Of a stretch of 64,000 nt of DNA, positions 1 through 64,000 are shown one piece after another. Position numbers and translations under genes: made by a program. Where the stretch lies: NCBI GenBank assembly GCA_031459875.1, contig JAVKHQ010000016.1:1-64000 (forward strand), given 5' to 3'. The notes below the pieces were generated by a model. The model saw nothing but the letters and a program-made list of their open reading frames with translations, made no database searches and was not told the origin of the DNA. The stretch comes from Candidatus Fervidifonticultor sextus (GTDB lineage: Bacteria > Sysuimicrobiota > Sysuimicrobiia > Sysuimicrobiales > Humicultoraceae). How positions within the stretch are numbered: the first letter of the stretch is position 1; the number at the start of each line of letters is the position of its first letter.

Positions 1-378
1 GTGGAGGAGATCATCGACTTCCTCGAGCTCGAAGAGCACCGCGACCACCGCGTCGCCGACCTGCCCTACGGCATCCAGAAGAAGGTGGAGCTGGGACGGG
101 CGCTGGCCATGGAGCCGCGCGTCCTGCTGCTCGACGAGCCCATGGCCGGGATGAGCGCCGACGAGAAGGCGGACATGGCCCGCTACATCCTGGAGCTGCG
201 GGAGGTGGGCGGCCTGCCCATGATCCTCATCGAGCACGACATGGGGGTCGTCATGGACCTCTGCGACCGCCTGATCGCCATGGACTACGGCCGCCAGATC
301 GCCGAGGGTCCCCCAGAGGTGATCCAGCGCCACCCCCGAGTCCTGCAAGCCTACCTGGGCGAGGCCACGGTCGCATGA
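1..378 (+). CDS. livG: Liv-type ABC ATP-binding protein (LivG-like), 5'-truncated by the window edge
   Basis: LPYGIQKKVELGRALA signature variant, LLLDEP Walker B, IEHDM H-loop, C-terminal VLQAYLG. Confidence 0.85.
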   Translation: MEEIIDFLELEEHRDHRVADLPYGIQKKVELGRALAMEPRVLLLDEPMAGMSADEKADMARYILELREVGGLPMILIEHDMGVVMDLCDRLIAMDYGRQIAEGPPEVIQRHPRVLQAYLGEATVA

Positions 379-2327
379 GCGCCCAGGCTGTCCTCGAGCG
401 GGCGCTGGCGCCCCCTGGGGAGGCCGCCGCTGGACCGGACACCTTTCCCAAGCGCCTGGTCTTCAATGCCCAGCGGTTCGGCGACCGCGTGGCCTTCCGG
501 GAGAAGGAGTTCGGGATCTGGCGCGAGATCACGTGGCGCCAGTACCTGGAGCACGCGCGCGCCTGCGCGCTGGGCCTCCATGCCCTGGGGTTGCGCCGGG
601 GCGAGGTCATCATGATCATCGGGGACAACCGCCCCGAGCAGTTCTACATCGCCATGGGCGCCCAGGCCATCGGCGCCATCTCGTGCGGGATGTACCAGGA
701 CAGCCTCCCGGAGCAACTGGCCGAGCTCATCGAGTTTGCCGGAGCCCGCTTCGTCTTCTGCGAGGACCAGGAACAGACCGACAAGATCCTGGAGATGGAA
801 TCGCGGCTGCCGACCGTCGAGCGGATCATCGTCGAAGACTGGCGCGGGATGTGGCGCTACCGCCACCCCAAACTGATCTCTTACACCGATCTGGAAGCCC
901 TGGGTCGGGAGGCCGACGCGCAATCCCCGGAACGGTTCGAGGCGATGGTGGCCCAGACCCGGGCGAACGAGGTGGCCATCCTCTGCCAGACCTCAGGGAC
1001 CACCGCCCTGCCCAAGCTGGCCATGCTGACGCACCGCAACCTGCTCAGTCAGGCGGAGAACTTCCTGGCCGTCGAGCCGCACATTTCAGCCAGCGACGAG
1101 TTTGTCAGCTACCTGCCCTTCGCCTGGATCGGCGAGCAGATGTTCTCCTTCAGCCTGCACCAGGTGGTAGGCTTCACCGTGAACTTCCCGGAGGAGCCGG
1201 AGACCGCGCAGCGGGACTTCCGCGAGATCGGCCCGCACTTCACCTTCGCCCCGGCCCGGATCTACGAAGGGCTGCACACGGCGGTGACCGTGCGTATCCT
1301 TGACGCGGGCCCGATCCGGCAGTGGATCTACCACACGGCCATGCGCCACGGCATCCGGGCGGTGGAGTTGGAAGCCGAGGGACGCCCCCGGCCCTGGTGG
1401 TTGCGGCTCGCAAGGTTCTTCTGGTACTGGACCGTCTACCGCCCGATCCTGGACAAGATCGGCATGGTGCGCATGCGCGTCGCCTGGAACGGCGGGGCGT
1501 CGCTGGGCCCCGACTACCACAAGTTCTTCCGGGCCCTGGGGCTGAACCTGAAGCAGATCTACGGCCAGACGGAGATCGCCGGGATCTCCTGCGTGCACCG
1601 CGACGGGCAGGTGCGTTTCTGGACCATGGGCGCGCCGATCGCCCATACCGAGGTCCAGATCTCGCCCGACGGCGAGATCATCGAACGGAGTCCCTCGGTC
1701 TTCCTGGGATACTACCGGAATCCGGAGGCCACCGCCAGGAGCCTGCGCGATGGCTGGCTCTACAGCGGCGACTACGGCGCCCTGGACCCCAGCGGCGACG
1801 TGATCCTGTTCGACCGCATGGGCGACATGATCCAGAAGGCCGACGGGACGAAGGTCGCGCCGCGGGTCATCGAGGACATGCTGAAGTTCACGCCCTACAT
1901 CCAGGAAGCGTGCGTGATCGGCGACGGGAAGCCCTTCCTCGCCGCGATCCTGAACATCGATCTGCGCACCGTGGGTAAGTGGGCTGAGGACCGCGGCATC
2001 TCGTTCACCTCCTACACCGACCTGTCGCAACGGCCGGCGGTGCTGGACCTGTTGCGGAACCTCGTGGAGGAGACGAATGCACGCCTGAAACCCGAGTGGA
2101 AGATCCACCGGTTCGTCTCGCTTTACAAGGAGTTCCATCCCGACGATGACGAACTCACCCGGACGCGCAAGCTCCGTCGCCGACACATCAACGAACGCTA
2201 CCGCGACCTCATCGACGCCATCTACGGGGGGAGGGCGGAGTTCCAGGCCGTCGTCACCATCCGGTACGAGGACGGACGCACCGCCGAACTCCACCCGATC
2301 ATGAAGATCCTGGACGCGGGTCCGTGA
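375..2327 (+). CDS. Long-chain acyl-CoA synthetase / AMP-binding enzyme
   Basis: QTSGTTALPK P-loop, YGQTE motif, GWLYSGD, C-terminal ELTRTRKLRR; ATGA overlap with upstream gene. Confidence 0.9.
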   Translation: MSAQAVLERALAPPGEAAAGPDTFPKRLVFNAQRFGDRVAFREKEFGIWREITWRQYLEHARACALGLHALGLRRGEVIMIIGDNRPEQFYIAMGAQAIGAISCGMYQDSLPEQLAELIEFAGARFVFCEDQEQTDKILEMESRLPTVERIIVEDWRGMWRYRHPKLISYTDLEALGREADAQSPERFEAMVAQTRANEVAILCQTSGTTALPKLAMLTHRNLLSQAENFLAVEPHISASDEFVSYLPFAWIGEQMFSFSLHQVVGFTVNFPEEPETAQRDFREIGPHFTFAPARIYEGLHTAVTVRILDAGPIRQWIYHTAMRHGIRAVELEAEGRPRPWWLRLARFFWYWTVYRPILDKIGMVRMRVAWNGGASLGPDYHKFFRALGLNLKQIYGQTEIAGISCVHRDGQVRFWTMGAPIAHTEVQISPDGEIIERSPSVFLGYYRNPEATARSLRDGWLYSGDYGALDPSGDVILFDRMGDMIQKADGTKVAPRVIEDMLKFTPYIQEACVIGDGKPFLAAILNIDLRTVGKWAEDRGISFTSYTDLSQRPAVLDLLRNLVEETNARLKPEWKIHRFVSLYKEFHPDDDELTRTRKLRRRHINERYRDLIDAIYGGRAEFQAVVTIRYEDGRTAELHPIMKILDAGP

Positions 2328-3244
2328 CCCTGGGGTTCGTCATCGAGGGGATCCTGATCGGCCTGGCGGTGGGCTCGATCTATGCGCTGATCGCCCTGGG
2401 GTTCGCACTCCTGTACAAGTCCACGAAGATCCTCAACCTGGCCCACGGGGAACTGGTGCTCTTCGGCGGCTACCTGGCCATCGCGCTGACCCGGATGCTT
2501 GACCTACCGGTGCTGGCGGCCTTCGGCCTGGCCGTGGGCGGCACGCTGCTCGCCGCAGCGGCCCTCGGCTTCGTGATCGAACGGGGGATCATGCGGCCCC
2601 TGTTCGGACAGCCGTTGCTGTCCATCGTCATCGTCACCCTGGCGATGGGCTACGTCATCCGCGGGCTGATGGTCGGGCTGTGGGGTGGCGACACACGGCT
2701 GTTTCCGCCGGTCATTCCCGCCGACGTCGTGCGGCTGGCCGGCATTCCCGTCCCCCGGGTAGGGGTCGTCAGCGCGTCTGTCGCCCTGGTGCTGCTGGTC
2801 GTGTTCTCGCTCTTCTTCCGGTACTCGCTGTGGGGCATCGCGATGCGGGCCGCGGCCAATGAGCAACTGACCGCCTCAACCCTGGGGGTCAGCCTGAAGC
2901 GGGTGTTCGCCTATGCCTGGGCGTTTGCGGCCATCGCCGCTTCGGTGGGGGGCATCCTCATCGGCCTGTGGCTCGGCGTCAACTTCGCCCTGGCCCACGT
3001 GGGGCTCAAGGCCCTGGCGGCCGTCATCCTGGGCGGCCTCGACAGCATCCCCGGCGCCATCCTCGGCGGGTTCATCATCGGGGTGCTGGAGACGGTGGTC
3101 GGCGGCTACATCGATGCCAACGTGGTGCTGCTGGGCGTGCCGCTGCAGGGGTTCAAGGACGTCACGCCCTTCGTCGTCATCCTGCTGGTGCTGTTGATCA
3201 AACCGTACGGGTTGTTCGGCACCGAGCACATCGAACGGCTCTGA
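2324..3244 (+). CDS. livH: Branched-chain amino acid-type ABC permease (LivH-like)
   Basis: GSIYALIALG, NLAHGE, GGLDSIPGA, KPYGLFG motifs. Confidence 0.9.
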   Translation: MTLGFVIEGILIGLAVGSIYALIALGFALLYKSTKILNLAHGELVLFGGYLAIALTRMLDLPVLAAFGLAVGGTLLAAAALGFVIERGIMRPLFGQPLLSIVIVTLAMGYVIRGLMVGLWGGDTRLFPPVIPADVVRLAGIPVPRVGVVSASVALVLLVVFSLFFRYSLWGIAMRAAANEQLTASTLGVSLKRVFAYAWAFAAIAASVGGILIGLWLGVNFALAHVGLKALAAVILGGLDSIPGAILGGFIIGVLETVVGGYIDANVVLLGVPLQGFKDVTPFVVILLVLLIKPYGLFGTEHIERL

Positions 3245-3271
3245 GGCGATGCAGCCCGAAGCACCGCGCCC

Positions 3272-4312
3272 ATGAGCGTCCGGCCGTCCGGCGACTTCAA
3301 GACCACCTTCGCCGCCGACATGGCGCTGCTGGACACCCTCTTCTACCGGGTGGGCTTCCTGTTGCTTCTGGCGGGGCTGCTGCTGGCACCCTACCTGCTG
3401 GGCCAGTACCTGTTCCTGCTCAGCACCATCGGGGTCTTCGCCATCGGCGCGATCGGCATGTCGCTGCTCACCGGCTTCGCCGGACAGATCTCGCTGGGCC
3501 ACGCGGCCTTCATGGCGATCGGCGCCTACATGTCCTGGTTCGCCACCACCCGGTGGGGCTGGCCGTTCCCGGCCGCGCTGCCGTTTGCCGGCCTCGTCGC
3601 CTTCGTCGTCGGGGCCGTGGTCGGACTGCCGTCTCTGCGCATCAAGGGACTGTACCTGGCCATCGCCACAATGGCCTTTCAGTTCATCACCGAATACGTC
3701 ATCCTGCACACCGCCGGCGGCATGGCCGGCACCGTCGTCCCGCCCGCGCGCATCGGGGGCTATCAGATCCGCACCGAGACCCAGTTCTACTACCTCCTGC
3801 TGCCCGTCTGGATCGCCGGCGGGGTGTTCGCCGCCAATCTCATCCGGGGGCGGGTGGGTCTGGCGTTGATGGCCATCCGCGACCGGGACTATGCGGCCCA
3901 GGTCCTGGGGGTGGACCTCCTGTCCTACAAACTTCTGGCCTTCGCCCTGGGGGCCTTCTATGCGGGGATTGCCGGCAGCCTGTTTGCCCACTACAACCGG
4001 GTCATCGGCGTCGAGCACTTCGGCATCGGGCTGTCGATCGACTTCATCGCCATGATCGTCCTGGGCGGCCTCACCAGCCTCTGGGGCCCCCACCTGGGGG
4101 CGGCGCTGGTCATCCTGCTCAACCAGGGGCTGCGGTTTGCGACCCCCTACCTGGTGGCCGTCATCCCCGTGCTCGGCAAGGCCGCCACGCCGCTCCGGGA
4201 GATCGTCTTCGGAATGCTGCTCGTCGCGCTGTTGATCTGGGAGCCAGGCGGGCTGGCGATGCTGTTCCGGAAATTCAAGCGATACCTGGACCTCTGGCCG
4301 TTCCCCCACTGA
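3272..4312 (+). CDS. livM: Branched-chain amino acid-type ABC permease (LivM-like)
   Basis: GQISLGHAAF, LRIKGLYLAIAT, AIRD motifs. Confidence 0.9.
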   Translation: MSVRPSGDFKTTFAADMALLDTLFYRVGFLLLLAGLLLAPYLLGQYLFLLSTIGVFAIGAIGMSLLTGFAGQISLGHAAFMAIGAYMSWFATTRWGWPFPAALPFAGLVAFVVGAVVGLPSLRIKGLYLAIATMAFQFITEYVILHTAGGMAGTVVPPARIGGYQIRTETQFYYLLLPVWIAGGVFAANLIRGRVGLALMAIRDRDYAAQVLGVDLLSYKLLAFALGAFYAGIAGSLFAHYNRVIGVEHFGIGLSIDFIAMIVLGGLTSLWGPHLGAALVILLNQGLRFATPYLVAVIPVLGKAATPLREIVFGMLLVALLIWEPGGLAMLFRKFKRYLDLWPFPH

Positions 4313-4322
4313 GCGGGGCCTT

Positions 4323-5108
4323 TCAGGCCAGCCAGCGCTTGCGGCGTTTGTAGCTCTTCACCTCGGTGAAATGGCGCCGGCCCGTCTTGCTCATCCCAAG
4401 GTAGAACTCCTTGACATCGGCGTCCTCGCGGAGGCGCTCGGCCGGACCGTCGAGGACGATCTTGCCGTTCTCCATGACGTACCCGTACTCCGCCAGTTGC
4501 AGCGCCATCTTCGCATTCTGCTCCACCAGGAAGATGGTCAACCGCTCGTCCTGGTTGAGGCGGGCCACTAGGTCGAAGATCTCATGGGCGATGATCGGCG
4601 CCAGGCCCAGGCTCGGCTCGTCCAGCAGCAGCATCCGCGGCCGAGCCATCAACGCACACCCGATGGCCAGCATCTGCTGCTCGCCCCCCGAGAGGTACCC
4701 CGCGCGCGCCCGGCGGCGCTCCTTCAGACGCGGGAAGTACTGGTAGACCAGATCGAGGTGATCCTGCCGACCCGGGGGATGGGCCGCGGCGCCAACCAGC
4801 AGGTTCTCCTCGGCGGTCAACTCCTCGAACAGCCGCCGGCCCTCCCGCACCATGACGATGCCCGACCGTGCCACATCCTCGGGCAGGCGGTTCTCGATGC
4901 GCCGACCGTCAAACTCGACGGTGCCGCGGGTGATCTCGCCGCGCTCCAGGCGCACGAGGCCAGAGATCGCCTTCAGCGTGGTGGTCTTGCCGGCGCCGTT
5001 GGCGCCTATGAGGGCGGTGATCCTCCCGCCGGGGACGGTCAGGGACACGCCCTTGAGGACCAGGATGGTACCCCAGAAGACGACCTCGACGTTGTTGACG
5101 GTCAGCAT
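4323..5108 (-). CDS. livF: Liv-type ABC ATP-binding protein (LivF-like); start may be 5120
   Basis: GANGAGKTT, LSGGEQQMLAIG, LLDEPSLGLAP. Confidence 0.9.
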   Translation of the reverse strand: MLTVNNVEVVFWGTILVLKGVSLTVPGGRITALIGANGAGKTTTLKAISGLVRLERGEITRGTVEFDGRRIENRLPEDVARSGIVMVREGRRLFEELTAEENLLVGAAAHPPGRQDHLDLVYQYFPRLKERRRARAGYLSGGEQQMLAIGCALMARPRMLLLDEPSLGLAPIIAHEIFDLVARLNQDERLTIFLVEQNAKMALQLAEYGYVMENGKIVLDGPAERLREDADVKEFYLGMSKTGRRHFTEVKSYKRRKRWLA

Positions 5109-5193
5109 GCGGGGAAGCACATGACGACTCGGTCAGCGGCCTCCCGGCCCCGGGTCCGAGCGTGCGTCCGGGAGGCCACCGCCACCGCCGAAC

Positions 5194-6471
5194 CTAGTAG
5201 CCGAGCCAGTCCTTGCGCCGCTCGATGGTCACGTGCTCGACCAGCGTGATCCGGCCGCCCCTGACCACCATGATCCGCGTGGTGGTGGACGGCCGGTGGT
5301 CGTCCCGCGCCAGCGTAATGGGCGGCGCCAGCCCGTCGGGGTCCCAGTTCTTCAGCAGCTCCAGCGCGGAGCGCACGTTCGTGCCCGCAAACCCGCCGAG
5401 CCGGCCGTAGCTGCTCCACCCGTCGACGATAGTCTCCAGCCCCTTCTTCAGCAGGAAGACGTTGAGCCAGCCGCGGATGTAGGAGGCGATGTAGGGGGTC
5501 TGCGTCGTGCCCCAGTCGAACTTGGGCACGTCCTTCCCCTGGAACCGCCTGTAGGCGTCGAAGAGCGTCCGCATGCCGGCCACCGGTTCACCGTAGTAGG
5601 CGTGCGGCGTGCTCCCGTAGACGCCCTCGGCCGCCTGCCCGATGAGCTTGATCATGTTCTCGTCATAGCCCCAGACGTTAACAAACCAGCGGGTTCTCAG
5701 CCCCGCCTGGGCGGCATCCCGCACGGTCACCGAGGCCGAATTGGTGGTCCCGCCGAACCAGGCGAAGTCGGCGCCGAAGCTCTTGATTGCCGCGATCTGG
5801 GACCGGGCCTCCAGCGCGGTCAACGCCACGAACTGGTCCGGCCCAACCTCGAAGCCCAGTTCCCTCGCGTAGTCCTTGCCTGCCGGGATCGGCGCCTTGC
5901 CGTACGGGTGGTCGGGGTAGGCGAAGACAAACTTGGGTTTCTCGATCCGCTCCTTCCGCGCCAGTTCGCGGGCGTACTTGAGCACAGCACGGATCTGGTC
6001 CGAGTACGAGGACACCGGGTAGAAGTTGTAGGGCGTCTTCGACGGGTCGTTCAGGTGCGACGAGTAGGAGGCCGAGATGTAGGGAATCTGGTCCGCCGCA
6101 ATCTGTTCTTTCAACGCCTCGGTGTCGTTGGTCCCCCAGCCGATGATGGCCTGGACCCTGTCCACGTCGCGGTACTTGCGGTACAGGTTCAGGCTCTCCG
6201 GGATGCGGTAGGCGTAGTCGGCCCATACCAGGTCGATCCTCACCTTCCCGCGGATTCCCCCCTGGACTTCGTTGATGTAGCGAACGTGGTCGAGGACCCC
6301 TTTGGAGTAGTCTACGCCCACGTCCGAGGTGGGGCCCGTGAGGTCGAAGAGCGCCCCGACCTTGATGGTCGCCGGAATCGGCGGCGGGGCCTGGGCGAGC
6401 GCTGGAACCACCAGGGTTGTGAAGAGCGAGCCCACCAGCAGCATCAAGAACCCATGCCTCCGTCCTCTCAC
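5194..6471 (-). CDS. ABC substrate-binding protein (Peripla_BP_6/LivJ-like) with signal peptide
   Basis: GTG start after GGGGAGGGA RBS, hydrophobic signal, IKVGALFDLTGPTS, YINEVQGGIRG. Confidence 0.85.
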   Translation of the reverse strand: MRGRRHGFLMLLVGSLFTTLVVPALAQAPPPIPATIKVGALFDLTGPTSDVGVDYSKGVLDHVRYINEVQGGIRGKVRIDLVWADYAYRIPESLNLYRKYRDVDRVQAIIGWGTNDTEALKEQIAADQIPYISASYSSHLNDPSKTPYNFYPVSSYSDQIRAVLKYARELARKERIEKPKFVFAYPDHPYGKAPIPAGKDYARELGFEVGPDQFVALTALEARSQIAAIKSFGADFAWFGGTTNSASVTVRDAAQAGLRTRWFVNVWGYDENMIKLIGQAAEGVYGSTPHAYYGEPVAGMRTLFDAYRRFQGKDVPKFDWGTTQTPYIASYIRGWLNVFLLKKGLETIVDGWSSYGRLGGFAGTNVRSALELLKNWDPDGLAPPITLARDDHRPSTTTRIMVVRGGRITLVEHVTIERRKDWLGY

Positions 6472-6509
6472 GAAGACATCCCTCCCCCGCTTGGTGGTAT
6501 TTCCCCTGG

Positions 6510-6535
6510 ATTCGCCGGGAGCTAGGGTACTCCCT
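6510..6535 (-). promoter_or_regulatory. Putative SigH-like promoter (AGGG-N18-GAAT)
   Basis: Minus strand GAAGGGAGTACCCTAGCTCCCGGCGAAT upstream of the SBP gene; motif recurs in the window. Confidence 0.4.
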
Positions 6536-8261
6536 TCCGCACGGTCACCGACCGCACGATGAGATCCTCGGCGCGGTTGCCCGCCGTGTTGATGGCGAAG
6601 TCGAAGCCCCAGGTGTTGGCCATGCTGGCATCGGTCAGGCGGACGGTGTGCATCACCCAACCCTCGCGGGCCTCCACCCATTGCCAGGGGGTGAAGCGGT
6701 ACCCGCCGGTGGCGTCGTAGAGCAGGTTGAAGCCCACCTGGCGCGCCCCGCGCGCTCCCCAGACCTCGACGGTGATCTCGAGGGGGATGCGGCCCTCCCC
6801 GAAGTACAGAAAGGTGTCGTCGATGTCGAAGTAGACGTAGACCACCTGGCGCGCCACGCTGGTGCGGACGGCTTCGCCGCCATTCACCTCGATCGGCTCG
6901 ACGGCGCCGTTGGGACGCGACCGGTAGCGCTGGTTGTACAGGCCCCGTTCCTCGCCGGTCTGGCCCAGGCGGGTCCAGACCTCGGGGGCGCGGGTGTAGT
7001 CCCGTTCAGGACCGACGACGGGCAGCAGGGGGCCTCGCGCGGCGGCGGTGGCCCGCGCCTCGTCCACCAGGGCGGCCGGCAGCCCGAAAATGAGCACCGG
7101 GACCTCCGTCAGCCTCACCAGGATCCGGCCGTCGCGGGCCTCAACGGGAACAGACCCACCGTCTGCGGCGCTGAGCCGGTAATCGGGAGATGCGGGCAGG
7201 TCCAGCGCGCGCCCCTGGGCAGTCGCCCAGGCCACCAGCACGGCGTCGGGGCCGGCTCCGAACATGAGGGCGTACGCATCGGGGTCGCGCACCAGGTAGC
7301 CGGCCAGCGGCCGGCCGGCCAGCGTGGTCGCCATCGGCCGCAGCTCGGCATCGAACCGCGCCGGATCCGCCACAAAGAGCCGGTCCAGTCCGGCGGCCTG
7401 GGCAGCGGCCAGCATGCGCGCCCAGAGGCCGCTGGCGGCGGCCTGGTCCGGCCGTCCACCGTGATCGGCACCTCCGGGCCGCCAGTCCAGCCAGATCGCC
7501 TTGCCCGCGGTCCGACCCCTCTGCGCGAGGGTGGCCAGCGGCCGCAGCAGCGCCTCCGGGGCCAACCCCTCCGGCGCCAGGGCGACGGCATCGAAGACGC
7601 CGGGCGCCTCCTGGGCCATCCGGACGACAAACCCCACATCCATCCCGACCGGGGCCGCCAGCGCGACCCGTGCTGCCGGATCGCTCTCGCGCAGGCGCGC
7701 GCGGGCCGTCTGGAGGAGGGCCAGATACTCGCGGCCCGTGCCGCGGAAGTGCGGCAGGCCCAGGTGCGTCCAGACCTGCCAGTCAACCACGCGGCCGCGA
7801 TAGCGGGCACCGGCGGCCGCCACGAACCGTTCCCAGTCGCGCAGATCGCGCGGGGGCTGGCGCGAGTAGATCGCCTGATGGGCCAGGTCGGATCCCGCGC
7901 CCAGGCTCGCCCACCGCGGCGTGTAGGCGAGGACCACCACCGGAGTAAGGCCTTCACGGCCGACGGCAGCCACAGCGCCGTCCACGCTGGCCCAGGCCAA
8001 AGCCCCGCGCTGCGCCTCGATGACGCTCCAGTCGGCCAGCACCTTGACCACCTTGATCCCCGCCGCACGGGCTCCGGCCAGGCCTGCGGGGTCCGGGAAG
8101 GCCAGGCCGAGTTGCATCGCACCGCCGGTCGAACGAGGCGGCACAGCGACCTGCTGGCCGCGTCCTGCCGGGGCTACGATGGCCGATGCGCCGAACGTCA
8201 GGGCCCACAGGAGGACGAACGCACCAGCCCTCCAAAGTGGACGCGGAATTCGCCGGGTCAC
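6522..8261 (-). CDS. Secreted GH-A clan (GH39/GH5-like) TIM-barrel protein with C-terminal beta domain; catalytic residues appear degenerate
   Basis: Signal-like N-terminus, WSVIEAQRG, LAYTPRWAS, PPRDLRDWERFV; WQVWTH where WxxWNEP is expected; start chosen at GTG 8261. Confidence 0.6.
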   Translation of the reverse strand: MTRRIPRPLWRAGAFVLLWALTFGASAIVAPAGRGQQVAVPPRSTGGAMQLGLAFPDPAGLAGARAAGIKVVKVLADWSVIEAQRGALAWASVDGAVAAVGREGLTPVVVLAYTPRWASLGAGSDLAHQAIYSRQPPRDLRDWERFVAAAGARYRGRVVDWQVWTHLGLPHFRGTGREYLALLQTARARLRESDPAARVALAAPVGMDVGFVVRMAQEAPGVFDAVALAPEGLAPEALLRPLATLAQRGRTAGKAIWLDWRPGGADHGGRPDQAAASGLWARMLAAAQAAGLDRLFVADPARFDAELRPMATTLAGRPLAGYLVRDPDAYALMFGAGPDAVLVAWATAQGRALDLPASPDYRLSAADGGSVPVEARDGRILVRLTEVPVLIFGLPAALVDEARATAAARGPLLPVVGPERDYTRAPEVWTRLGQTGEERGLYNQRYRSRPNGAVEPIEVNGGEAVRTSVARQVVYVYFDIDDTFLYFGEGRIPLEITVEVWGARGARQVGFNLLYDATGGYRFTPWQWVEAREGWVMHTVRLTDASMANTWGFDFAINTAGNRAEDLIVRSVTVRKGVP

Positions 8262-8352
8262 AGGCAGCACGGATTCGACGCCGGGGCGCACCTCCCTGTG
8301 GGAGGACTCCCCGTGAAAGGTTATGCCCAACCCCAGGAGGAAGGCCCCGCGC

Positions 8353-8412
8353 CGGGTGGAATAGAAGCGCCTTCGGGTGGAATACAAGCGCCTTGCGGAA
8401 TGGAAGCGCCTT
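8353..8412. repeat. Tandem repeat, units of 21+21+18 bp with core GGAAT-N2-AAGCGCCTT
   Basis: cgggtggaatagaagcgcctt / cgggtggaatacaagcgcctt / gcggaatggaagcgcctt read directly. Confidence 0.9.
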
Positions 8413-8452
8413 GTTGTCAGCAGACCGGAGCCCCACACAAGGAGGCCTCACG

Positions 8453-8914
8453 ATGTGGACACTCCCGCGGGCCGTCTCGGCGGTGGCAGGAGCGGGTGAA
8501 GGCTCAACCGACCTGAACGCGTTCGACCGGGCGCTGGCCGACGCCGGCATCGCCGATCTGAACGTCATCCGCGTGACGAGCATTTTTCCCCAGGGCGCCC
8601 GCATCGCCCCCCTGCGGCCGTATCCGCCGGGCCTGCTCATGCCGGCCGTCTACGCGCGGATCAGCCGGCACACCCCCGGCGAGCGCATCGCCGCCGCGGT
8701 CGGCATCGGCATCTCGGAGGCCGGATACGGCGTGATCATGGAGCACTCGCACACGGGGACGGCCGAGAACGCCGACCAGATCGTCCGGCGCATGGTCGAG
8801 GAAGCGATGGCGATGCGCGGCCTGCGCCTGACGGAGGTCGTCGTCGCCGCCAAAGAACACGTCGTGCAGCGCACCGGCTGCGTGGTGGCCGCGGTGCTGT
8901 TCTGGCCGGACTGA
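8453..8914 (+). CDS. pdaD: Pyruvoyl-dependent arginine decarboxylase
   Basis: LNAFDRALADAGIADLNVIRVTSIFP (Thr-Ser self-cleavage site), GYGVIME; AAGGAGG RBS before ATG 8453. Confidence 0.9.
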   Translation: MWTLPRAVSAVAGAGEGSTDLNAFDRALADAGIADLNVIRVTSIFPQGARIAPLRPYPPGLLMPAVYARISRHTPGERIAAAVGIGISEAGYGVIMEHSHTGTAENADQIVRRMVEEAMAMRGLRLTEVVVAAKEHVVQRTGCVVAAVLFWPD

Positions 8915-8928
8915 CGGAGGGAAAGGCG

Positions 8929-9783
8929 GTGCCGACCACCGAGTGGCTCACGGACATGGGCGGGGAAGGCTTCGCGCACACGTACCGGATCGACGGGCTG
9001 CTCTACGACGGTCAGTCACCCTACCAGCGCGTCCGGGTCATCGAGAACGCCGACTTCGGCCGCATGCTCGTCCTCGATGATGCCGTGCAGACCACCGAGC
9101 GCGACGACTTCATCTACCACGAATTGCTGGCCCACGTCCCGCTGTGCACGCATCCGGCGCCCCGGCGGGCGCTCATCATCGGCGGCGGCGACGGAGGGCT
9201 GTTGCGGGAGATCCTGCGCCATCCGGTCGAGCACGTGACGATGGTCGAGCTGGATCGCACGGTTATCGAGGTCACGCGCCGGCTGATCCCCTCGATCCCC
9301 GGGCGCGCCTTCGAGGACCCCCGCACGCGCCTGCTGATCGAGGACGGCATCCGGTTCGTCGCAAACACCCGAGAATCGTTCGACGTGGCGATGGTGGATT
9401 CCACCGATCCCAAGGGTCCGTCGCTGGGGTTGTTTGCCGGCGAGTTCTACGGCGCCCTCGCCCGCCTGCTGGGGACGTCGGGGGTGCTGGCGGTCCAGAG
9501 CGGGTCGCCGCTGTACCAGCAGGACGTGATCGCCACCGTGCGCCGGGGGATGGACCCCCATTTCCGGTGGGTGCGGACCTACTGGGGCACGGTGCCGTCC
9601 TATCCCGGGACCCTGTGGACGTTCACGCTCGGGTCTCAGGTACGTGATCCGGCAGCCCTAGATGGGGCCGAACTGGCGCGCAGGATGGACGGCATCACCA
9701 CGCGGTACTACACGCCGGGGGCGCACCGCTGGCTGTTCGATCTCCCGCCGTTCTTCCGCGCCGCCGTCGAAGGACCGCCCTGA
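8929..9783 (+). CDS. speE: Polyamine aminopropyltransferase (spermidine synthase family)
   Basis: QSPYQ, FIYHE, IIGGGDGG, VELD, DSTDP. Confidence 0.95.
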   Translation: MPTTEWLTDMGGEGFAHTYRIDGLLYDGQSPYQRVRVIENADFGRMLVLDDAVQTTERDDFIYHELLAHVPLCTHPAPRRALIIGGGDGGLLREILRHPVEHVTMVELDRTVIEVTRRLIPSIPGRAFEDPRTRLLIEDGIRFVANTRESFDVAMVDSTDPKGPSLGLFAGEFYGALARLLGTSGVLAVQSGSPLYQQDVIATVRRGMDPHFRWVRTYWGTVPSYPGTLWTFTLGSQVRDPAALDGAELARRMDGITTRYYTPGAHRWLFDLPPFFRAAVEGPP

Positions 9784-10601
9784 TGCCGTTTTTGGGGGCG
9801 CGGCCGCATCCGGCGCCCGCCGCCACCGTCATCGGCGCCCCCTACGATGCCACGGCGTCTCACCGCCGCGGGGCCGCCGCGGCGCCGGCGGCGATCCGGT
9901 GGATGTCGGGCAGCCTGGAGACCTACAGCCCGGCGCAGGAGCGCGACCTGGAAGACCTGGCATTCGCCGACGCCGGCGACCTGGACCTGGCCGACTGCGC
10001 CCCCGAGGCGATGATCGAGCGCGTGGAGGCGGCCGTGGCAGGGGCCGCGGGCCTCCCGATGCTGCTGGGCGGCGAGCACACCGTGACCGTGGGCGCCGTG
10101 GAGGCCCTCGCCGGGCGCCACGCCGACCTGGCCGTGGTCCTGCTGGACGCGCACCTGGACCTGCGCGACGCCTACGAAGGGCAGCGGTGGTCGCACGCTA
10201 CGGCGGTCCGACGCATCGCCGAGCGGGTCGGGATGGACCGAATCGCCGTGCTGGGCGCCCGGTCCGGGACGCGCGGCGAGTGGCAGGCGGCTGAGGCGCT
10301 CGCCGTCTGCAGCCGGACCGCGACGGTGACAACCGCGGCCTGGGCCGCGCTGGCGTCGCGTCCCCTCTACCTCTCGGTGGACATCGACGCCTTCGATCCG
10401 GCGCTGGCCCCCGGTGTCGGAAACCCTGAGCCGCTGGGCCTTGCCGTCGAGGACTTCACGACCCTGCTGTCCGTCCTCCGGGAAGCCCGGGTCGTCGGCT
10501 GCGACCTCGTCGAGGTCTGCCCGCCGTTTGACCCCTCCGGGCAGACCGCGACCCTGGCCGCCTGGCTGGTCCGCGAGATGCTGCTGGCCTTCGTGCGGTA
10601 G
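9783..10601 (+). CDS. speB: Agmatinase / ureohydrolase
   Basis: GGEH, DAHLD, SHAT, DIDAFDP, CDLVEV. Confidence 0.92.
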   Translation: MPFLGARPHPAPAATVIGAPYDATASHRRGAAAAPAAIRWMSGSLETYSPAQERDLEDLAFADAGDLDLADCAPEAMIERVEAAVAGAAGLPMLLGGEHTVTVGAVEALAGRHADLAVVLLDAHLDLRDAYEGQRWSHATAVRRIAERVGMDRIAVLGARSGTRGEWQAAEALAVCSRTATVTTAAWAALASRPLYLSVDIDAFDPALAPGVGNPEPLGLAVEDFTTLLSVLREARVVGCDLVEVCPPFDPSGQTATLAAWLVREMLLAFVR

Positions 10602-11540
10602 TCAGCGCCTCCAGACCTGCCGGAACACCCGCAGCGCGTTGCCGCCCAGGATCTTGCGAATCTGCTCGGGGGGGTACCCTCGCGCCAGCAGGCCGGCCGT
10701 CAGGCTGGGCAGCCGTGAGACGTCCTCCAGCCCCTCGGGCGCCTGGGAGATCCCGTCGAAGTCCGAGCCCAGCGCGACGTGATCCGGGCCCATGACCTTC
10801 ACCATATGATCGATGTGGTCGAGCACCCGCTCCAGCGTCGGCTGGCCCAGGAACCCCGGATAGAAGTTCACCCCCACGACCCCGCCGCGGGCGGCGATGG
10901 CGCGCAGTTGCTCGTCGGTGAGGTTGCGCGGATGAGGGTGCAGCGCCGCCGCGTTCGAGTGGGAGGCGATGAGCGGCCCGCGGGTGGCGCGGATCATGTC
11001 CCAGAACGCCGCTTCGGAGAGATGCGAGGCGTCGGGGACCATCCCCAGGTCTTCCATGCGGCGCAGTACCGCGCGACCGAAGTCGGTCAGTCCGCCGTGA
11101 CGGCGCCCGAGGGCGCCATCGCCGAGGGCGTTGCTCGGGTTCCAGGTCAGCCCCAGCAGGCGGACGCCGAGGCGGTAGAACTCATCGAGGACCGCCAGGT
11201 CGCCCCCCAGGGCATCCCCGTTCTCTATGGAGAGGACGGCGGCGATCTTGCCCTCTTGCTGCGCCCGTTCGATCCCCTCCACCGTGGTCACGCTGACCGC
11301 CTGGTCGGCGTGCGCGGAGATCGCCACATGGAAGGCCTGGATCAATTCGCGGGCCCGGGCCGGGCCGCGGGCCGCCAGGGCCGGCGCCACGTACACCGCG
11401 AAGACCTGCACGTCCACCCCGCCGTCGCGCAGGCGCGGCAGGTCCACGTGCCCCTTCGCCGACCGCTCCCCGAGCCGGCGCTTTCCGGCATGAATATCAA
11501 GAAGGGTATCGCAGTGCAGGTCGACCACCAGTGCGGACAT
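10602..11540 (-). CDS. Membrane dipeptidase family (M19); possible N-terminal extension to 11711
   Basis: DLHCDT, SIENG, DASHLS, ASHSN, RNLTD, GSDFDG; GGAGG RBS before ATG 11540. Confidence 0.9.
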   Translation of the reverse strand: MSALVVDLHCDTLLDIHAGKRRLGERSAKGHVDLPRLRDGGVDVQVFAVYVAPALAARGPARARELIQAFHVAISAHADQAVSVTTVEGIERAQQEGKIAAVLSIENGDALGGDLAVLDEFYRLGVRLLGLTWNPSNALGDGALGRRHGGLTDFGRAVLRRMEDLGMVPDASHLSEAAFWDMIRATRGPLIASHSNAAALHPHPRNLTDEQLRAIAARGGVVGVNFYPGFLGQPTLERVLDHIDHMVKVMGPDHVALGSDFDGISQAPEGLEDVSRLPSLTAGLLARGYPPEQIRKILGGNALRVFRQVWRR

Positions 11541-11647
11541 GTGCACCTCCAGAGGGAGGGATGCTCCGGGGGACGAGCGGGCGGGCGCCCGGGCCAGGAG
11601 GTCGCGCGCAGGGTCGGAGGAGGCCGCCCACAGCGCAGCGGCAGCCA

Positions 11648-11962
11648 TCAGCCAGAGCGCGCCGACAGGGGCGGGGAGTCTGCTCCGCAGGTGCACGGAC
11701 TGGCCCCGCACTTCGGGCAGCCGGCCGCGTAGCGGGCGGCTGCCCGCGCCGCGTCAACCCCGCACAGGGACGCCACCGTGACGGTCCAGGCGAGCACATC
11801 GCCGATCTCCGCCTCGATGCGCGCCCGGTCGCCTCCCCGGAGGGCCCGGGCCAGTTCGCCGATCTCCTCCACCAGCCAGCCAAACGTGGCATCGAGCCCG
11901 CGGGCCCGGTCCCGGGCGCCGTAGGTCATCTCAATCCGCTGCTGGAACTCGCGCAGGGTCAC
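11648..11962 (-). CDS. MazG-like nucleotide pyrophosphohydrolase with C-terminal CPKC..PCTC motif
   Basis: WLVEEIGELA...EAEIGDVLAW; GTGA overlap with upstream gene. Confidence 0.85.
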   Translation of the reverse strand: MTLREFQQRIEMTYGARDRARGLDATFGWLVEEIGELARALRGGDRARIEAEIGDVLAWTVTVASLCGVDAARAAARYAAGCPKCGASPCTCGADSPPLSARSG

Positions 11963-12999
11963 GGCCGGGCCGTCACGGCGGACGCAAGGGCCACCAGCTC
12001 GCCCAGCGACAATGGTCCGACCAGGGCCAGCCTGGTCCCCTGGGACTCCCACTGAACCAGCCGGATGGCGCCTGCCACGACCGTGCGGCCGCCGGGCCCC
12101 AGGCCCAGGACCCGATCGCCCCGGCCCGGCGGTCCCATCCGGGCCGCCGGTGCCACAAACAGAACCAGCCAGCGCGCGCCGTCCGCGTACCGCAGGGAGG
12201 CCGCCGTCACCGGTCCGTTGCGGACGGGCACGCCGCCCTGCAGGCTGAACCCTCCCGGCAGCGCCCCGGGCGCCCTGATCGGAAAACCGAGCGACCGTTC
12301 CAGCACCGGGAGCGGCAGCAGCGGCCCCGGCGGGGCCGCCTGACCGACCACCCGCGCTCCCGCCGGCACCCGCGGCTGAAACAGCGCCGCCGGCAGATTG
12401 AGGCCGAAGCTGATCCGCGTGAAGTACGCGGCCACCACCAGCCCTTCTTCGGGATCCCGTTCTTCCAACCGCAGGGCCACACCGGTCGTGCGGTCGACCC
12501 ACAGCCGGCGCTCCCGCCGGCCGTGTCGGGGCAGGAGGCTGATGACGACAGTCGGTCGACCGATCACCTCCTCCACCCCGAGTACCCGGATGTGGTACCG
12601 ACGGGGATCGAAGGTGGTGGCCGCACCGGCCGGCGGGCTCAGGCTCGGCCCAAGGAAGACCATGTGCCATCGGGGCTCGTAGTGCCAGGTCTGCGTGCCG
12701 TCGTCGATGACCAGCCGGCCGGCCACGCCGTCGGGGGACAGGAAATCCAGCCGCGTCCGGCCGGGCCGCTTCTGGGCTTCGTTCACGGTGACCGTCTCCA
12801 TGAGGTCCCCGCGCAGGACCGAGAGGATCTTGGTCCCCTCGTAGTCCACGATCTGGGGAGCCAGCGCGGCGTGGCGCAGGACCTGCTCGACGGTGACGCC
12901 GCCCAGCAGGGACTCCTCCCGCCCCTGGGAGGCGGCCGGCACGGCAAAGGCGGCCGCGGCCAGCCAGATCAAGCCTAAGGCGAGCACGGCGTGTCTCAT
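11959..12999 (-). CDS. RseB/MucB-like (LolA-fold) sigma-E regulatory protein
   Basis: Signal peptide, DYEGT, RLDFLSP, IDDGTQTWHYEP, LWVDRTTG; position after anti-sigma factor. Confidence 0.75.
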   Translation of the reverse strand: MRHAVLALGLIWLAAAAFAVPAASQGREESLLGGVTVEQVLRHAALAPQIVDYEGTKILSVLRGDLMETVTVNEAQKRPGRTRLDFLSPDGVAGRLVIDDGTQTWHYEPRWHMVFLGPSLSPPAGAATTFDPRRYHIRVLGVEEVIGRPTVVISLLPRHGRRERRLWVDRTTGVALRLEERDPEEGLVVAAYFTRISFGLNLPAALFQPRVPAGARVVGQAAPPGPLLPLPVLERSLGFPIRAPGALPGGFSLQGGVPVRNGPVTAASLRYADGARWLVLFVAPAARMGPPGRGDRVLGLGPGGRTVVAGAIRLVQWESQGTRLALVGPLSLGELVALASAVTARP

Positions 13000-13490
13000 C
13001 GAACCGGTCCCCTCGGGTCCTCCCCGACCAGACGAATGCTGGCGTCGGTCCTCACCAGGCCCAGGAAGGCCCGATCCATGAACGGGTCCTCTGCGGCGGC
13101 CTGCGTGGCTGCCTGGAGGAACAGATCCGGCCCCACCTCGGCCGCCCGCAGACGGTCCAGGTGACCCCGGACCGCCGGCACGGCGATGAGCACGACCGCC
13201 AGGGCCGCCGCCGCGAGGGCCACCGCAGGTCGAGGCCACCAATGCCATCGGGCCGGCCGCCACAACGCGTCGCGCGCGAGACGGGCCCGCAGGCCTTCCG
13301 CGAAGTCTGCAGGCAGAGGCGGGGGCTTAAGGCGCTGAAGCAGCCGCTTCGTGGCGCGCATGGCCTCCAGGTCTTCGCGGCAGTCCGCGCACCCGTCCAG
13401 ATGGCCGCGCACTTCCGCCATCTCGTCCGGCGAAAGTTCGCCGTCGAGGTAGGCACTCAGCTGTCGCGCGATGCGGTGGGGGGCGCTCAT
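12996..13490 (-). CDS. Zinc-finger (zf-HC2) transmembrane anti-sigma factor
   Basis: LSAYLDGEL...HLDGCADC followed by one TM helix. Confidence 0.9.
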   Translation of the reverse strand: MSAPHRIARQLSAYLDGELSPDEMAEVRGHLDGCADCREDLEAMRATKRLLQRLKPPPLPADFAEGLRARLARDALWRPARWHWWPRPAVALAAAALAVVLIAVPAVRGHLDRLRAAEVGPDLFLQAATQAAAEDPFMDRAFLGLVRTDASIRLVGEDPRGPVR

Positions 13491-14071
13491 GGCTCGTGCA
13501 GACCGGCGCGCAGGGATGCCAGGCGTTCGCGGAGCGTCCGGCGCGCCCGGTGGAGCCGCGACTTCACCGTGCCGATCGGGATGCCCAGCATGGTGGCGAT
13601 TTCCTCATACGCATACCCTTCGATGTCAGACAGCACCACCACCATCCTCTGGTCCGGCGCCAGGCTCATCAGCGCGTCCTGGACCCGTCGATCCAGGGTG
13701 GCCTCAAGCACGGCGCGCTCCACGTCCACCGACGCATCGGGCCGCTCGCGCACCAGGTCGCCCGACGGTGTCGCCATCGGCTCATCCAGGGAGTGCACGA
13801 GCACGCCGCGGCGCCGGCGCAACAGATCAATGTGGAGGTTTGAGACGATGCGATAGAACCACCCCTCCAGGCGCGTGCCTGGCGCCACCCGGTCCAGCGC
13901 CCGCCAGACACGGAGAAAAGCCTCCTGGGCCAGGTCGCGGGCGTCGGCCTCGTTGCCGGTCAATCGGTAGGCGATGGCGTACACGTGCCGACTGTACTGT
14001 GCGACGAGGTCCTCAAACTGCGCATGTGCGTCCGGGGGCCCCTCCAGCCGCCTCGGCTCACGTGGCGCCAC
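13487..14071 (-). CDS. ECF RNA polymerase sigma factor
   Basis: DARDLAQEAFLR, WFYRI, YEEIATMLGIPIGTVKSRLHRAR. Confidence 0.95.
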   Translation of the reverse strand: MAPREPRRLEGPPDAHAQFEDLVAQYSRHVYAIAYRLTGNEADARDLAQEAFLRVWRALDRVAPGTRLEGWFYRIVSNLHIDLLRRRRGVLVHSLDEPMATPSGDLVRERPDASVDVERAVLEATLDRRVQDALMSLAPDQRMVVVLSDIEGYAYEEIATMLGIPIGTVKSRLHRARRTLRERLASLRAGLHEP

Positions 14072-14104
14072 GCCCCACCTGCGGGCGCCGCATCCCCCTG
14101 TTGG

Positions 14105-14130
14105 TACGCTCGGGGGGTCGGCGCGGTTCC
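14105..14130 (-). promoter_or_regulatory. Putative autoregulatory ECF promoter GGAACC-N16-CGTA
   Basis: Matches the AAC/CGT consensus of SigW/RpoE-type promoters, directly upstream of the ECF gene. Confidence 0.6.
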
Positions 14131-14131
14131 C

Positions 14132-14770
14132 TCATTCCAGCCGGAGGACCGGCTCCAACCGACGGAGCAACTTCGGACCAATCCCCTGGACCTCCAGGAG
14201 GTCGTCCAGCCGTCGGAACAGGCCTCTGGCCTCGCGATGTGCCACGATCCGACGTGCCAGCACCGGTCCGACTCCGGGCAGGCGCTCGAGGTCCGCCGCG
14301 GTCGCCGTGTTCACGTTCACCGTTCCGGATGGCTCCCCTGCCGTCCCCGCCGCAGGCGCAGGGCCGGATGGGCCCGCCACCTCCCGACCGGTCGGCGGCC
14401 GAGCCTGCCCGGCCGGGAAGGGGTAGGGCGGCTGCTGGATCCGAGGGATCAGGACCCGGTCCCCGTCGCGCAGGGGCGCGGCGAGGTTGACCCGGCCGAG
14501 ATCGGCCAGGAGCGTGGGGCCGTGCGCCGCGAAGAGCGCGTCCTGGACGCGGGATCCGGCCTTGAGGACGTAGAGCCCCGGCCAGAGGACCTCTCCGGCC
14601 ACATGGACGCTGACCAGCGCGGCTTGGGGCTGGCTCTCCACCTTCACCGGCTCGGGCGGCCGGCCCGCCCTCAGGACGACGAGGGCCCCCAGGACCAGCG
14701 CGGCCGCCAGGCCGGTCAGCGCCAACTGTTCGGGACGCTCGATGACGATCACCCCCTCCTCCCGGTCCAT
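14132..14770 (-). CDS. comEA: ComEA family DNA-binding protein (SLBB + helix-hairpin-helix)
   Basis: VHVAGEV..PGLY, VNVNTAT..LERLPGVGP, LLEVQGIGPK. Confidence 0.9.
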   Translation of the reverse strand: MDREEGVIVIERPEQLALTGLAAALVLGALVVLRAGRPPEPVKVESQPQAALVSVHVAGEVLWPGLYVLKAGSRVQDALFAAHGPTLLADLGRVNLAAPLRDGDRVLIPRIQQPPYPFPAGQARPPTGREVAGPSGPAPAAGTAGEPSGTVNVNTATAADLERLPGVGPVLARRIVAHREARGLFRRLDDLLEVQGIGPKLLRRLEPVLRLE

Positions 14771-14821
14771 CGGCAGGACCAAAGCGGGGGTGCGGGGGGA
14801 GGGACACGCCGACCAGCTGGC

Positions 14822-17269
14822 CTATCGGACGACCACGTTGACCAGCCGCCCCGGGACCACGATCACGTCGGTCACGGTCTTCCCGTCCAGGTACTGGCGG
14901 ACCCTGGGGCTGGCCAGGGCCACCTCGCGCGCCTGCTGATCGCTGATGGCGGCCTCCACCTCCACGCGGTCGCGCACTCGACCGTTGACCTGCAGGACGA
15001 GCGTGATCCGCTCGGCGGCAGCCTTCTGCGGGTCGTAGGCGGGCCACGGCTGCAGATGCACGCTGTAGGGCTGCCCCAGGTGCTCGACCCACAGTTCCTC
15101 CGCGATGTGCGGGCACAACGGAGCCAGCAGCAGCACCAGCGTGCGGATCGCCTCCTCCCACAGCGGATCCTCCGCCAGCGGCGTCCCCTTGATCCGCTGC
15201 AGGGTGTTGGCAAACTCCATCAGCGCGGCGATCGCCGTGTTGAATCGGAAACCCTCGATGTCATCGGTCACACGGCGGACGGTGCGATGGATCCAGTACT
15301 CCAGGTCTCGAGGCCGCAGGTGGTCGGTGGGCTCCCGCACCGGCTTCGCAGGCTCGGTGACGAGCGCCCACACCCGAGCCAGGAAGCGCGCGATCCCTTC
15401 GATACCCCGAGGGTTCCAGGGCCCTCCCTCGTCCCATGGACCGATGAACATCAGGTAGGCCCGCAGCGTGTCGGCGCCGTACTGCTGCACGATCTCGTCG
15501 GGGTTGACCACGTTGCCGCGCGACTTGCTCATCTTGTTGCCGTCGGCGCCCAGGATGGTCCCCTGGTTGAACAGGCGGATCATCGGCTCGTCGAACTCCA
15601 CCAGCCCCAGATCCCGCATCACCTTGGTCCAGAAGCGCGTGTAGAGCAGGTGCATCACGGCGTGCTCGACCCCGCCGGTGTACTGGTCCACAGGCAGCCA
15701 GTACCTGGCCTTCTCGGGGTCGAACGGCCGCTGCTCATCGTGCGGGCTCAAATAGCGGTACTGGTACCAGGAGGAGTCGACGAACGTGTCCATGGTGTCC
15801 GTCTCGCGCCTGGCCGGGGCCCGACAGCGGGGGCAGGCGACGTTGAGGAACCCCTGGTGATACCGTAGCGGCGACTCGCCGGTTGGTCGGAACTCGGCAT
15901 CCTCGGGGAGCACCACCGGCAGGTCCTCGTAGGGCACCGGGACCGTCCCGCACTGCTGGCAGTAGATGATCGGGATGGGGGTGCCCCAGTAGCGCTGCCG
16001 ACTGATCAGCCAGTCGTGCAGGCGGTAGTTGACCTTGCGCTCACCGATGCCGCGCGCCACCATGTCGTCGGCGATGCGCTCCCAGCCCACATCGGAGGGC
16101 AGACCGTCGTAGGGTCCCGAGTTCACCATGGTGCCCGGGCCCAGATAGGCCTCCCGCAGCGGGCTGCCGTCCCATCCCGGAGGCGCGATGACCACCGGGA
16201 TGGGCAGCCCGTACTTGCGGGCGAAGTCGAAGTCGCGCGCATCGTGCGCCGGGACGCCCATGATGGCGCCGGTGCCGTACGTCAGCAGCACGTAGTCGGC
16301 GACGTAGATAGGCACCGGCGCCTGATTCATCGGGTTGATAGCGTAGGACCCGATGAACACGCCGTCCCGCTCCTTCTCGGTCGACTGCCGCTCGATGTCG
16401 GACTCGCGCGCGGCCTTGTACTGGTAGGCCTCGACCTCCCCCCGGCGGTCCGGGGTCGTCAGGACATCCACCAGGGGGTGCTCGGGCGCCAGCACGCAGA
16501 ACGTCATCCCGAAGACGGTGTCGGGCCGGGTGGTGAAGACGCGGAAGGACGCCCCGGGCCGACCCTGGACGGAGATCGCGAACTCGACCCCGCGGCTGCG
16601 GCCGATCCAGTTGGTCTGCAGCGTGCGGACCCGTTCGGGCCAGTCGATCTTGGAGAAGTCCAGCAGTTCATCGGCATACGCCGTGATCCTCAGGAACCAC
16701 TGCTCCAGGTTCTTCTTGACCACGGGTGTCCCGCACCGCTCGCAGACCCGCTCCTCCCCCACCACCTGCTCGCGGGCGAGCGTCGTGTTGTCCTTGGGGC
16801 ACCAGTCGACCGGGGCGAGGGCGCGGTAGGCCAGACCGCGTTCGTACATCTTCAGGAAGAACCACTGGTTCCACTTGTAGTAGGACGGATCGCAGGTGAC
16901 GATCTCGCGCTCCCAATCCCACATGGCCCCCATGGAACGCAGCTGGCGGCGCATCCGGTCGATGTTGTCCATGGTCCACCGGTAGGGGTGGATCCCGCGC
17001 TCGATGGCCGCGTTCTCCGCCGGCAGGCCGAACGCATCGAATCCCATGGGGAGCATGACGTTGTAGCCACGGCGGCGCTTGTAGCGGGCCACCGCATCGG
17101 AGGGCGCCATGGGGTACCAGTGGCCCACATGGAGGTCGCCGGAGGGATACGGGTACATGGTCAGCAGGTAGTACTTGGGGCGCGGATCGAAGTCCGGCGC
17201 GTGGTGCAGCCGGTCGGCTTCCCACCGGGCCTGCCACTTACGTTCAATGGCCGACGGATCGTACCGCAT
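14822..17269 (-). CDS. leuS: Leucine--tRNA ligase
   Basis: MYPYPSGDLHVGH (HIGH), DWLISRQRYWGTPIP, KMSKS, LQVNGRVR. Confidence 0.98.
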   Translation of the reverse strand: MRYDPSAIERKWQARWEADRLHHAPDFDPRPKYYLLTMYPYPSGDLHVGHWYPMAPSDAVARYKRRRGYNVMLPMGFDAFGLPAENAAIERGIHPYRWTMDNIDRMRRQLRSMGAMWDWEREIVTCDPSYYKWNQWFFLKMYERGLAYRALAPVDWCPKDNTTLAREQVVGEERVCERCGTPVVKKNLEQWFLRITAYADELLDFSKIDWPERVRTLQTNWIGRSRGVEFAISVQGRPGASFRVFTTRPDTVFGMTFCVLAPEHPLVDVLTTPDRRGEVEAYQYKAARESDIERQSTEKERDGVFIGSYAINPMNQAPVPIYVADYVLLTYGTGAIMGVPAHDARDFDFARKYGLPIPVVIAPPGWDGSPLREAYLGPGTMVNSGPYDGLPSDVGWERIADDMVARGIGERKVNYRLHDWLISRQRYWGTPIPIIYCQQCGTVPVPYEDLPVVLPEDAEFRPTGESPLRYHQGFLNVACPRCRAPARRETDTMDTFVDSSWYQYRYLSPHDEQRPFDPEKARYWLPVDQYTGGVEHAVMHLLYTRFWTKVMRDLGLVEFDEPMIRLFNQGTILGADGNKMSKSRGNVVNPDEIVQQYGADTLRAYLMFIGPWDEGGPWNPRGIEGIARFLARVWALVTEPAKPVREPTDHLRPRDLEYWIHRTVRRVTDDIEGFRFNTAIAALMEFANTLQRIKGTPLAEDPLWEEAIRTLVLLLAPLCPHIAEELWVEHLGQPYSVHLQPWPAYDPQKAAAERITLVLQVNGRVRDRVEVEAAISDQQAREVALASPRVRQYLDGKTVTDVIVVPGRLVNVVVR

Positions 17270-17295
17270 CGTCATCCCCCGCAGGACCGGATCGC

Positions 17296-18225
17296 TCACC
17301 GCGCCGGGACGGGCACCGGCGTCAGCCAGCCGTGCCGGTCGGGAAGCCGGCCTTCGGTGATGCCGAAGAACTGCTCCTGGAGCCGCACGGTGACCGGGCC
17401 CCGGCGGCCCGGTCCGATGGGCTGGCGGTCCACCGACCGGATCGGCGTGATCTCCGCCGCGGTCCCGGTGAAGAAGGCCTCGTCCGCCACGTAGAGCATC
17501 TCCCGCGGGATCGCCATCTCGCGCACCTCGATCCCGAGGTCCCGGCACAGGGTCATCACCACCCCGCGCGTGACCCCGCCCAGGATCGAGGCCGCCAGCG
17601 GCGGAGTGTAGACGATCCCGTCGCGGACCAGGAACAGGTTCTCGCCGCTGCCCTCGCTGACGTACCCCTGCACGTCCAGGGCGATCCCCTCGGTGTACCC
17701 GTTGTCGACGGCCTCCATGACCACGAAGGCCGAGTTCACGTAGTTCCCGCCGATCTTGCCCATGCCGGGCAGAGTGTCAGGCGCCACCCGACGCCACGAA
17801 CTGACCATCACGTCCACCCCCTGCTCGATGGCCTCGGGACCCAGGTAGCGCCCCCACTCGAAGGTGAGGATCGCCACGTGCAGCGGGCAGGCGCGGTGGT
17901 CGACGCTGAGCGACTCCACGCCGCGAAAGGCCACCGGGCGGATGTAGCAACTCCGGTGCCCGTTGGCGCTGACGGTGTCGAGGACGGCACGCTCGAGGTC
18001 CGCCGCCGCATAGGGCAGCGCCATCCGGAAGATGCGACAGGAATCCTGGAAGCGCCGGAGGTGCGCGCCCAGGCAGAAGACCGCCGGCCCCGTCGCGGTC
18101 TCGTAGGCCCGGATGCCCTCGAAGACGCTCGATCCGTAGTGGACCACGTGCGAGGCCACGTGAATGCGCGCGTCGTCCCACGGAATCAACGTACCGTCCA
18201 TCCAGACCCGGCTCGCTCTCTGCAC
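17296..18225 (-). CDS. ilvE: Branched-chain amino acid aminotransferase
   Basis: HYGSSVFEGIRAY, KIGGNY (PLP lysine), EGSGENLF, GTAAEITP; GGAGGT RBS before GTG 18225. Confidence 0.95.
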   Translation of the reverse strand: MQRASRVWMDGTLIPWDDARIHVASHVVHYGSSVFEGIRAYETATGPAVFCLGAHLRRFQDSCRIFRMALPYAAADLERAVLDTVSANGHRSCYIRPVAFRGVESLSVDHRACPLHVAILTFEWGRYLGPEAIEQGVDVMVSSWRRVAPDTLPGMGKIGGNYVNSAFVVMEAVDNGYTEGIALDVQGYVSEGSGENLFLVRDGIVYTPPLAASILGGVTRGVVMTLCRDLGIEVREMAIPREMLYVADEAFFTGTAAEITPIRSVDRQPIGPGRRGPVTVRLQEQFFGITEGRLPDRHGWLTPVPVPAR

Positions 18226-18252
18226 TGCCGCCACCTCCACGAAGACAATGAT

Positions 18253-18280
18253 GCCGCCTCCACCCAAGGGCGAAGGCGGC
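18253..18280 (-). terminator. T-box expression-platform hairpin (terminator or sequestrator; no clear U-tract)
   Basis: GCCGCCTTCGCCC pairs with GGGTGGAGGCGGC and overlaps the antiterminator 3' strand; followed by ATCATTGTCTT. Confidence 0.65.
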
Positions 18281-18319
18281 CTCCGCGGTACCACCCCGGT
18301 TGACAGATGCCGCAGCGGC

Positions 18320-18394
18320 TGGTGGAGCAGAGGGGAATTGAACCCCCGACCTCCCGCACGCCAAGCGGGCGCTCTCCCGCTGAGCTACTGCCCC
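18320..18394 (-). tRNA. tRNA-Ala (anticodon GGC), CCA encoded
   Basis: GGGGCAG TA GCTC AGCGGGA GAGC G CCCGC TTGGCGT GCGGG AGGTC GGGGG TTCAATT CCCCT CTGCTCC ACCA; full cloverleaf with G3.U70 Ala identity pair. Confidence 0.96.
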
Positions 18395-18598
18395 ATGGCA
18401 CCTGTCCGCTTCAGGCCCGTATCGTGGACGGACGGTGGAGGCTAGGGGACCGGACCCCGTCGTCTCCACGGCTCCCGGGCGAGTTCGGCGATCCCGCCGG
18501 TCGGTTCGCACCGTCCCCGACTCGCTCGGCGGCAGGAGGTCCGCCTACTGCTCCCGATCATCGCCATCCTGCGATGGACCGTCGGGCCCATCACCACG

Positions 18599-18626
18599 AT
18601 TATACGCGCGCCCGAGGGGGCGTCAA
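18599..18626 (-). promoter_or_regulatory. Sigma70 promoter TTGACG-N16-TATAAT driving T-box/tRNA-Ala/ilvE/leuS
   Basis: Near-consensus hexamers about 35 nt upstream of Stem I. Confidence 0.8.
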
Positions 18627-18628
18627 CC

Positions 18629-19114
18629 TCACAGCTTGTAGCCGAAGCGCCGTAGCAGGTCCTTGCGCCAGGCCACCTCGGCCTCGTCCTCGACGCCCAG
18701 CGGCACCCAGCCGTCCAGCACGCCCAGGATCCCCCGCTGGTCGGCCTCTTCGGCCACCACCACCTTCAGGGGATTGGCCGTGGCCGCGAAGATCCTGACG
18801 ACCTCCGGGCAGGCCTTCACGGCGTGGAGGACGTTGATGGGATAGAACCCTTCGCCCAGCACAATCAGGAAGCAGTGGCCGGCTCCAATCGCGAGGGCAT
18901 TCCTGACGGCCAGGTCGACCAGTGTCGCATCGGTCCCGGTCTTCCGGACAAGCCGCCTTCCGCTCGACTCGCAAAACGCCAGGCCGAACCTGATGCCGGG
19001 GACCGCGGTCACCAGGGCCTCGTGCAGGTCCTCCACCGTCTTGATGAAGTGGGACTGCCCGAGGATGATATTGAGGGCCTCAGGCTTCTCGATGGGGACG
19101 ACTGTGAGCTCCAT
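18629..19114 (-). CDS. Adenosine-specific kinase family protein (DUF355)
   Basis: NIILGQSHFIKTVEDLHEAL, FCESSG, GFYPINVL, ATANP, RGILGVLDG. Confidence 0.85.
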   Translation of the reverse strand: MELTVVPIEKPEALNIILGQSHFIKTVEDLHEALVTAVPGIRFGLAFCESSGRRLVRKTGTDATLVDLAVRNALAIGAGHCFLIVLGEGFYPINVLHAVKACPEVVRIFAATANPLKVVVAEEADQRGILGVLDGWVPLGVEDEAEVAWRKDLLRRFGYKL

Positions 19115-19154
19115 GCTCCGATTCTACGGCCAGGCCGGGGCGTCTGTGAACTCC

Positions 19155-19922
19155 ATGGGGGTTCGGGGGGGCACCATCTGGGTCCTCCTCCCCCAGCCGC
19201 TTCACCCCGCCGTCTTCGAGCGGCGGGCCAACCGGTTCGCCGCCCACCTGCGCCTCGAGGACGGCCGGCGGATCTACGCCCACCTTCCCAACTCCGGACG
19301 GATGACCGACCTGCTGGTCCCCGGTGCCCGGTGCCTGATCCATGTGGCCCCTGCCTCCGGTCGGCGGACCCGCGGCACGATGTGCCTCGTACGTCAGGGT
19401 GGCCGCTGGATCGGCCTGGATGCGCGACTCCCCAACGCGGTCTTTGAAGCGATGCTCCAGGCAGGAGGCTCGCCTCCCTTCACCCGGGTTCGTTCCTGGC
19501 GGCGCGAGATCCACTTCGACGACGCCCGCATCGATTTCGCGCTGGCGACTGCGGACGGGACGTGGCTGGTCGAGACCAAATCGTGCAACCGCGTCGAAGG
19601 CGGCGTCGCCCTCTTCCCCGACGGACCGACCGCCCGCGGCACGCGCCACCTGGAGGCGCTGACCCGCGCCGCGCGCCGGGGGATCCGGACCGCGGTGGTC
19701 TGGTTCGTCCAGCGCGCAGACGCCCGCCGGCTGCGGCCGGATGCCGACAGTGACCCGGCCTTTGCGGCCGCGGCGGCCGCCGCCGCCAGCGCCGGCGTCC
19801 GATTCTACGCTTACCTGTGCCGCCCGACCCCGCAGCGGCTCACGGTGCACAGGCTCATCCCTGTGGAGGTGCCTGCGTTCCCCTCCTCGGGACCACTCAG
19901 ACCGAGGGCGGAGGGGCCTTGA
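19155..19922 (+). CDS. sfsA: Sugar fermentation stimulation protein / DNA-RNA nuclease SfsA
   Basis: RANRF, HLPNSGRM, RIDF, VETKS, FPDGPTARGTRHL. Confidence 0.9.
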   Translation: MGVRGGTIWVLLPQPLHPAVFERRANRFAAHLRLEDGRRIYAHLPNSGRMTDLLVPGARCLIHVAPASGRRTRGTMCLVRQGGRWIGLDARLPNAVFEAMLQAGGSPPFTRVRSWRREIHFDDARIDFALATADGTWLVETKSCNRVEGGVALFPDGPTARGTRHLEALTRAARRGIRTAVVWFVQRADARRLRPDADSDPAFAAAAAAAASAGVRFYAYLCRPTPQRLTVHRLIPVEVPAFPSSGPLRPRAEGP

Positions 19923-20694
19923 ACCTGGCGGCAGCCTCCGCAGAGGGCGTCCGGGGCCTCGCGGGGACGACCGGCGCCGGGGCTCGGTGCGGCGGTCCAA
20001 ACACGAGCGCCCGCTTCAGCAACTGGATGGCGAGCGCCGGGTCCACCCCCTTAGGGCAGGCCTCGCTGCACGCTCCCGCCAGGTGGCAGCCGAAGACCCC
20101 CTGGAGGCTGTCCACCACATCGGCACGGACCCCGAAGCCGCCGTCGCGGCTGTCGGCTGCGTACCGGTAGGCCTGGGCGAGCGCCTGCGGGCCCAGAAAC
20201 TGCGGGGTGGAGGCTTCCGTGGGACAGGCCGCCAGGCAGAGGCTGCACTTGAGGCAGTAGGAGAACTGCACGTACGCCAGCATCTCCTCCGGCGTCTGGG
20301 CGTACTCGCGGCTCGGCCGCTCCTGCTCGGCGACGTCGGGCCGGATCAGGTAGGGCCGCACCGTGCGATGCTTCTCGAAGGTCCGTCCGAGGTCGCAGAC
20401 CAGGTCCTTGATCACGTCGTGGTTGGGCAGCGCTTGCAGGTCGACGACCGCTCCCAGTTCCGCCACCTGGGTGGTACACGCCAGCCGCGGCCGGCCGTTG
20501 ATCAGCATCCCGCACGACCCGCAGACGCCCATCCGGCACGAGCAGCGAAACGCCAGCGAGCCGTCCTGGTGCTCCTTGATGGCGAACAGCACATCCAGCA
20601 CCGTCATCCCGGGCAGCAGCGGGACCTGCCAGACCTGACGGCGCAAGCCGGCGTCCCGCTCGGGATTGAAGCGGGCCACCCTGACGGTTACCAT
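19897..20694 (-). CDS. sdhB: Succinate dehydrogenase/fumarate reductase iron-sulfur subunit
   Basis: SCRMGVCGSCG, CLKCSLCLAACP, CHLAGACSEACPKG. Confidence 0.95.
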   Translation of the reverse strand: MVTVRVARFNPERDAGLRRQVWQVPLLPGMTVLDVLFAIKEHQDGSLAFRCSCRMGVCGSCGMLINGRPRLACTTQVAELGAVVDLQALPNHDVIKDLVCDLGRTFEKHRTVRPYLIRPDVAEQERPSREYAQTPEEMLAYVQFSYCLKCSLCLAACPTEASTPQFLGPQALAQAYRYAADSRDGGFGVRADVVDSLQGVFGCHLAGACSEACPKGVDPALAIQLLKRALVFGPPHRAPAPVVPARPRTPSAEAAARFKAPPPSV

Positions 20695-21053
20695 GGTCTC
20701 CCAGCCAGCGCGATGACCGTCACCCCGTAGACGAAGACCAGCAGGCCGACCAGGACGACCCCGACGTCGATCGCCCTTGCGGCCCGCAGAGAGGGCCAGA
20801 CCTCACGCAGGATCCCCCGCGTCCCGTAGAGGCCGTGGTAGAGCGACAACCCCAGCAGCACCACGTAGACCCCTCGCCAGAGGGCCGCCCGATCCCTGGC
20901 CGCCACGGCGGCAAACGCCAGGACCGGCTCCGACGGCCGGCCGAGGGCCCCCAGCAGGGCCGAGTAGTGCATCAGGGCCATGTGCAGCCCCCCCACCACC
21001 AGCAGCGCCGCGGCCGCGATCAGGTGGAGCATCCAGAGGCGGGACTCCCTCAC
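20688..21053 (-). CDS. sdhD: Succinate dehydrogenase hydrophobic anchor subunit
   Basis: Three TM helices with His residues (LHMALMH, YHGLYG); operon position. Confidence 0.75.
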   Translation of the reverse strand: MRESRLWMLHLIAAAALLVVGGLHMALMHYSALLGALGRPSEPVLAFAAVAARDRAALWRGVYVVLLGLSLYHGLYGTRGILREVWPSLRAARAIDVGVVLVGLLVFVYGVTVIALAGRPW

Positions 21054-21547
21054 CGGACGATGACCTCCCACAGGCCGACGGCGACGAACACGGCGGCCAG
21101 CACCATCAGGACGGCGGCCAGCGGCCGCTGCCGATGCAGCGCGATCGGATAGGGATACACCGGATGGCCCGGCCGGCCCAGCGCGTAGCCCAGGTGCCCC
21201 GCCAGCAACCTGATCCCGTTGAGCGCGTGGAACACAAAGGCCGCGAGCACGAGGAACTCGCCGGCCACGAGCGCCGGATGCCGCAAGGTGGCCAGCGTCT
21301 GTTCCCACACCTCCGGCCCTTCCAGCCGGCGGGCGGTCACCCACACGTGGAGGGGCAGGTAGAGCACCAGTCCCAGGCCCGAGATGCGGTGCAGGATGTA
21401 CAGGTAGCGCTCGGCGGGATAGCGTCCAGCGTAGAACCATCCCCGCACCCCGAGGCGACCGTTCCACCGCCGGGGCCGCGGCGCCGGCGCGACCGGCTGG
21501 GCGGGTAGAGGCGGCTGCGGGGCGATGCGGGGGTCTGTCGGGGGCAT
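21050..21547 (-). CDS. sdhC: Succinate dehydrogenase cytochrome b subunit
   Basis: LHRISG, LPLHV, FHALNGIR. Confidence 0.88.
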   Translation of the reverse strand: MPPTDPRIAPQPPLPAQPVAPAPRPRRWNGRLGVRGWFYAGRYPAERYLYILHRISGLGLVLYLPLHVWVTARRLEGPEVWEQTLATLRHPALVAGEFLVLAAFVFHALNGIRLLAGHLGYALGRPGHPVYPYPIALHRQRPLAAVLMVLAAVFVAVGLWEVIVR

Positions 21548-23259
21548 CAATACGTCCGCTCCGCGGGTTTCCACGTGGTGATGGTGACCGGCCTGTACTC
21601 CAACTGCGGCCCGTCCTCGCCGCGGTATGCCCGTGTGTGGGCGAGGAAGTGCTCGTCGTCGCGGGCAGGGTGGTCCCGCCGCGCGTGGGCGCCCCTGGAC
21701 TCCCTGCGTGCCAGGGCACCCGCAATGACGACTTCAGCCAGGTCCAGCAGGTTCTCCAGTTCCAGGGCGGCGACCAGGTCGGTGTTGTAGACCCAGCCCC
21801 GGTCGTCGAGGCGGATGTCGGCGGCCCGCTGCTTGAGGATCCGCACTTCGTCCAGGGCCTCCCGCAGGCCGCCCTCGTCGCGGAACACGCCGACCTTCTC
21901 GTCCATGACCTGGCAAAGACGCGCGCGAATCTCGTAGTGGTTCTCAGCCCCGGAGGCCTCCAGCAGGCGCTGCAGGCGCGCCCGTTCCTCCTCGGCCTCC
22001 CGCATCGGCGCCGCCGGCATGGATCTGGCGGCGGTGGCGCAGCGCGCGGCCTCCCCCCCGGTGATGCCGCCCCAGACGAGGCACTCGGCCGTCGAGTTGG
22101 TTCCCAGGCGGTTGGCCCCGTGCAGCGACAGGCACGCCGTTTCGCCCGCGGCCCAGACGTTGGCGGCCGGGGTCTTGCCGTTGATGTCGGCGGCGATGCC
22201 GCCCATCGAGTAGTGCGCCGCGGGCCGGACCGGCAGCGGGCCGTCGATGGGGTCGATGGCGTTGAACTTGATGGCCACCTCGCGGATCAACGGCAGGCGC
22301 TCGGTGATGCGCTGGCGACCCAGGTGTGTCAGGTCGAGTTCCACGTATCCCAGGCCCCGGGGATGGACGAAGCCGCGGCCGGCTTCGATCTCGGTCATCT
22401 CAGCCCGCGCGATGATGTCGCGGGGCGCGAGTTCCATCATCTTGGGGGCGTAGCCCTCCATGAAGCGCGCCCCTTCGCGGTTGCGCAGATACCCTCCCTC
22501 ACCGCGTGCAGCCTCGGTGATGAGGATGCCGGACGGCACCAGGCCCGTGGGATGGAACTGGATGAACTCCATATCCTCCAGGGGCAGACCGGCGCGGTAG
22601 GCCATCGCCATCCCGTCTCCGGTGACCGAGTGCGAGTACGTGGTGAACCCGTACAGACGGCAGCACCCGCCGGTGGCGATGACCAGCGCCCTGGCCCGGA
22701 GCAGCGCCACCTCCCCGGTGGTCAGGCTCCACGCCACCAGCCCGGCGAATACCCCGTCGCGGAGGTGTAGCCGGGTCGCCATCCACTCCTCGTAGCGGGT
22801 GAGGCGGGAGTGGCGCAGGAGGGTGTCGTACAGCGTCTGCATCTCGAAGAACCCGGTCTTGTCGGCCGCAAAGGTGGCGCGCGGGAAGGTGTGCCCCCCG
22901 AACGCCCGCTGGTCGAGCCGGCCGTCGGCGCGCCGTGACCACGGCGTCCCCCAGTGCTCCAGTTGCAGAATCTCTCTCGGGGCGGCCTCGACGAAGCACC
23001 ACACCACGTCCTGGTCCGCCAGGAAGTCGCTGCCCTTGACCGTGTCCCACGCGTGGAGGTCTGGGCTGTCGCCTTCCTCCGGATACAGGACCGCGCCGGT
23101 CCCACCCTCGGCGCAGACCGAGTGGGCCCGCATGAGGTGTCCTTTGGAGAGGATCGCCACGTCGAGGGTTTCCTTTGAGACGCGCAGGACCTCCAGGGCC
23201 GCGCGGAGCCCGGCCAGGCCGCTCCCGAGGATCAGGACGTCGTGGGTGTAGGCGTGCAC
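21547..23259 (-). CDS. sdhA: Succinate dehydrogenase/fumarate reductase flavoprotein subunit
   Basis: GSGLAG, RAHSVCAEGG (FAD-His), QFHPTG, HYSMGGI, HGANRLGTNS, ESRGAH. Confidence 0.95.
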   Translation of the reverse strand: MHAYTHDVLILGSGLAGLRAALEVLRVSKETLDVAILSKGHLMRAHSVCAEGGTGAVLYPEEGDSPDLHAWDTVKGSDFLADQDVVWCFVEAAPREILQLEHWGTPWSRRADGRLDQRAFGGHTFPRATFAADKTGFFEMQTLYDTLLRHSRLTRYEEWMATRLHLRDGVFAGLVAWSLTTGEVALLRARALVIATGGCCRLYGFTTYSHSVTGDGMAMAYRAGLPLEDMEFIQFHPTGLVPSGILITEAARGEGGYLRNREGARFMEGYAPKMMELAPRDIIARAEMTEIEAGRGFVHPRGLGYVELDLTHLGRQRITERLPLIREVAIKFNAIDPIDGPLPVRPAAHYSMGGIAADINGKTPAANVWAAGETACLSLHGANRLGTNSTAECLVWGGITGGEAARCATAARSMPAAPMREAEEERARLQRLLEASGAENHYEIRARLCQVMDEKVGVFRDEGGLREALDEVRILKQRAADIRLDDRGWVYNTDLVAALELENLLDLAEVVIAGALARRESRGAHARRDHPARDDEHFLAHTRAYRGEDGPQLEYRPVTITTWKPAERTY

Positions 23260-23328
23260 ACCCCCACCATAGCCCCGCCCGCACGCGACGGAGAATCAAG
23301 CGGACGCCTGATTTTTCGACTCCGGTGA

Positions 23329-23844
23329 CTACGGCGTGTGGGGCTCGCCCCAGGCGCGGGGCTCCTCGGCCAGCAGCGACAGGGCGTGGGGCAGGACCGG
23401 CAGCAGCACCTCCAGCCACTCCCGCACGCCTCGGGGACTGCCCGGGAGGTTGACGATGAGCGTGCGGCCCCGGATCCCGGCCACACCCCGGGAGAGGACA
23501 GCCAGCGGCGTCGCCTCGAGGGTGCGCGACCGGGCGGCCTCCGGCAGGCCGGGCACCAGCCGCTCCACCACATCGAGGGTCGCCTCGGGCGTGACGTCGC
23601 GGGGCGCGAGCCCGCTGCCGCCGGTGGTCAGCACCAGGTCGATCCGGAGATCGTCGGCGTAGGCGCGCAGCCGCGCGGCGATCGCGGCGCGATCATCGGG
23701 CAGCACGTCCCGGGCCGCCACCTCCGCCCCTCGGGCGGTGACCAGTTCGGCGATGACCTCCCCGCTGGTGTCGTGGTGCCCTCCGCGGGCGATGCGCTCG
23801 CTGAGGGTCAGGATGGCCACGCGCCGTCCGGCCAGCGACGCCAC
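23329..23844 (-). CDS. mogA: Molybdopterin adenylyltransferase MogA/MoaB
   Basis: TTGGSGLAPRDVTPEAT, NLPGSP. Confidence 0.88.
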   Translation of the reverse strand: MASLAGRRVAILTLSERIARGGHHDTSGEVIAELVTARGAEVAARDVLPDDRAAIAARLRAYADDLRIDLVLTTGGSGLAPRDVTPEATLDVVERLVPGLPEAARSRTLEATPLAVLSRGVAGIRGRTLIVNLPGSPRGVREWLEVLLPVLPHALSLLAEEPRAWGEPHTP

Positions 23845-23847
23845 GGC

Positions 23848-24348
23848 TCAGCGGGCCTCGCCGGGCCGGCGATACGTCCCGCTGCGGCCTCCGCGCTTGT
23901 AGATCAGGCGAATCCGGTCGATGGTCATGCCCTGGTCGGCGGCCTTGCACATGTCGTAGACGGTGAGTGCGGCAACGGCGACGGCCACCAGGGCTTCCAT
24001 CTCCACTCCGGTGGGCGCGGTCGTCCGCGCGGTCGCCTCGATGGCCACCCCGCCGGCCGCCGCGTCCGGTTCGGCGCGCACCTGCACGTCAGTCAGGGCC
24101 ACGGGATGACACAGCGGGATCAACTCGGCCGTCCGCTTGGCGGCCACGACCCCGGCGACCTGCGCCACCGTGAGGACGTCGCCCTTCTTGACCTGGTTGG
24201 CGGCCACCTGCGCCAGCGTCTGGGGCTGCATGCGCACCAGGCCGCGGGCGGTCGCCACACGCACGGTGGCTGGCTTGGCGGAGACATCGACCATGCGGGC
24301 CCGCCCGGCGCGGTCGGTATGGGTGAGCGTCGTCCTCCTGCGCTTCAT
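23848..24348 (-). CDS. moaC: Cyclic pyranopterin monophosphate synthase
   Basis: MVDVSAK, KKGDVL, LIPLCHP, TGVEMEAL, YDMCKA. Confidence 0.96.
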   Translation of the reverse strand: MKRRRTTLTHTDRAGRARMVDVSAKPATVRVATARGLVRMQPQTLAQVAANQVKKGDVLTVAQVAGVVAAKRTAELIPLCHPVALTDVQVRAEPDAAAGGVAIEATARTTAPTGVEMEALVAVAVAALTVYDMCKAADQGMTIDRIRLIYKRGGRSGTYRRPGEAR

Positions 24349-25592
24349 CGAAGGAGGCGCACCTCGACCTCCTCGCCCTGCTGGAACGCTCCCCCGGGCT
24401 GGATCCGCACCACTCCGTCGGCCTGCACCAGCGAGGTCAGGATCTGGGACCCGGCCGGCAGCGGCACCGCCCAGAGTCCGTCCGGCCTGGATTCCAGCCG
24501 CACGCGCCGGTGATCCTCGCGCCCGCCGGCCCCGGGCAGCGGGGCGGCCAGCCTGGCCCGGACCAGACTCCACGGCGCCGACGCGGGGTCGAGCCCGAGC
24601 ATGCGCTCCAGCACCGGCCTGGCGAACAGGTCGAAGATCACCAGCGCGGAGACGGGATTGCCCGGCAGGCCAATCACCGGAACCACGCCGGCCAGCGCCA
24701 GCACGGTGGGCTTGCCGGGCCGCACGGCGATGCCGTGGACGATGACCCCCGGGGGACCTGCGGCCGCGATGGCTTCGACGGCGACGTCACGCTCGCCCAC
24801 CGATGAGCCGCCGGAGACCAGGACCATCTCGTGGCCTTCGAGGGCCCGCCGGATCGCGGATTCCACCGCCGACGCCTCGTCGCCGACGATGCCGCACAGG
24901 GTCGGCAGCCCGCCCGCGGCGAGCACGGCGGCCGCCAGCGCGTAGCTGTTCATGTCCCGCACCTGGCCCGGCCCCAGGACGGCGCCGGGAGGGCGGATCT
25001 CGTCGCCGGTGGCCAGGATGGCCACCCGAGGCGGCAGGACCACTTCCACGTCGGGAAACCCGAGCCCGGCCAGGACCCCCAGGTCGGCCGGCCGCAGCCG
25101 GCGGCCGCGCCGCAGCACCACCTCCCCGGCGCGCACATCTGCGCCCTGGCCGACGACGTTGTCCCCTGCCCGGACAGGGCGGCGCACCAGCACGGCAGCC
25201 CCCTCGCTGTCCGCGTCTTCCTGCATGACGACCGCGTCGGCGCCGGGCGGGAGCATACCGCCGGTGGGGACCCGGACCGCCGTCCCCGGCGCCACCGCCA
25301 CCGCGGCCGGGGCGCCCATCTGGACTTCGCCCGCCGCGTTCAACCTCGCCGGGCGATCCTCGGCCGCCGCGCTCGTGTCCGCCGCCTGAACCGCCCAGCC
25401 GTCTGCGGTCGCGCGGGGAAACGGCGGCAGGTCGACCGATGCCTCGACATCCGCGGCCAGCACGCGGCCGAGCGCTGCCTCGATGGCCACGCGCTCGGTC
25501 CCCCGCGGCCCGACCTGCAACCGCGCCTCGTACCGGGCCCAGGCCTCAGACGGTGTCAGCAGCCCCCCAAAGGCCTTGGCGGTCGCGGCCAG
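24345..25592 (-). CDS. moeA: Molybdopterin molybdotransferase (probable CTG start; first TTG at 25520)
   Basis: GRVLAAD, PPFPRATADG, TGGMLPPGADAVVMQE, TGDE, RPGKP, GLPGNP. Confidence 0.92.
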   Translation of the reverse strand: MAATAKAFGGLLTPSEAWARYEARLQVGPRGTERVAIEAALGRVLAADVEASVDLPPFPRATADGWAVQAADTSAAAEDRPARLNAAGEVQMGAPAAVAVAPGTAVRVPTGGMLPPGADAVVMQEDADSEGAAVLVRRPVRAGDNVVGQGADVRAGEVVLRRGRRLRPADLGVLAGLGFPDVEVVLPPRVAILATGDEIRPPGAVLGPGQVRDMNSYALAAAVLAAGGLPTLCGIVGDEASAVESAIRRALEGHEMVLVSGGSSVGERDVAVEAIAAAGPPGVIVHGIAVRPGKPTVLALAGVVPVIGLPGNPVSALVIFDLFARPVLERMLGLDPASAPWSLVRARLAAPLPGAGGREDHRRVRLESRPDGLWAVPLPAGSQILTSLVQADGVVRIQPGGAFQQGEEVEVRLLR

Positions 25593-25593
25593 G

Positions 25594-26784
25594 CTAGATC
25601 ACTCCCACCGCGCGGCCCGCGCGCGCGAATGCCTCGAGGGCGTCGCGGAGTTGTTCGGTGGTGTGGGCGGCGGTGACGATGGTGCGCACGCGGGCCCGGC
25701 CCCGCGGTACCGTGGGGAACGCAATGCCCAGTGCGAAGACGCCCTCCTCGAAGAGGCGGTCGGAGAGATCATAGGCCTTGCGCTCGTCACCGACGATGAC
25801 GGGCGTGATCGGGGTCTCGCTTCGTCCGGTGTCGAAGCCCAGCCGGCTCAGGCCGTCCTTGAAGACCCGGGTGTTCTCCCACAGGCGCGCGATCAACTCC
25901 GGGTGCGCCTGGACCAGGCGGACGGCGGCCAGGGCCGAGGCCGCCACCGACGGAGGGTGCGACGTCGAGAACAGCAGCGGCCGGGCTTTGTGCATCAGCA
26001 GGTCAACGAGCGCCCGGCTGCCGGCCACGTAGCCGCCCAGTCCGGCAAACGCCTTGGAGAGCGTCCCCACCTGGATGTGCACGCGGCCGTGCAGGCCGAA
26101 GTGGTCCACGGTGCCCCGGCCGTCGCGGCCCAGCACGCCGCTGGCGTGGGCATCGTCCACCATCATGATGGCGCCGAAGGCCTCCGCGGCCTCCACCAGA
26201 TCGGGCAGCGGGGCGAGGTCGCCATCCATGCTGAACACGCCGTCGGTGATCAGCAGCACCCGGCGGGCGCCCCGCGATTCGGCCAGCAGGCGGCGGGCCG
26301 CGGCGACATCCCTGTGGGGGAAGATCTTCTTCTCGGCCCCGGACAGCCGGCAGCCGTCGATGATGCTGGCGTGGTTCAGCTCGTCGCTGACCACCACGTC
26401 TTCCCGGCCCAGCAGCGCGGCCACCGTGCCGGCGTTGGCCGCAAACCCCGACTGGAAGAGCAGGGCGGCCTCGGTCTGCTTGTACGCCGCGAGTTCGGTC
26501 TCCAGCTGCTGGTGGATCGCCATGTTCCCGGCGATGGTCCGCACCGCGCCCGAGCCCACGCCGTATGTGGCCACGGCCTCCAGGGCAGCCGCCTTCAGGG
26601 CCGGGTGGGTCGCCAGGCCCAGGTAGTTGTTGGAACAGAGGTTGATGACCTCTCGGCCGTCGTAGCGCGCCACCGGCTCCTGGGGGCCCTCCAGCAGCCG
26701 CGGCCAGCGCCACAGCCCCCTGGCGCGCAGGTCGCGCAGTTCATCCTCGACAAACCCCAGGGGCGAACGCGTCTCAAGGCTCAA
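25594..26784 (-). CDS. kbl: Glycine C-acetyltransferase (2-amino-3-ketobutyrate CoA ligase)
   Basis: NLCSNNYLGLA, LNHASIIDG, DGVFSMDGD, DDAH, GTLSKA; adjacent to tdh. Confidence 0.9.
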   Translation of the reverse strand: MSLETRSPLGFVEDELRDLRARGLWRWPRLLEGPQEPVARYDGREVINLCSNNYLGLATHPALKAAALEAVATYGVGSGAVRTIAGNMAIHQQLETELAAYKQTEAALLFQSGFAANAGTVAALLGREDVVVSDELNHASIIDGCRLSGAEKKIFPHRDVAAARRLLAESRGARRVLLITDGVFSMDGDLAPLPDLVEAAEAFGAIMMVDDAHASGVLGRDGRGTVDHFGLHGRVHIQVGTLSKAFAGLGGYVAGSRALVDLLMHKARPLLFSTSHPPSVAASALAAVRLVQAHPELIARLWENTRVFKDGLSRLGFDTGRSETPITPVIVGDERKAYDLSDRLFEEGVFALGIAFPTVPRGRARVRTIVTAAHTTEQLRDALEAFARAGRAVGVI

Positions 26785-27823
26785 CGGTCAGGATCACCTT
26801 CCCCGCCTCTCCGGATTCCAACAGCGCAAACGCCTCCTCGAAGCGATCGAGGGGGAACCGGTGGGTGATGACCGGGCGGACGTCCAGGCCGCGCCGCAGC
26901 AGGGTGGTCATCTGCTCCCAGGTCTGCCAGAGCCGCCGGCCGAAGATGCCCTCGACGCGCACGGCCTTGAAGATCACCCGATTGGCCAGATCGAGCTCCA
27001 CCGGCCCCGGCGGCAGTCCCAGCAGGCCGACCCATCCACCGCTGCGGACGGCCTGTAGCGCATCCCGAATGCCGTCGGGATGGCCCGACATCTCCAGGAC
27101 CGCATCGACGCCCTGTCCGTCCGTCGCCGCCCTGATCCGGTCGGCCGCGCCCCCCGCGCGCGCATCCACCACCACGTCGGCGCCCATCCGCGCCGCCAGG
27201 GCCAGACGACCGGGCCGGACATCGGTGGCGATGATCAGCGCGGCGCCGGCCGCCCGGCAGACCGGAATCGCCATCAGGCCGATGGGGCCGCACCCTGTGA
27301 TCGCCACGGTCCGGGTGACGAGCTCGGTCGCCAGGGCCGTGTGGACGGCGTTCCCCAGCGGGTCCATGACGGCCCCGATCTCCAGCGGGATCGCATCGTC
27401 CAGGCGCCAGGCGTTCTGCGCAGGCAGGACCACGTACTCGGCGAAGGCGCCGTCCCGGTCCACCCCCACGATCTCCAGGCGTTCGCAGATGTGGGCCTGA
27501 CCGTGGCGGCAGCGGCTGCACCACCCGCAGGTGATGTGACTCTCGCCGGCCACGCGGTCGCCGACGGCGACCTCGGTCACGTCGTCGCCGATCTCCACGA
27601 CCACGCCGGAGAACTCGTGGCCGACCACCCGCGGCGGGTGGATGCGGGAGGCCGCCCACGGGTCCCAGCGGTAGATGTGAAGGTCGGTGCCGCAGATGCC
27701 GCCGGCGGCGACGCGGACGAGAACATCGGTGCGTCCCGGCGTGGGGACCGGCACGTCGGCGATCTCGAGCCCGCGGCCGGGTGCCGTCTTGACCAGCGCG
27801 CGCATCCGGCGCGGCACTGGCAT
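26774..27823 (-). CDS. tdh: L-threonine 3-dehydrogenase
   Basis: ICGTDLHIY, GHEF, ESHITCGWCSRC, DPLGNAVHT. Confidence 0.93.
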   Translation of the reverse strand: MPVPRRMRALVKTAPGRGLEIADVPVPTPGRTDVLVRVAAGGICGTDLHIYRWDPWAASRIHPPRVVGHEFSGVVVEIGDDVTEVAVGDRVAGESHITCGWCSRCRHGQAHICERLEIVGVDRDGAFAEYVVLPAQNAWRLDDAIPLEIGAVMDPLGNAVHTALATELVTRTVAITGCGPIGLMAIPVCRAAGAALIIATDVRPGRLALAARMGADVVVDARAGGAADRIRAATDGQGVDAVLEMSGHPDGIRDALQAVRSGGWVGLLGLPPGPVELDLANRVIFKAVRVEGIFGRRLWQTWEQMTTLLRRGLDVRPVITHRFPLDRFEEAFALLESGEAGKVILTVEP

Positions 27824-27893
27824 GGTGCCCTCCACGGCAGAGGCGACCCTGCTTCCCGGCTGCGTCACACCCCAGGGCTTCGACGCCGTGCGC

Positions 27894-27927
27894 GGGGGAC
27901 TCCTGCGCCCGGGGGACTCCTGCGCCC
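27894..27927. repeat. Perfect 17-bp tandem duplication GGGGGACTCCTGCGCCC x2
   Basis: Read directly in the intergenic region upstream of tdh. Confidence 0.9.
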
Positions 27928-28032
27928 GGGCGAGACCGCAGGTTACAGCGACGTGACGGGCTCGTGACGAACCCGACATGTGCCGGCGGAAGGATTCACG
28001 TACATCGACGCGGGAACCATGGGGGTGGTCCT

Positions 28033-28521
28033 GTGAGGTACCTGGCTCTGGCCCTCCTGCTGATCGCGACCGCCGGCACGGTGCCGGACGCGGCCCTGGG
28101 ACAGGGATACGGTGGGGGCGGTGGGGGTGGTGAGGGCCCCGGAGGCGGCGCCACCCCGTCCCCGGCGGCCGCCGGCGATCTGCGGGCCCAACTGCGCACG
28201 GCCCTCACGCATGCGGCCAACGCCGCGGCCTCCGAGGCCCTCCGGGCGGCCCAGTCCCACCTGACGCACGTGGTCAACTGCCTGGAAGGCCAAAGAGGGC
28301 GCAACTACGTCCAGACCGAACTGAACCCCTGCCAGGGCCAGGGGAACGGCATCCTTGCGGACCTGCGCGCCGTCCGCGACGGCGGGGCCTGGATGCCCGT
28401 GGCCGAGACGGCGGCCGATCTGGCGTTGCGCGGGTCGAAGATGGGCGACCTGGCGGCCGCGCGGGCTGCCGCTCACGGCGTGGCGGCCCTGCTGGGGACG
28501 ATCAATGACCACGTCAGGTAG
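28033..28521 (+). CDS. Secreted hypothetical protein with Gly-rich linker and two Cys
   Basis: Signal peptide VRYLALALLLIATAG, GGGGGGGEG linker, HVVNCLEG..NPCQG. Confidence 0.7.
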   Translation: MRYLALALLLIATAGTVPDAALGQGYGGGGGGGEGPGGGATPSPAAAGDLRAQLRTALTHAANAAASEALRAAQSHLTHVVNCLEGQRGRNYVQTELNPCQGQGNGILADLRAVRDGGAWMPVAETAADLALRGSKMGDLAAARAAAHGVAALLGTINDHVR

Positions 28522-28550
28522 GTCGTCGTCCTGACGAGACAGGAGGTCGC

Positions 28551-28955
28551 ATGCGCACGCTCATCCACCCCCTCATCGTGCACTTTCCCATCGCCCTGTG
28601 GTTGACGAGCGCGCTGTTCGACGTCTTCTTCCTGCGCGGCGGCGAACGGTTCTACTTCCGGGCCTCCCAGATCCTGATCGGGGTGGGCCTGCTGGGCGCT
28701 GTGGCCTCCGTAATCTCCGGCTACTACGACTACATCCCGCTGGTGGCTGAGGGGGTCGGACAGGCCTTCGTGGACCGGCACAAGGGGCACCAGGCCGTCT
28801 CGCTGGCCGCCACCGCCGTCTACGCCGCGAGCTTCCTGATGCGCTGGCGCCGCCCGCAGGCCGCCAGGGGCTGGCTGGTCGGCCTCATGGTGGTCGGCGC
28901 GGCCCTGACGGCGCTGACCGGCTGGCTGGGCGGAGAGCTGCGCCTGGTGATGTGA
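28551..28955 (+). CDS. DUF2231-type membrane protein
   Basis: HPLIVHFPIAL, four TM helices, [17 protein letters not shown]. Confidence 0.8.
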   Translation: MRTLIHPLIVHFPIALWLTSALFDVFFLRGGERFYFRASQILIGVGLLGAVASVISGYYDYIPLVAEGVGQAFVDRHKGHQAVSLAATAVYAASFLMRWRRPQAARGWLVGLMVVGAALTALTGWLGGELRLVM

Positions 28956-28957
28956 CC

Positions 28958-29680
28958 ATGGCCGCCTCTGCCCGTATCCTGGTCGTGGACGACGAGCCGC
29001 ACATCGTCGAACTGGTGCGCTACAACCTCCTGCAGGAAGGCTACGATGTCCTGGCCGCTGGGGACGGTGAGACCGCGCTGGCGAAGGTCCGCAGCGACCG
29101 GCCGGACCTGGTCATCCTGGACATCATGTTGCCGGGCCTCGACGGCCTGGAAGTCTGCCGGCGCCTGCGCCGCGAGTCCGCGGTCCCGATCATCATGCTG
29201 ACGGCCAAGGGCGGGGAACTGGAACGGGTCGTCGGCCTGGAGGTCGGCGCCGACGACTACGTCACCAAGCCGTTCAGCCCGCGGGAACTCGTGGCGCGGG
29301 TCCGCGCGGTCCTGCGCCGCCGCGTGCGGGAGGTCGCCCCGCCCAGCACCGAGCCGATCCGCATCGGCGCGCTGTCCATCGACCCCACCACCCGCGAAGT
29401 CCGATTGGGCGGCCGGGCGGTGGACCTCACCGCCCGCGAGTTCGACCTCCTGTGGCTGTTGATGCGCCATCCCAACCGGGTCTTCACCCGGGACTTCCTG
29501 CTCGAGCACCTGTGGGGATACGACTTCTACGGGAGCACGCGCACGGTGGACATGCACATCAGCCGCCTGCGCGAGAAGATCGAGGACGATCCGGGGCAGC
29601 CGACCTACATCGTGACCGTGCGCGGGGTGGGTTACAAGCTCCGCGGCGCCGAGCCCTCCAGGCAGAAGGTGCGGTCATGA
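28958..29680 (+). CDS. OmpR/PhoB family response regulator
   Basis: VVDDE, LDIMLP, GADDYVTKPF, RTVDMHISRLREK, TVRGVGY. Confidence 0.95.
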   Translation: MAASARILVVDDEPHIVELVRYNLLQEGYDVLAAGDGETALAKVRSDRPDLVILDIMLPGLDGLEVCRRLRRESAVPIIMLTAKGGELERVVGLEVGADDYVTKPFSPRELVARVRAVLRRRVREVAPPSTEPIRIGALSIDPTTREVRLGGRAVDLTAREFDLLWLLMRHPNRVFTRDFLLEHLWGYDFYGSTRTVDMHISRLREKIEDDPGQPTYIVTVRGVGYKLRGAEPSRQKVRS

Positions 29681-31416
29681 GGCCGCGCTCGATCCGCGCC
29701 CGCCTGGTCACCTCATACCTGGTGCTCGTCTCGGTCTGCCTCATCGTGGTGGCGACCTTCGTCACCTGGCGGCTGCAGTTTCAGTACATGAGCTACTACC
29801 GGCGGGTGGTCTCGGCGCAGGCCCTACTGATCGGCCGCATGCTGGCGGCCTATGTCCGTGAGGAGCAGACCACCCCCGGCCGCCTGGAGGCCATCGCCCA
29901 GGAGTTCCGCTGGCGCCAGGACGCCAGGATCCGTGTGCTGGATCCGGCCGCTGCTGCCGCGCAGGGGCAGGCGGGGGCCGGGGAACTGGCGGCGGCCGTC
30001 GCCGGGCGCAAGGCGGCGGACGCGGTGCGCGCCGACGTCGACGGTGGGGTCCGCATCTTCGCGGCGGCCCCGGTCATGGTGGGCGAGAAGCCGGTCGGCG
30101 TCGTCCAGGTCTCGGTCCCCACGCGGTGGGTGTGGGTCCAGCTCCAGGGCATGCTGCCCTGGCTGGGGGCGGCGCTGCTGCTCGGGCTGGTGGCGGCCTG
30201 GGCGGTGGGGACGCGGCTGGCGCGCAGCCTGGCCGAGCCCATCGACGAGTTGACCCGCGTGGCTTCGCAGATGAGCGCCGGAGACCTGACCACGACCGTG
30301 CAGCCGCGGGGGACCGATGAAATCGTCCGCCTGGGCGAGATGTTCAACGCCATGGCCGAGCGCCTGGCCGGGACCATCCAGACGCTGTCGGCGGAACGGA
30401 CCAAGCTGGAGGCCATCGTCTCCGGCATGGTCGACGGCGTCATCGCTGCCGACCGCCGCGGGGAGATCATCCTCGCCAACCGGGCGGCCGCCGAGTTGCT
30501 GGGGCTGTCTCCGGCCGGCGCCCACGGACCCTGGCCCCGGGTGACGGGCCAGCGGCTGCAGGGGATCCTCCACGAGGCGGCGACCTTCGGTCGGGTCAGC
30601 GCCGAAGAACTCCCGCCGTCCGAGACCGGAGAGCGCCTGGTCGAGGTCCACTGCGCACCGATCCGCGATGAGACCGGCCAGCCGACGGGCGCGGTGGCCG
30701 TCCTGCGCGACGTCACCGACCTGCGGCGGCTGGAACGCGCGCGGCGCGAACTGACGGCGAACGTCTCGCACGAACTGCGCACGCCGCTCACCTCCATCAA
30801 GGGCTTCGTCGAGACGCTGCTGGGCGGCGCGATGCGCGACGAAGCCGCGGCACGCCGCTTCCTGGAGATCATCAGCAAGGAGACCAACCGTCTGGTCAAA
30901 CTCACCGACGACCTGCTGGACCTCTCGCGTCTGGAGAGCAAACGGATCACCCTGGACCTCCAGCAGGTCCGTGTCGGCGAGGTGGTGGCGGACACCGTGG
31001 CCAAGATGCAGCCGCTGGCGGGCCGCCGGGCCCTGGAACTGCGCGCCGGGGAGCAGCACGTCACCGTGCTCGCCGACCGCGACCGGCTGGCCCAGGTCCT
31101 CACCAACCTGCTGGACAACGCCATCAAGTTCACGCCCGACCACGGGACCATTGCGGTGGGCTGGCGCATCCTGAACGGCGAGGTGGAGATCGAGGTGGCC
31201 GACACCGGACCGGGAATCTCCCCGGCCGATCTGCCCCACGTCTTCGAGCGGTTCTACAAGGCGGATCGCGCGCGGCCCGCCACTCCCGGCGGCAGCGGGC
31301 TGGGACTGGCCATCACCAAGCACATCGTGGAGGCGCATGGCGGCCGCATCCGCGTGGCCAGCGCACCCGGCGCCGGCACCACCTTCGCCTTCACGCTGCC
31401 GCGCGACACCGACTGA
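29677..31416 (+). CDS. HAMP-PAS sensor histidine kinase (PhoR/WalK-like)
   Basis: Two TMs, HAMP, NVSHELRTPLT, NLLDNAIK, DTGPGI, GSGLGL. Confidence 0.95.
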   Translation: MRPRSIRARLVTSYLVLVSVCLIVVATFVTWRLQFQYMSYYRRVVSAQALLIGRMLAAYVREEQTTPGRLEAIAQEFRWRQDARIRVLDPAAAAAQGQAGAGELAAAVAGRKAADAVRADVDGGVRIFAAAPVMVGEKPVGVVQVSVPTRWVWVQLQGMLPWLGAALLLGLVAAWAVGTRLARSLAEPIDELTRVASQMSAGDLTTTVQPRGTDEIVRLGEMFNAMAERLAGTIQTLSAERTKLEAIVSGMVDGVIAADRRGEIILANRAAAELLGLSPAGAHGPWPRVTGQRLQGILHEAATFGRVSAEELPPSETGERLVEVHCAPIRDETGQPTGAVAVLRDVTDLRRLERARRELTANVSHELRTPLTSIKGFVETLLGGAMRDEAAARRFLEIISKETNRLVKLTDDLLDLSRLESKRITLDLQQVRVGEVVADTVAKMQPLAGRRALELRAGEQHVTVLADRDRLAQVLTNLLDNAIKFTPDHGTIAVGWRILNGEVEIEVADTGPGISPADLPHVFERFYKADRARPATPGGSGLGLAITKHIVEAHGGRIRVASAPGAGTTFAFTLPRDTD

Positions 31417-31469
31417 CCGTCGAGGGTCCGCCTCGCCCGTCCGAAGGCTTCCCGCCGCCACCTTCATGC

Positions 31470-31498
31470 TTCCCACAGCCCCGGCCCTCGTGTACACT
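31470..31498 (+). promoter_or_regulatory. Putative sigma70 promoter TTCCCA-N17-TACACT for the riboswitch-terC transcript
   Basis: Correct spacing, 7 nt upstream of the aptamer start. Confidence 0.5.
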
Positions 31499-31505
31499 GG
31501 TGGCC

Positions 31506-31610
31506 TGAAGGGGAGTAGCCTCGGAGCCTGACTCCGTGCCCGGGCCGTCAGCACGATCACGCAGGTGATCCGGCCCGGCCTTCCGCGGCATCGCGGAGGC
31601 GAGACCTTCA
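31506..31610 (+). ncRNA. yybP-ykoY manganese riboswitch
   Basis: TGAAGGGGAGTAGC...GTCAGCAC...CCGG...GGCGAGACCTTCA hallmark segments upstream of a TerC/Alx gene. Confidence 0.9.
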
Positions 31611-31651
31611 CTGCCATGCCAGAGCACGGCGGCGAAGGTCTCGCTTTTTTT
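31599..31651 (+). terminator. Riboswitch-controlled intrinsic terminator
   Basis: GCGAGACCTTC...GAAGGTCTCGC followed by T7; 5' arm shared with aptamer P1. Confidence 0.88.
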
Positions 31652-31687
31652 CATTGAGCGCGGCCTGCCGCCCAGAGGGGTCAGGCG

Positions 31688-32676
31688 ATGCCTGAGTCGA
31701 TCGGGACTCCGCTCCTGTGGGGCGGGTTCACGCTGTTCGTCGTGGCGATGCTTGCCCTCGACCTCGGGGTCTTCCACCGGAAGGCTCACGTGGTGGGGAC
31801 CCTGGAAGCGCTGGGCTGGAGCGCGTTTTGGATCCTCCTGGCGTTGCTGTTCAACCTGGGGGTCGCCCGCTGGTTCGGCCCCGAGCGCGGCCTGGAGTTC
31901 CTGACGGGCTACCTTATCGAAAAAGCCCTCAGCGTCGACAACATCTTCGTCTTCCTCGTGATCTTCTCGTATTTCTCGGTGCCGGCATCCTACCAGCACC
32001 GCGTGCTCTTCTGGGGGATCCTCGGCGCCATCATCTTCCGCGTCATCTTCATTCTCGCAGGGGCGGCGCTGCTCCAGGCCTTCCACGGCGCGATCTACGT
32101 CTTTGGCGGCCTCCTCATCTTCACGGGCGTCCGAGTCCTCCGATCCCGCGAGGACCACGTGCACCCCGAGCGCAACCCGGTGCTCGGGCTCATCCGCAGG
32201 TACGTGCCCCTGGTCCCGGCCTACCACGGGCAGAAGTTCTTCGTCCGGCTCGAAGGGCGGATCGTTGCCACGCCGCTCCTCCTCGTGCTGGCCGTCATCG
32301 AGGCCACGGACATCCTCTTCGCCGTGGATTCGATCCCGGCGATCTTCGCGGTCACCAGCGATCCCTTCATCGTCTACACGTCAAATATCTTTGCGATCCT
32401 CGGGTTGCGGGCGCTCTTCTTCCTCTTGGCTGGGGTGATAGGTCGGTTCCACTACCTCAAGGTGGGGCTGGGGATGGTCCTGGTGTTCGTCGGGGCAAAG
32501 ATGGTCGCCAGCGACATTTACCGCGTTCCCATCGGCGTGTCGCTCGCGGTGGTCGCCGCGCTCATCGGGGGCGCGGTCGTAGTCTCCCTCCTCATGCCGC
32601 CGGGCCCGGCCCCGGTTCCCGTACACGAGCACGGAGAAAGACCGGTCACGACGCCGTTCCCCGAGGACGGAACGGT

Positions 32677-32680
<4 letters not shown>
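31688..32680 (+). CDS. alx: TerC/Alx family membrane protein (Mn-responsive)
   Basis: GYLIEKALSVDNIFVF, QHRVLFWGI, DILFAVDSIPAIFAVT, TSNIFAILGLR. Confidence 0.9.
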
Positions 32681-33387
<707 letters not shown>

Positions 33388-33398
33388 GGCCAGGTCCT

Positions 33399-34181
<783 letters not shown>

Positions 34182-34182
34182 G

Positions 34183-35484
34183 TCAGGCCGGCCCTCCTGC
34201 CACAGCGGCCTCCGAGGCCTTCTCCTTGGCTTCCTCCAGTTCCATGCGCCGGCGCACCGAGGGAAGGATGCCCTGCTGGCGGAAGATCATCATGAGGATC
34301 AGGATGACCCCGAACACCATCCGCTCATACTTGGCGGGCTCCAGCTGCGTCGGCAGGTCCGCCAGCCGGTAGCCCAGGATCGTCACCCCGGCGGCCTTCC
34401 ACGAGTTGAGCGTCAGGGAGATCTGCTTGAGGACCTGCAGGTTGAGGATGGTCACGGCGCTGGCGCCCAGGATCGCACCCGGGATGCTGCCCATCCCGCC
34501 CAGGATGATCATGGCCAGGACGCCGATGGACTCCATGAAGGTGAAGCTCTCCGGATTGATGAAGAGCTGCTTGCTGGCGAACAGCACCCCCATGGCGCCG
34601 GCGAAGGACGCCCCGGCCGCAAAGGCCAGGAGTTTGGTCCGCACCAGGGGGATCCCCATGGCGATGGCGGCAGCCTCGTCCTCGCGGATCGCCTCCCAGG
34701 CGCGGCCGATGTGCGAGTCCTTGAAGCGCTGCGTCACGACGATCACCACAGCGACGACCAGGAGGACCAGGAAGTAGAAGTACAACGGGTACAGGAAGGC
34801 CGGCGCAGTCGAGACGCCGAGCCGCTCCAGGACCGGCGCGAAGAACAGCGGCGGCCGGCCCACCGGCGTGATCCCGATCGGCCCGTTGGTGATGTTGATG
34901 GGCTTGTCCAGGTTGTTGGCCAGGACCCGGATGACCTCCCCGAACCCCAGGGTGACGATGGCCAGGTAGTCGCCCCGCACCCGCAGGACCGGCAGGCCCA
35001 GCAGGACCCCGGTGATCGCCGCCGTGCACACGGCCAGCAACAGGAAGACGAAGAACCACCAGCCGCCCAGCGGGAAGATGCCTGTTGCCGCCGGCCAGAT
35101 CTTCAACGCCTGAGGGGAGCCGAACACGGCCCACGTGTAGGCTCCGACGGCATAGAACGCCACGTACCCCAGGTCCAGGAGGCCGGCGAGCCCCACCACG
35201 ATGTTCAACCCCAGGGCCAGCGCCACGAAGATGCCGATCTGGGTGGCCACCTCCAGGTAGAAGGTGTTCCGGGTGCCCAGGTAGGGCATCAGGAAGGCCA
35301 GCACGCCGACTGCGCCCAGCATCCGAAACCATGCCGGCAGCCGGACGCCAAAGAGCAGCAGGAGCGATCCCAAAAACAGCAGGAAGGCGGGCAGCGACCG
35401 GGGGAGCGTCTGGACCAGCAAGGCCGTCACCGCAATGTAGGCGGCCACCAGGAGCATGCGGGAGAGCGCGCTAGAGTTTCTCAC
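34183..35484 (-). CDS. livM: Liv ABC permease
   Basis: GLLDLGYVAFYAVGAY, RGDYLAIVTLGFGE, GRAWEAIREDE. Confidence 0.92.
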   Translation of the reverse strand: MRNSSALSRMLLVAAYIAVTALLVQTLPRSLPAFLLFLGSLLLLFGVRLPAWFRMLGAVGVLAFLMPYLGTRNTFYLEVATQIGIFVALALGLNIVVGLAGLLDLGYVAFYAVGAYTWAVFGSPQALKIWPAATGIFPLGGWWFFVFLLLAVCTAAITGVLLGLPVLRVRGDYLAIVTLGFGEVIRVLANNLDKPINITNGPIGITPVGRPPLFFAPVLERLGVSTAPAFLYPLYFYFLVLLVVAVVIVVTQRFKDSHIGRAWEAIREDEAAAIAMGIPLVRTKLLAFAAGASFAGAMGVLFASKQLFINPESFTFMESIGVLAMIILGGMGSIPGAILGASAVTILNLQVLKQISLTLNSWKAAGVTILGYRLADLPTQLEPAKYERMVFGVILILMMIFRQQGILPSVRRRMELEEAKEKASEAAVAGGPA

Positions 35485-36442
35485 GGACGACCTCCCCCAG
35501 CAGCCCGCGCGGCCGGAACATCAGGATGAGGATCAGGACCGTGAACGCGAAGATGTCCTTGTACTCGGCGCCGAAGGCCCCCCCGGTCAGCAGCGACATG
35601 TACGACGCGGCGAAGGTCTCCAGCATCCCCAGCACCAGGCCGCCCACCATGGCGCCGGGCACGTTGCCGATGCCGCCCAGCACCGCCGCGGTGAACGCCT
35701 TGATGCCGGGGATGAACCCGGTGTAGGGGTTGATGGTCCCAAACTGCACGCCGAACAGCGCCCCGGCGGCGCCGCCCATCATGCCCCCGATCAGGAAGGT
35801 GAGCGAGATCATCTGGCCCACGTTGATCCCCATGAGGCCCGCCGTGGCCTGGTCCTCGGCCACGGCGCGGATCGCCGTCCCGACCTTCGTCCGGTTCACA
35901 AAGAGGGTGAGCACCATCAGCATGAGGACCGAGGCGATGACGATCAGGATGGACTTCACGGAAATGTCCACATCCCCCGCAAGCACGATCCGGGCATCGA
36001 AGAACGCGATAGACGGGTACGTCAGGTAGAAGGCGTTCCGCCACAGGCTCTCGGCCAGGCGGATCGCATCCTGCAGGAAGAACGAGACGCCGATGGCGGA
36101 GATCAGGGGGATGAGGCGTGGCGCCCCCCGCAGAGGCCGGTAGGCGACGCGCTCGACGGCCACAGCCAGCGCGCCGCTGGCGAGCATGGCGACGACCAGG
36201 ATGATGGCCAGCAGCACCAGGGGGTGGAATCCCGCCAGCACTCCCCTCGCCTGCATCAGGAGCAGGATCTCGGCGCCCACGAACGCCCCGGTCACGAAGA
36301 TCTCGCTGTGGGCGAAGTTGATCATCTGGAGCACGCCGTAGACCATGGTGTAGCCCAGGGCGATCATGGCGTAGACGAAGCCCAGGACCAGCCCGTCCAC
36401 CACCACGGTGGGGAAGATCCCGATGAGGACGTTCCACTCCAC
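35471..36442 (-). CDS. livH: Liv ABC permease
   Basis: ALGYTMVYG, INFAH, KAFTAAVLGGIG. Confidence 0.92.
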   Translation of the reverse strand: MEWNVLIGIFPTVVVDGLVLGFVYAMIALGYTMVYGVLQMINFAHSEIFVTGAFVGAEILLLMQARGVLAGFHPLVLLAIILVVAMLASGALAVAVERVAYRPLRGAPRLIPLISAIGVSFFLQDAIRLAESLWRNAFYLTYPSIAFFDARIVLAGDVDISVKSILIVIASVLMLMVLTLFVNRTKVGTAIRAVAEDQATAGLMGINVGQMISLTFLIGGMMGGAAGALFGVQFGTINPYTGFIPGIKAFTAAVLGGIGNVPGAMVGGLVLGMLETFAASYMSLLTGGAFGAEYKDIFAFTVLILILMFRPRGLLGEVVREKL

Positions 36443-36520
36443 GCGCCTATGCCACCTTCAGCGGCCCTCTATTCACCGCGGCGCCGCCTCGGCCCTCTCC
36501 ACCACGCCCGGGACACAGAC

Positions 36521-36547
36521 GAAAGGAGGGGCCGGTGCGGCCCCTCC
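36521..36547 (-). terminator. Stem-loop / weak terminator after the SBP gene
   Basis: 10-bp perfect stem GGAGGGGCCG/CGGCCCCTCC followed by TTTC on the minus strand. Confidence 0.55.
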
Positions 36548-36583
36548 CTATGAAGCCGGCTGGCAACCGACCAGCCCCCTGCC

Positions 36584-37795
36584 CTACATCCCGGCGGCCG
36601 GTGGATTGATGTTGAGCGTCTTGATGAGCTTGTTGGCCCCCCACTTCGCCGGGTCAGGGGAGACGATGTTGATCACGAAATAGACGGCCGGCACCGGGTC
36701 ACCCTTGGCATCGAAGGTGAAGGTACCCGTCAGGCCCGGGAAGTTCTTGGTCTTGTGGATCTCGTTGGTGACCGCCTCCCGGGTGGGCTTGTTGCCGCCG
36801 GCCGCCTTGATGGCGCGCTCCAGGGCCGCCAGGCCGATGGTCGTGGCGTCGTACGCCTGTGCCGCGAACGGCTCCGGGTCCTTGCCGAACTTGGCCTTGT
36901 AGTCTTTGGCGAACTGCGCCGCCTTCGGGTAGGCCGACACCGGCCCCGCGACGGTCGTGTAGTGCATCCCGACGATCGCCTCCCCGGCGATCTTGGCCAG
37001 TTCGCTGGAATCCATGCCGTCCGGCCCCAGCAGTTTCGCCCGGACGCCCTTGGCCCGGAGCTGCTTGAAGAAGACGCCGGCCTGGTCGTAGATGCCGCCG
37101 AAGTACACCAGATCCGGGTTGCGGGCCCGAATCGGCGTGATCAGCGGGTCGAAGTTGGCCTTCTCCTCGGTGCCCTCGAAGCCGACGACCCTCATCCCGA
37201 CTTTCGGGGCGTGATCGCGGAAGAACTCCGCGACCCCCTGGCCGTAGGCGGTCTTGTCGTGGATGATGTAGACGGTCTTCACCTTCATGTCCTTGGCGGC
37301 GAACTCCGCGCCCACCACGCCCTGGATGTCATCGCGCCCGACCACCCGGAAAACGTTCTTGAGCTTGCGGTCGGTGATCTTCGGGTTGGTGTTGGCGGGT
37401 GAGATCATGGCCAGCATGCTGTCCTTGTAGACCTCGGACGACGGGATCGCGACGCCCGAGTTCAGGTGGCCGATGACCAGCAGGATGTCCGGATCGGTAA
37501 CCAGGTTCTTGGCATTCGCCACGCCGACGTCGGGCTTGGCCTGGTCGTCAAACGGCACGAGTTCCAGGTCGAACCCCAGGGCCTTGATCGGCCCCCCCTT
37601 CTGCTCCAGGGCCAGCTGCGCGCCGTTCTTGATCCCCTCGCCCAGTGCGGCCTGCCCGCCGGACAGCGGGCTCTGGGTGGCGATCTTGATCTTGCCCTTC
37701 ATGGCCGCGGCATGCACCGGCACCTGGGCCGGCTGGGCCAGCCCCGCCAGTGCCACGAGGGTCAGGACCGTCAGCAGTGTACACAGACGCTTCAC
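36584..37795 (-). CDS. livJ: Liv ABC substrate-binding protein
   Basis: Signal peptide, IKIATQSPLSG, GHLNSG, SPANTNP, GRDDIQG, AYDA. Confidence 0.88.
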   Translation of the reverse strand: MKRLCTLLTVLTLVALAGLAQPAQVPVHAAAMKGKIKIATQSPLSGGQAALGEGIKNGAQLALEQKGGPIKALGFDLELVPFDDQAKPDVGVANAKNLVTDPDILLVIGHLNSGVAIPSSEVYKDSMLAMISPANTNPKITDRKLKNVFRVVGRDDIQGVVGAEFAAKDMKVKTVYIIHDKTAYGQGVAEFFRDHAPKVGMRVVGFEGTEEKANFDPLITPIRARNPDLVYFGGIYDQAGVFFKQLRAKGVRAKLLGPDGMDSSELAKIAGEAIVGMHYTTVAGPVSAYPKAAQFAKDYKAKFGKDPEPFAAQAYDATTIGLAALERAIKAAGGNKPTREAVTNEIHKTKNFPGLTGTFTFDAKGDPVPAVYFVINIVSPDPAKWGANKLIKTLNINPPAAGM

Positions 37796-37963
37796 AGGCA
37801 TCCCCCATTGGTCGGTGATGGTGTAATGAAATTGTGCGTTCGCCGGGCGGGGGGGCACTTCCTCCTCCCCCGCCGGGCCGGGGGGTGGTCGGGCACCCCC
37901 GCGGGGCCGCAGGAACCCGGCCGCCGCCGGACAAGTCTCCACGGGGGCCCAGGGAGGACGGAT

Positions 37964-39133
37964 GTGAGCGCAGCCGACGTGGTCGTCATCGGAGGGGGCT
38001 GCACCGGCACCAGCGCCGCATTCTGGCTCGCCTCCCGACACCGGCAACGGGTGGTGCTGCTGGAACAGCGGACGGTGGGCAGCGGCCCCACCGGCCGCTC
38101 CAGCGGCATCGTGCGCATGCACTACTCCTTCGAGCCCCTGATCCGGCTCGCGCTGCGCAGCCGCGAGGTCTTCGAGCGCTTTGAGAGAGTCGTCGGCGGG
38201 AATGCCGACTTCCGGCGGACAGGGTTCCTGCTCCTGGCCCCCGCCGGACAGGAGGCGATGCTGGAGGCCAATGTCCGGCTGCAGCAGCGTCTGGGCGTCG
38301 CCACCCGTCTCCTCGACCGAAAGGCCATCGAGCGCTTGGATCCCCGGCTGCGCACGGACGACACGCCGGTTGGGGCCTACGAGCCGGACTCCGGCTATGC
38401 CGACGGGTACGCCACGGCCACGGCCTTCGCGGCGGCAGCCCGCAGGGCGGGCGCCGAGATCCGCGAGCACACGCCCGCGGTCCGCCTGCTGGTCGGCGGC
38501 GGCCGGATAGGCGGCATACAGACGCCGGCCGGCCGGATCGACGCCGCTACCGTGCTCGTGGCAGGCGGGCCCTGGACCCGGCGCCTTCTCGCCCCCCTCG
38601 GCGTCGAGGCGCCGATCCGCACGACGCGTCACCAGGTCGTCCTGCTGGAGGCCCCTCCCAGGGTTCGCCCGCTGGATCCGGTCCTGGTCGATCTCGCCAC
38701 CGGCATCTATGTGCGGCCTGATGTCGGCGGGCAGTTCATGGTCGGCTCGGTGGAGGAGCGCCCGGAGGAAGAAGTCTTTGAGGACGCCTTCAACGAAGGG
38801 ACCGACTTCGACTTTGTGGAGCGCGTCTCGCGCCGGCTCGTGCATCGCGTGCCCGCGTTCGCCGGCGTGGCGGTCAAGGGGGGGTACGCCAGCCTCTACG
38901 ATGTGACGCCCGACTGGCAGCCCATCCTGGGGGCCGTGCCCGGGATCGAGGGGCTGTTCGTGGCCGCGGGATTCAGCGGGCACGGGTTCAAGTTGAGCCC
39001 GGCCCTGGGCGAATGCCTCGCCGCCCTGATGGTCGAGGGCCGGCCGCCCATCGACCTCTCGATGTTCAGGATCACACGCTTCCAAGACGGCGCCCTCATC
39101 CACAGCCCGTATGCCCACGGCATCGTGGGGTAG
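37964..39133 (+). CDS. FAD-dependent oxidoreductase (DAO / sarcosine oxidase beta-like)
   Basis: VVIGGGCTG, GPTGRSSG, YDVTPDWQPILG, GFSGHGFK; GGAGG RBS. Confidence 0.88.
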   Translation: MSAADVVVIGGGCTGTSAAFWLASRHRQRVVLLEQRTVGSGPTGRSSGIVRMHYSFEPLIRLALRSREVFERFERVVGGNADFRRTGFLLLAPAGQEAMLEANVRLQQRLGVATRLLDRKAIERLDPRLRTDDTPVGAYEPDSGYADGYATATAFAAAARRAGAEIREHTPAVRLLVGGGRIGGIQTPAGRIDAATVLVAGGPWTRRLLAPLGVEAPIRTTRHQVVLLEAPPRVRPLDPVLVDLATGIYVRPDVGGQFMVGSVEERPEEEVFEDAFNEGTDFDFVERVSRRLVHRVPAFAGVAVKGGYASLYDVTPDWQPILGAVPGIEGLFVAAGFSGHGFKLSPALGECLAALMVEGRPPIDLSMFRITRFQDGALIHSPYAHGIVG

Positions 39134-39141
39134 GCTGCAAG

Positions 39142-40689
39142 TCAGGTGATCCCGAGGTACGCCTTCTTCACCATCTCGTTCTGGCGCAGGTTCTCGGCGG
39201 TGTCGCTGAGGACAACCTCACCGGTCTGCAGGACGTACCCCCGGTTGGCGACCTGCAGGGCGATGCGGGCGTTCTGTTCCACCAGCAGGATGGTCGTGCC
39301 CCCGGCGTGGAGATCCCTGATGGTCTTGAAGATGCTGTCCACCAGCACCGGCGCCAAGCCCATGGAGGGCTCATCGAGCAGCAGGACGTGCGGGCCGGCC
39401 ATCAGACCCCGGCCGATCGCCAGCATCTGCTGCTCGCCTCCGGACAGGGTTCCGGCCACCTGATCCCGCCGCTCCCTCAGGCGCGGGAACAGGGAGAACA
39501 CGCGCTCCAGGTCCCCGGCAATCCTGTCCCGGTCGGTCCGGGCAAAGGCGCCGGCCATCAGGTTCTCCAGCACCGTCAACTGCGCGAAGATCCTGCGGCC
39601 CTCGGGCACCTGGACCACACCCTTGGCGACGATCTCGTGGGGCCGGTAGGCGGTCAGGTCCTCGCCGGCCAGGCGCACGCGTCCCTGGCGCGGGCGGAGC
39701 ACGCCGCTGATGGTATTCAGCGTCGTGCTCTTCCCGGCGCCGTTGGCGCCGATGAGCGTGACGATCTCGCCCTCACCCACCGTCAAGGAAATGCCCTTGA
39801 CCGCGTGGATGTGGCCGTAGTAGGTGTGGATGCCGTCGACCTCCAGCATGGGCTTCGCCGCCATCGGCGCCGTCGGCCGCAGGTCGGCGCCCGACGGCTG
39901 GGCGGCCAGGCCGGCGGCCTCCGCCGCACTGCCCCGGCCCAGATACGCTTCGATGACCCGCGGGTCGTTCTGGATGGCCTGAGGGGGGCCCTCGGCGATC
40001 TTCTCGCCGTAGTCGAGGACGGTGACGCGCTCGGAGATCCCCATCACCACCCGCATCTGGTGCTCGATCAAGAGGATGGTGATCCCCAGTTCGTCGCGCA
40101 GGTGCCGGATGAACGCCATCATCTCCATGGTCTCGCGCGGGTTCATCCCGGCGGTGGGCTCGTCCAGGAGCAGCAGGCTGGGGCGGCTGGCCAGGGCCCT
40201 GGCAATCTCCAGTCGACGCTGCTCGCCGTAGGGGAGGTTCCTGGCGAGCAAGTCGCCCTTGCCCTTCAGGCCCACGAAGTGCAGCAGCCGCACCGCCTCG
40301 TCGTGCGCCGCCCGCTCCTCGCGCCGCACCCCGGAGGTCCCGACGACGGCCCCGGCCCAGCTCGACCTCAGGTGCACGTGCTGGCCGACCAGGATGTTCT
40401 CCAGCGCTGTCATGTTGGCGAAGAGCCTGATGTTCTGGTAGGTGCGCGCGATCCCCAGCTGGGCGATGCGGTCGGGACTCAGGCCGGTAATCGGGGTGCC
40501 CTTGAAGAGGATCTGCCCTTCCTCGGGCCGGTAGAAGCCCGTTACGCAGTTGAAGAACGTGGTCTTGCCCGCCCCGTTGGGGCCGATGATGCTGCAGATC
40601 GAGTGTTCCTCGAGTTCGAAGTCGAACTGGCTGACGGCCACCAGCCCCCCGAAGCGCTTGGTCACCCTGTGGGCGGTCAGGATGGTCAT
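39142..40689 (-). CDS. Fused LivG-LivF double ABC ATPase
   Basis: Two Walker A motifs (GPNGAGKTT, GANGAGKST) and two signature motifs in one frame joined by an Ala/Pro linker. Confidence 0.88.
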   Translation of the reverse strand: MTILTAHRVTKRFGGLVAVSQFDFELEEHSICSIIGPNGAGKTTFFNCVTGFYRPEEGQILFKGTPITGLSPDRIAQLGIARTYQNIRLFANMTALENILVGQHVHLRSSWAGAVVGTSGVRREERAAHDEAVRLLHFVGLKGKGDLLARNLPYGEQRRLEIARALASRPSLLLLDEPTAGMNPRETMEMMAFIRHLRDELGITILLIEHQMRVVMGISERVTVLDYGEKIAEGPPQAIQNDPRVIEAYLGRGSAAEAAGLAAQPSGADLRPTAPMAAKPMLEVDGIHTYYGHIHAVKGISLTVGEGEIVTLIGANGAGKSTTLNTISGVLRPRQGRVRLAGEDLTAYRPHEIVAKGVVQVPEGRRIFAQLTVLENLMAGAFARTDRDRIAGDLERVFSLFPRLRERRDQVAGTLSGGEQQMLAIGRGLMAGPHVLLLDEPSMGLAPVLVDSIFKTIRDLHAGGTTILLVEQNARIALQVANRGYVLQTGEVVLSDTAENLRQNEMVKKAYLGIT

Positions 40690-42401
40690 GCGGGGCGCTC
40701 TCCCGCCTCCATGGCCGGGGCGGTCGCCTCGACCTCCTCCTCGGGCGTGCTCCAGCGCAGTTCGCGTTTGCGCACCGGCTCGGGCCACAGCCCCTCCGGC
40801 CGCCACTGCATCATCACCACCAGCGCTGCCCCGTAGACCAGGAACCGGAATTCGGCGAACTCGCGCAACAACTCAGGCAGCCCCACGAGGGCCAGGGAGC
40901 CCACCACCACCCCCGGCAGGCTACCCATCCCGCCCACGATGATCAACGCCAGGACGTTGATCGAGATGAGGAGCTGGAAGCTGTGGGGGAACACCGAGCC
41001 CAGCATGACGGCGAAGACGGCGCCGCTCAGACCCCCGAAAAACGCCCCCAGCCCGAAGGCCAGCAGCTTGACGTTGACCAGGTTGATCCCGGTGGCCTCG
41101 GCGACATCCTCGTCTTCACGCACCGCCATCCAGGCGCGTCCCAGCCGGGAGTCCCGCAGACGCGTCGCCACCAGCATGACCAGCGCGGCGCTGGCCAGCA
41201 CCAGGTAGAAGAGCTGCTCTGGACCGGCAAACTCAAATCCCCCGATGGCGGGTTTCGGGATGGCCAGGACCCCCTGGGAGCCGCCCAGCCACGGCCGGAG
41301 GAAATCCGACAGGACCAGCAACCGGATGATCTCGCCGAATCCCAGGGTGGCGATGGCCAGGTAGTCGCCGCGGATCTTCAGCACCGGGATGCCGAGCAGG
41401 ACGCCGGCAATCATCGAGACGACCATGGCGATGGGGACCGCCGCCCAGAACGACATCTGCGCGAGCCCGTGCTCGCCGGTGGAGGTCAGCAGGCCCATGG
41501 TGTAGGCGCCGATGGCAAAGAACGCCACATACCCCAGATCCAGCAGGCCGGCGAAGCCCACGACGATGTTCAGCCCCAGGCCCAGGACCGCGAAGAGCCC
41601 CACCAGGACCATGACCTGCGAGAGGAACGGGCCCCCTGCGGCGGGTACCAGCAGCAGGCCCGCCGTGATGAGGGCAAATGCCGCCAGCCGGAGGCCACGC
41701 CGCCGCCCGGGAGACCACTGCTGGAGCCGCCCGCGCACCGCGGCCCCCCGACGAGCCCAGACCAGGTTCGCCCCGGCCGCCACGGCGAACACCGTGAGCG
41801 CCCCCCGAGGGAGGAGGCCGCTGGCCGAGTAGAGCCATTCGCCGATCGCCCCTCCCACCGATCCCGTCAGCAGGCTGAGCTGGAGCAGTTCCTGGAACAT
41901 GCCCAGGAACAGGATCCACGCCAGGCCGGCGAAGAGGGGACGCCGTCCGGCAGGGGGCAGCAGGACCGCCACGGCGGAGGCGGCGCCCAATGCGGCCCCG
42001 ACGGCCGGCAGGAGGCCGGCTCCGGCCGCGCCGCGGCCGAAGGTCAACAGGGCAAAGAGTTCCGGCGAGGCGTTGATCAACACCGGTCGCAGGTTCACCA
42101 GGTGGGCGAGAACCGCCAGGGCCGCCAGGACCGCTCCGGACGCCATCCCGGCCAGAGCACCGTGCCCCAGGGTGATCAGCGCTCCACCGGCGCTCCGTCT
42201 GGCAGCCTGGTACCCGGCGGCCAGGCTGGTCAGGAAGAGCAGGGCGTGGCCCATGGAGACGATCCCGGCCACGATCTCCCGCTCGGCGAAGGTCATGACC
42301 ATGCCCGCCACGGAGACGAACGCGGCCACCCCGCCCCAGATCAGGCCCGTCGAGGCGGTCCTCCTCCAGGAGCGCTCATGAATCGCGGTGCTGGGCAGCA
42401 T
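40686..42401 (-). CDS. livM: LivM-like permease with long N-terminal TM extension
   Basis: GLLDLGYVAFFAIGAY, RGDYLAIATLGFGE in the C-terminal part; about 250 aa of extra hydrophobic N-terminus. Confidence 0.88.
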   Translation of the reverse strand: MLPSTAIHERSWRRTASTGLIWGGVAAFVSVAGMVMTFAEREIVAGIVSMGHALLFLTSLAAGYQAARRSAGGALITLGHGALAGMASGAVLAALAVLAHLVNLRPVLINASPELFALLTFGRGAAGAGLLPAVGAALGAASAVAVLLPPAGRRPLFAGLAWILFLGMFQELLQLSLLTGSVGGAIGEWLYSASGLLPRGALTVFAVAAGANLVWARRGAAVRGRLQQWSPGRRRGLRLAAFALITAGLLLVPAAGGPFLSQVMVLVGLFAVLGLGLNIVVGFAGLLDLGYVAFFAIGAYTMGLLTSTGEHGLAQMSFWAAVPIAMVVSMIAGVLLGIPVLKIRGDYLAIATLGFGEIIRLLVLSDFLRPWLGGSQGVLAIPKPAIGGFEFAGPEQLFYLVLASAALVMLVATRLRDSRLGRAWMAVREDEDVAEATGINLVNVKLLAFGLGAFFGGLSGAVFAVMLGSVFPHSFQLLISINVLALIIVGGMGSLPGVVVGSLALVGLPELLREFAEFRFLVYGAALVVMMQWRPEGLWPEPVRKRELRWSTPEEEVEATAPAMEAGERPA

Positions 42402-42407
42402 CGTTCC

Positions 42408-43469
42408 CTACGCCTTCTTGGTCACCAGGCGCTCGCCCAGGATGCCAGAGGGACGGAAGATCAGGATCAACACCAGCATGGTGAAGGCGATCACATCCTT
42501 CAACTGGTACGGCGCGACGATGCCGAGGCCGTCCAGGAACAGGGCCGGGCCCACCGACTCCAGGAGGCCCAGCACGATCCCGCCCAGCATCGCCCCGGGA
42601 ATGTTGCCGATCCCTCCCAACACCGCCGCCGTGAAGGCCTTGATCCCCGGCACGAACCCCATGAAGAAGTGCACCTGTTTGAAGACCAGCCCGTAGAGGA
42701 CCCCGGCCACGCCGGCCATGGCCGCGCCGATGGCGAAGGTGGTCACGATGACCCGGTCCACGTTCATCCCCATGAGGCCGGCGGCGTCCTTGTCCTCTGC
42801 CACCGCGCGCATCGCCATGCCGGTGCTCGTCTTCATGACAAACCAGTAGAGCAACCCCATCATGGCTGTCGCGGCCACCAGCACGACGGCCTGGGTGCGC
42901 AGGATGCCCACGCCCAGGATGGTCCACGTCCCCCTGAGGACGGCCACCTCGGGATAGGCCTGGAAGCCGGAGCCGTAGAGCCCGCGGAAGGCATACTGCA
43001 GAAAGAACGACGCCCCGATGGCGGAGATCAGCGGGACCAGACGGGGGGCGCGGCGCAGCGGCCGGTAGGCGATGCGTTCGAGCAGCACCGCGATCGTCGT
43101 CGAGGTGGCCATGGCAACTGCCGTGACCGCCATCAGGCTGATGAAGGGGTGGCGGTCAAGGTGGCCCGACCGGGCCAGCGCCGCCGCCACGTAATAGGCG
43201 GTGTAGGACCCGCTCATGAACACCTCACCGTGCGCGAAGTTGATCATCTTCAGGATGCCGTAGACCATCGTGTAGCCCAATGCGATCAGGGCGTAGATGC
43301 TCCCCTGGGCCAGGCCGAAGACGACGAACTCAACCCAGTGCTCCCGTCCATAGTGGCCGGCCCGGAACGTCCCGATGGTCCCCCAGATGACCACGAGGAT
43401 GACGGTGGCCCGAAAGGCCCACAGGTACAGTTCCACGACCGACAGCCGCGGGTGCAGGCTCCGCCGCAT
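42408..43469 (-). CDS. livH: Liv ABC permease
   Basis: GSIYALIALGYTMVYG, INFAHGE, KAFTAAVLGGIG. Confidence 0.92.
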   Translation of the reverse strand: MRRSLHPRLSVVELYLWAFRATVILVVIWGTIGTFRAGHYGREHWVEFVVFGLAQGSIYALIALGYTMVYGILKMINFAHGEVFMSGSYTAYYVAAALARSGHLDRHPFISLMAVTAVAMATSTTIAVLLERIAYRPLRRAPRLVPLISAIGASFFLQYAFRGLYGSGFQAYPEVAVLRGTWTILGVGILRTQAVVLVAATAMMGLLYWFVMKTSTGMAMRAVAEDKDAAGLMGMNVDRVIVTTFAIGAAMAGVAGVLYGLVFKQVHFFMGFVPGIKAFTAAVLGGIGNIPGAMLGGIVLGLLESVGPALFLDGLGIVAPYQLKDVIAFTMLVLILIFRPSGILGERLVTKKA

Positions 43470-43574
43470 GGCGCCCTCCATTAAACAAGGGGTGAACCGG
43501 ACGCGCCGCCGCGGCTCACCCCCGCAGACACCTGCCTCGCCTACCGCTCTACTGCGCCCAGCGCACGGCGAGGC

Positions 43575-44828
43575 CTACGGGAAGATCTTCTTCGGGTTCT
43601 TCCCCGGGTCCCACTGGGCCGGATCGGCCGAGATGGTCTCGTACACGGCGATCTTGGGATCCGCGCAGTCGCCGTACTGGTCGCAGGTAAGGGTCCCCGT
43701 CAGCCCCTTGAAGTTCCTGGTGGCATACAGGGCGTCGCGCAGCGCCTTGCGGCCGATGTAGGTGTTGCCGGCAGCGTCCTTCTTGGCGACCTTCTCGATA
43801 GCGGCGAAGATCATGTTGGCCGCATCGTAGGCGTGCGCATGGAACGGCGCCAGCGGCTTCTCGCCGTACTTCTTCTGATGCTTCTCGAGGAACACCTTGT
43901 AGGCAGGCCCCAGGGCCTCCGGCGACAGGTCGGGGCTGGAGTGATACATGCCGACTGCCGCGGTCCCGGCCGCCTTCAGGAAGTCGGGCGAGAACATGCC
44001 ATCGGCGCCCATCAGCTTGACCGCCGCCAGGCCGGAGACCTCCTTGGCCTGGCGCGTCACGTGTCCGCCCGCGGCGATAAAGATGGGGTAGTAGAGCAGC
44101 TGCGGGTTGCCCACCGCGATCTTGGTCAGCACCGGCCGCATGTCGGTGTCGGTGGGCGCAATGGCCTCCTGAGAGGTGATCGTCCCTCCGAGGCGCTTGA
44201 AGACATCGGCGAACACATTCGCCAGCCCTTCAGCATAGGGGCTGCCGTCGTGGATCGTCGCCGCCCGCCTCACGCCCAGCTTGTGGTAGGCGAACTGGGC
44301 GGCCACCCGCCCCTGCACCTTGTCGTTGTGGGCGGTCCGCAGGTACCCGTCGTAGCCCGGGCCCCTGGCGGGGTCGGTCAACTTGGGCGCGGTGTTCGAG
44401 GGCGACACGGTGACGATCCCGGCCTTCCAGAGAATGGGAGCGCCGGGAACGGCCTCGCTGGAACAGTTGGAGCCGATCGCCGCCACGATCGCCTTGTTGG
44501 CCGCCAGTTTGGTCGCAGCAGTCGTGCCGCCCTCGGCGTTGCAGCCGCTGTCCTCGCCGATCAGCCTGATGGGATGGCCCAGCAGCCTCCCGCCCCGGTC
44601 AGCGATGGCGATCTCGACGCCGCGTCGGGTGTCGATGCCCAGGCTGGCATCGGGCCCGGCGACCACCATCCAGTAGGCAATGACCAGCGGCTGGCCCCGT
44701 GGTATCCTCACCACTCCGATCGGGTCGGTCACGGGCCCGACGGTCACCGCAGACGCGGTCCCGGAGCCGTACAGACCCGTGGCGACCACGAGTGTCGCAA
44801 TCATCGTCCAGACCACGCACCTTCGCAT
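43575..44828 (-). CDS. Liv-type ABC substrate-binding protein
   Basis: Signal peptide, EDSGC, IGSNCS, SPSNT, RTAHND, AYDA; GGAGG RBS. Confidence 0.88.
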   Translation of the reverse strand: MRRCVVWTMIATLVVATGLYGSGTASAVTVGPVTDPIGVVRIPRGQPLVIAYWMVVAGPDASLGIDTRRGVEIAIADRGGRLLGHPIRLIGEDSGCNAEGGTTAATKLAANKAIVAAIGSNCSSEAVPGAPILWKAGIVTVSPSNTAPKLTDPARGPGYDGYLRTAHNDKVQGRVAAQFAYHKLGVRRAATIHDGSPYAEGLANVFADVFKRLGGTITSQEAIAPTDTDMRPVLTKIAVGNPQLLYYPIFIAAGGHVTRQAKEVSGLAAVKLMGADGMFSPDFLKAAGTAAVGMYHSSPDLSPEALGPAYKVFLEKHQKKYGEKPLAPFHAHAYDAANMIFAAIEKVAKKDAAGNTYIGRKALRDALYATRNFKGLTGTLTCDQYGDCADPKIAVYETISADPAQWDPGKNPKKIFP

Positions 44829-44958
44829 GCTCTTCCCTCCCCTCATCGCTCACACGGTACCCCCCTGGCCGTCGGCTCCCTCCGCCATCTCACCTCCCCT
44901 GGCATCCGGCCCCGGGCGTGGTGTCCGTCGAATTGGATCGCTGCCGGGAATGCATTTT

Positions 44959-45969
44959 TCACTTTCTATGGCCTCCGGGGAGTTCCTTCACCTTGAGGGT
45001 CGTGCCGCATCCGGCGGCTTCGGCCCGGGCCCAGGCCAGCGCCGCGACCGCCAGGTCCAAGACCGCGCAGCCGACGGCCTTGAAGACGGTGACCTCCTCG
45101 GGGTGGGTGCGCCCCGGGGCGGTCCCCGCGGCCACCTCCCCGATCTCGGCCCGGATCGCCTCAGGCGCCAGCAGGCCTTCGCGGATCGGGATGAGCAGGT
45201 CACCGGCCTCGGCCAGCGCCGCCTCCCGGCTGTCCACGAAGATCGAGGCCCGAGTGAGCAGGTCGCCGGGGACTTCGCGCGCATCGGGGGAGGAGGCGCC
45301 CACCGCCGTGATGTGGGTGCCGGGGGCCACTTCCCCGGCCGGGAACACCGGTGTGGCGCTGGTCGTGGCGGTGACGATGACCTCGGCCCCCCGGACGGCC
45401 AGCGCCGGATCGCGCACCGGGAGGACGGTGGCCCCGTCCAGCCAGGGCTGGGCCCGGGCCCACGCCGCGAAGGCCTCCGCCTGCTCGGGCTGCCGGTCCA
45501 CCACCCGCACCTGGGTGATCCGGCGCACGGCGCAGAGGGCTTCCAGTTGCATCCGACCCTGGACCCCGGCCCCGAAGAGGGCGACGATGGCTGCCTCGCG
45601 GCGGGCCAGCAGGTCGGCGGCGAGCCCGCCGGCGGCCCCGGTCCGCAGCGCGGTCAGCGACGCCCCCTCGATCAGGGCCGCCGGTTCCCCGGTCTGGGGA
45701 TCTGCGAGGACGACCAGGGCATAGATCGTGGGCAGGCCCCGCTGTGGGTTGCGAGGGAACACCGTCACGAGCGTGGCGCCCAGCCCGCCGGCCGCCGGCA
45801 GGTACCCCGGCGTCGCCAGCAGGACCCCGGCCTCCCCCACAGGTACGCGGGCGCGCGGGGGGACGGCGACCCGGCCCGCCGACAGCTCGATACATGCCTG
45901 GCGGACCGCGGCGATCGCGTCGGGCATCGGCACCAGCGCCAGGACGTCGGCGGCGGTCAGGAGCCGCAT
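44959..45969 (-). CDS. Ornithine cyclodeaminase / mu-crystallin family protein
   Basis: LTALRTGAAG, FGAGVQG, TATTS, HITAVGA, VFKAVG..LDLA. Confidence 0.88.
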   Translation of the reverse strand: MRLLTAADVLALVPMPDAIAAVRQACIELSAGRVAVPPRARVPVGEAGVLLATPGYLPAAGGLGATLVTVFPRNPQRGLPTIYALVVLADPQTGEPAALIEGASLTALRTGAAGGLAADLLARREAAIVALFGAGVQGRMQLEALCAVRRITQVRVVDRQPEQAEAFAAWARAQPWLDGATVLPVRDPALAVRGAEVIVTATTSATPVFPAGEVAPGTHITAVGASSPDAREVPGDLLTRASIFVDSREAALAEAGDLLIPIREGLLAPEAIRAEIGEVAAGTAPGRTHPEEVTVFKAVGCAVLDLAVAALAWARAEAAGCGTTLKVKELPGGHRK

Positions 45970-45975
45970 CCCGCG

Positions 45976-46896
45976 CTACCCCCGCACCAGGTGGCGCAGG
46001 ATGAAGAAGAAGTTGGCCGGTCGCTCGGCCATCCGGCGCATGAAGTAGGGATACCAGTGGGTCCCGTAGGGCACGTAGATGCGCACCCGGTAGCCCCGGC
46101 GGCGCAGCCGCTCCTGCAGATCGCGGCGGACCCCGTAGAGGAACTGGAACTCGAAGCGGTCGGAGGCGATCCCCTCGGCCCGGGCCTGGCCGATGGCCGC
46201 GTTGATCAGGGTCACGTCGTGCGTGGCGATGGCGTGGCGGATCTCGTCGCGCAGCAGGCGCTGCTGGATCCTCAGGAAGCTGGCGTTGACGTCGCGCATG
46301 CGCGGGTAGGCGACGGTGGGCGGTTCCATGTACGCCCCCTTGACGAGGCGGATCGGCACCCGCAGCCGCAGCAGGCGGTCCACGTCGGCCTCGCTGCGGT
46401 ACAGGTAGCTCTGGATGACGGCGCCGAGCCCGCCGTAGCCCTCGGCCCGCATCTGCTCGATCGCATCGAGCGTGGCGTCCACGCAGGCCGAGTGCTCCAT
46501 GTCGATGCGGATGAACGTCCCCCCGGCCCGTGCCGCCTCGAGGATCCGCCTGAGGTGCGAGATGGCCAGGGCGCGGTCGACTTCCAGGCCAAGTTGCGTG
46601 AGTTTGATCGAGACGTAGCAGTCGCGGTCAGCCGGCCGGCCCCGGAGGCGGGCGACCGCCTCCAGGTAGTCGGCGGTGGCGGCGGCGGCGTCGCGGGGAT
46701 CGGTGACCCGCTCGCCGAGGTGGTTGAGGATGCCCAGGTACCCGGCCTCGGCGAGCCGGTCGATCACCGCCATGGCCTCGTCGAGCGTCTCCCCGGCGAC
46801 GAACCGCCGGGACGCCCGACGGGCGACCGGATGCGAGAGGACGAAGTCCCGCGCGCGGGCGCTCTCCGACAGACGAAAGAGCACGCGCCTCAGCAT
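45976..46896 (-). CDS. putB: Monofunctional proline dehydrogenase
   Basis: RRFVAGET, SIKLTQLG, RIDME, RLVKGAY, IATHD, YVPYG..WYPYFMRRMAERP. Confidence 0.93.
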   Translation of the reverse strand: MLRRVLFRLSESARARDFVLSHPVARRASRRFVAGETLDEAMAVIDRLAEAGYLGILNHLGERVTDPRDAAAATADYLEAVARLRGRPADRDCYVSIKLTQLGLEVDRALAISHLRRILEAARAGGTFIRIDMEHSACVDATLDAIEQMRAEGYGGLGAVIQSYLYRSEADVDRLLRLRVPIRLVKGAYMEPPTVAYPRMRDVNASFLRIQQRLLRDEIRHAIATHDVTLINAAIGQARAEGIASDRFEFQFLYGVRRDLQERLRRRGYRVRIYVPYGTHWYPYFMRRMAERPANFFFILRHLVRG

Positions 46897-46911
46897 CGCG
46901 GGCCGCGCGGG

Positions 46912-48183
46912 CTAGGGGTAGATGCCGCGCAGCATCAGGGCCTCGGCCACCCGGTCGATGGCGCGGATCAGCGCCGCCGTCCGCAGGTTGACCCGCCGCT
47001 GCTCGGCCACCTGCGCCACCTGCGCGAAGGCCCGCGTGATGATCCACTCCAGTTTCTCGTTGACCTCTTCCTCCGTCCAGAAGAACTGCTGCAGCCCCTG
47101 GACCCACTCGAAGTAGGACACGATCACCCCGCCGGCGTTGGCCAGGATGTCGGGGATGACCGTGATCTTGCGGTCGTCGAGGACATCATCGCCCCCGGGC
47201 GTGGTGGGCCCATTGGCCCCTTCCACGACCAGCCGCGTCCTCAGGCGCACCGCGTTGTCCTCCGTAATCTGCCCTTCCAGCGCGCTGGGCACGAGGATGT
47301 CGCACGGCAACTCCAGCAGGTCCTGGTTGGTGATCGTGTCGGTACCCGGGAATCCCCTCACCGACCCCGTCCGCTCCTTGTGTTCGAGGAGCTTTGCGGG
47401 ATCGAGTCCCTTCTGGTTGAGCACCCCGCCGCCGGTGTCGCTGGCGGCGATGATCCGACACCCCATCTGCCCCAGCAGAACAGCGGCCACCGAGCCCACG
47501 TTGCCGAAGCCCTGGACCACCACGGCGGCGCCGTCCAGGGACATGCCGAGTCGCTTGGCCGCCTCGCGCGCGATGATGGCCACACCGCGGCCGGTGGCCT
47601 CCACCCGGCCCAGCGAGCCGCCGATGGGCACCGGTTTCCCCGTGACCACGGCCGGCGTCGAGTAGCCGCGGTGCATGCTGTAGGTGTCCATGATCCACGC
47701 CATGGTCTGCGGGTTCGTGCCGACGTCCGGGGCCGGGATGTCGGACTCGGGCCCCATCATGATGGAAATCTCGGTGGCGTAGCGGCGGGTCAGGTGCTCC
47801 AGTTCGTTCTGGGAGAGGTCCTTGGGGTTGACCACCACGCCCCCCTTGGCGCCGCCGTAGGGCAGGCCCACCAGCGAACACTTCCAGGTCATCCACATGG
47901 CCAGGGCCCGCACCTCGTTCAGCGTCACGTCGGGATGGTACCGAATGCCGCCTTTGGTGGGGCCCAGCACCGTGCTGTGGTGCACCCGGTGCCCGGTGAA
48001 CACCTTCACCGAGCCGTCGTCCATCTTGACCGGGAAGTGCACGGTGAGCTCGCGCTTGGGGTAGGCCAGGAACTCCCGGATCCCACGCTTCAGCGGCAGG
48101 TGGTCCGCTGCCCGGTCGAACTGCCTGAGGGCCGAGTCCCAGGGATCCTCCTTGGGCGCCATCACCATGACCTGCGCACTCAT
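46912..48183 (-). CDS. gdhA: Glu/Leu/Phe/Val dehydrogenase (glutamate dehydrogenase)
   Basis: [50 protein letters not shown]. Confidence 0.93.
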
Positions 48184-48217
48184 GCTCTCCCCTCCTCCGG
48201 GTTTGTGCTCGCGCGCC

Positions 48218-49108
48218 CTACCGCACCAGGGCCGAGACCGGCACCAGCGTGATCCCCTGGCGGTCGAACTCCCCGACCATCCGGGCGACGACCCGCGGGG
48301 TCTTGCGCTGGGCATGACCGATGGCGATGGCCTCACCCCGCCGGCGGGCCGCGGCGATGAGCCGGCGGATCTCGCCCCGGATCGCCTCCTCCTCGTCGGT
48401 GTTGTCCAGGAAGATCGTGCGGACAGCCGCGCGCACCCCGAGGTCGGCGGCCACCGACGGGACCACCGAGTCCGCGGTGGTCCGGCTGTCCAGGAAGAAC
48501 AGCCCGCGCTCGCGGGCCACCTCCAGGACCGCCCGCATCACCCGCCGCTCGGCCGTGCCGCGGGAGCCCATGTGGTTGCTGATGCCGACGGCCCCGGGCA
48601 CGCTGGCCAGGCCCGCCAGGGTGGCCTCGCGGATCTGGCCCTCGTCCATATCGACGGTGATCCCTCCGGGGCCCAGGGCCTTGGTGGGATCGGTGGCTTC
48701 CAGGGGAAGGTGCAGGATGACCTCGAGACCGGCCGCGCTGGCTCGCCGCGCGACCTCGGACGAATGGGCCAGGCCAGGGAGTACCGCCACGGTCACGGGC
48801 CGTCCTATGGCGATGATGTCTTCGACGTCGTCTGGGCTCCCGCCTGCGTCGTCGAAGACGATGGCCACCCTCCCCGCCGCCGGCCGGGGAGCCGGTGAGG
48901 GCTGGGGCCGGGGCCGGATCGGGCGGACCGCCGGATGCGGGGAGGCCGGCGGCGTGGCCCGCGCCACGGGGGCGGCCCCGTTTGGCCGTGGAGCCGGCCC
49001 CCGGCGCTGGGAAGCCAGCCACCATCCCGTGCCGATCCCCACCACCACCACCACCAGCGCCAGGACCGCGCCCCATGGTACCGCCGCCGATCTGCGCTGC
49101 CGGGCCAC
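48218..49108 (-). CDS. Divergent polysaccharide deacetylase (YibQ-like)
   Basis: [31 protein letters not shown]. Confidence 0.9.
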
Positions 49109-49136
49109 GGACGGGATCCTCGGCCTGCGGGAGGGC

Positions 49137-50357
49137 CTAGCGGGGCTGGGAGATCCGCTGCTTGAGCACGTCGATCGCCCGCTGCATCTGTTCGTTCTGG
49201 ATCCGCTGGATGTCCGCCTCGCTCTTGCCTTCCAGCCGCCCCCCGACGGAGTGGTCGGGGACGATCCCCTTCCCGTGGATGTCGCGGTCAGCCGGCGTCA
49301 GGTACTTGGCGGTCGTGATGGCGGCCCCCCCACCGCCGGGCAGAGGGAACACCGACTGGATGACCCCTTTCCCAAAGGTCTGCTGCCCGACCAGGACCGC
49401 ACCGGCCGAATCGTGGAGCGCCCCGGCCAGGATCTCGGACGCGCTGGCGCTGAACTCGTTGACCAGGACGACGACGGGGAGGGTGACCTTGGATCCGGCC
49501 TGGGCGCGCTCGGTCTGGCGCCGACCGTTGCGGTCGACCACGTGCACCACCGCCCGACCCGCGGGAACGAACCGGGCGGCCACCTTCAGCGCCTCATCGA
49601 ACAGACCGCCGCCGTTGTTGCGCAGGTCGAGCAGCAGGCCACGCGCGCCGGCCCGGAGCACGCGGTCCAGCTCGGCGCCGAACTCCCTCGACGTGTGGTC
49701 GTTGAAGAACAGGATGCGCACGTACCCGATCCGCTCGGCGGCGAGGCGCCGCTGCACCGCGTCGTCCAGGACGCCGGCCCCCTGCACGCTGACGATCTCG
49801 ACCCGGGCCCGCGTGATCTCCACCTCGAAGGTCTGATCCCCCCGACCGATGGTCAGCCGGACCCGCGTGCCGGCGGGCCCGCGGATGCGGCTCACGGCTT
49901 CCTGGATCGCCATGCCCTCGGTGGGCGTGTCGTTGATCCTGCGGATGCGGTCCCCCGGGCGCAGACCGGCCCGGTGGGCGGGAGTGCCCTCGATGGGCTG
50001 GGCCACGATCAGGTGGCCGTCCCGGATCTCGATGAAGATCCCGATCCCGTAGAAGAACCCCTGGGTGGTCTCGGAGAACTCCTTGAAGGCCTTGCCGTCC
50101 ATGTACCGCGTGTAGGGGTCGCCGAGGGCCTCCAGCATGCCCCGGGCCGCGCCGTCGAAGAGCCGGGACGCCTCCGGGAGCGGGAACAGGAAATGCTGTC
50201 GGACGGTGCCCAACAGGTCGCGCAGCAGCGCAAAGCCCTGCTCATCGGCAGACCGGGCCAATGCGGTGCGCTGGCCGGCGCCGTAGCCGGCGGCGAAGAG
50301 CCCGACGGCCAGCACCAGGACGAGGATCACCGTCCCCCCTCGATTGGGTATCCTCAC
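49137..50357 (-). CDS. ctpA: S41 carboxy-terminal processing protease
   Basis: GDPYT, PDZ domain, DLRNNGGG, SASASEI, TFGKG. Confidence 0.93.
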   Translation of the reverse strand: MRIPNRGGTVILVLVLAVGLFAAGYGAGQRTALARSADEQGFALLRDLLGTVRQHFLFPLPEASRLFDGAARGMLEALGDPYTRYMDGKAFKEFSETTQGFFYGIGIFIEIRDGHLIVAQPIEGTPAHRAGLRPGDRIRRINDTPTEGMAIQEAVSRIRGPAGTRVRLTIGRGDQTFEVEITRARVEIVSVQGAGVLDDAVQRRLAAERIGYVRILFFNDHTSREFGAELDRVLRAGARGLLLDLRNNGGGLFDEALKVAARFVPAGRAVVHVVDRNGRRQTERAQAGSKVTLPVVVLVNEFSASASEILAGALHDSAGAVLVGQQTFGKGVIQSVFPLPGGGGAAITTAKYLTPADRDIHGKGIVPDHSVGGRLEGKSEADIQRIQNEQMQRAIDVLKQRISQPR

Positions 50358-50402
50358 GCGACATCGCCTCCCCGCCGGCTCCTCGGAGCCGGCGGCAGTA
50401 GA

Positions 50403-51575
50403 TTACCGTACCTGGAGCGCCGGGTCGATGGGGCGGCCGTTGTGGCGGATCTCGTAGTGGAGGTGCGGCCCGGTGGCGTACCCCGTGCTGCCAACCCGCC
50501 CCAGAACCTGGCCACGCGCCAGGCGCTGGCCGGGGGCCACCGCGATCTCGGCGAGATGCCCGTAGAGGGTGCTGATCCCCTGCCCGTGATCCAGGACCAC
50601 CAGCTTGCCGTAGCCACCGTACCACCCGGCGAAGATCACCGTCCCCTCATACGCGGCGCGCACGGGAGACCAGCGGGGGCTGGCGATGTCCACCCCGGTA
50701 TGGTGGTGGCGGCGCCTGAAAATGGGGTGGACGCGGAACCCGAACCGGGAGGAAAGTGGGCCGCGCAGCGGCCACAGAAATGCCGCCAGCCGCAGCCCGA
50801 TGCCGCCCCCTGCGGGCTGCAGGCGCTGGATCAACGCCGCCAGTGCCGCCGAATCCTCCTCCAGTTCCCGCACGGCCTGCTCGGTGGCGGTCCGCTCCCC
50901 CACGATGCGCCGCAGCAGATCCCGTTTGGCCTCGCTCTGCTCTGCCAGCACACGCTGGCGCGCCTCCGTCTCGACAACTAGGGCCCGCACCTGCGCCTGC
51001 CGTTCCTCCAGTTGCCGGCGCATTTGCGCGGCGTGCTCCCGGTCCGCCTCGTACGCCTTGATCAGCCGCGCGTCCTCCTCCATGATCGCGCCCACCAGAC
51101 GCGTCCGGGCGACGAAGTCTGCAAACGTGGTCGCGCCCAGCACCACGTCCAGGTAGCCGGCTCGACCGTACCGGTGGGCGTCGACCAGCCTGGCGGCAAG
51201 TGTGGTCTGGCGCTGCGCCAGAGCGCTCTCGGCCCGGGCCACGGCCGCAGCGGCGCCCTCGGCCTGCTGCCGCACGCGGCGAAGGTCAGCGGCCAGCCGC
51301 TCGAGCCGTCGCTCGGTGGCCTCCCGCTGACGATCGAGCCGCTGGATCTCATCGGAGAGCCGGCGTTCGCTCCGCCGCGCGGCCTCCAGGCGCCGGCGCT
51401 GGACGTCGAGCCGCCGCCTGAGGTGCCGCAACTCCTCCTGCCTGGCCGAAAGCGAGGATGCTGCCTCCGGCACGCTCCCCGCGGATGGTGCCGGAGCCGC
51501 CCAGGCCCCGGCCGGTGCCACCAGCAGTAACGCCAGCCCCCCTGACAGAACGGCAGCCGGCAACCGCCTGGTCAT
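50403..51575 (-). CDS. envC: EnvC-like coiled-coil M23 peptidase
   Basis: Coiled coil, HTGVD, YGH, TGPHLHYE; adjacent to ftsEX. Confidence 0.85.
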   Translation of the reverse strand: MTRRLPAAVLSGGLALLLVAPAGAWAAPAPSAGSVPEAASSLSARQEELRHLRRRLDVQRRRLEAARRSERRLSDEIQRLDRQREATERRLERLAADLRRVRQQAEGAAAAVARAESALAQRQTTLAARLVDAHRYGRAGYLDVVLGATTFADFVARTRLVGAIMEEDARLIKAYEADREHAAQMRRQLEERQAQVRALVVETEARQRVLAEQSEAKRDLLRRIVGERTATEQAVRELEEDSAALAALIQRLQPAGGGIGLRLAAFLWPLRGPLSSRFGFRVHPIFRRRHHHTGVDIASPRWSPVRAAYEGTVIFAGWYGGYGKLVVLDHGQGISTLYGHLAEIAVAPGQRLARGQVLGRVGSTGYATGPHLHYEIRHNGRPIDPALQVR

Positions 51576-51585
51576 GCGCCCGCGC

Positions 51586-52536
51586 TCACGTCGCCAGGTA
51601 CCGGCGCAGGGCGATCGCGCTGCCGCCGACGCCGACGGCAAGGCTGAGCAGCCAGACCAGACCGATCGTCTGAGGGACCACCGCGGCCGCGGGCAGCAGC
51701 GGCAGGAACGGAAGGGACGTCGACGCCGCGCTGGTCAGGCCGGTGTAGGCGACCACCAGCAGGACGCTGGCGAGCAGGGCGGCCGCGATGCCCTGCAGGG
51801 CGCCCTCGACGAGGAAGGGGCCGCGGATGAACCCTGCGGTCGCGCCGACGAGGGTCATGATCTCGATCTCCTGCCGGCGGGCCGCGATGGTGAGCCGGAT
51901 GGTGTTGGCGATGATCAGCAGGGCCGAGGCGACCAGCAGCGCGGCCAGGGCTCCACCGGCGATCCGCACCGCGCGGGTCAGGGCCACCAGGCGCTCCACC
52001 ACGGGGGCGCCATACACGACTTCCTCGATGCCGTCCGTGCGGCCCAGCGCCTCGGCGACGGCGCGCACGCGGCCGGCGTCGGCTGCGCGGACTTCAATGG
52101 AATCCGGCAGCGGGTTGCCCGGCAGCAGGCTGCGGACGGATGCCATGGAGCCGTAGGTCTGCTGGAGCCGCCGCAGCGCGTCGTCCTTGCTGACGAAGGT
52201 GGCGCGCCGGACATCCGGAAGCGCCCGGACCGCCTCCAGGATCTGCTGGTGCCTGGCCGGGGAGAGGCCCCGCCGGAGGAAGCCCACCACCTCCACCTGC
52301 GATTCCAGGATGGTCGCCAGGTGGGTGAGATTGGCCGAGAGCACGAACCCCGCACCGGCGACGGTCAGGGCGATCGCCATGGTCGTGGTGGCGGCGGCCG
52401 CCATCAGCCCGTTGCGTCGGAGGCCGCCCACCGCGTCGTCCAGAATCGCGCGCACCGTGGCTGGCCGGCGGCGGACGCGGGGCGCGGCCTCGGAAAGGGG
52501 GTCAGGGCGCGGTCTGGTAGAGACCTCGAGCCTCAT
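51586..52536 (-). CDS. ftsX: Cell division permease FtsX
   Basis: NPLPDS, IANTIRL, RRQEIEIM..VGAT..FIRGPFLVEG. Confidence 0.93.
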   Translation of the reverse strand: MRLEVSTRPRPDPLSEAAPRVRRRPATVRAILDDAVGGLRRNGLMAAAATTTMAIALTVAGAGFVLSANLTHLATILESQVEVVGFLRRGLSPARHQQILEAVRALPDVRRATFVSKDDALRRLQQTYGSMASVRSLLPGNPLPDSIEVRAADAGRVRAVAEALGRTDGIEEVVYGAPVVERLVALTRAVRIAGGALAALLVASALLIIANTIRLTIAARRQEIEIMTLVGATAGFIRGPFLVEGALQGIAAALLASVLLVVAYTGLTSAASTSLPFLPLLPAAAVVPQTIGLVWLLSLAVGVGGSAIALRRYLAT

Positions 52537-53188
52537 CGCGCACGACCCGTCCGGCGTGCAGCTCGATCACGCGCCGGCGGAGGATGTCCACCAGCGTCGG
52601 GTTGTGGGTGGTCACGACCACGGTCGTCCCGCGCAGGTTGATGGCACTGAGCAGGTGCATCAGCTCCCACGCAGCCTCCGGGTCGAGGTTGCCGGTGGGC
52701 TCGTCGGCGAGCAGGATGACGGGCCTGGTCACGACGGCGCGGGCCAGGCACACCCGCTGTTGTTCGCCGCCGGAGAGCCGCGCGGGGAGGTCACCGGCCC
52801 GATCCGCCAGGCCCACAAGCTCCAGCGCCCACTGGACCCGCGGACCGATCTCCGCCGGATCGGCGTCGGTCACGCGCAGCGCAAAGGCCACGTTGTCGGC
52901 CACGGTTCGGTCAGCCAGGAGCTTGAACTCCTGGAAGACCACGCCCAGCCGGCGCCGCAGGAGCGGCACCTGGGCGGCCGGCAGGCGCCCCAGGTCGATG
53001 CCGTCGACCACCACCCGGCCCGCCGTCGGCCGCTCGATGCGCTGGATCAACCTGAGGAACGTGGACTTGCCGCTGCCGGTGGGGCCGACGAGGAAGACGA
53101 ACTCGCCGGGAGCGATCCGAACGGTGACGTCCTGGAGGGCTGCGACGCCGGTCGCATAGCGCTTCCCGACGCCGTCGAAGTGAATCAT
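52502..53188 (-). CDS. ftsE: Cell division ATPase FtsE
   Basis: GPTGSGKST, GVVFQEFKLL, LSGGEQQRV, ADEPTGNLDP. Confidence 0.95.
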   Translation of the reverse strand: MIHFDGVGKRYATGVAALQDVTVRIAPGEFVFLVGPTGSGKSTFLRLIQRIERPTAGRVVVDGIDLGRLPAAQVPLLRRRLGVVFQEFKLLADRTVADNVAFALRVTDADPAEIGPRVQWALELVGLADRAGDLPARLSGGEQQRVCLARAVVTRPVILLADEPTGNLDPEAAWELMHLLSAINLRGTTVVVTTHNPTLVDILRRRVIELHAGRVVRDEARGLYQTAP

Positions 53189-53239
53189 CCGCTGCTCCGA
53201 CGAAAGAGTCCGACCGTTGCGACGATGTCAGTGGCGCGG

Positions 53240-53265
53240 ATTCGCTGGCGGTGGGGCGAATTCCT
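53240..53265 (-). promoter_or_regulatory. Putative SigH-like promoter AGGA-N18-GAAT upstream of ftsE
   Basis: Minus strand GCAGGAATTCGCCCCACCGCCAGCGAAT. Confidence 0.5.
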
Positions 53266-53286
53266 GCCCGCCCCAGGCCCGGACGG

Positions 53287-54051
53287 CTACGGCACCGCCA
53301 GCCCCCAGGTGCTCATCTCCCGCAGGAGCCGCTCGTCGGTCATGTTCAGGTGGATGGGCGTCACCGAGATGTACCCGGCGGCCAGCGCCCAGGCGTCGGT
53401 CCCCTCCTCCTCCCCGGAGAGGTCGCGCTGTCCGGTCAGCCAGTAGTAGGCCTGCCCGCGCGGGTCGGTCCGCTTCTCCAGGGCCGCGAGATAGCGACGC
53501 CCGCTCTGCCGGGTCACCGCCACGCCTTTGATCTGGTCGGGCGGGAGGTTCGGCACATTCACGTTGACCAGCGCGTCGCCGGGCAGCGAGCGGTCCACGA
53601 GGAGGCGCGCCAGGCGAAGCGCAAAGCGCACCGCGACGTCGAAGCGCACGTTCTCCAACGCCGCCACCGAGATGGCGATGCTGGGAATCCCCAGGATGGC
53701 GCCTTCCATGGCGCCGGACACCGTGCCCGAATAGGTCAGGTCCCGCCCCAGGTTGGCGCCGACGTTCACGCCGGAGACGACGAGATCGGGGCGGTGGGAG
53801 AGGAGCTCCATGACGCCGAGCACGACGCAGTCCGCCGGCGTCCCATTCGTCGCCCAGGCCAGCACACCCCCGGGGTAGGTGGTCACGCGCCGCGCGCGCA
53901 GGGGCTTGTGCAGGGTGATGGCATGACCGGTCGCGCTGCGCTCGTGTTCCGGCGAGACCACCGCGGTCTCGTGCTCGGTGGCGAAGGCCTCGGCCAGGAC
54001 GTGCAGCCCGGGTGAGGCGATGCCGTCGTCGTTGGTGAGCAGGACCCGCAC
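53287..54051 (-). CDS. surE: 5'/3'-nucleotidase SurE
   Basis: LLTNDDG, GTPADCV, SGVNVGAN, YSGTV. Confidence 0.96.
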   Translation of the reverse strand: MRVLLTNDDGIASPGLHVLAEAFATEHETAVVSPEHERSATGHAITLHKPLRARRVTTYPGGVLAWATNGTPADCVVLGVMELLSHRPDLVVSGVNVGANLGRDLTYSGTVSGAMEGAILGIPSIAISVAALENVRFDVAVRFALRLARLLVDRSLPGDALVNVNVPNLPPDQIKGVAVTRQSGRRYLAALEKRTDPRGQAYYWLTGQRDLSGEEEGTDAWALAAGYISVTPIHLNMTDERLLREMSTWGLAVP

Positions 54052-54067
54052 CGTGGTGGCGCCACCC

Positions 54068-54919
54068 TCAGGCGACTTCCAGGGACGCGGCCACGTACCC
54101 GACGACGCGGTCGCGTCCGCCGGCGACCTCGCCGGAGGTGGCGTAGCGGAGGACCTCCACCCGCGTCCCGCCCAGGCGGCGGCCCGCCTCCAGCACCGCG
54201 GCGGCCGGGCCGACGCCGCACATCGTGATGCCCTGCTGCCGCACGTCCTCCTGCAGCCGTCGGCCGTCGCACGCCGCCAGTGCGTCCAGCACGATCCGGT
54301 CGGCGGCGACCGCCTCCTCGTGGGACAGGTAGTGGCTGAGATCCGTGGAGGCGATCATGACGGCCTCCTGACCGGCGAGCACCTCGGCCAGGATCTCCGC
54401 CAGGCGCAGCGCCGTCGCCGGCTCCTGGTCGGCCATCACCACGGGGATCACCGGCCCGCGGTATCCGAGCACCTGGAGGAAGGGGAGCTGGACCTCGACG
54501 CTGTGCTCATGCCGCAGGCCCCGGCCGTCGAGGGCGATATGCCTGGCCGCCAGGGCGGCTTTGGCCGGGTGGTCGGTGTCCACCTCACCCAGCGGCGTCA
54601 GCCACCGGGCCTCAGGGGCGGCCGCCACCGGCGACCCCAGGCCGTAGTGGTCCGGCCCGATAATGACCAAGACCTGCGGTATGGGCCCTTCGGCCAGTCG
54701 CAGGTACGCATGGGCGGCGACCGGGCCGGAATATCTGAGTCCCGCATGCGGCACCACCAGCGCACGCAGCGGACGGGAGCCCCAGGGCCGTGGGAGCCGG
54801 CCCGGCCCGACCGGATGCTCGAAGCACTCCTGGACCTGCCGGCGCAACCGCTGCGGGTCGGCCTCGTAGAACGTCCCACTGACAGCGGGAGGGCGCTGGG
54901 ACCCGCCAGCCACCCTCAT
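54068..54919 (-). CDS. MEMO1 family / AmmeMemoRadiSam protein B
   Basis: RPPAVSGTFY, PHAG..YSG, GPDH, EHSVEVQLPFL, STDLSHY, MCG. Confidence 0.9.
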   Translation of the reverse strand: MRVAGGSQRPPAVSGTFYEADPQRLRRQVQECFEHPVGPGRLPRPWGSRPLRALVVPHAGLRYSGPVAAHAYLRLAEGPIPQVLVIIGPDHYGLGSPVAAAPEARWLTPLGEVDTDHPAKAALAARHIALDGRGLRHEHSVEVQLPFLQVLGYRGPVIPVVMADQEPATALRLAEILAEVLAGQEAVMIASTDLSHYLSHEEAVAADRIVLDALAACDGRRLQEDVRQQGITMCGVGPAAAVLEAGRRLGGTRVEVLRYATSGEVAGGRDRVVGYVAASLEVA

Positions 54920-55254
54920 CCTCCGGAGGGTCGCGCCGGCGCCCGGACCTGCGCCTCGAGCCAGGCCAGGTATGGCGCCGCCCCGCCCTGCACCGGGAGC
55001 GCGATCACCTCCGGCACGGTGTACGAATGCAGGCCCTGCACGCGGGCGACAACCTCATCCAGCAGGTCCCTGGAGGTCTTGACGATCAAGAGGAGCTCGT
55101 CGGCGTGCTCGACCCGGCCCTGCCACCGATAGACCGACCGGAGCCCCGGCACCACGTTCACGCAGGCGGCCAGGTGCTCGTCCACGAGCGCCCGGGCGAT
55201 CCGCGAGGCTTCATCGGTGCGGCTGCAGGTGACCAGGACCACGAGGGGTTCCAT
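54916..55254 (-). CDS. cutA: Divalent-cation tolerance protein CutA
   Basis: LAACVN, SVYRWQG, HSYTVPE. Confidence 0.93.
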   Translation of the reverse strand: MEPLVVLVTCSRTDEASRIARALVDEHLAACVNVVPGLRSVYRWQGRVEHADELLLIVKTSRDLLDEVVARVQGLHSYTVPEVIALPVQGGAAPYLAWLEAQVRAPARPSGG

Positions 55255-55278
55255 CGTTCGGTGCAGGCGCGGGGCGGG

Positions 55279-56439
55279 TCAGTCCTGCTCTCGCCACCAG
55301 TCCGGAGAGAGGTCGCGCTCGGGCCTGACCCTGCGCACGCCGGGTCGGGTCCCGGCCCGCTCCTTGGCCACCCTGGCGCGGAGCTGTTCGAACTCGCGCA
55401 GGTCCGTCAGCACCTTGAGCGTGTTCCACACCGCCTCCTCGACGTGCTCCCCGCCCTCTTTCTGGAGCAGCGCCACCAGGGGCTCGATCACCCGCTTGTT
55501 GCGCAGCTTGCCCAGGATGCGGATGGCCAGGCGCTTGACCTCGACGTCCTCATCCTCCAGGGACGTGATGAACTGCTCGCTGGCGCCCTCGCCGAAGAGC
55601 GCGAAGAGCACGCGCAGGGCGAAGCGCCGCACCTTGGGCATGGGGTTCTCCAGCGCCACCCGCAGCTGCTCCACCACCTCCGCGCGCGGGGCCCCGGCCA
55701 GCGCCTCCACGACCATCCTGGGGGGCAGGATGTCGCGGTCGGCGTGCACCTCGCCGCCGTTGAGGACCCCACGCTCCTCCAGGCGCGCCAGGGTTGCCAC
55801 CACCGCCTCCTGCATCTTCGGATCGCGCAGGAACAGCTCCACCAGGGGCTTGACGATGCGGCCGTCGCCGACGCGGCCGAGTACGGAGATGGCCGTCACC
55901 TGGATGACCTGGCTGTCCTGGTGGAGGGCCTCCAGGAGGGCGTCGATGGCCCGCGGACCGATATCCACCAGGATCTTCATGACCTGCGTGCCGATCTTGC
56001 GGCGGAGCTGCTTGTCCTCGAAGGTGGCCATGAGCGGGCCCACCGCGTCAGGTCCGATGCGCACCAGGGCCTCGGTGGCCGCCAGCTGCAGCGACCGCTC
56101 GCGACGGCCGAGCACCCGGATCAGGGGCTCGACGGCGCCCCGGTCGCGCATGTCCCGCAGGCCGTTCACCGCCTGGAGGACCACCTGCTCGCTGCGGTCG
56201 GCCAGAGCCGCCCGCAGCGCCTCGGCCGCGGCCGGGCCGTTGATGCGCCGCAAGGCCATCACCGCGCTCTTGCGGACATACTCGTCCGAATCCTGCAGGG
56301 CCCGGGCCAGTGCCGCCACAGCCGCCTCGTCGCCCAGTTTACCCAGGGCGTGGGCGGCGTCGCTGCGCACGGTCACGTCGTGGCTCTCCAGCTGGCGCAG
56401 ATACCGCTGCAGCTCGTCGGCCTTGGCGGCCTCCGGCAT
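55279..56439 (-). CDS. HEAT-repeat (PBS lyase-like) protein
   Basis: Repeated VRxxAxxALGxLGD..AVxxL units; AGGAGG RBS before ATG 56439. Confidence 0.85.
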   Translation of the reverse strand: MPEAAKADELQRYLRQLESHDVTVRSDAAHALGKLGDEAAVAALARALQDSDEYVRKSAVMALRRINGPAAAEALRAALADRSEQVVLQAVNGLRDMRDRGAVEPLIRVLGRRERSLQLAATEALVRIGPDAVGPLMATFEDKQLRRKIGTQVMKILVDIGPRAIDALLEALHQDSQVIQVTAISVLGRVGDGRIVKPLVELFLRDPKMQEAVVATLARLEERGVLNGGEVHADRDILPPRMVVEALAGAPRAEVVEQLRVALENPMPKVRRFALRVLFALFGEGASEQFITSLEDEDVEVKRLAIRILGKLRNKRVIEPLVALLQKEGGEHVEEAVWNTLKVLTDLREFEQLRARVAKERAGTRPGVRRVRPERDLSPDWWREQD

Positions 56440-56608
56440 CGGTGCTCCTCCTGCTTCAAATACGTACTTGAAAGGCGCCCCGGACCCGGCGCCTCGTAGG
56501 ACCCCCACCACCGTCCTGGGTAGATTATGCCTCATTTTGGGGATTTCAGCCAGCGGGAGCCGCCCCGGGCGTATCCGGACCGTCCGGGGTCTGGACTGTT
56601 GGCCACGG

Positions 56609-56637
56609 TTGCATCCTCGTACGTGACTTCCTATACT
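56609..56637 (+). promoter_or_regulatory. Sigma70 promoter TTGCAT-N17-TATACT, probably giving a leaderless transcript
   Basis: Near-consensus; ATG lies 8 nt after the -10 element. Confidence 0.65.
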
Positions 56638-56645
56638 GGCAGGTA

Positions 56646-56990
56646 ATGGACGAGGCGCACACCGTCCGTTTCGCGCACGCCAGCGAGGCGGAGTTTGCGC
56701 GGATCCTGGACTTTTACGGCATCCGCTGGGAATACGAACCCCGCTCCTTCCCGCTGGAGTGGGACGAGGACGGCCGGGTCCGGGAGAGTTTTAGCCCGGA
56801 CTTCTACCTCCCTGACTTCGATCTCTACATTGAATTGACCACCCTCAAGCAGAGCCTGGTGACCCGCAAGAACCGCAAACTGCGCCGGCTCCGCGAGCTG
56901 TATCCGCAGATTCGGGTCAAGATGTTCTACGGCCGGGACTACCGGAACTTGCTGGCCAAGTACGACCTGCACCCCGCCGCCCGGCGGTGA
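56646..56990 (+). CDS. Small conserved-looking protein with PD-(D/E)xK-like motif
   Basis: SEAEFA..WEYEP..FSPDFYLP..YIELTT; overlaps the hpt start. Confidence 0.75.
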   Translation: MDEAHTVRFAHASEAEFARILDFYGIRWEYEPRSFPLEWDEDGRVRESFSPDFYLPDFDLYIELTTLKQSLVTRKNRKLRRLRELYPQIRVKMFYGRDYRNLLAKYDLHPAARR

Positions 56991-57550
56991 TGGCCCGGCC
57001 CCCGATCAGCCAGGTCCTGCTGACCGAGGAGCAGATCCAGGCGCGGGTACGGGAACTGGCCGGCGCCATCAGCCGCGACTACGCCGCCCGCGACCTGCTC
57101 CTGGTGACGGTGCTCAAGGGCGGGGTGTACTTCCTGGCCGACCTGACGCGCGCCCTGGAGATCCCCGTGGCGATCGACTTCATGGCCATCAGCACCTACC
57201 GGGGCGGGAGGGGCTCCAGCGGCGCGGTGCGCCTCATCAAGGACCTGGACGAGGAACTCACCGGGCGGCACGTCCTGCTGGTTGAGGACATCATCGACAC
57301 CGGGCTGACGGCCTCCTACCTGATCCGCGCCCTGCAGGCGCGCGATCCCGCCGACCTGGCCATCTGCACGCTGCTGGACAAGACGGCGCGCCGCATCGTG
57401 GACACCCTGCCGATCCGCTACCGGGGGTTTGAAGTCCCCGATGAGTTCCTCGTCGGGTACGGTCTGGACCACCGCCAGTACTACCGCAACCTCCCCTACA
57501 TCGCGGTGCTCAGCCCGGACCTGCTGGCGCGCGAACCGGCGCCGCTGTAG
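56990..57550 (+). CDS. hpt: Hypoxanthine phosphoribosyltransferase
   Basis: VLKGG, VEDIIDTGLT (PRPP loop), FLVGYGLD, YRNLPYI. Confidence 0.95.
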   Translation: MARPPISQVLLTEEQIQARVRELAGAISRDYAARDLLLVTVLKGGVYFLADLTRALEIPVAIDFMAISTYRGGRGSSGAVRLIKDLDEELTGRHVLLVEDIIDTGLTASYLIRALQARDPADLAICTLLDKTARRIVDTLPIRYRGFEVPDEFLVGYGLDHRQYYRNLPYIAVLSPDLLAREPAPL

Positions 57551-57554
57551 CCCT

Positions 57555-59102
57555 GTGCAGGCTACCCTGACGCAGGCCGACCCCTCCCGCGCCGATCGGT
57601 CCGCCCTGCTCGTCCTGCAGGACATCACCAAGACGTTTCCAGGGGTGGTGGCCAACGACCGGGTGACGCTGCAGGTCCGCGCCGGTGAGGTGCACGCGCT
57701 GCTGGGCGAGAACGGCGCGGGCAAGACGACCCTGGTCAATGTTCTCTACGGGATCTACCAGCCCGACGGTGGGGAGATCTGGCTTCGGGGCCGGCGCGTG
57801 CGCATCCGATCGCCCCGCGACGCCATCGCCTGGGGGATCGGCATGGTGCCGCAGCACTTCCTGCTGGTCCGCCGGCACACCGTGGCCGAGAACATCGCGC
57901 TCGGACTGCCCGGCGAGCCCTTTCTCTTTCCGGCCCGCAGCGTCGAGGCACGTATCAGGGATCTGGGATCCCGGTACGGGCTGGCGGTCGATCCGCGGGC
58001 GCGGATCTATGAACTGTCACCCAGCGAACAGCAGCGGGTGGAGATCCTCAAGGCCCTGATCCGCGGCGCCCGGATCCTGATCCTGGATGAGCCGACCAGC
58101 GTGCTCACCCCGCAGGAGACCCGCGGGCTGTTCGAGGTCCTCCGGCGGATGAGGGGGGACGGGCACGCCGTCATCTTCATCTCGCACAAACTGGACGAGG
58201 TCACCGCCATCGCGGACCGCGTGACGGTGCTGCGCCGGGGGCGCGTGGTGGGTACGCTGCCCATCGGGGAGACCGACAAACGCGCGCTGGCCCGCATGAT
58301 GGTCGGCCGGGATGTGGAGTTCCGGCACGAGCGGGAACCCAGGGCCCCGGAGGGCGACGGGCTGGTCATCGAGGACCTGGTCGTGCTCGGCGACCGGGGC
58401 CTGCCGGCCCTGCGGGGGATCTCGCTGACCGTCCGCCGGGGCGAAATCGTCGGGATCGCCGGGGTGGCCGGCAACGGCCAGCGCGAACTCGTGGAGGTCC
58501 TCACCGGGCTGCGGCAGGCGCAGGGCGGCCGCATCCGGGTGTTGGATCGCGATGTCACAAACCGCCCGGCCCGGACGATCTACGAGACGGGGGTGGCGCA
58601 CATCCCCGAGGATCGCCTGCGCATGGGCATCGTCGCCGGCCTGTCGGTGGCAGAGAACCTCGTGCTCAAATCGTACCGCGATCCACCGTTTTCCAGGGGG
58701 CCGGTTCTGGACCGGCGGGCGATCGAGGCGTTTGCCCGCCGGATGATCGCCGAGTACGAGATCGTGACGCCGGGGCCCCAGACGCCCGCGCGGCTGCTGT
58801 CGGGCGGCAACATCCAGAGGCTCATCCTGAGCCGGGAGCTGTCGGCGCAGCCACGCGTGATCGTGGCCGCCCACCCCACCTCGGGCCTGGACGTGAGCGC
58901 CACCGAGCAGATCCACGCGCTGCTGCTGCGCCGCCGGCGGGAGGGCGCGGCGATTCTCCTGGTGTCCGAAGACCTGGACGAGATCCTGGCGCTCTCGGAC
59001 CGCGTGGCCGTACTCTTCTCGGGGGAGATCATCGGGATCCTCGATGCGGCCGCCGCCGACCGCGAGCGCATCGGGCTCATGATGATGGGACAGCGCGCAT
59101 GA
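57555..59102 (+). CDS. CUT2-type (nucleoside) ABC ATPase with two domains
   Basis: FPGVVAND, GENGAGKTT, DEPTSVLTP, LSGGNIQR. Confidence 0.9.
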   Translation: MQATLTQADPSRADRSALLVLQDITKTFPGVVANDRVTLQVRAGEVHALLGENGAGKTTLVNVLYGIYQPDGGEIWLRGRRVRIRSPRDAIAWGIGMVPQHFLLVRRHTVAENIALGLPGEPFLFPARSVEARIRDLGSRYGLAVDPRARIYELSPSEQQRVEILKALIRGARILILDEPTSVLTPQETRGLFEVLRRMRGDGHAVIFISHKLDEVTAIADRVTVLRRGRVVGTLPIGETDKRALARMMVGRDVEFRHEREPRAPEGDGLVIEDLVVLGDRGLPALRGISLTVRRGEIVGIAGVAGNGQRELVEVLTGLRQAQGGRIRVLDRDVTNRPARTIYETGVAHIPEDRLRMGIVAGLSVAENLVLKSYRDPPFSRGPVLDRRAIEAFARRMIAEYEIVTPGPQTPARLLSGGNIQRLILSRELSAQPRVIVAAHPTSGLDVSATEQIHALLLRRRREGAAILLVSEDLDEILALSDRVAVLFSGEIIGILDAAAADRERIGLMMMGQRA

Positions 59103-60178
59103 GGCGGATCGGCCCGTTTCAGGTGGAACGGGTGCTGGCCCCGACCAGGACCTGGGTGCTCGCCGTCTCGATCCTCGCCGTGGCCGCCGCCCTGGTCGGC
59201 GCCGGCGTGATCTTCTGGGCGTTTGGGATCAACCCCCTCCGGGCCTACGCGGTGGTCCTTTCCGGCACGCTGGCCGACCGCCGGGCGGCGCCCGAGATCC
59301 TGCGCCAGGCCATCCCGCTCCTCCTGTGTGGCGTGGGCCTGGTCATGGCCTTCCGCGCGCAGTTCTGGAACATCGGGGCCGAGGGCCAGTTGCTCGCCGG
59401 CGCGGCGGCCGCTACCGGGGTGGCGCTCTTCGTCCCCCTGCCCGACCCGCTGGTCCTGCCCGCGATGTTCCTGGCGGGGTTTGCCAGCGGCGCGCTGTGG
59501 GGCCTGCTGCCCACCCTGCTGCGCCTGCGGCTGGACGTCAACGAAGTGATCTCCACCCTGATGATGAACTACATCGCGCTGTTCTTCGTGGACTGGCTGA
59601 TCCACGGACCCTGGAAGGGCACCACCACCCTGGGGTTCGCCTACACCGATACCTTCCCCGAGGCCGCCTGGATTCCGGTGCTGGCGGGCACGCGCGTCCA
59701 CTGGCCCACCCTGGCCCTGGGCCTGGCCCTGGCCGGCGGGCTGGCCTTCCTCCTGGCACGCACGCGCCTGGGCTTCGAGATCCGGGTCCTGGGGGAGAAC
59801 GCCACGGCGGCCCGGTATGCGGGGATCGACCCGGTCCGAACCACGGTCGTGGCCATGCTGATCTCGGCCGGCGCGGCCGGGCTGGCCGGGGTGGGCGAGG
59901 TGGGCGGCATCCACCACCGGCTGCTGTTCCCCACCCAGGTCTCCCTCGGCTACGGCTACGCGGCCATCATCGTCGCCTGGCTGGCGCGCGGCAGCCCGCT
60001 GGCCGCCATCCTCACCGCGCTGTTCCTGGGCCTGATCTTCACCAGCGGCGACGTCATGAAGGTCACACTGCAGATGCCGTTCCGCGTGACCGACATCTTC
60101 AACGGGCTGATCCTCTTCTTCCTCATCGGCAGCGAGCGGCTGCTGCGCTACCGCATGCGGTGGGTCCACCGTGCCTGA
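59099..60178 (+). CDS. Nucleoside ABC permease
   Basis: WNIGAEGQ, NEVISTLMMNY, GYGYAAI. Confidence 0.88.
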   Translation: MRRIGPFQVERVLAPTRTWVLAVSILAVAAALVGAGVIFWAFGINPLRAYAVVLSGTLADRRAAPEILRQAIPLLLCGVGLVMAFRAQFWNIGAEGQLLAGAAAATGVALFVPLPDPLVLPAMFLAGFASGALWGLLPTLLRLRLDVNEVISTLMMNYIALFFVDWLIHGPWKGTTTLGFAYTDTFPEAAWIPVLAGTRVHWPTLALGLALAGGLAFLLARTRLGFEIRVLGENATAARYAGIDPVRTTVVAMLISAGAAGLAGVGEVGGIHHRLLFPTQVSLGYGYAAIIVAWLARGSPLAAILTALFLGLIFTSGDVMKVTLQMPFRVTDIFNGLILFFLIGSERLLRYRMRWVHRA

Positions 60179-61031
60179 GTGGATGGCCACCACGCTCATC
60201 CGGGCGGTGGCGGTCAGCACGCCGCTGTTGTGGGCGGCCCTCGGGGAGATCTACGCCGAACGGTCCGGCGTGGTCAACCTGGGGGTCGAGGGCATGATGA
60301 TCCTGGGTGCGTTTGTCGCCTTCGCGATCGCCCAGACCGTTGGCACCCCGGTGCTTGGCCTCACCGCCGCCGCCGCGGTCGGCGGAGTGGCGGCGTTGCT
60401 CCATGCCTTCGTGGCCGTCACGCTGCGGGCCAACCAGTATGTCTCGGGGCTCGCCCTGGCCATGTTCGGCCTGGGCCTGGCCGGCGTGCTGGGCCGCGGG
60501 TACGAGGGGATTCCCCTGCTGAACACGCTCCCCGAGATCTCCGGCCTGAACTACCTCGGGTTCCTGCTGGCGGTCGTCCTCTGGTTCGTGCTCTACCACA
60601 CGCGCCTGGGGATCGTGATCCGGTCGGTGGGGGAGTCGCCGGCCGCCGCCGACGCGCTGGGCGTCAACGTATCGCTGGTGCGGTACCTCACCGTCGTCTT
60701 CGGCGGGATGGTCGCGGGCGTGGCGGGCGGGTACCTCTCGGTGGCCTACCGGCCCTCATGGACGGAGGGCATGACCGGCGGCATGGGCTGGATCGCCATC
60801 GCCATCGCCATCTTCGCCGGGTGGGATCCGCTGAGGGCGGTCTGGGGGGCGTTCCTGTTCGGCGCGCTCTACTACCTCTCGTTCTTCCTGCAGACCTGGG
60901 TGGCGCCGGAGGCCTTGAGGATGCTGCCGTTCGCGTCCACGATCCTCGTGCTGGCCGCCACGGCCAGGAGTCGCCGGGGGCAGGGCGCGCCCGAGGCGCT
61001 GGGGCTCCCCTACGCTGGCGGCGAGAGGTAG
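60171..61031 (+). CDS. Nucleoside ABC permease
   Basis: ERSGVVNLGVEGMM, GESPAAA, GWIAIA. Confidence 0.88.
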   Translation: MPEWMATTLIRAVAVSTPLLWAALGEIYAERSGVVNLGVEGMMILGAFVAFAIAQTVGTPVLGLTAAAAVGGVAALLHAFVAVTLRANQYVSGLALAMFGLGLAGVLGRGYEGIPLLNTLPEISGLNYLGFLLAVVLWFVLYHTRLGIVIRSVGESPAAADALGVNVSLVRYLTVVFGGMVAGVAGGYLSVAYRPSWTEGMTGGMGWIAIAIAIFAGWDPLRAVWGAFLFGALYYLSFFLQTWVAPEALRMLPFASTILVLAATARSRRGQGAPEALGLPYAGGER

Positions 61032-61115
61032 CGCCGCAGGAGCGGCAAGAGAACCCGCTCGCCGCGGCGAATGATACTGCCGGGAGGGACGAGATCACGA
61101 CGAAGGAGGGGACCT

Positions 61116-62267
61116 ATGCGCTGGCTGGTGATGGTGGTCGCAGTGGCGCTGGTCGCGGGCCTGGCGGCGACCGGGGCCGCCCAGCAGAAACTCAAGGCGG
61201 GCTGGATCTACGTGGGCCCGATCGGCGACTACGGCTGGACCCACGCCCACGACGTGGGCCGCAGGCTGGCCGCCCAGCAGTTCCCCTGGCTGGAGACGAT
61301 CTACGTGGAGAGCGTCCCCGAGGGACAGGTGGAACCGTTCATCGACAAGATGATCCAGCAGGGCGCGCGCGTGATCTTCACGACCAGCTTCGGGTTCATG
61401 GACGGGACCCTGGCGTCTGCCAAACGGTACCCCAACCACATCTTCGCCCACGCGTCGGGCTTCAAGCGCCACTCCAACATGGCCACGTACATGGCCGACT
61501 TCTACCAGGTCTACTACCTCAACGGCCTGATGGCCGGCGCGCTGACGAAGACCGGCAAGGTGGGCTACGTGGGGGCGTTCCCGATCCCCGAGGTCAAGCG
61601 GCACCTGAGCGCCTTCGCGCTGGGCGTCCGGGCGGTGAATCCCAGGGCGACCATCCACGTGCGCTGGATCATGGAGTGGTTCAGCCCGACCGCGGCCAAG
61701 GAGGCGACGGAGGCGCTGATCGCGGAAGGCGCGGATGTCTTCGCCTTCACCGAGGACTCGCCCACCGTGGTCCAGGTGGCGGCCAAGCGCGGCCTGCCCA
61801 GCTTCGGCCACTACTCCCCCATGCAGAAGTTCGCCCCCCAGCACGTCGTCTCCGGGCAACTGGTGCACTGGGAGAGGATCTACATCGACTTCCTGGGCAA
61901 GGTGTACGCGGGCAAGTACACCACCGAGAACCTGAAGGACGTGGACTACTGGTGGCTGCTGGCCGAGAAGGCCGTGGAACTGGGCGGCGAGATGGGCGTG
62001 CCGGTCAACCCGGTCTGGAAGCCCAGGCTGCAGGCGGTCACGGTCAACGCGCCCGGCATCGGCCGGATCAACGTCTATGACCTGGTGATGCGGCGCCTGG
62101 CCCAGATGTCGGATCCGAAGGTGGCCTTCGATCCCTTCACGGGGCCCATCCATGATCGGAAGGGGGTCCTGCGCGTGCCGGCCGGCAAGCGGATGACGGT
62201 GGGAGAACTCACGACCATGGAGTGGGCGGCTCCGGGCATCGTGGGGCCCTGGCCGAAGGAACCGTAA
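61116..62267 (+). CDS. BMP family (purine nucleoside) ABC substrate-binding protein
   Basis: IYVGPIGDYGWTHAH, TSFGF, PIPEV; AAGGAGG RBS. Confidence 0.9.
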   Translation: MRWLVMVVAVALVAGLAATGAAQQKLKAGWIYVGPIGDYGWTHAHDVGRRLAAQQFPWLETIYVESVPEGQVEPFIDKMIQQGARVIFTTSFGFMDGTLASAKRYPNHIFAHASGFKRHSNMATYMADFYQVYYLNGLMAGALTKTGKVGYVGAFPIPEVKRHLSAFALGVRAVNPRATIHVRWIMEWFSPTAAKEATEALIAEGADVFAFTEDSPTVVQVAAKRGLPSFGHYSPMQKFAPQHVVSGQLVHWERIYIDFLGKVYAGKYTTENLKDVDYWWLLAEKAVELGGEMGVPVNPVWKPRLQAVTVNAPGIGRINVYDLVMRRLAQMSDPKVAFDPFTGPIHDRKGVLRVPAGKRMTVGELTTMEWAAPGIVGPWPKEP

Positions 62268-62879
62268 CTACGCTCCCCGGTCGCGGAGCACGTCCAGGAC
62301 CTGCTCCAGCGGCACGTCGCGGGCCGCCAGGAGCACCAGCAGGTGGTACAGCAGGTCGGCGGCTTCCTCCGCCAGGCGGCGGTCGGACTCTGCGCGGCCG
62401 GCCCGCACCACTTCTGCGGCTTCCTCGGTGATCTTGGCCCCGACGGCGTCGGGGCCAGCGCGCAGCAGTGAGGCGGTGTACGAGCCCTCCGGCAGGCGGC
62501 GCTTTCGGTCGGCGATCACCGCTTCCAGCCGCGTCAGGACCGGGCCCAGGGCCGCCTGCTCCCGGCCGTCTGGCGTCCGGAAGAAGCACGAGAGGCGACC
62601 GGTGTGGCACGCCGGCCCGCCGGGGACCACCTGCACCAGCACGGCGTCGCCGTCGCAGTCGATGCGCACGTCTGTGACCCGCTGGACGTGGCCGGAGGTC
62701 TCGCCCTTGTGCCACAGCGTCTGACGCGAGCGGCTCCAGAACCAGGTCTGGCCGGTCGTCTGCGTGCGCTCGAAGGCCTCGCGGGTCATCCAGGCCAGCA
62801 TCAGCACCACGCCGGTGCGGGCGTCCTGGACCACGGCAGGCAGCAGCCCCTCTCCCCACGCCAGCGGCGCATCGCTCAT
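62268..62879 (-). CDS. hisIE: Bifunctional phosphoribosyl-AMP cyclohydrolase / PR-ATP pyrophosphatase
   Basis: [39 protein letters not shown]. Confidence 0.95.
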
Positions 62880-62892
62880 GCGCGCACCCCGC

Positions 62893-63681
62893 TCATCCTC
62901 GACCCTCCCGTCCGTCCAGCCGCACCGGCACGCCGCTTGCGGCCAGGTGCGCCTTGACGACCGGAATGGGATAGCGCTCGAAGTGGAAGATCGATGCGGC
63001 CAGCGCCGCATCGGCACCTCCGGCGGTCAGCACCTCCCGCAGGTGATCGGGGTCCCCGGCGCCGCCCGAGGCGACGACCGGGACGCCAACCGCCTCGGCG
63101 ACGGCGCGGGTCAATTCCAGGTCATAGCCGTCGGTGGTCCCGTCGCGATCGATGCTGGTCAGCAGGACCTCGCCGGCGCCCAGGCGCACGGCGTCCCGGG
63201 CCCACGCCACGGCGTCCTTCCCCGTGGGCCGCCGCCCGCCGTGCGTCACCACCTCGTACCAGGTCCTGCCACCGTCGGTTCGCCGCTTCGCGTCAATGGC
63301 GATCACCACGCACTGGCTGCCGAACCGATCGGCGGCCTCGGCCACCAGCGCGGGCCGCGCCACCGCGGCCGTGTTGATCGCCACCTTGTCCGCGCCGGCC
63401 AGCAGCAGATCCCGCACGTCGTCGGCCGACCGCACGCCGCCACCCACGGTCAGGGGGATGAAGACGCACTCCGCGGTCCGCGAGACGACCTCCAGGAGGG
63501 CGCCGCGGCCCTCCACCGAGGCGGTGATGTCGAGGTAGACGAGTTCATCGGCACCGTCGCGATCGTACCGGCTGGCCAGCGCGACCGGATCGCCGGCATC
63601 CCGCAGATCGGTGAAGGTGCGGCCTTTGACGACGCGGCCGCCGCGCACGTCCAGGCAGGGGATGACCCGCTTCGCGAGCAC
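62893..63681 (-). CDS. hisF: Imidazole glycerol phosphate synthase cyclase subunit
   Basis: [35 protein letters not shown]. Confidence 0.97.
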
Positions 63682-64000
63682 TCACTCGCCCCCGAGGTCC
63701 TTTGCTGCCGTGGCGCGCCCCGAGTCCCCCGGCCGTGCCGCCGCCATCGCGTCGGCGAGACGGATCCGGCCCTCGTAGAGCGCGAGCCCGACGATCGCCC
63801 CTTCGGCGCCAGCCCGAGCCGCGGCGCGCAGGTCGTCTACGGTCGCAATCCCCCCGGAGAGGATCACCGGCACCGGGACTGCGGCGACCAGCGCCCGCAG
63901 CCCCTCCAGATCGGGCCCTGCGAGCGTCCCGTCGCGCCGCGTGTCGGTGTAGATGATCCGCGCAACCCCCGCCTCGGCCAGCGCCCGCGCCGCTTCGGCG
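63682..64000 (-). CDS. hisA: HisA (ProFAR isomerase), 5'-truncated by the window edge
   Basis: IIYTDTRRDGTLAGPD, VILSGGI, AIVGLALY; directly upstream of hisF. Confidence 0.88.
   Translation of the reverse strand, partial: AEAARALAEAGVARIIYTDTRRDGTLAGPDLEGLRALVAAVPVPVILSGGIATVDDLRAAARAGAEGAIVGLALYEGRIRLADAMAAARPGDSGRATAAKDLGGE

Follow-up and report, generated by a model that had tools for sequence, protein, structure and literature searches.

Can a tRNA gene reside inside a riboswitch that senses a different tRNA, and are both parts of such an RNA functional? The question was raised by a locus on the minus strand of the window, i.e. the whole stretch of 64,000 nucleotides that was analysed (contig JAVKHQ010000016.1 of Candidatus Fervidifonticultor sextus, phylum Sysuimicrobiota). 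There an earlier note had read a complete tRNA-Ala(GGC) gene as the loop of Stem III in a leucine T-box leader. The positions it assigned to the promoter, Stem I, the CUC specifier, Stem II, both Stem III 10-mers, the tRNA and the T-box were all confirmed by the sequence, ARAGORN and Rfam (Table 1). We consider it likely that the locus is a working leucine-specific T-box leader which holds the genome's tRNA-Ala(GGC) gene in the loop of Stem III. Judged from its sequence, one leader RNA seems to be both regulator and tRNA precursor.

Table 1. Features of the leader and the downstream genes in the window
Feature	Position	Strand	Evidence
Promoter-like site of the leader: TTGACG (18626-18621), 16-nt spacer, TATAAT (18604-18599)	18599..18626	-	11/12 consensus matches
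T-box Stem I with GA/K-turn region, S-turn (AGUA...GAA), AG-bulge variant AGCGAG, distal loop GGUGCGA and specifier loop GAA-CUC-G	18471..18564	-	Rfam RF00230 alignment, model positions 7-103
Specifier codon CUC (Leu), purine G next at 18480	18481..18483	-	Rfam RF00230 alignment
Stem II (18468-18436) and Stem IIA/B hairpin (18434-18423)	18423..18468	-	Rfam RF00230 alignment, model positions 106-150; pseudoknot putative
Purine motif AAGCG (RRRNG, 18411-18407) and Stem III 5' strand GACAGGUGCC (18406-18397)	18397..18411	-	Sequence
tRNA-Ala(GGC) gene, 75 nt, with G3:U70, A73 and encoded CCA	18320..18394	-	ARAGORN; Rfam RF00005
8-nt tRNA trailer (18319-18312), Stem III 3' strand GGCAUCUGUC (18311-18302) and conserved AA (18301-18300)	18300..18319	-	Sequence
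Antiterminator: helix A1 (GGGG), 7-nt bulge UGGUACC (18293-18287), helix A2 (GCGGA), loop, 3' strand UUCGCCCUU (18274-18266)	18266..18297	-	Rfam RF00230, model positions 187-216
Competing 12-bp hairpin (18280-18253), a putative terminator, and weak U-rich tail AUCAUUGUCUUC (18252-18241)	18241..18280	-	RNAfold of the downstream segment
ilvE, branched-chain amino acid aminotransferase; SD-like GGAGG 18237-18233; probable GTG start 18225 (from frame and SD-like motif)	17296..18237	-	NCBIfam NF005146, 418 bits (cut-off 279)
leuS, leucyl-tRNA synthetase; start approximate	14822..17290	-	NCBIfam TIGR00396, 994 bits (cut-off 548)

The Rfam T-box model RF00230 aligned over its whole length (model positions 1-219) to 18570..18263 of the minus strand with 53.9 bits and an E-value of 4.9e-11 in a 551-nt search. 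The alignment placed a 91-nt local insertion in the loop of Stem III. In the specifier loop (18486-18480) CUC matches the tRNA-Leu(GAG) that is encoded with A73-CCA in the same genome as well as the downstream leuS and ilvE, and the antiterminator bulge UGGUACC corresponds to the A73-CCA end of this tRNA. We also considered the GCC directly 3' of CUC as an Ala specifier for the nested tRNA. It was rejected: its bases are part of the helix underneath the specifier loop, and the position is variable among relatives (GCC, GUC, ACC, GUU).

Stem III is built from GACAGGTGCC (18406-18397) and GGCATCTGTC (18311-18302), which form 10 pairs, one of them G.U. Its 5' strand is followed by a 2-nt spacer, the tRNA, the 8-nt trailer and the 3' strand, right behind which comes AACCGGGGTGGTACCGCG at 18301-18284. 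In passages of PMC7778990 the Stem III flanks 5'-RRRNG and AA-3' belong to the definition of the T-box motif; the window has AAGCG-[10 bp]-AA. The 10-bp helix was present in MFE and centroid folds. The folding energy of the leader was unremarkable (z -1.75) and the MFE fold of the unmodified sequence was devoid of the cloverleaf, folding energy being uninformative for RNA of 70% G+C. The nested tRNA was detected independently by ARAGORN and by the Rfam tRNA model with 66.6 bits at a gathering score of 29. The assembly, which is 96% complete, has no other credible gene for Ala(GGC), a point that the earlier note had asked to be checked.

Relatives of the locus were collected by a pattern scan with the generic order 'tRNA T-loop, then T-box sequence' in one genome per species, which gave at least 120 matching stretches. 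A tRNA overlies the pattern in 111 of the 120 matches listed, and all 111 are tRNA-Ala(GGC), which is more than chance would give. The matches listed come from Chloroflexota, Bacillota and the window's own phylum and include cultured strains; nesting is retained in well over a hundred bacterial species. Of 128 related loci with 220 nt or more of sequence on the upstream side, 120 have GAACTC[AG] before the nested tRNA. Several nested leaders exceeded the RF00230 gathering score of 93, namely those of a Thermosyntropha MAG (133.2 bits), Desulfotruncus alcoholivorax DSM 16058 (130.7 bits) and Tengunoibacter tsumagoiensis (100.7 bits), with each match enclosing the tRNA. The nested leaders that pass this threshold belong to lower-G+C genomes. 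In five other genomes the six best-scoring loci were checked; four of these genomes have no Ala(GGC) gene among them besides the nested one, and a second one is present in Tengunoibacter.

Going downstream, the first gene that could be recognised in 131 unique loci was leuS in 79 and ilvE, then leuS, in 29. No downstream gene was found in 23 of the 131, 17 of which had short flanks. Neither ilvE nor leuS adjoins the f4 loci or two further T-box loci of Leu type (L035, L036, L038, L165, L166). With the NCBIfam matches of Table 1 and the leuS or ilvE-leuS of the relatives, the earlier claim that CUC fits the genes downstream was upheld.

In the Sysuimicrobiota about half of 94 species genomes carry the nested form. 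In relatives from the same family the T-box has a Stem III of ordinary, short form, and the tRNA lies further upstream with its own promoter-like site in front; the equivalent T-box is un-nested in G007, G017, G021, G023, G006 and the unpublished G013. Genome G011 has kept the tRNA and the antiterminator and has lost Stem I/II. It gave no T-box match to the Rfam model, and a TTGACG-17-TATAAT element stands directly before its Stem III 5' strand. In G036 the order tRNA-ilvE-leuS is kept without a T-box. These two loci are real relics in the window's phylum. Nesting is dispensable, not obligatory; because un-nested, Stem I-less and T-box-less relatives exist, its benefit would be modest or lineage-dependent.

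Covariation was assessed with 100 representatives at ≤95% identity out of 106 (L151 and L155-L159 were left out). The model was seeded with 19 loci, i.e. a MAFFT alignment of 26 minus 7 with alignment errors in Stem III or the antiterminator (L027, L051, L056, L075, L082, L112 and L116, all but L027 from the pattern scan). All 7 were found again and re-aligned by the rebuilt model. In the resulting alignment, which was fitted to the structure of the model so that counts lean toward that structure, 97.9% of cells were paired compared to 81.1% in shuffles (0 of 500 as high) and 43-54% with partners slid. All six modelled pairs of Stem III change on both sides. The strands of Stem III paired with a mean of -14.7 kcal/mol when cognate vs -10.9 kcal/mol when non-cognate. 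The four tRNA stems were 98.8-100% paired with many double or compensatory changes, and the antiterminator helices were 96.5-99.2% paired. G3:U70, the wobble pair that is an identity element for alanine, was present in 100 of the 100 representatives, as were A73 and the anticodon GGC. CCA was encoded in 80 and absent in 20; thus the nested gene exists with and without an encoded CCA. On the side of the T-box, RRRNG was conserved in 86, AA in 96, both flanks in 83 and UGGUACC in 97 of the 100. The sequences support the view that T-box and tRNA are both under purifying selection, in one arrangement across phyla.

From this anatomy we propose the following mechanism. A transcript would start at the promoter-like site at 18626-18599 and comprise Stem I with CUC, Stem II/IIA-B, the Stem III 5' strand, the tRNA, the Stem III 3' strand, the antiterminator/terminator region, ilvE and leuS. 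The 10-bp Stem III would close around the folded tRNA and the geometry of the T-box core would stay normal because the distal end of Stem III is presumed to be a permissive site. Uncharged tRNA-Leu(GAG) would base-pair with CUC and, at the bulge, with UGGU and stabilise the antiterminator, and RNA polymerase would read into ilvE-leuS. Without uncharged tRNA-Leu(GAG) the 12-bp hairpin would form, which overlaps the 3' strand of the antiterminator and leaves the SD-like GGAGG outside. A simple terminator scan called neither a terminator nor a canonical U-tract in the window leader. Lower-G+C relatives have clear U-tracts or canonical terminators at the corresponding position, and by analogy with them termination would be the mode of control in the high-G+C lineage, too.

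Because the tRNA lies upstream of the 12-bp hairpin, every leader transcript, terminated or not, would be a precursor of tRNA-Ala. RNase P and 3'-end processing enzymes would excise the tRNA and sever Stem I/II from the expression platform; after excision, read-through transcripts would be left as an mRNA beginning just before the antiterminator/terminator hairpin. In this manner attenuated leaders may be 'recycled' into tRNA. The order of sensing and cutting as well as any effect on the stability of the mRNA we infer from the arrangement of these elements. The dual-function RNA of the earlier note stands as far as comparison goes, i.e. in the conserved T-box and tRNA parts, the one promoter-like site and the only credible Ala(GGC) gene, whereas the response to tRNA-Leu and the role as precursor are what one would expect of such parts.

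A more far-reaching reading, to which we give less than even odds, would be that leuS T-box and tRNA-Ala genes form a single composite transcription unit of ancient origin whose regulation includes tRNA processing. The halves of the riboswitch would then be spacer and trailer of a tRNA-Ala operon, as may be seen in the Chloroflexota order tRNA-Ala(CGC) - Stem I/II - tRNA-Ala(GGC) - antiterminator - leuS. In some Chloroflexota the leader lies directly behind a tRNA-Ala(CGC) gene, downstream of the sole promoter-like site. Three Chloroflexota loci have a single promoter-like site on the same strand, which precedes a tRNA-Ala(CGC) gene directly adjoining Stem I, and in these loci a terminator is located behind the T-box; this arrangement also supports the reading we prefer, in which leader and tRNA are one transcription unit. 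The cuts by RNase P and 3'-end enzymes would yield a two-piece riboswitch joined by Stem III and would also set the 5' end, hence the stability, of the ilvE-leuS mRNA. If this were true, the expression of the synthetase would be tied to the capacity for tRNA processing and every aborted leader would be a useful tRNA.

A working T-box leader that is transcribed together with its nested tRNA, the reading we prefer, has to be weighed against independent transcription of the tRNA. The promoter-like site of the leader begins right behind the stop codon of the upstream ORF and was the only one in a promoter scan of 18100-18760 (mean of 0.1 in shuffles); its coordinates, 18599-18626, are those of a consensus match. 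The same scan detected no promoter-like site between Stem I and the tRNA, nor anywhere from 18599 to the tRNA, such scans for a consensus being insensitive and weak evidence in DNA of 70% G+C. A separate promoter in this interval was what the earlier note had named as speaking against its own reading. The tRNA might still have its own, unrecognised promoter within the leader and be transcribed mostly from there, nesting being an overlap without functional coupling, and the promoter-like sites of the tRNA in un-nested relatives and before Stem III in G011 would fit this. We regard it as unlikely: leader transcripts that reach the antiterminator necessarily contain the tRNA, and the interval from Stem I to the tRNA is filled by conserved Stem II/IIA-B and Stem III.

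Next is the question of whether the T-box is still in use. The RF00230 score of the window leader is below the gathering score, as are all nine T-box matches of this genome of 70% G+C. Tolerance of the insert was judged by the Infernal local alignment across it and by natural un-nested orthologues. Because un-nested orthologues from the same family as the window genome score in a similar range (45.6-79.8 bits), the low score is an effect of the lineage and not of the insert. With a score below the threshold, a weak terminator tail, and loss of Stem I/II (G011) or of the whole T-box (G036) within the same phylum, one might take the leader for a relic which now only serves as precursor of tRNA-Ala. 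The flanking helix would be a processing stalk, sensing of tRNA-Leu would be lost, and ilvE-leuS would be expressed by constitutive read-through. Yet in the window every T-box hallmark in the RF00230 alignment is intact, unlike in the decayed loci, and the CUC, the UGGUACC bulge, the RRRNG/AA flanks and the pairing of the antiterminator are conserved across phyla at the frequencies given above. A relic is thus quite improbable.

The opposite reading is that the tRNA-shaped insert is a structural module acting in cis, i.e. a scaffold, timer or decoy of the riboswitch that is never released as a working tRNA. The occurrence of a single tRNA species at the site among the matches listed would agree with such a role, and since tRNA-Ala and tRNA-Leu both carry A73-CCA, either could pair with the UGGU bulge. 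On the other hand, a single origin accounts for the constant Ala(GGC) without a role in cis, and un-nested relatives indicate that the T-box works in nature without the insert. The gene is the genome's only credible one for Ala(GGC) while GCC makes up about half (48 of 94) of the Ala codons in ilvE and leuS, and G3:U70, anticodon and A73 are invariant. This makes a mere cis module very unlikely.

The source is a metagenome-assembled genome of 67 contigs. Contigs from public runs break within the conserved tRNA core. Both tRNA junctions are bridged by contigs of four DNA runs that belong to a single study and may include the run of the source sample: X1 with 18277-18376 and 18365-18686 and X2 with 18275-18376 and 18347-18686 had zero differences to the window. 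Listed 'joints' (e.g. 18296 to 18469 and 18303 to 18543) have sides of less than 30 letters at 90% likeness, probably derive from T-boxes of other organisms and were discarded. Fragmentation of the MAG and the contig breaks in the tRNA core notwithstanding, an assembly artefact that joined a tRNA gene into a T-box leader, which the earlier note had named as a way to be wrong, is extremely improbable in view of these contigs and of over 100 independent genomes with the same arrangement, some of them from cultured strains and one a single 5.3-Mb sequence.

How does the nested leader compare to known systems? The tyrS, glyQS and leuS leaders of Bacillus subtilis are canonical transcriptional T-boxes. 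The window leader shares with the canonical T-box (RF00230) the Stem I specifier loop and platform motifs, Stem II/IIA-B, the order RRRNG-Stem III-AA, the 7-nt UGGN bulge, a candidate competing hairpin and an aminoacyl-tRNA synthetase as predicted target. It differs in that 85-91 nt with a complete tRNA gene for another amino acid stand in place of the apical loop of Stem III; moreover, in the Sysuimicrobiota ilvE sits between the leader and leuS, and the hairpin of the window has a weak U-tail. T-boxes with inserts in the linker or discriminator region likewise tolerate a large extra folded element in a working T-box. Yet those inserts are plain hairpins of one genus without a separate RNA product, while the insert of the window is a tRNA gene in Stem III that is common to several phyla.

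Co-transcription of tRNAs with other RNAs is familiar from the spacer tRNA-Ile/Ala of rRNA operons and from tRNA-mRNA operons such as E. coli tufB, and RNase P reportedly cleaves riboswitch leaders such as pbuE. Like the rRNA-operon spacer tRNAs and tufB-type operons, the nested tRNA is part of a longer precursor from which it would be freed by RNase P and 3' processing, and its flanks pair into a surrounding stem. In contrast to these tRNAs, which lie between functional units, it lies inside the fold of a tRNA-sensing regulatory RNA. According to passages of PMC7913692 and PMC3997798 the thrS and thrZ leaders of B. subtilis are cut just upstream of the terminator, the hairpin being left as a protective 5' structure. 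If the nested tRNA is excised, one cut would fall near the equivalent position, immediately upstream of the antiterminator/terminator. The thrS cut is described in these passages as being made by RNase J1/Y at an unstructured site, whereas for the cuts proposed here the tRNA fold would be the signal, and RNase P and 3'-end enzymes would be the nucleases. A full-text literature search, covering main texts and including passages of PMC7778990, PMC3766115 and PMC2494555, found no published description of a tRNA inside a T-box, in line with the impression of the earlier note.

T-boxes are among the best-studied riboswitches, and a tRNA gene for another amino acid is kept in one of their hairpins across several phyla. 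If our reading is correct, a riboswitch leader can double as the precursor of a stable RNA, and nesting would give a natural reason why leaders that are constantly transcribed and mostly aborted need not be waste. In addition, the fate of the mRNA may be affected by having sites for RNase P and 3'-end processing right in front of the expression platform. For annotation, the insert has the effect of reducing covariance-model scores, and automatic pipelines may therefore overlook leaders of this kind or report just the tRNA. The series of nested, un-nested, Stem I-less and T-box-less loci in one phylum is material for asking what nesting contributes, and several cultured carriers, among them Thermosyntropha lipolytica DSM 11003, Desulfotruncus alcoholivorax DSM 16058, Desulfitispora alkaliphila DSM 22410 and Tengunoibacter tsumagoiensis Uno3, make this question directly testable.

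Finally, two features of contig C1 were set apart from the locus. A second 'tRNA-Ala(ggc)' reported by ARAGORN at 80779-80854 was a false call, unlike a tRNA; as far as can be read from its sequence, it probably sits within a permease-like coding region. A nearby T-box at 79814-80049 is a separate leader.

On the minus strand of the window a promoter-like site is followed by the T-box leader, ilvE and leuS. All coordinates of the earlier note proved correct against the sequence, the ARAGORN prediction and the alignment to the Rfam T-box model RF00230.

Features of the leader and the downstream genes
Feature	Position	Strand	Evidence
Promoter-like site TTGACG-16-TATAAT	18626-18599	-	11/12 consensus positions
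Stem I	18564-18471	-	RF00230 alignment
Specifier loop GAA-CUC-G	CUC = 18483-18481	-	RF00230 alignment
Stem II + IIA/B	18468-18423	-	RF00230 alignment
Stem III strands, two 10-mers	18406-18397 + 18311-18302	-	full pairing, one G.U
tRNA-Ala(GGC)	18394-18320	-	ARAGORN; Rfam tRNA model
Antiterminator, bulge UGGUACC	18297-18266	-	RF00230 alignment
Hairpin, 12 bp, competing with antiterminator	18280-18253	-	folding
ilvE	probable GTG start 18225	-	NCBIfam, 418 bits
leuS	3' of ilvE	-	NCBIfam, 994 bits

The promoter-like site is the only one in 18100-18760, compared with a mean of 0.1 in shuffles, and it precedes Stem I; a separate promoter between Stem I and the tRNA, the objection raised in the earlier note, was not seen in this interval. 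The two 10-mers pair exactly at Stem III as claimed. They are flanked by AAGCG on the 5' side and AA on the 3' side and thus form the RRRNG-Stem III-AA motif described for T-boxes in PMC7778990. The leucine specifier CUC upstream of ilvE-leuS was likewise recovered by model alignment and gene naming. Behind the hairpin the tail is just AUCAUUGUCUUC. On the same strand a 161-aa ORF (18629-19114), which had no match in an NCBIfam search, ends 2 nt ahead of the -35 hexamer of the leader.

RF00230 searched against 18150-18700 matched 18570-18263 with its full length of 219 positions at 53.9 bits (E 4.9e-11), skipping 91 nt in the loop of Stem III as a local insertion. Hence the whole model spans the insert and treats the tRNA as a Stem III loop insertion, in line with the original reading. 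The score is below the Rfam gathering score of 93, which none of the nine T-box hits of the genome reaches. Nested leaders of lower-G+C genomes, i.e. leaders with the tRNA gene in the Stem III loop, exceeded it with 133.2, 130.7 and 100.7 bits, the tRNA lying within the match. Natural orthologues with an ordinary short Stem III (un-nested) served as the comparison with the insert removed. Within Sysuimicrobiota nested leaders scored 52-67 bits and un-nested orthologues 45.6-79.8 bits. Because both score alike, the low score in the window is a trait of the lineage and is not caused by the insert.

ARAGORN detected tRNA-Ala(GGC) as the only tRNA of the 64-kb window, and the Rfam tRNA model gave it 66.6 bits compared with a gathering score of 29. 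The window belongs to contig C8 of a 3.05 Mb assembly (70% G+C, 67 contigs, 96% completeness), in which ARAGORN found 53 tRNAs. A second tRNA-Ala(ggc) call at C1:80779-80854 is a false positive that would distort a gene copy count; it does not resemble a tRNA and lies within a coding sequence which, read by eye, we take to be permease-like. As this call is not credible, the nested gene is the only credible Ala(GGC) gene of the genome, a point that the earlier note proposed to check. About 730 nt downstream of the false call there is a separate T-box (C1:79814-80049, 41 bits). Alanine is encoded by GCC at 48 of its 94 positions in ilvE and leuS. Contig C66 encodes a tRNA-Leu(GAG) with A73-CCA, which is, by its sequence, the predicted cognate ligand of the riboswitch. 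The 7.7 Mb genome of Tengunoibacter tsumagoiensis (G096) has a second tRNA-Ala(GGC) at ~5.23 Mb of its contig C1 (L176/L180) within an Ile-Ala(UGC)-Ile-Ala(GGC)-Ile tRNA cluster, so the nested gene is sometimes not the sole Ala(GGC) gene.

The conservation of the structure was analysed with a covariance model of six Stem III pairs, cloverleaf and antiterminator built from 19 seeds; 100 of 106 representatives with ≤95% identity were aligned. Standard pairs filled 97.9% of cells compared with 81.1% after shuffling (0/500 shuffles as high) and fell to 43-54% when pairing partners were slid, figures that are biased towards the modelled structure because the alignment was fitted to the model. Both-sided changes occurred in 25 of 36 pairs. 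All six modelled Stem III pairs covary (example column pair AU 48, CG 19, GC 10), which answers the call for a covariation check. tRNA stems were 98.8-100% paired, and the alanine identity pair G3:U70, A73 and the anticodon GGC were present in 100/100 representatives. CCA was encoded in 80/100, thus the nested gene exists with and without it. RRRNG precedes Stem III in 86/100, AA follows it in 96/100, and the bulge UGGUACC was found in 97/100. A test that needs no alignment gave a consistent result: the 30 nt 5' of the tRNA paired with their own trailer with a mean of -14.7 kcal/mol compared with -10.9 kcal/mol for trailers of other loci.

The distribution of the element was assessed at two levels. 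At phylum level, a DNA search of 40 relatives followed by ARAGORN yielded 25 loci (L010-L034) of many genera, among them the locus of the window itself and L025 from the unpublished genome G022, with tRNA-Ala(GGC) followed on the same strand by GGTGGTACCRCG after 15-121 nt. The second scan covered one genome per species (596 Gb) for a tRNA T-loop, 27-57 nt and the T-box core. It gave at least 120 matches; among the matches listed, 111 of 120 had an overlapping tRNA, which was tRNA-Ala(GGC) in all 111. The earlier note's suggestion to look for tRNAs separating Stem I from the T-box in related genomes thus met with at least 111 scan loci. Two of the nine listed matches without a tRNA (L060, L085) are the same element broken by a contig end. 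The other seven look like chance matches; by a hand estimate, about 7 are expected when 596 Gb are scanned for a pattern of 21 bases.

According to depositors' labels, the 80 titled loci among the matches listed comprise 45 from Chloroflexota (Thermomicrobiales, Ktedonobacteria, Limnocylindria, Chloroflexia, Anaerolineae, Caldilineae), 23 from Bacillota (Syntrophomonadaceae, Peptococcaceae, Thermoanaerobacteraceae, others), two from Candidatus Fervidifonticultor, the genus of the window, which places the window in the phylum Candidatus Sysuimicrobiota, six with other or doubtful MAG labels and four without a tRNA at the match. Cultured carriers include Thermosyntropha lipolytica DSM 11003, Desulfotruncus alcoholivorax DSM 16058, Desulfitispora alkaliphila DSM 22410 and Tengunoibacter tsumagoiensis Uno3. 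The first gene that could be recognised 3' of the element was leuS in 79 and ilvE, then leuS, in 29 of 131 unique loci; 23 had no recognisable downstream gene, 17 of these with short flanks. Of the 128 loci whose upstream sequence was long enough, 120 had GAACTC[AG] 5' of the nested tRNA. In L051, L075, L058, L065 and similar loci, labelled Limnocylindria or Chloroflexia by depositors, T-box and leuS are separated by an extra gene of roughly 200 aa, and leuS starts 650-1000 nt downstream; the linker behind Stem III is AAGCUCA or AAGUCAU and exceeds the usual length by one base.

A misassembly at the junctions, considered in the earlier note, was not borne out. Contigs from four DNA runs of one study, one run possibly being the source sample, bridge both tRNA junctions with no differences in the two contig sets X1 and X2. 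The recurrence in >100 independent genomes is the stronger argument against an artefact. In the full-text literature accessible to us we found no account of a T-box that contains a tRNA gene; in the closest published cases found there, plain hairpins are inserted into T-boxes of staphylococci. The window contributes a Sysuimicrobiota lineage with ilvE-leuS and a series of nesting states inside a single phylum.

This series emerged from a covariance model scan of 94 species genomes of the phylum with a bar of ≥97 bits, chosen because known nested loci scored 91-164 bits and tRNA-only matches up to ~90. Matches of nested size were found in 49 of 94 genomes, and a further six were ambiguous. By family, they occurred in 23/34 (f1), 17/22 (f2), 1/1 (f3), 0/23 (f4), 7/12 (f5) and 1/1 (f7) genomes. 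In the family of the window, five ilvE-leuS T-boxes (L160-L164 in G021, G017, G013, G007 and G023) have a short ordinary Stem III with a same-strand tRNA-Ala(GGC) 0.2-1.5 kb upstream, preceded by a separate promoter-like site in the loci read (G007, G013). G006 (L197), of the same family, also has an un-nested T-box, with an untyped tRNA-like match ~3.5 kb upstream. G013 (L162) is an unpublished genome and one of the six un-nested examples; the conclusions do not depend on L162 or L025 alone.

In G011 (L026, C76 ~1500-1720, minus strand) Stem I/II are absent and TTGACG-17-TATAAT lies directly 5' of the Stem III strand, followed by tRNA-Ala(GGC), the 3' strand, an intact bulge, a hairpin and ilvE-leuS. 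The Rfam T-box search gave no match at L026, which may represent a riboswitch in decay or an element consisting of the discriminator alone. L201 of G036 (C3 4860-5160, minus strand) has a promoter-like site, behind which come tRNA-Ala(GGC), a terminator hairpin with UUUUU, ilvE and leuS, and no T-box motifs were found there; the riboswitch was lost and the tRNA position retained. Family f4 had no T-box motif ≤1.5 kb from leuS, and the tRNA was 7-11 kb upstream of leuS on the same strand in 2 of 3 genomes examined. Given these un-nested, Stem I-less and T-box-less states, the linkage of tRNA-Ala(GGC) and leuS looks ancestral, and nesting itself can be lost.

The study of the window further contributes tRNA-Ala(CGC)-T-box-tRNA-Ala(GGC) operons in some Chloroflexota. 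In 14 of 131 loci a same-strand tRNA-Ala(CGC) lies 257-394 nt 5' of the nested tRNA. The Ktedonobacteria (L045, L055, L064, L098, L111) have a second promoter-like sequence between tRNA-Ala(CGC) and Stem I. Stem I begins by eye roughly 10-50 nt 3' of tRNA-Ala(CGC) in no fewer than seven further loci (L077, L078, L080, L081, L095, L099, L108), labelled mostly Anaerolineae, Caldilineae and Thermoflexales by depositors. In L078, L095 and L080 the sole same-strand promoter-like site (11/12) precedes tRNA-Ala(CGC), and behind the T-box comes a hairpin with a U-tract that resembles a terminator. The locus there looks like a tRNA-Ala operon in which the riboswitch halves are effectively its spacer and trailer. 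This operon layout is our best indirect evidence for a common transcript of leader and tRNA.

Taken together we propose that the leader would be transcribed from the promoter-like site, that the tRNA would fold inside Stem III and that tRNA-Leu(GAG) would choose between antiterminator and hairpin. Each leader, terminated or read through, would then yield tRNA-Ala via RNase P and 3'-end processing. Because lower-G+C carriers have plain intrinsic terminators and Sysuimicrobiota relatives a short U-run few bases 3' of the hairpin, attenuation is likely in the leader of the window, too. Excision of the tRNA would sever the leader directly 5' of the antiterminator/terminator. The predicted cut is close to the cleavage site in the B. 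subtilis thrS leader, where, according to PMC7913692 and PMC3997798, the hairpin that remains after cleavage protects the 5' end. By analogy, and solely as a hypothesis, the ilvE-leuS mRNA might be protected in the same way.

Follow-up and report, generated by a model that had tools for sequence, protein, structure and literature searches.

T-boxes are the textbook example of RNA that reads tRNA, and processing of one of their leaders, that of B. subtilis thrS, stabilizes the thrS mRNA. In mascRNA, at the 3′ end of MALAT1, and in the tufB operon, recognition of a tRNA fold by RNase P defines the ends of the neighboring RNA; neither of these is known to sit inside a riboswitch that itself reads tRNA. 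As described in the excerpts available to us, canonical transcriptional T-boxes (RF00230; the B. subtilis tyrS, glyQS, and leuS types) are built from Stem I with its specifier and distal platform, Stem II, Stem IIA/B, an RRRxG-Stem III-AA motif (defined in the accessible part of PMC7583486), a UGGU bulge, and alternative terminator and antiterminator helices. Some T-box leaders are parted from their message: the excerpted accounts of B. subtilis thrS and thrZ (PMC3997798) describe a cut near the terminator by RNase J/Y, and that of the S. aureus met leader (PMC7913692) a cut by RNase III, in each case at ordinary sites. The discriminator can also accept additional sequence. An extra helix in Stem III or helix A2 is tolerated in staphylococcal glyS (stem Sa; PMC7583486), and translational T-boxes tolerate discriminator insertions (PMC9177973), but in the available portions of both sources these are plain helices, not genes. 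The closest item found in the literature is GOLLD RNA (PMC12990946), which likewise holds a tRNA inside a larger structured noncoding RNA; unlike the element described here, GOLLD is, by the excerpt at hand, no tRNA sensor, and its embedded tRNA differs among examples.

We analyzed a stretch of 64,000 nucleotides from Candidatus Fervidifonticultor sextus (GCA_031459875.1, contig JAVKHQ010000016.1, positions 1 to 64,000; this whole stretch is herein called the window). Ahead of ilvE and leuS it contains a leader that shares the canonical T-box parts listed above, with CUC as its specifier. Unlike the canonical T-boxes, it accommodates within the loop of Stem III an entire tRNA gene, functional in appearance, that is specific for another amino acid. 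Here the reader would also yield a tRNA, and would do so from the domain that inspects tRNA 3′ ends. In contrast to thrS, thrZ, and met, the cuts in this leader would be dictated by the structure of the tRNA, and one of the products would be a tRNA. A full-text literature search found no account of a tRNA gene within a T-box; an earlier mention in the T-box surveys of 2008/2009 is possible, and nesting goes unmentioned in the available parts of Wels 2008 and the TBDB paper.

Anatomy of the Nested Leader

All parts of the nested leader lie on the minus strand. Together with the promoter-like site before it and the two genes after it, they are as follows:

18599..18626, minus strand: promoter-like site TTGACG-16-TATAAT (a consensus match only, 11 of 12 positions; mean of 0.1 sites in shuffled sequence)
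18573..18592, minus strand: 5′-terminal leader hairpin GAUGGGCC..GGUCCAUC (minimum-energy fold; putative function)
18263..18570, minus strand: T-box leader with Stem I, Stem II, IIA/B, Stem III, and antiterminator (RF00230 alignment)
18481..18483, minus strand: specifier codon CUC (Leu), with GAA before it (18486-18484) and the purine G18480 after it (RF00230 alignment)
18397..18411, minus strand: purine string AAGCG (18411-18407) and Stem III 5′ strand GACAGGUGCC (18406-18397)
18320..18394, minus strand: tRNA-Ala(GGC) with G3:U70, A73, and encoded CCA (ARAGORN; Rfam tRNA, 66.6 bits against a cut-off of 29)
18300..18319, minus strand: 3′ trailer GCCGCUGC (18319-18312), Stem III 3′ strand GGCAUCUGUC (18311-18302), and conserved AA (18301-18300)
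18266..18297, minus strand: antiterminator with helix A1 GGGG, bulge UGGUACC (18293-18287), and helix A2 (RF00230 alignment)
18241..18281, minus strand: terminator hairpin (about 18281-18253) and U-rich tail AUCAUUGUCUUC (18252-18241)
17296..18225, minus strand: ilvE, branched-chain amino acid transaminase (NF005146, 418 bits against a cut-off of 279)
14822..17290, minus strand: leuS, leucine-tRNA ligase (TIGR00396, 993.7 bits against a cut-off of 548)

Positions 1-219 of RF00230 all align to 18570-18263, with a score of 53.9 bits (E 1e-10). This falls below the gathering cut-off of 93 because the Stem III loop carries a 91-nt insertion relative to the model, which is the tRNA; the other T-boxes of this genome likewise score below 93 bits on RF00230, and sub-gathering T-box scores are common at this G+C content. 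Stem I contains GAA-CUC-G (18486-18480) and, in its distal loop, GGUGCGAA. The register of the specifier agrees with that of five other T-boxes of this genome, and GAACUCG is common to 29/30 relatives' loci. The discriminator is made up of AAGCG, a Stem III of 10 bp in which GACAGGUGCC pairs with GGCAUCUGUC, AA, UGGUACC (pattern UGGNACC), and helices A1 and A2; GGUGGUACC is invariant in the 30-sequence alignment. The original prediction, which came from the letters of the window alone, had placed the bulge at 18293-18287, 26 nt beyond the embedded tRNA, and had counted two unpaired nucleotides ahead of that tRNA. Every sequence detail of that prediction is correct: the bulge is where it was placed, exactly 26 nt separate A76 from the first U of the bulge, and two unpaired nucleotides (AU, 18396-18395) lie between Stem III and G1. 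On its 3′ side, A76 is followed by a trailer of 8 nt.

Folding of the single sequence at 37 °C recovered Stem III and the terminator and left out the cloverleaf. RNAalifold on 30 sequences recovered the cloverleaf as well as the terminator helix, the latter with compensatory pairs; misalignment of the variable trailers kept it from finding Stem III. This genome has a weak, interrupted U tract, and its leader does not pass a strict terminator rule; the tract is clearer in relatives, including the Chloroflexota and Bacillota examples. Within 18226-18263 (minus strand), the terminator 3′ strand GUGGAGGCGGCA is nearly repeated as GUGGAGGUGGCGGCA, which contains the Shine-Dalgarno sequence of ilvE (GTG start; GGAGG at 18238-18234). 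In principle, the ilvE ribosome-binding site could be a second pairing partner of the terminator 5′ strand.

TTGACG-16-TATAAT is the single promoter-like site across 18100-18750, and the scan of this interval found none within the T-box leader. Hairpins that resemble the one at the 5′ terminus of the leader are visible at same-genus loci (L012-L014). The leuS start is approximate and lies just past the ilvE stop; the TIGR00396 match begins at residue 96 of the longest ORF (14822-17548). In the host phylum ilvE stands between the nested T-box and leuS, as it does in the window (17296-18225). Directly after the nested T-box comes leuS in Chloroflexia and Bacillota examples (compared loci L044, L118, L122, and L139), and in some Chloroflexota a small unrelated ORF comes first.

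The Nested Gene Is the Sole tRNA-Ala(GGC) Identified in the Genome

The complete tRNA gene, with its terminal ACCA at 18323-18320, lies within the Stem III loop. A cloverleaf that scores above the Rfam cut-off, G3:U70, A73, and the anticodon GGC identify it as tRNA-Ala; the RNAalifold cloverleaf has G3:U70 in 30/30 sequences and compensatory changes in three stems. The anticodon loop reads UUGGCGU (18358-18364, minus strand), so that U32, G37 (after C36), and U38, to which the original prediction had drawn attention, can be read directly. G37 is unusual among Ala tRNAs. Across the 94 genomes of the phylum searched with an anticodon-arm pattern, A37 is found in genera g2, g3, g9, and g12, families f5 and f6, and part of g15. 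Most members of families f1 and f2 have G37, which recurs in f4, where tRNA-Ala(GGC) stands alone; it is therefore not tied to nesting and, on this distribution, is a lineage trait.

ARAGORN returned two "Ala GGC" calls in the whole genome, which is 96% complete, and the nested gene is the only real one. The second call, on contig C1, is without tRNA features and was rejected. In all, ARAGORN made 53 calls in the genome, 46 ending in CCA and 7 without CCA (C1:80779-80854, C66:8394-8469, C12:46428, C13:12525, C17:3366, C37:13653, and C66:85011); these 7 also lack a tRNA-like sequence and are probably false positives in this G+C-rich genome. In the 94 phylum genomes, the Ala(GGC) anticodon-arm pattern gave one match with a self-complementary stem per genome among the matches listed, a tally judged by reading these matches, with some genomes giving non-tRNA matches only. 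In genomes found to be nested, the listed match is the nested copy itself.

GCC accounts for ∼45% of Ala codons and is the second most frequent codon of this genome, according to an approximate tally of stop-to-stop frames 500 codons or longer, some of which are shadow frames. The status of the nested tRNA as sole copy argues that it is functional. Among six T-box alignments of this genome, none is an Ala-specific T-box able to read the nested tRNA. If the nesting is more than hitch-hiking, a single molecule would tie leucine control and RNase P activity to the supply of the most used alanine tRNA.

Nesting Is Conserved across Phyla

When 18200-18600 was compared by BLAST with 60 relatives, many genera showed full-length matches. 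The tRNA-Ala(GGC) stands at the same place in 30/30 of the relatives' loci, and a complete Leu T-box surrounds it in 29 of the 30. A strict pattern (T arm, CCA, 6-36 nt, GGTGGNACC) matched 40/94 genomes of the phylum, 38 of them with an Ala-type end; the reversed pattern, used as a control on the same 94 genomes, gave 0 matches. Eight further nested genomes have a longer trailer or a divergent core (G016, G018, G029, G030, G049, G052, G037, and G043), and nesting is thereby found in at least 46 of the 94 genomes of the host phylum. The strict pattern matched none of the 23 genomes of family f4. These tallies include G013 and G022, and no claim depends solely on either of them.

The arrangement extends to other phyla. 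In a sample of Chloroflexota, 43/401 genomes match the strict pattern, about 40 of them Ala-type; of 30 loci fetched from this group, 29 have a tRNA-Ala(GGC) enclosed by a CUC T-box, and the remaining one matched by chance. At least three metagenome-assembled genomes (MAGs) labeled Bacillota, Firmicutes, or Thermoanaerobacteraceae are also nested, each with leuS directly downstream, as is one further Chloroflexia MAG among the matches listed, again with leuS directly downstream. The nesting site is identical in all phyla seen. The arrangement has thus been kept in at least three phylum-level groups, and because of this conservation nesting is far beyond chance. Other tRNA 3′ ends (..CGCUACCA and ..CGGCACCA) have GGTGGGACC, GGTGGCACC, or GGTGGAACC no more than 36 nt downstream at G015:C129:135-195 and G093:C185:1100-1162 and on G054:C22, G057:C22, and G048:C30; these may be chance matches or other tRNA/T-box neighbors.

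Stem III was analyzed at 59 loci by anchoring. The purine motif lies beside a stem of 6-11 bp in 41/59 loci and is missing in the other 18; the procedure favors a candidate beside the purine motif and fails with mismatched stems and with an AU-rich Chloroflexia group. The stem covaries, with several pair types per position (position 3, for example, has CG 34, UA 15, and UG 8). At least six contiguous pairs form between a locus's own Stem III strands in 49/59 loci, compared with 23% of 3316 cross-pairings. The unpaired 5′ leader of the tRNA measures 0-4 nt in the host phylum and up to about 30 nt elsewhere, and the trailer measures 1-41 nt, with 115 nt in G043.

At the level of sequence comparison, these data confirm that the element is a T-box variant, that it is conserved, and that the tRNA gene nested in it looks essential. 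Homology searches set to the standard T-box length miss such leaders, and genome annotation shows a seemingly free-standing tRNA gene before leuS.

Un-nested and Stem I-less Relatives

Three genera of the same family (g2, g3, and g9) have an intact Leu T-box before ilvE that scores 57-80 bits and carries the same GGUGGUACC core. In these genera a tRNA is located 121 nt to 3.3 kb upstream of the T-box on the same strand (L189-L194), and it was verified as Ala(GGC) in 5/6 genomes. The un-nested T-box of G007 (L190, G007:C25, 391-825) comes with a TTGACT-17-TACAAT site of its own, and its Stem III is a hairpin of 13 bp. Elsewhere, an internal promoter-like TTGCCG-17-TATAAT or TACAAT, identified by consensus match only, is seen at L175 (1649-1677, minus strand) and L172 (1398-1426, plus strand); this Chloroflexia-type site overlaps Stem II or IIA-B, about 40 nt before the nested tRNA.

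A further form is seen in G011 (L205, G011:C76, 430-665, minus strand), one MAG in whose leader Stem I and Stem II are absent. There, no more than about 10 nt separate a promoter-like TTGACG-18-TATAAT from the purine string GGGAG, after which come a Stem III of 5 bp that encloses the tRNA, then AA, the antiterminator, the terminator, ilvE, and the essential leuS; transcription appears to begin at this purine string. G011 is the single representative of the Stem I-less form, because the only other genome of this kind, G025, has a contig that breaks off within the tRNA. With leaders that are nested, that have the tRNA just upstream, that have it unlinked, or that have lost Stem I, the natural series offers ready-made controls for experiments, and G011 is the natural case best suited to a test.

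Probably One Transcript with Two Products

The explanation we favor, and regard as probable, is a bifunctional leader: a leucine-sensing transcriptional T-box that is at the same time the precursor of the cell's only tRNA-Ala(GGC), the tRNA being a passenger that is excised. Anatomy, conservation, sole-copy status, and the presence of the enzymes are observed; that the parts are co-transcribed, in what order the steps follow, and that the tRNA does not act in cis are inferred. One promoter would give rise to an RNA that serves as both T-box and pre-tRNA-Ala(GGC), in which the nested tRNA occupies the distal Stem III loop, the sole part of the discriminator domain free to vary. During transcription, uncharged tRNA-Leu(GAG) would bind the CUC specifier and the UGGU bulge and so decide between termination and read-through into ilvE-leuS; the accessible part of PMC7583486 describes the T-box decision as co-transcriptional. 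The pre-tRNA would be present in every transcript, terminated or read-through. RNase P at the 5′ end, and an endonuclease and trimming exonucleases at the 3′ end, would release the tRNA, most likely after the decision, and the nested ACCA would be no ligand of its own riboswitch.

Because the tRNA-Ala(GGC) is the sole copy and the leader has no promoter-like site inside it, the tRNA must be cut from the T-box transcript. Excision would therefore split the leader in the Stem III loop and give the read-through ilvE-leuS mRNA a new 5′ end, which we place immediately 5′ of the antiterminator/terminator hairpin; base pairing in the 10-bp Stem III could hold the two halves together. The original prediction had combined processing of the embedded tRNA, which would disarm the switch, with cross-talk in cis between its ACCA and the bulge. 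On the grounds just given its processing half can be retained by inference, but the cis half gains no support, as detailed below. The genome contains RNase P RNA of type A (251.8 bits), RNase E/G (353.5 bits), and RNase Y (731.8 bits), and a search of it for RNase J gave no match at or above the cut-off.

The variable lengths of leader and trailer, together with the three genera that have an un-nested Leu T-box, suggest that T-box and tRNA work independently, which supports the bifunctional leader. The weak U tract of this genome's terminator counts against it. Across phyla, the pairing of a Leu T-box with tRNA-Ala(GGC) has been kept more than a neutral passenger predicts and therefore hints at a selected benefit. 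In the host phylum the few unpaired nucleotides before G1 could hinder RNase P; maturation of the tRNA may therefore be coupled to the structure of the leader.

Alternative Explanations

One candidate for such a benefit would be a built-in processing signal: excision of the tRNA would sever the sensor, set the half-life of the ilvE-leuS mRNA, and clear spent leaders, and this would keep nesting selected. Excision is unavoidable given the sole copy, the processed message would start immediately ahead of the antiterminator/terminator hairpin, and all phyla seen share the nesting site. Cuts within the terminator or upstream of it affect stability in known leaders, as set out in the excerpts on thrS and thrZ (PMC3997798) and on S. 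aureus met (PMC7913692). Sister genera, however, manage without nesting, and we consider this role unlikely; it is compatible with the bifunctional leader, not exclusive of it. Very unlikely, in our estimate, is a kinetic or structural part for the 75-nt tRNA, which would lengthen the path from specifier to antiterminator or stiffen Stem III and so give tRNA-Leu more time or a better scaffold. The insertion does put about 90 nt before the decision point, and the un-nested Stem III of G007 is also long, but a delay has no need of a functional, sole-copy tRNA, and no fixed delay is kept because the trailer varies from 1 to 115 nt. That the T-box is a relic, and the element just a tRNA gene with promoter and terminator, would agree with the RF00230 score below the gathering cut-off and with the weak U tract of this genome; yet every T-box module aligns, conservation across phyla extends to the specifier, the purine string, and GGUGGUACC, and the stems show compensatory changes, which makes a relic extremely improbable.

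The cis cross-talk of the original prediction would have the nested tRNA, cleaved at its 3′ end and tethered through its 5′ leader and Stem III, place its ACCA in the UGGU bulge and either mimic the ligand or block tRNA-Leu. The ACCA is complementary to UGGU from a position 26 nt upstream, the short host-phylum leader keeps the tRNA near Stem III, and in G011 some Stem I-independent read-through must occur because only the tRNA and the discriminator precede ilvE-leuS. The complementarity is nevertheless expected. The prediction was right that A73 is shared with Leu tRNA, since the tRNA-Leu(GAG) of this genome also has A73, but so do 22/46 of its CCA-ending tRNAs in all (ARAGORN), and UGGU fits A73 of the cognate tRNA-Leu(GAG); because the bulge fits its own ligand and A73 is this frequent, the match is uninformative. 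The fourth base of the bulge also fits the cognate discriminator in five other T-boxes (Gly UGGA, Trp UGGC, Asp UGGC, Val UGGU, and the second Leu UGGU). A nested ACCA is accompanied by UGGA in three Chloroflexota leaders. This would speak against contact in cis, but the Leu tRNAs there presumably also carry A73, and for that reason these leaders do not discriminate between the readings. The lengths of stem (6-11 bp), leader, and trailer vary, and no constant geometry for reaching the bulge was found, a geometric argument that draws solely on this variability; un-nested orthologues in g2, g3, and g9 retain the same core. According to the portion of PMC7583486 available to us, G1 and A76 of the ligand tRNA both stack on the discriminator and must be free, and steric rejection of 3′ adducts is complete even for one no larger than glycine; an unprocessed or half-processed nested tRNA should therefore not be a productive ligand. 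A fully processed one would no longer be tethered and is without a matching anticodon, and exact 3′ trimming in the second or so before the terminator is transcribed seems unlikely. Contact between ACCA and the bulge in cis is thus disfavored by both the comparative data and the known mechanism, and we regard it as highly improbable.

G011, together with the internal promoter-like site of Chloroflexia-type leaders, also invites the proposal that the discriminator works alone around the nested tRNA, with specifier-less read-through perhaps governed by the state of the 3′ end of the nested or just-released tRNA-Ala or by the general pool of uncharged ACCA-tRNA. We think this distinctly doubtful; if true, T-boxes would have a new mode of control that does without Stem I.

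Elsewhere in this genome, a Guanidine-I riboswitch-like match (L001, G000:C34, 1762-1866, minus strand; 61.1 bits against a cut-off of 63) sits about 45 nt upstream of the second Leu(CUC) T-box.
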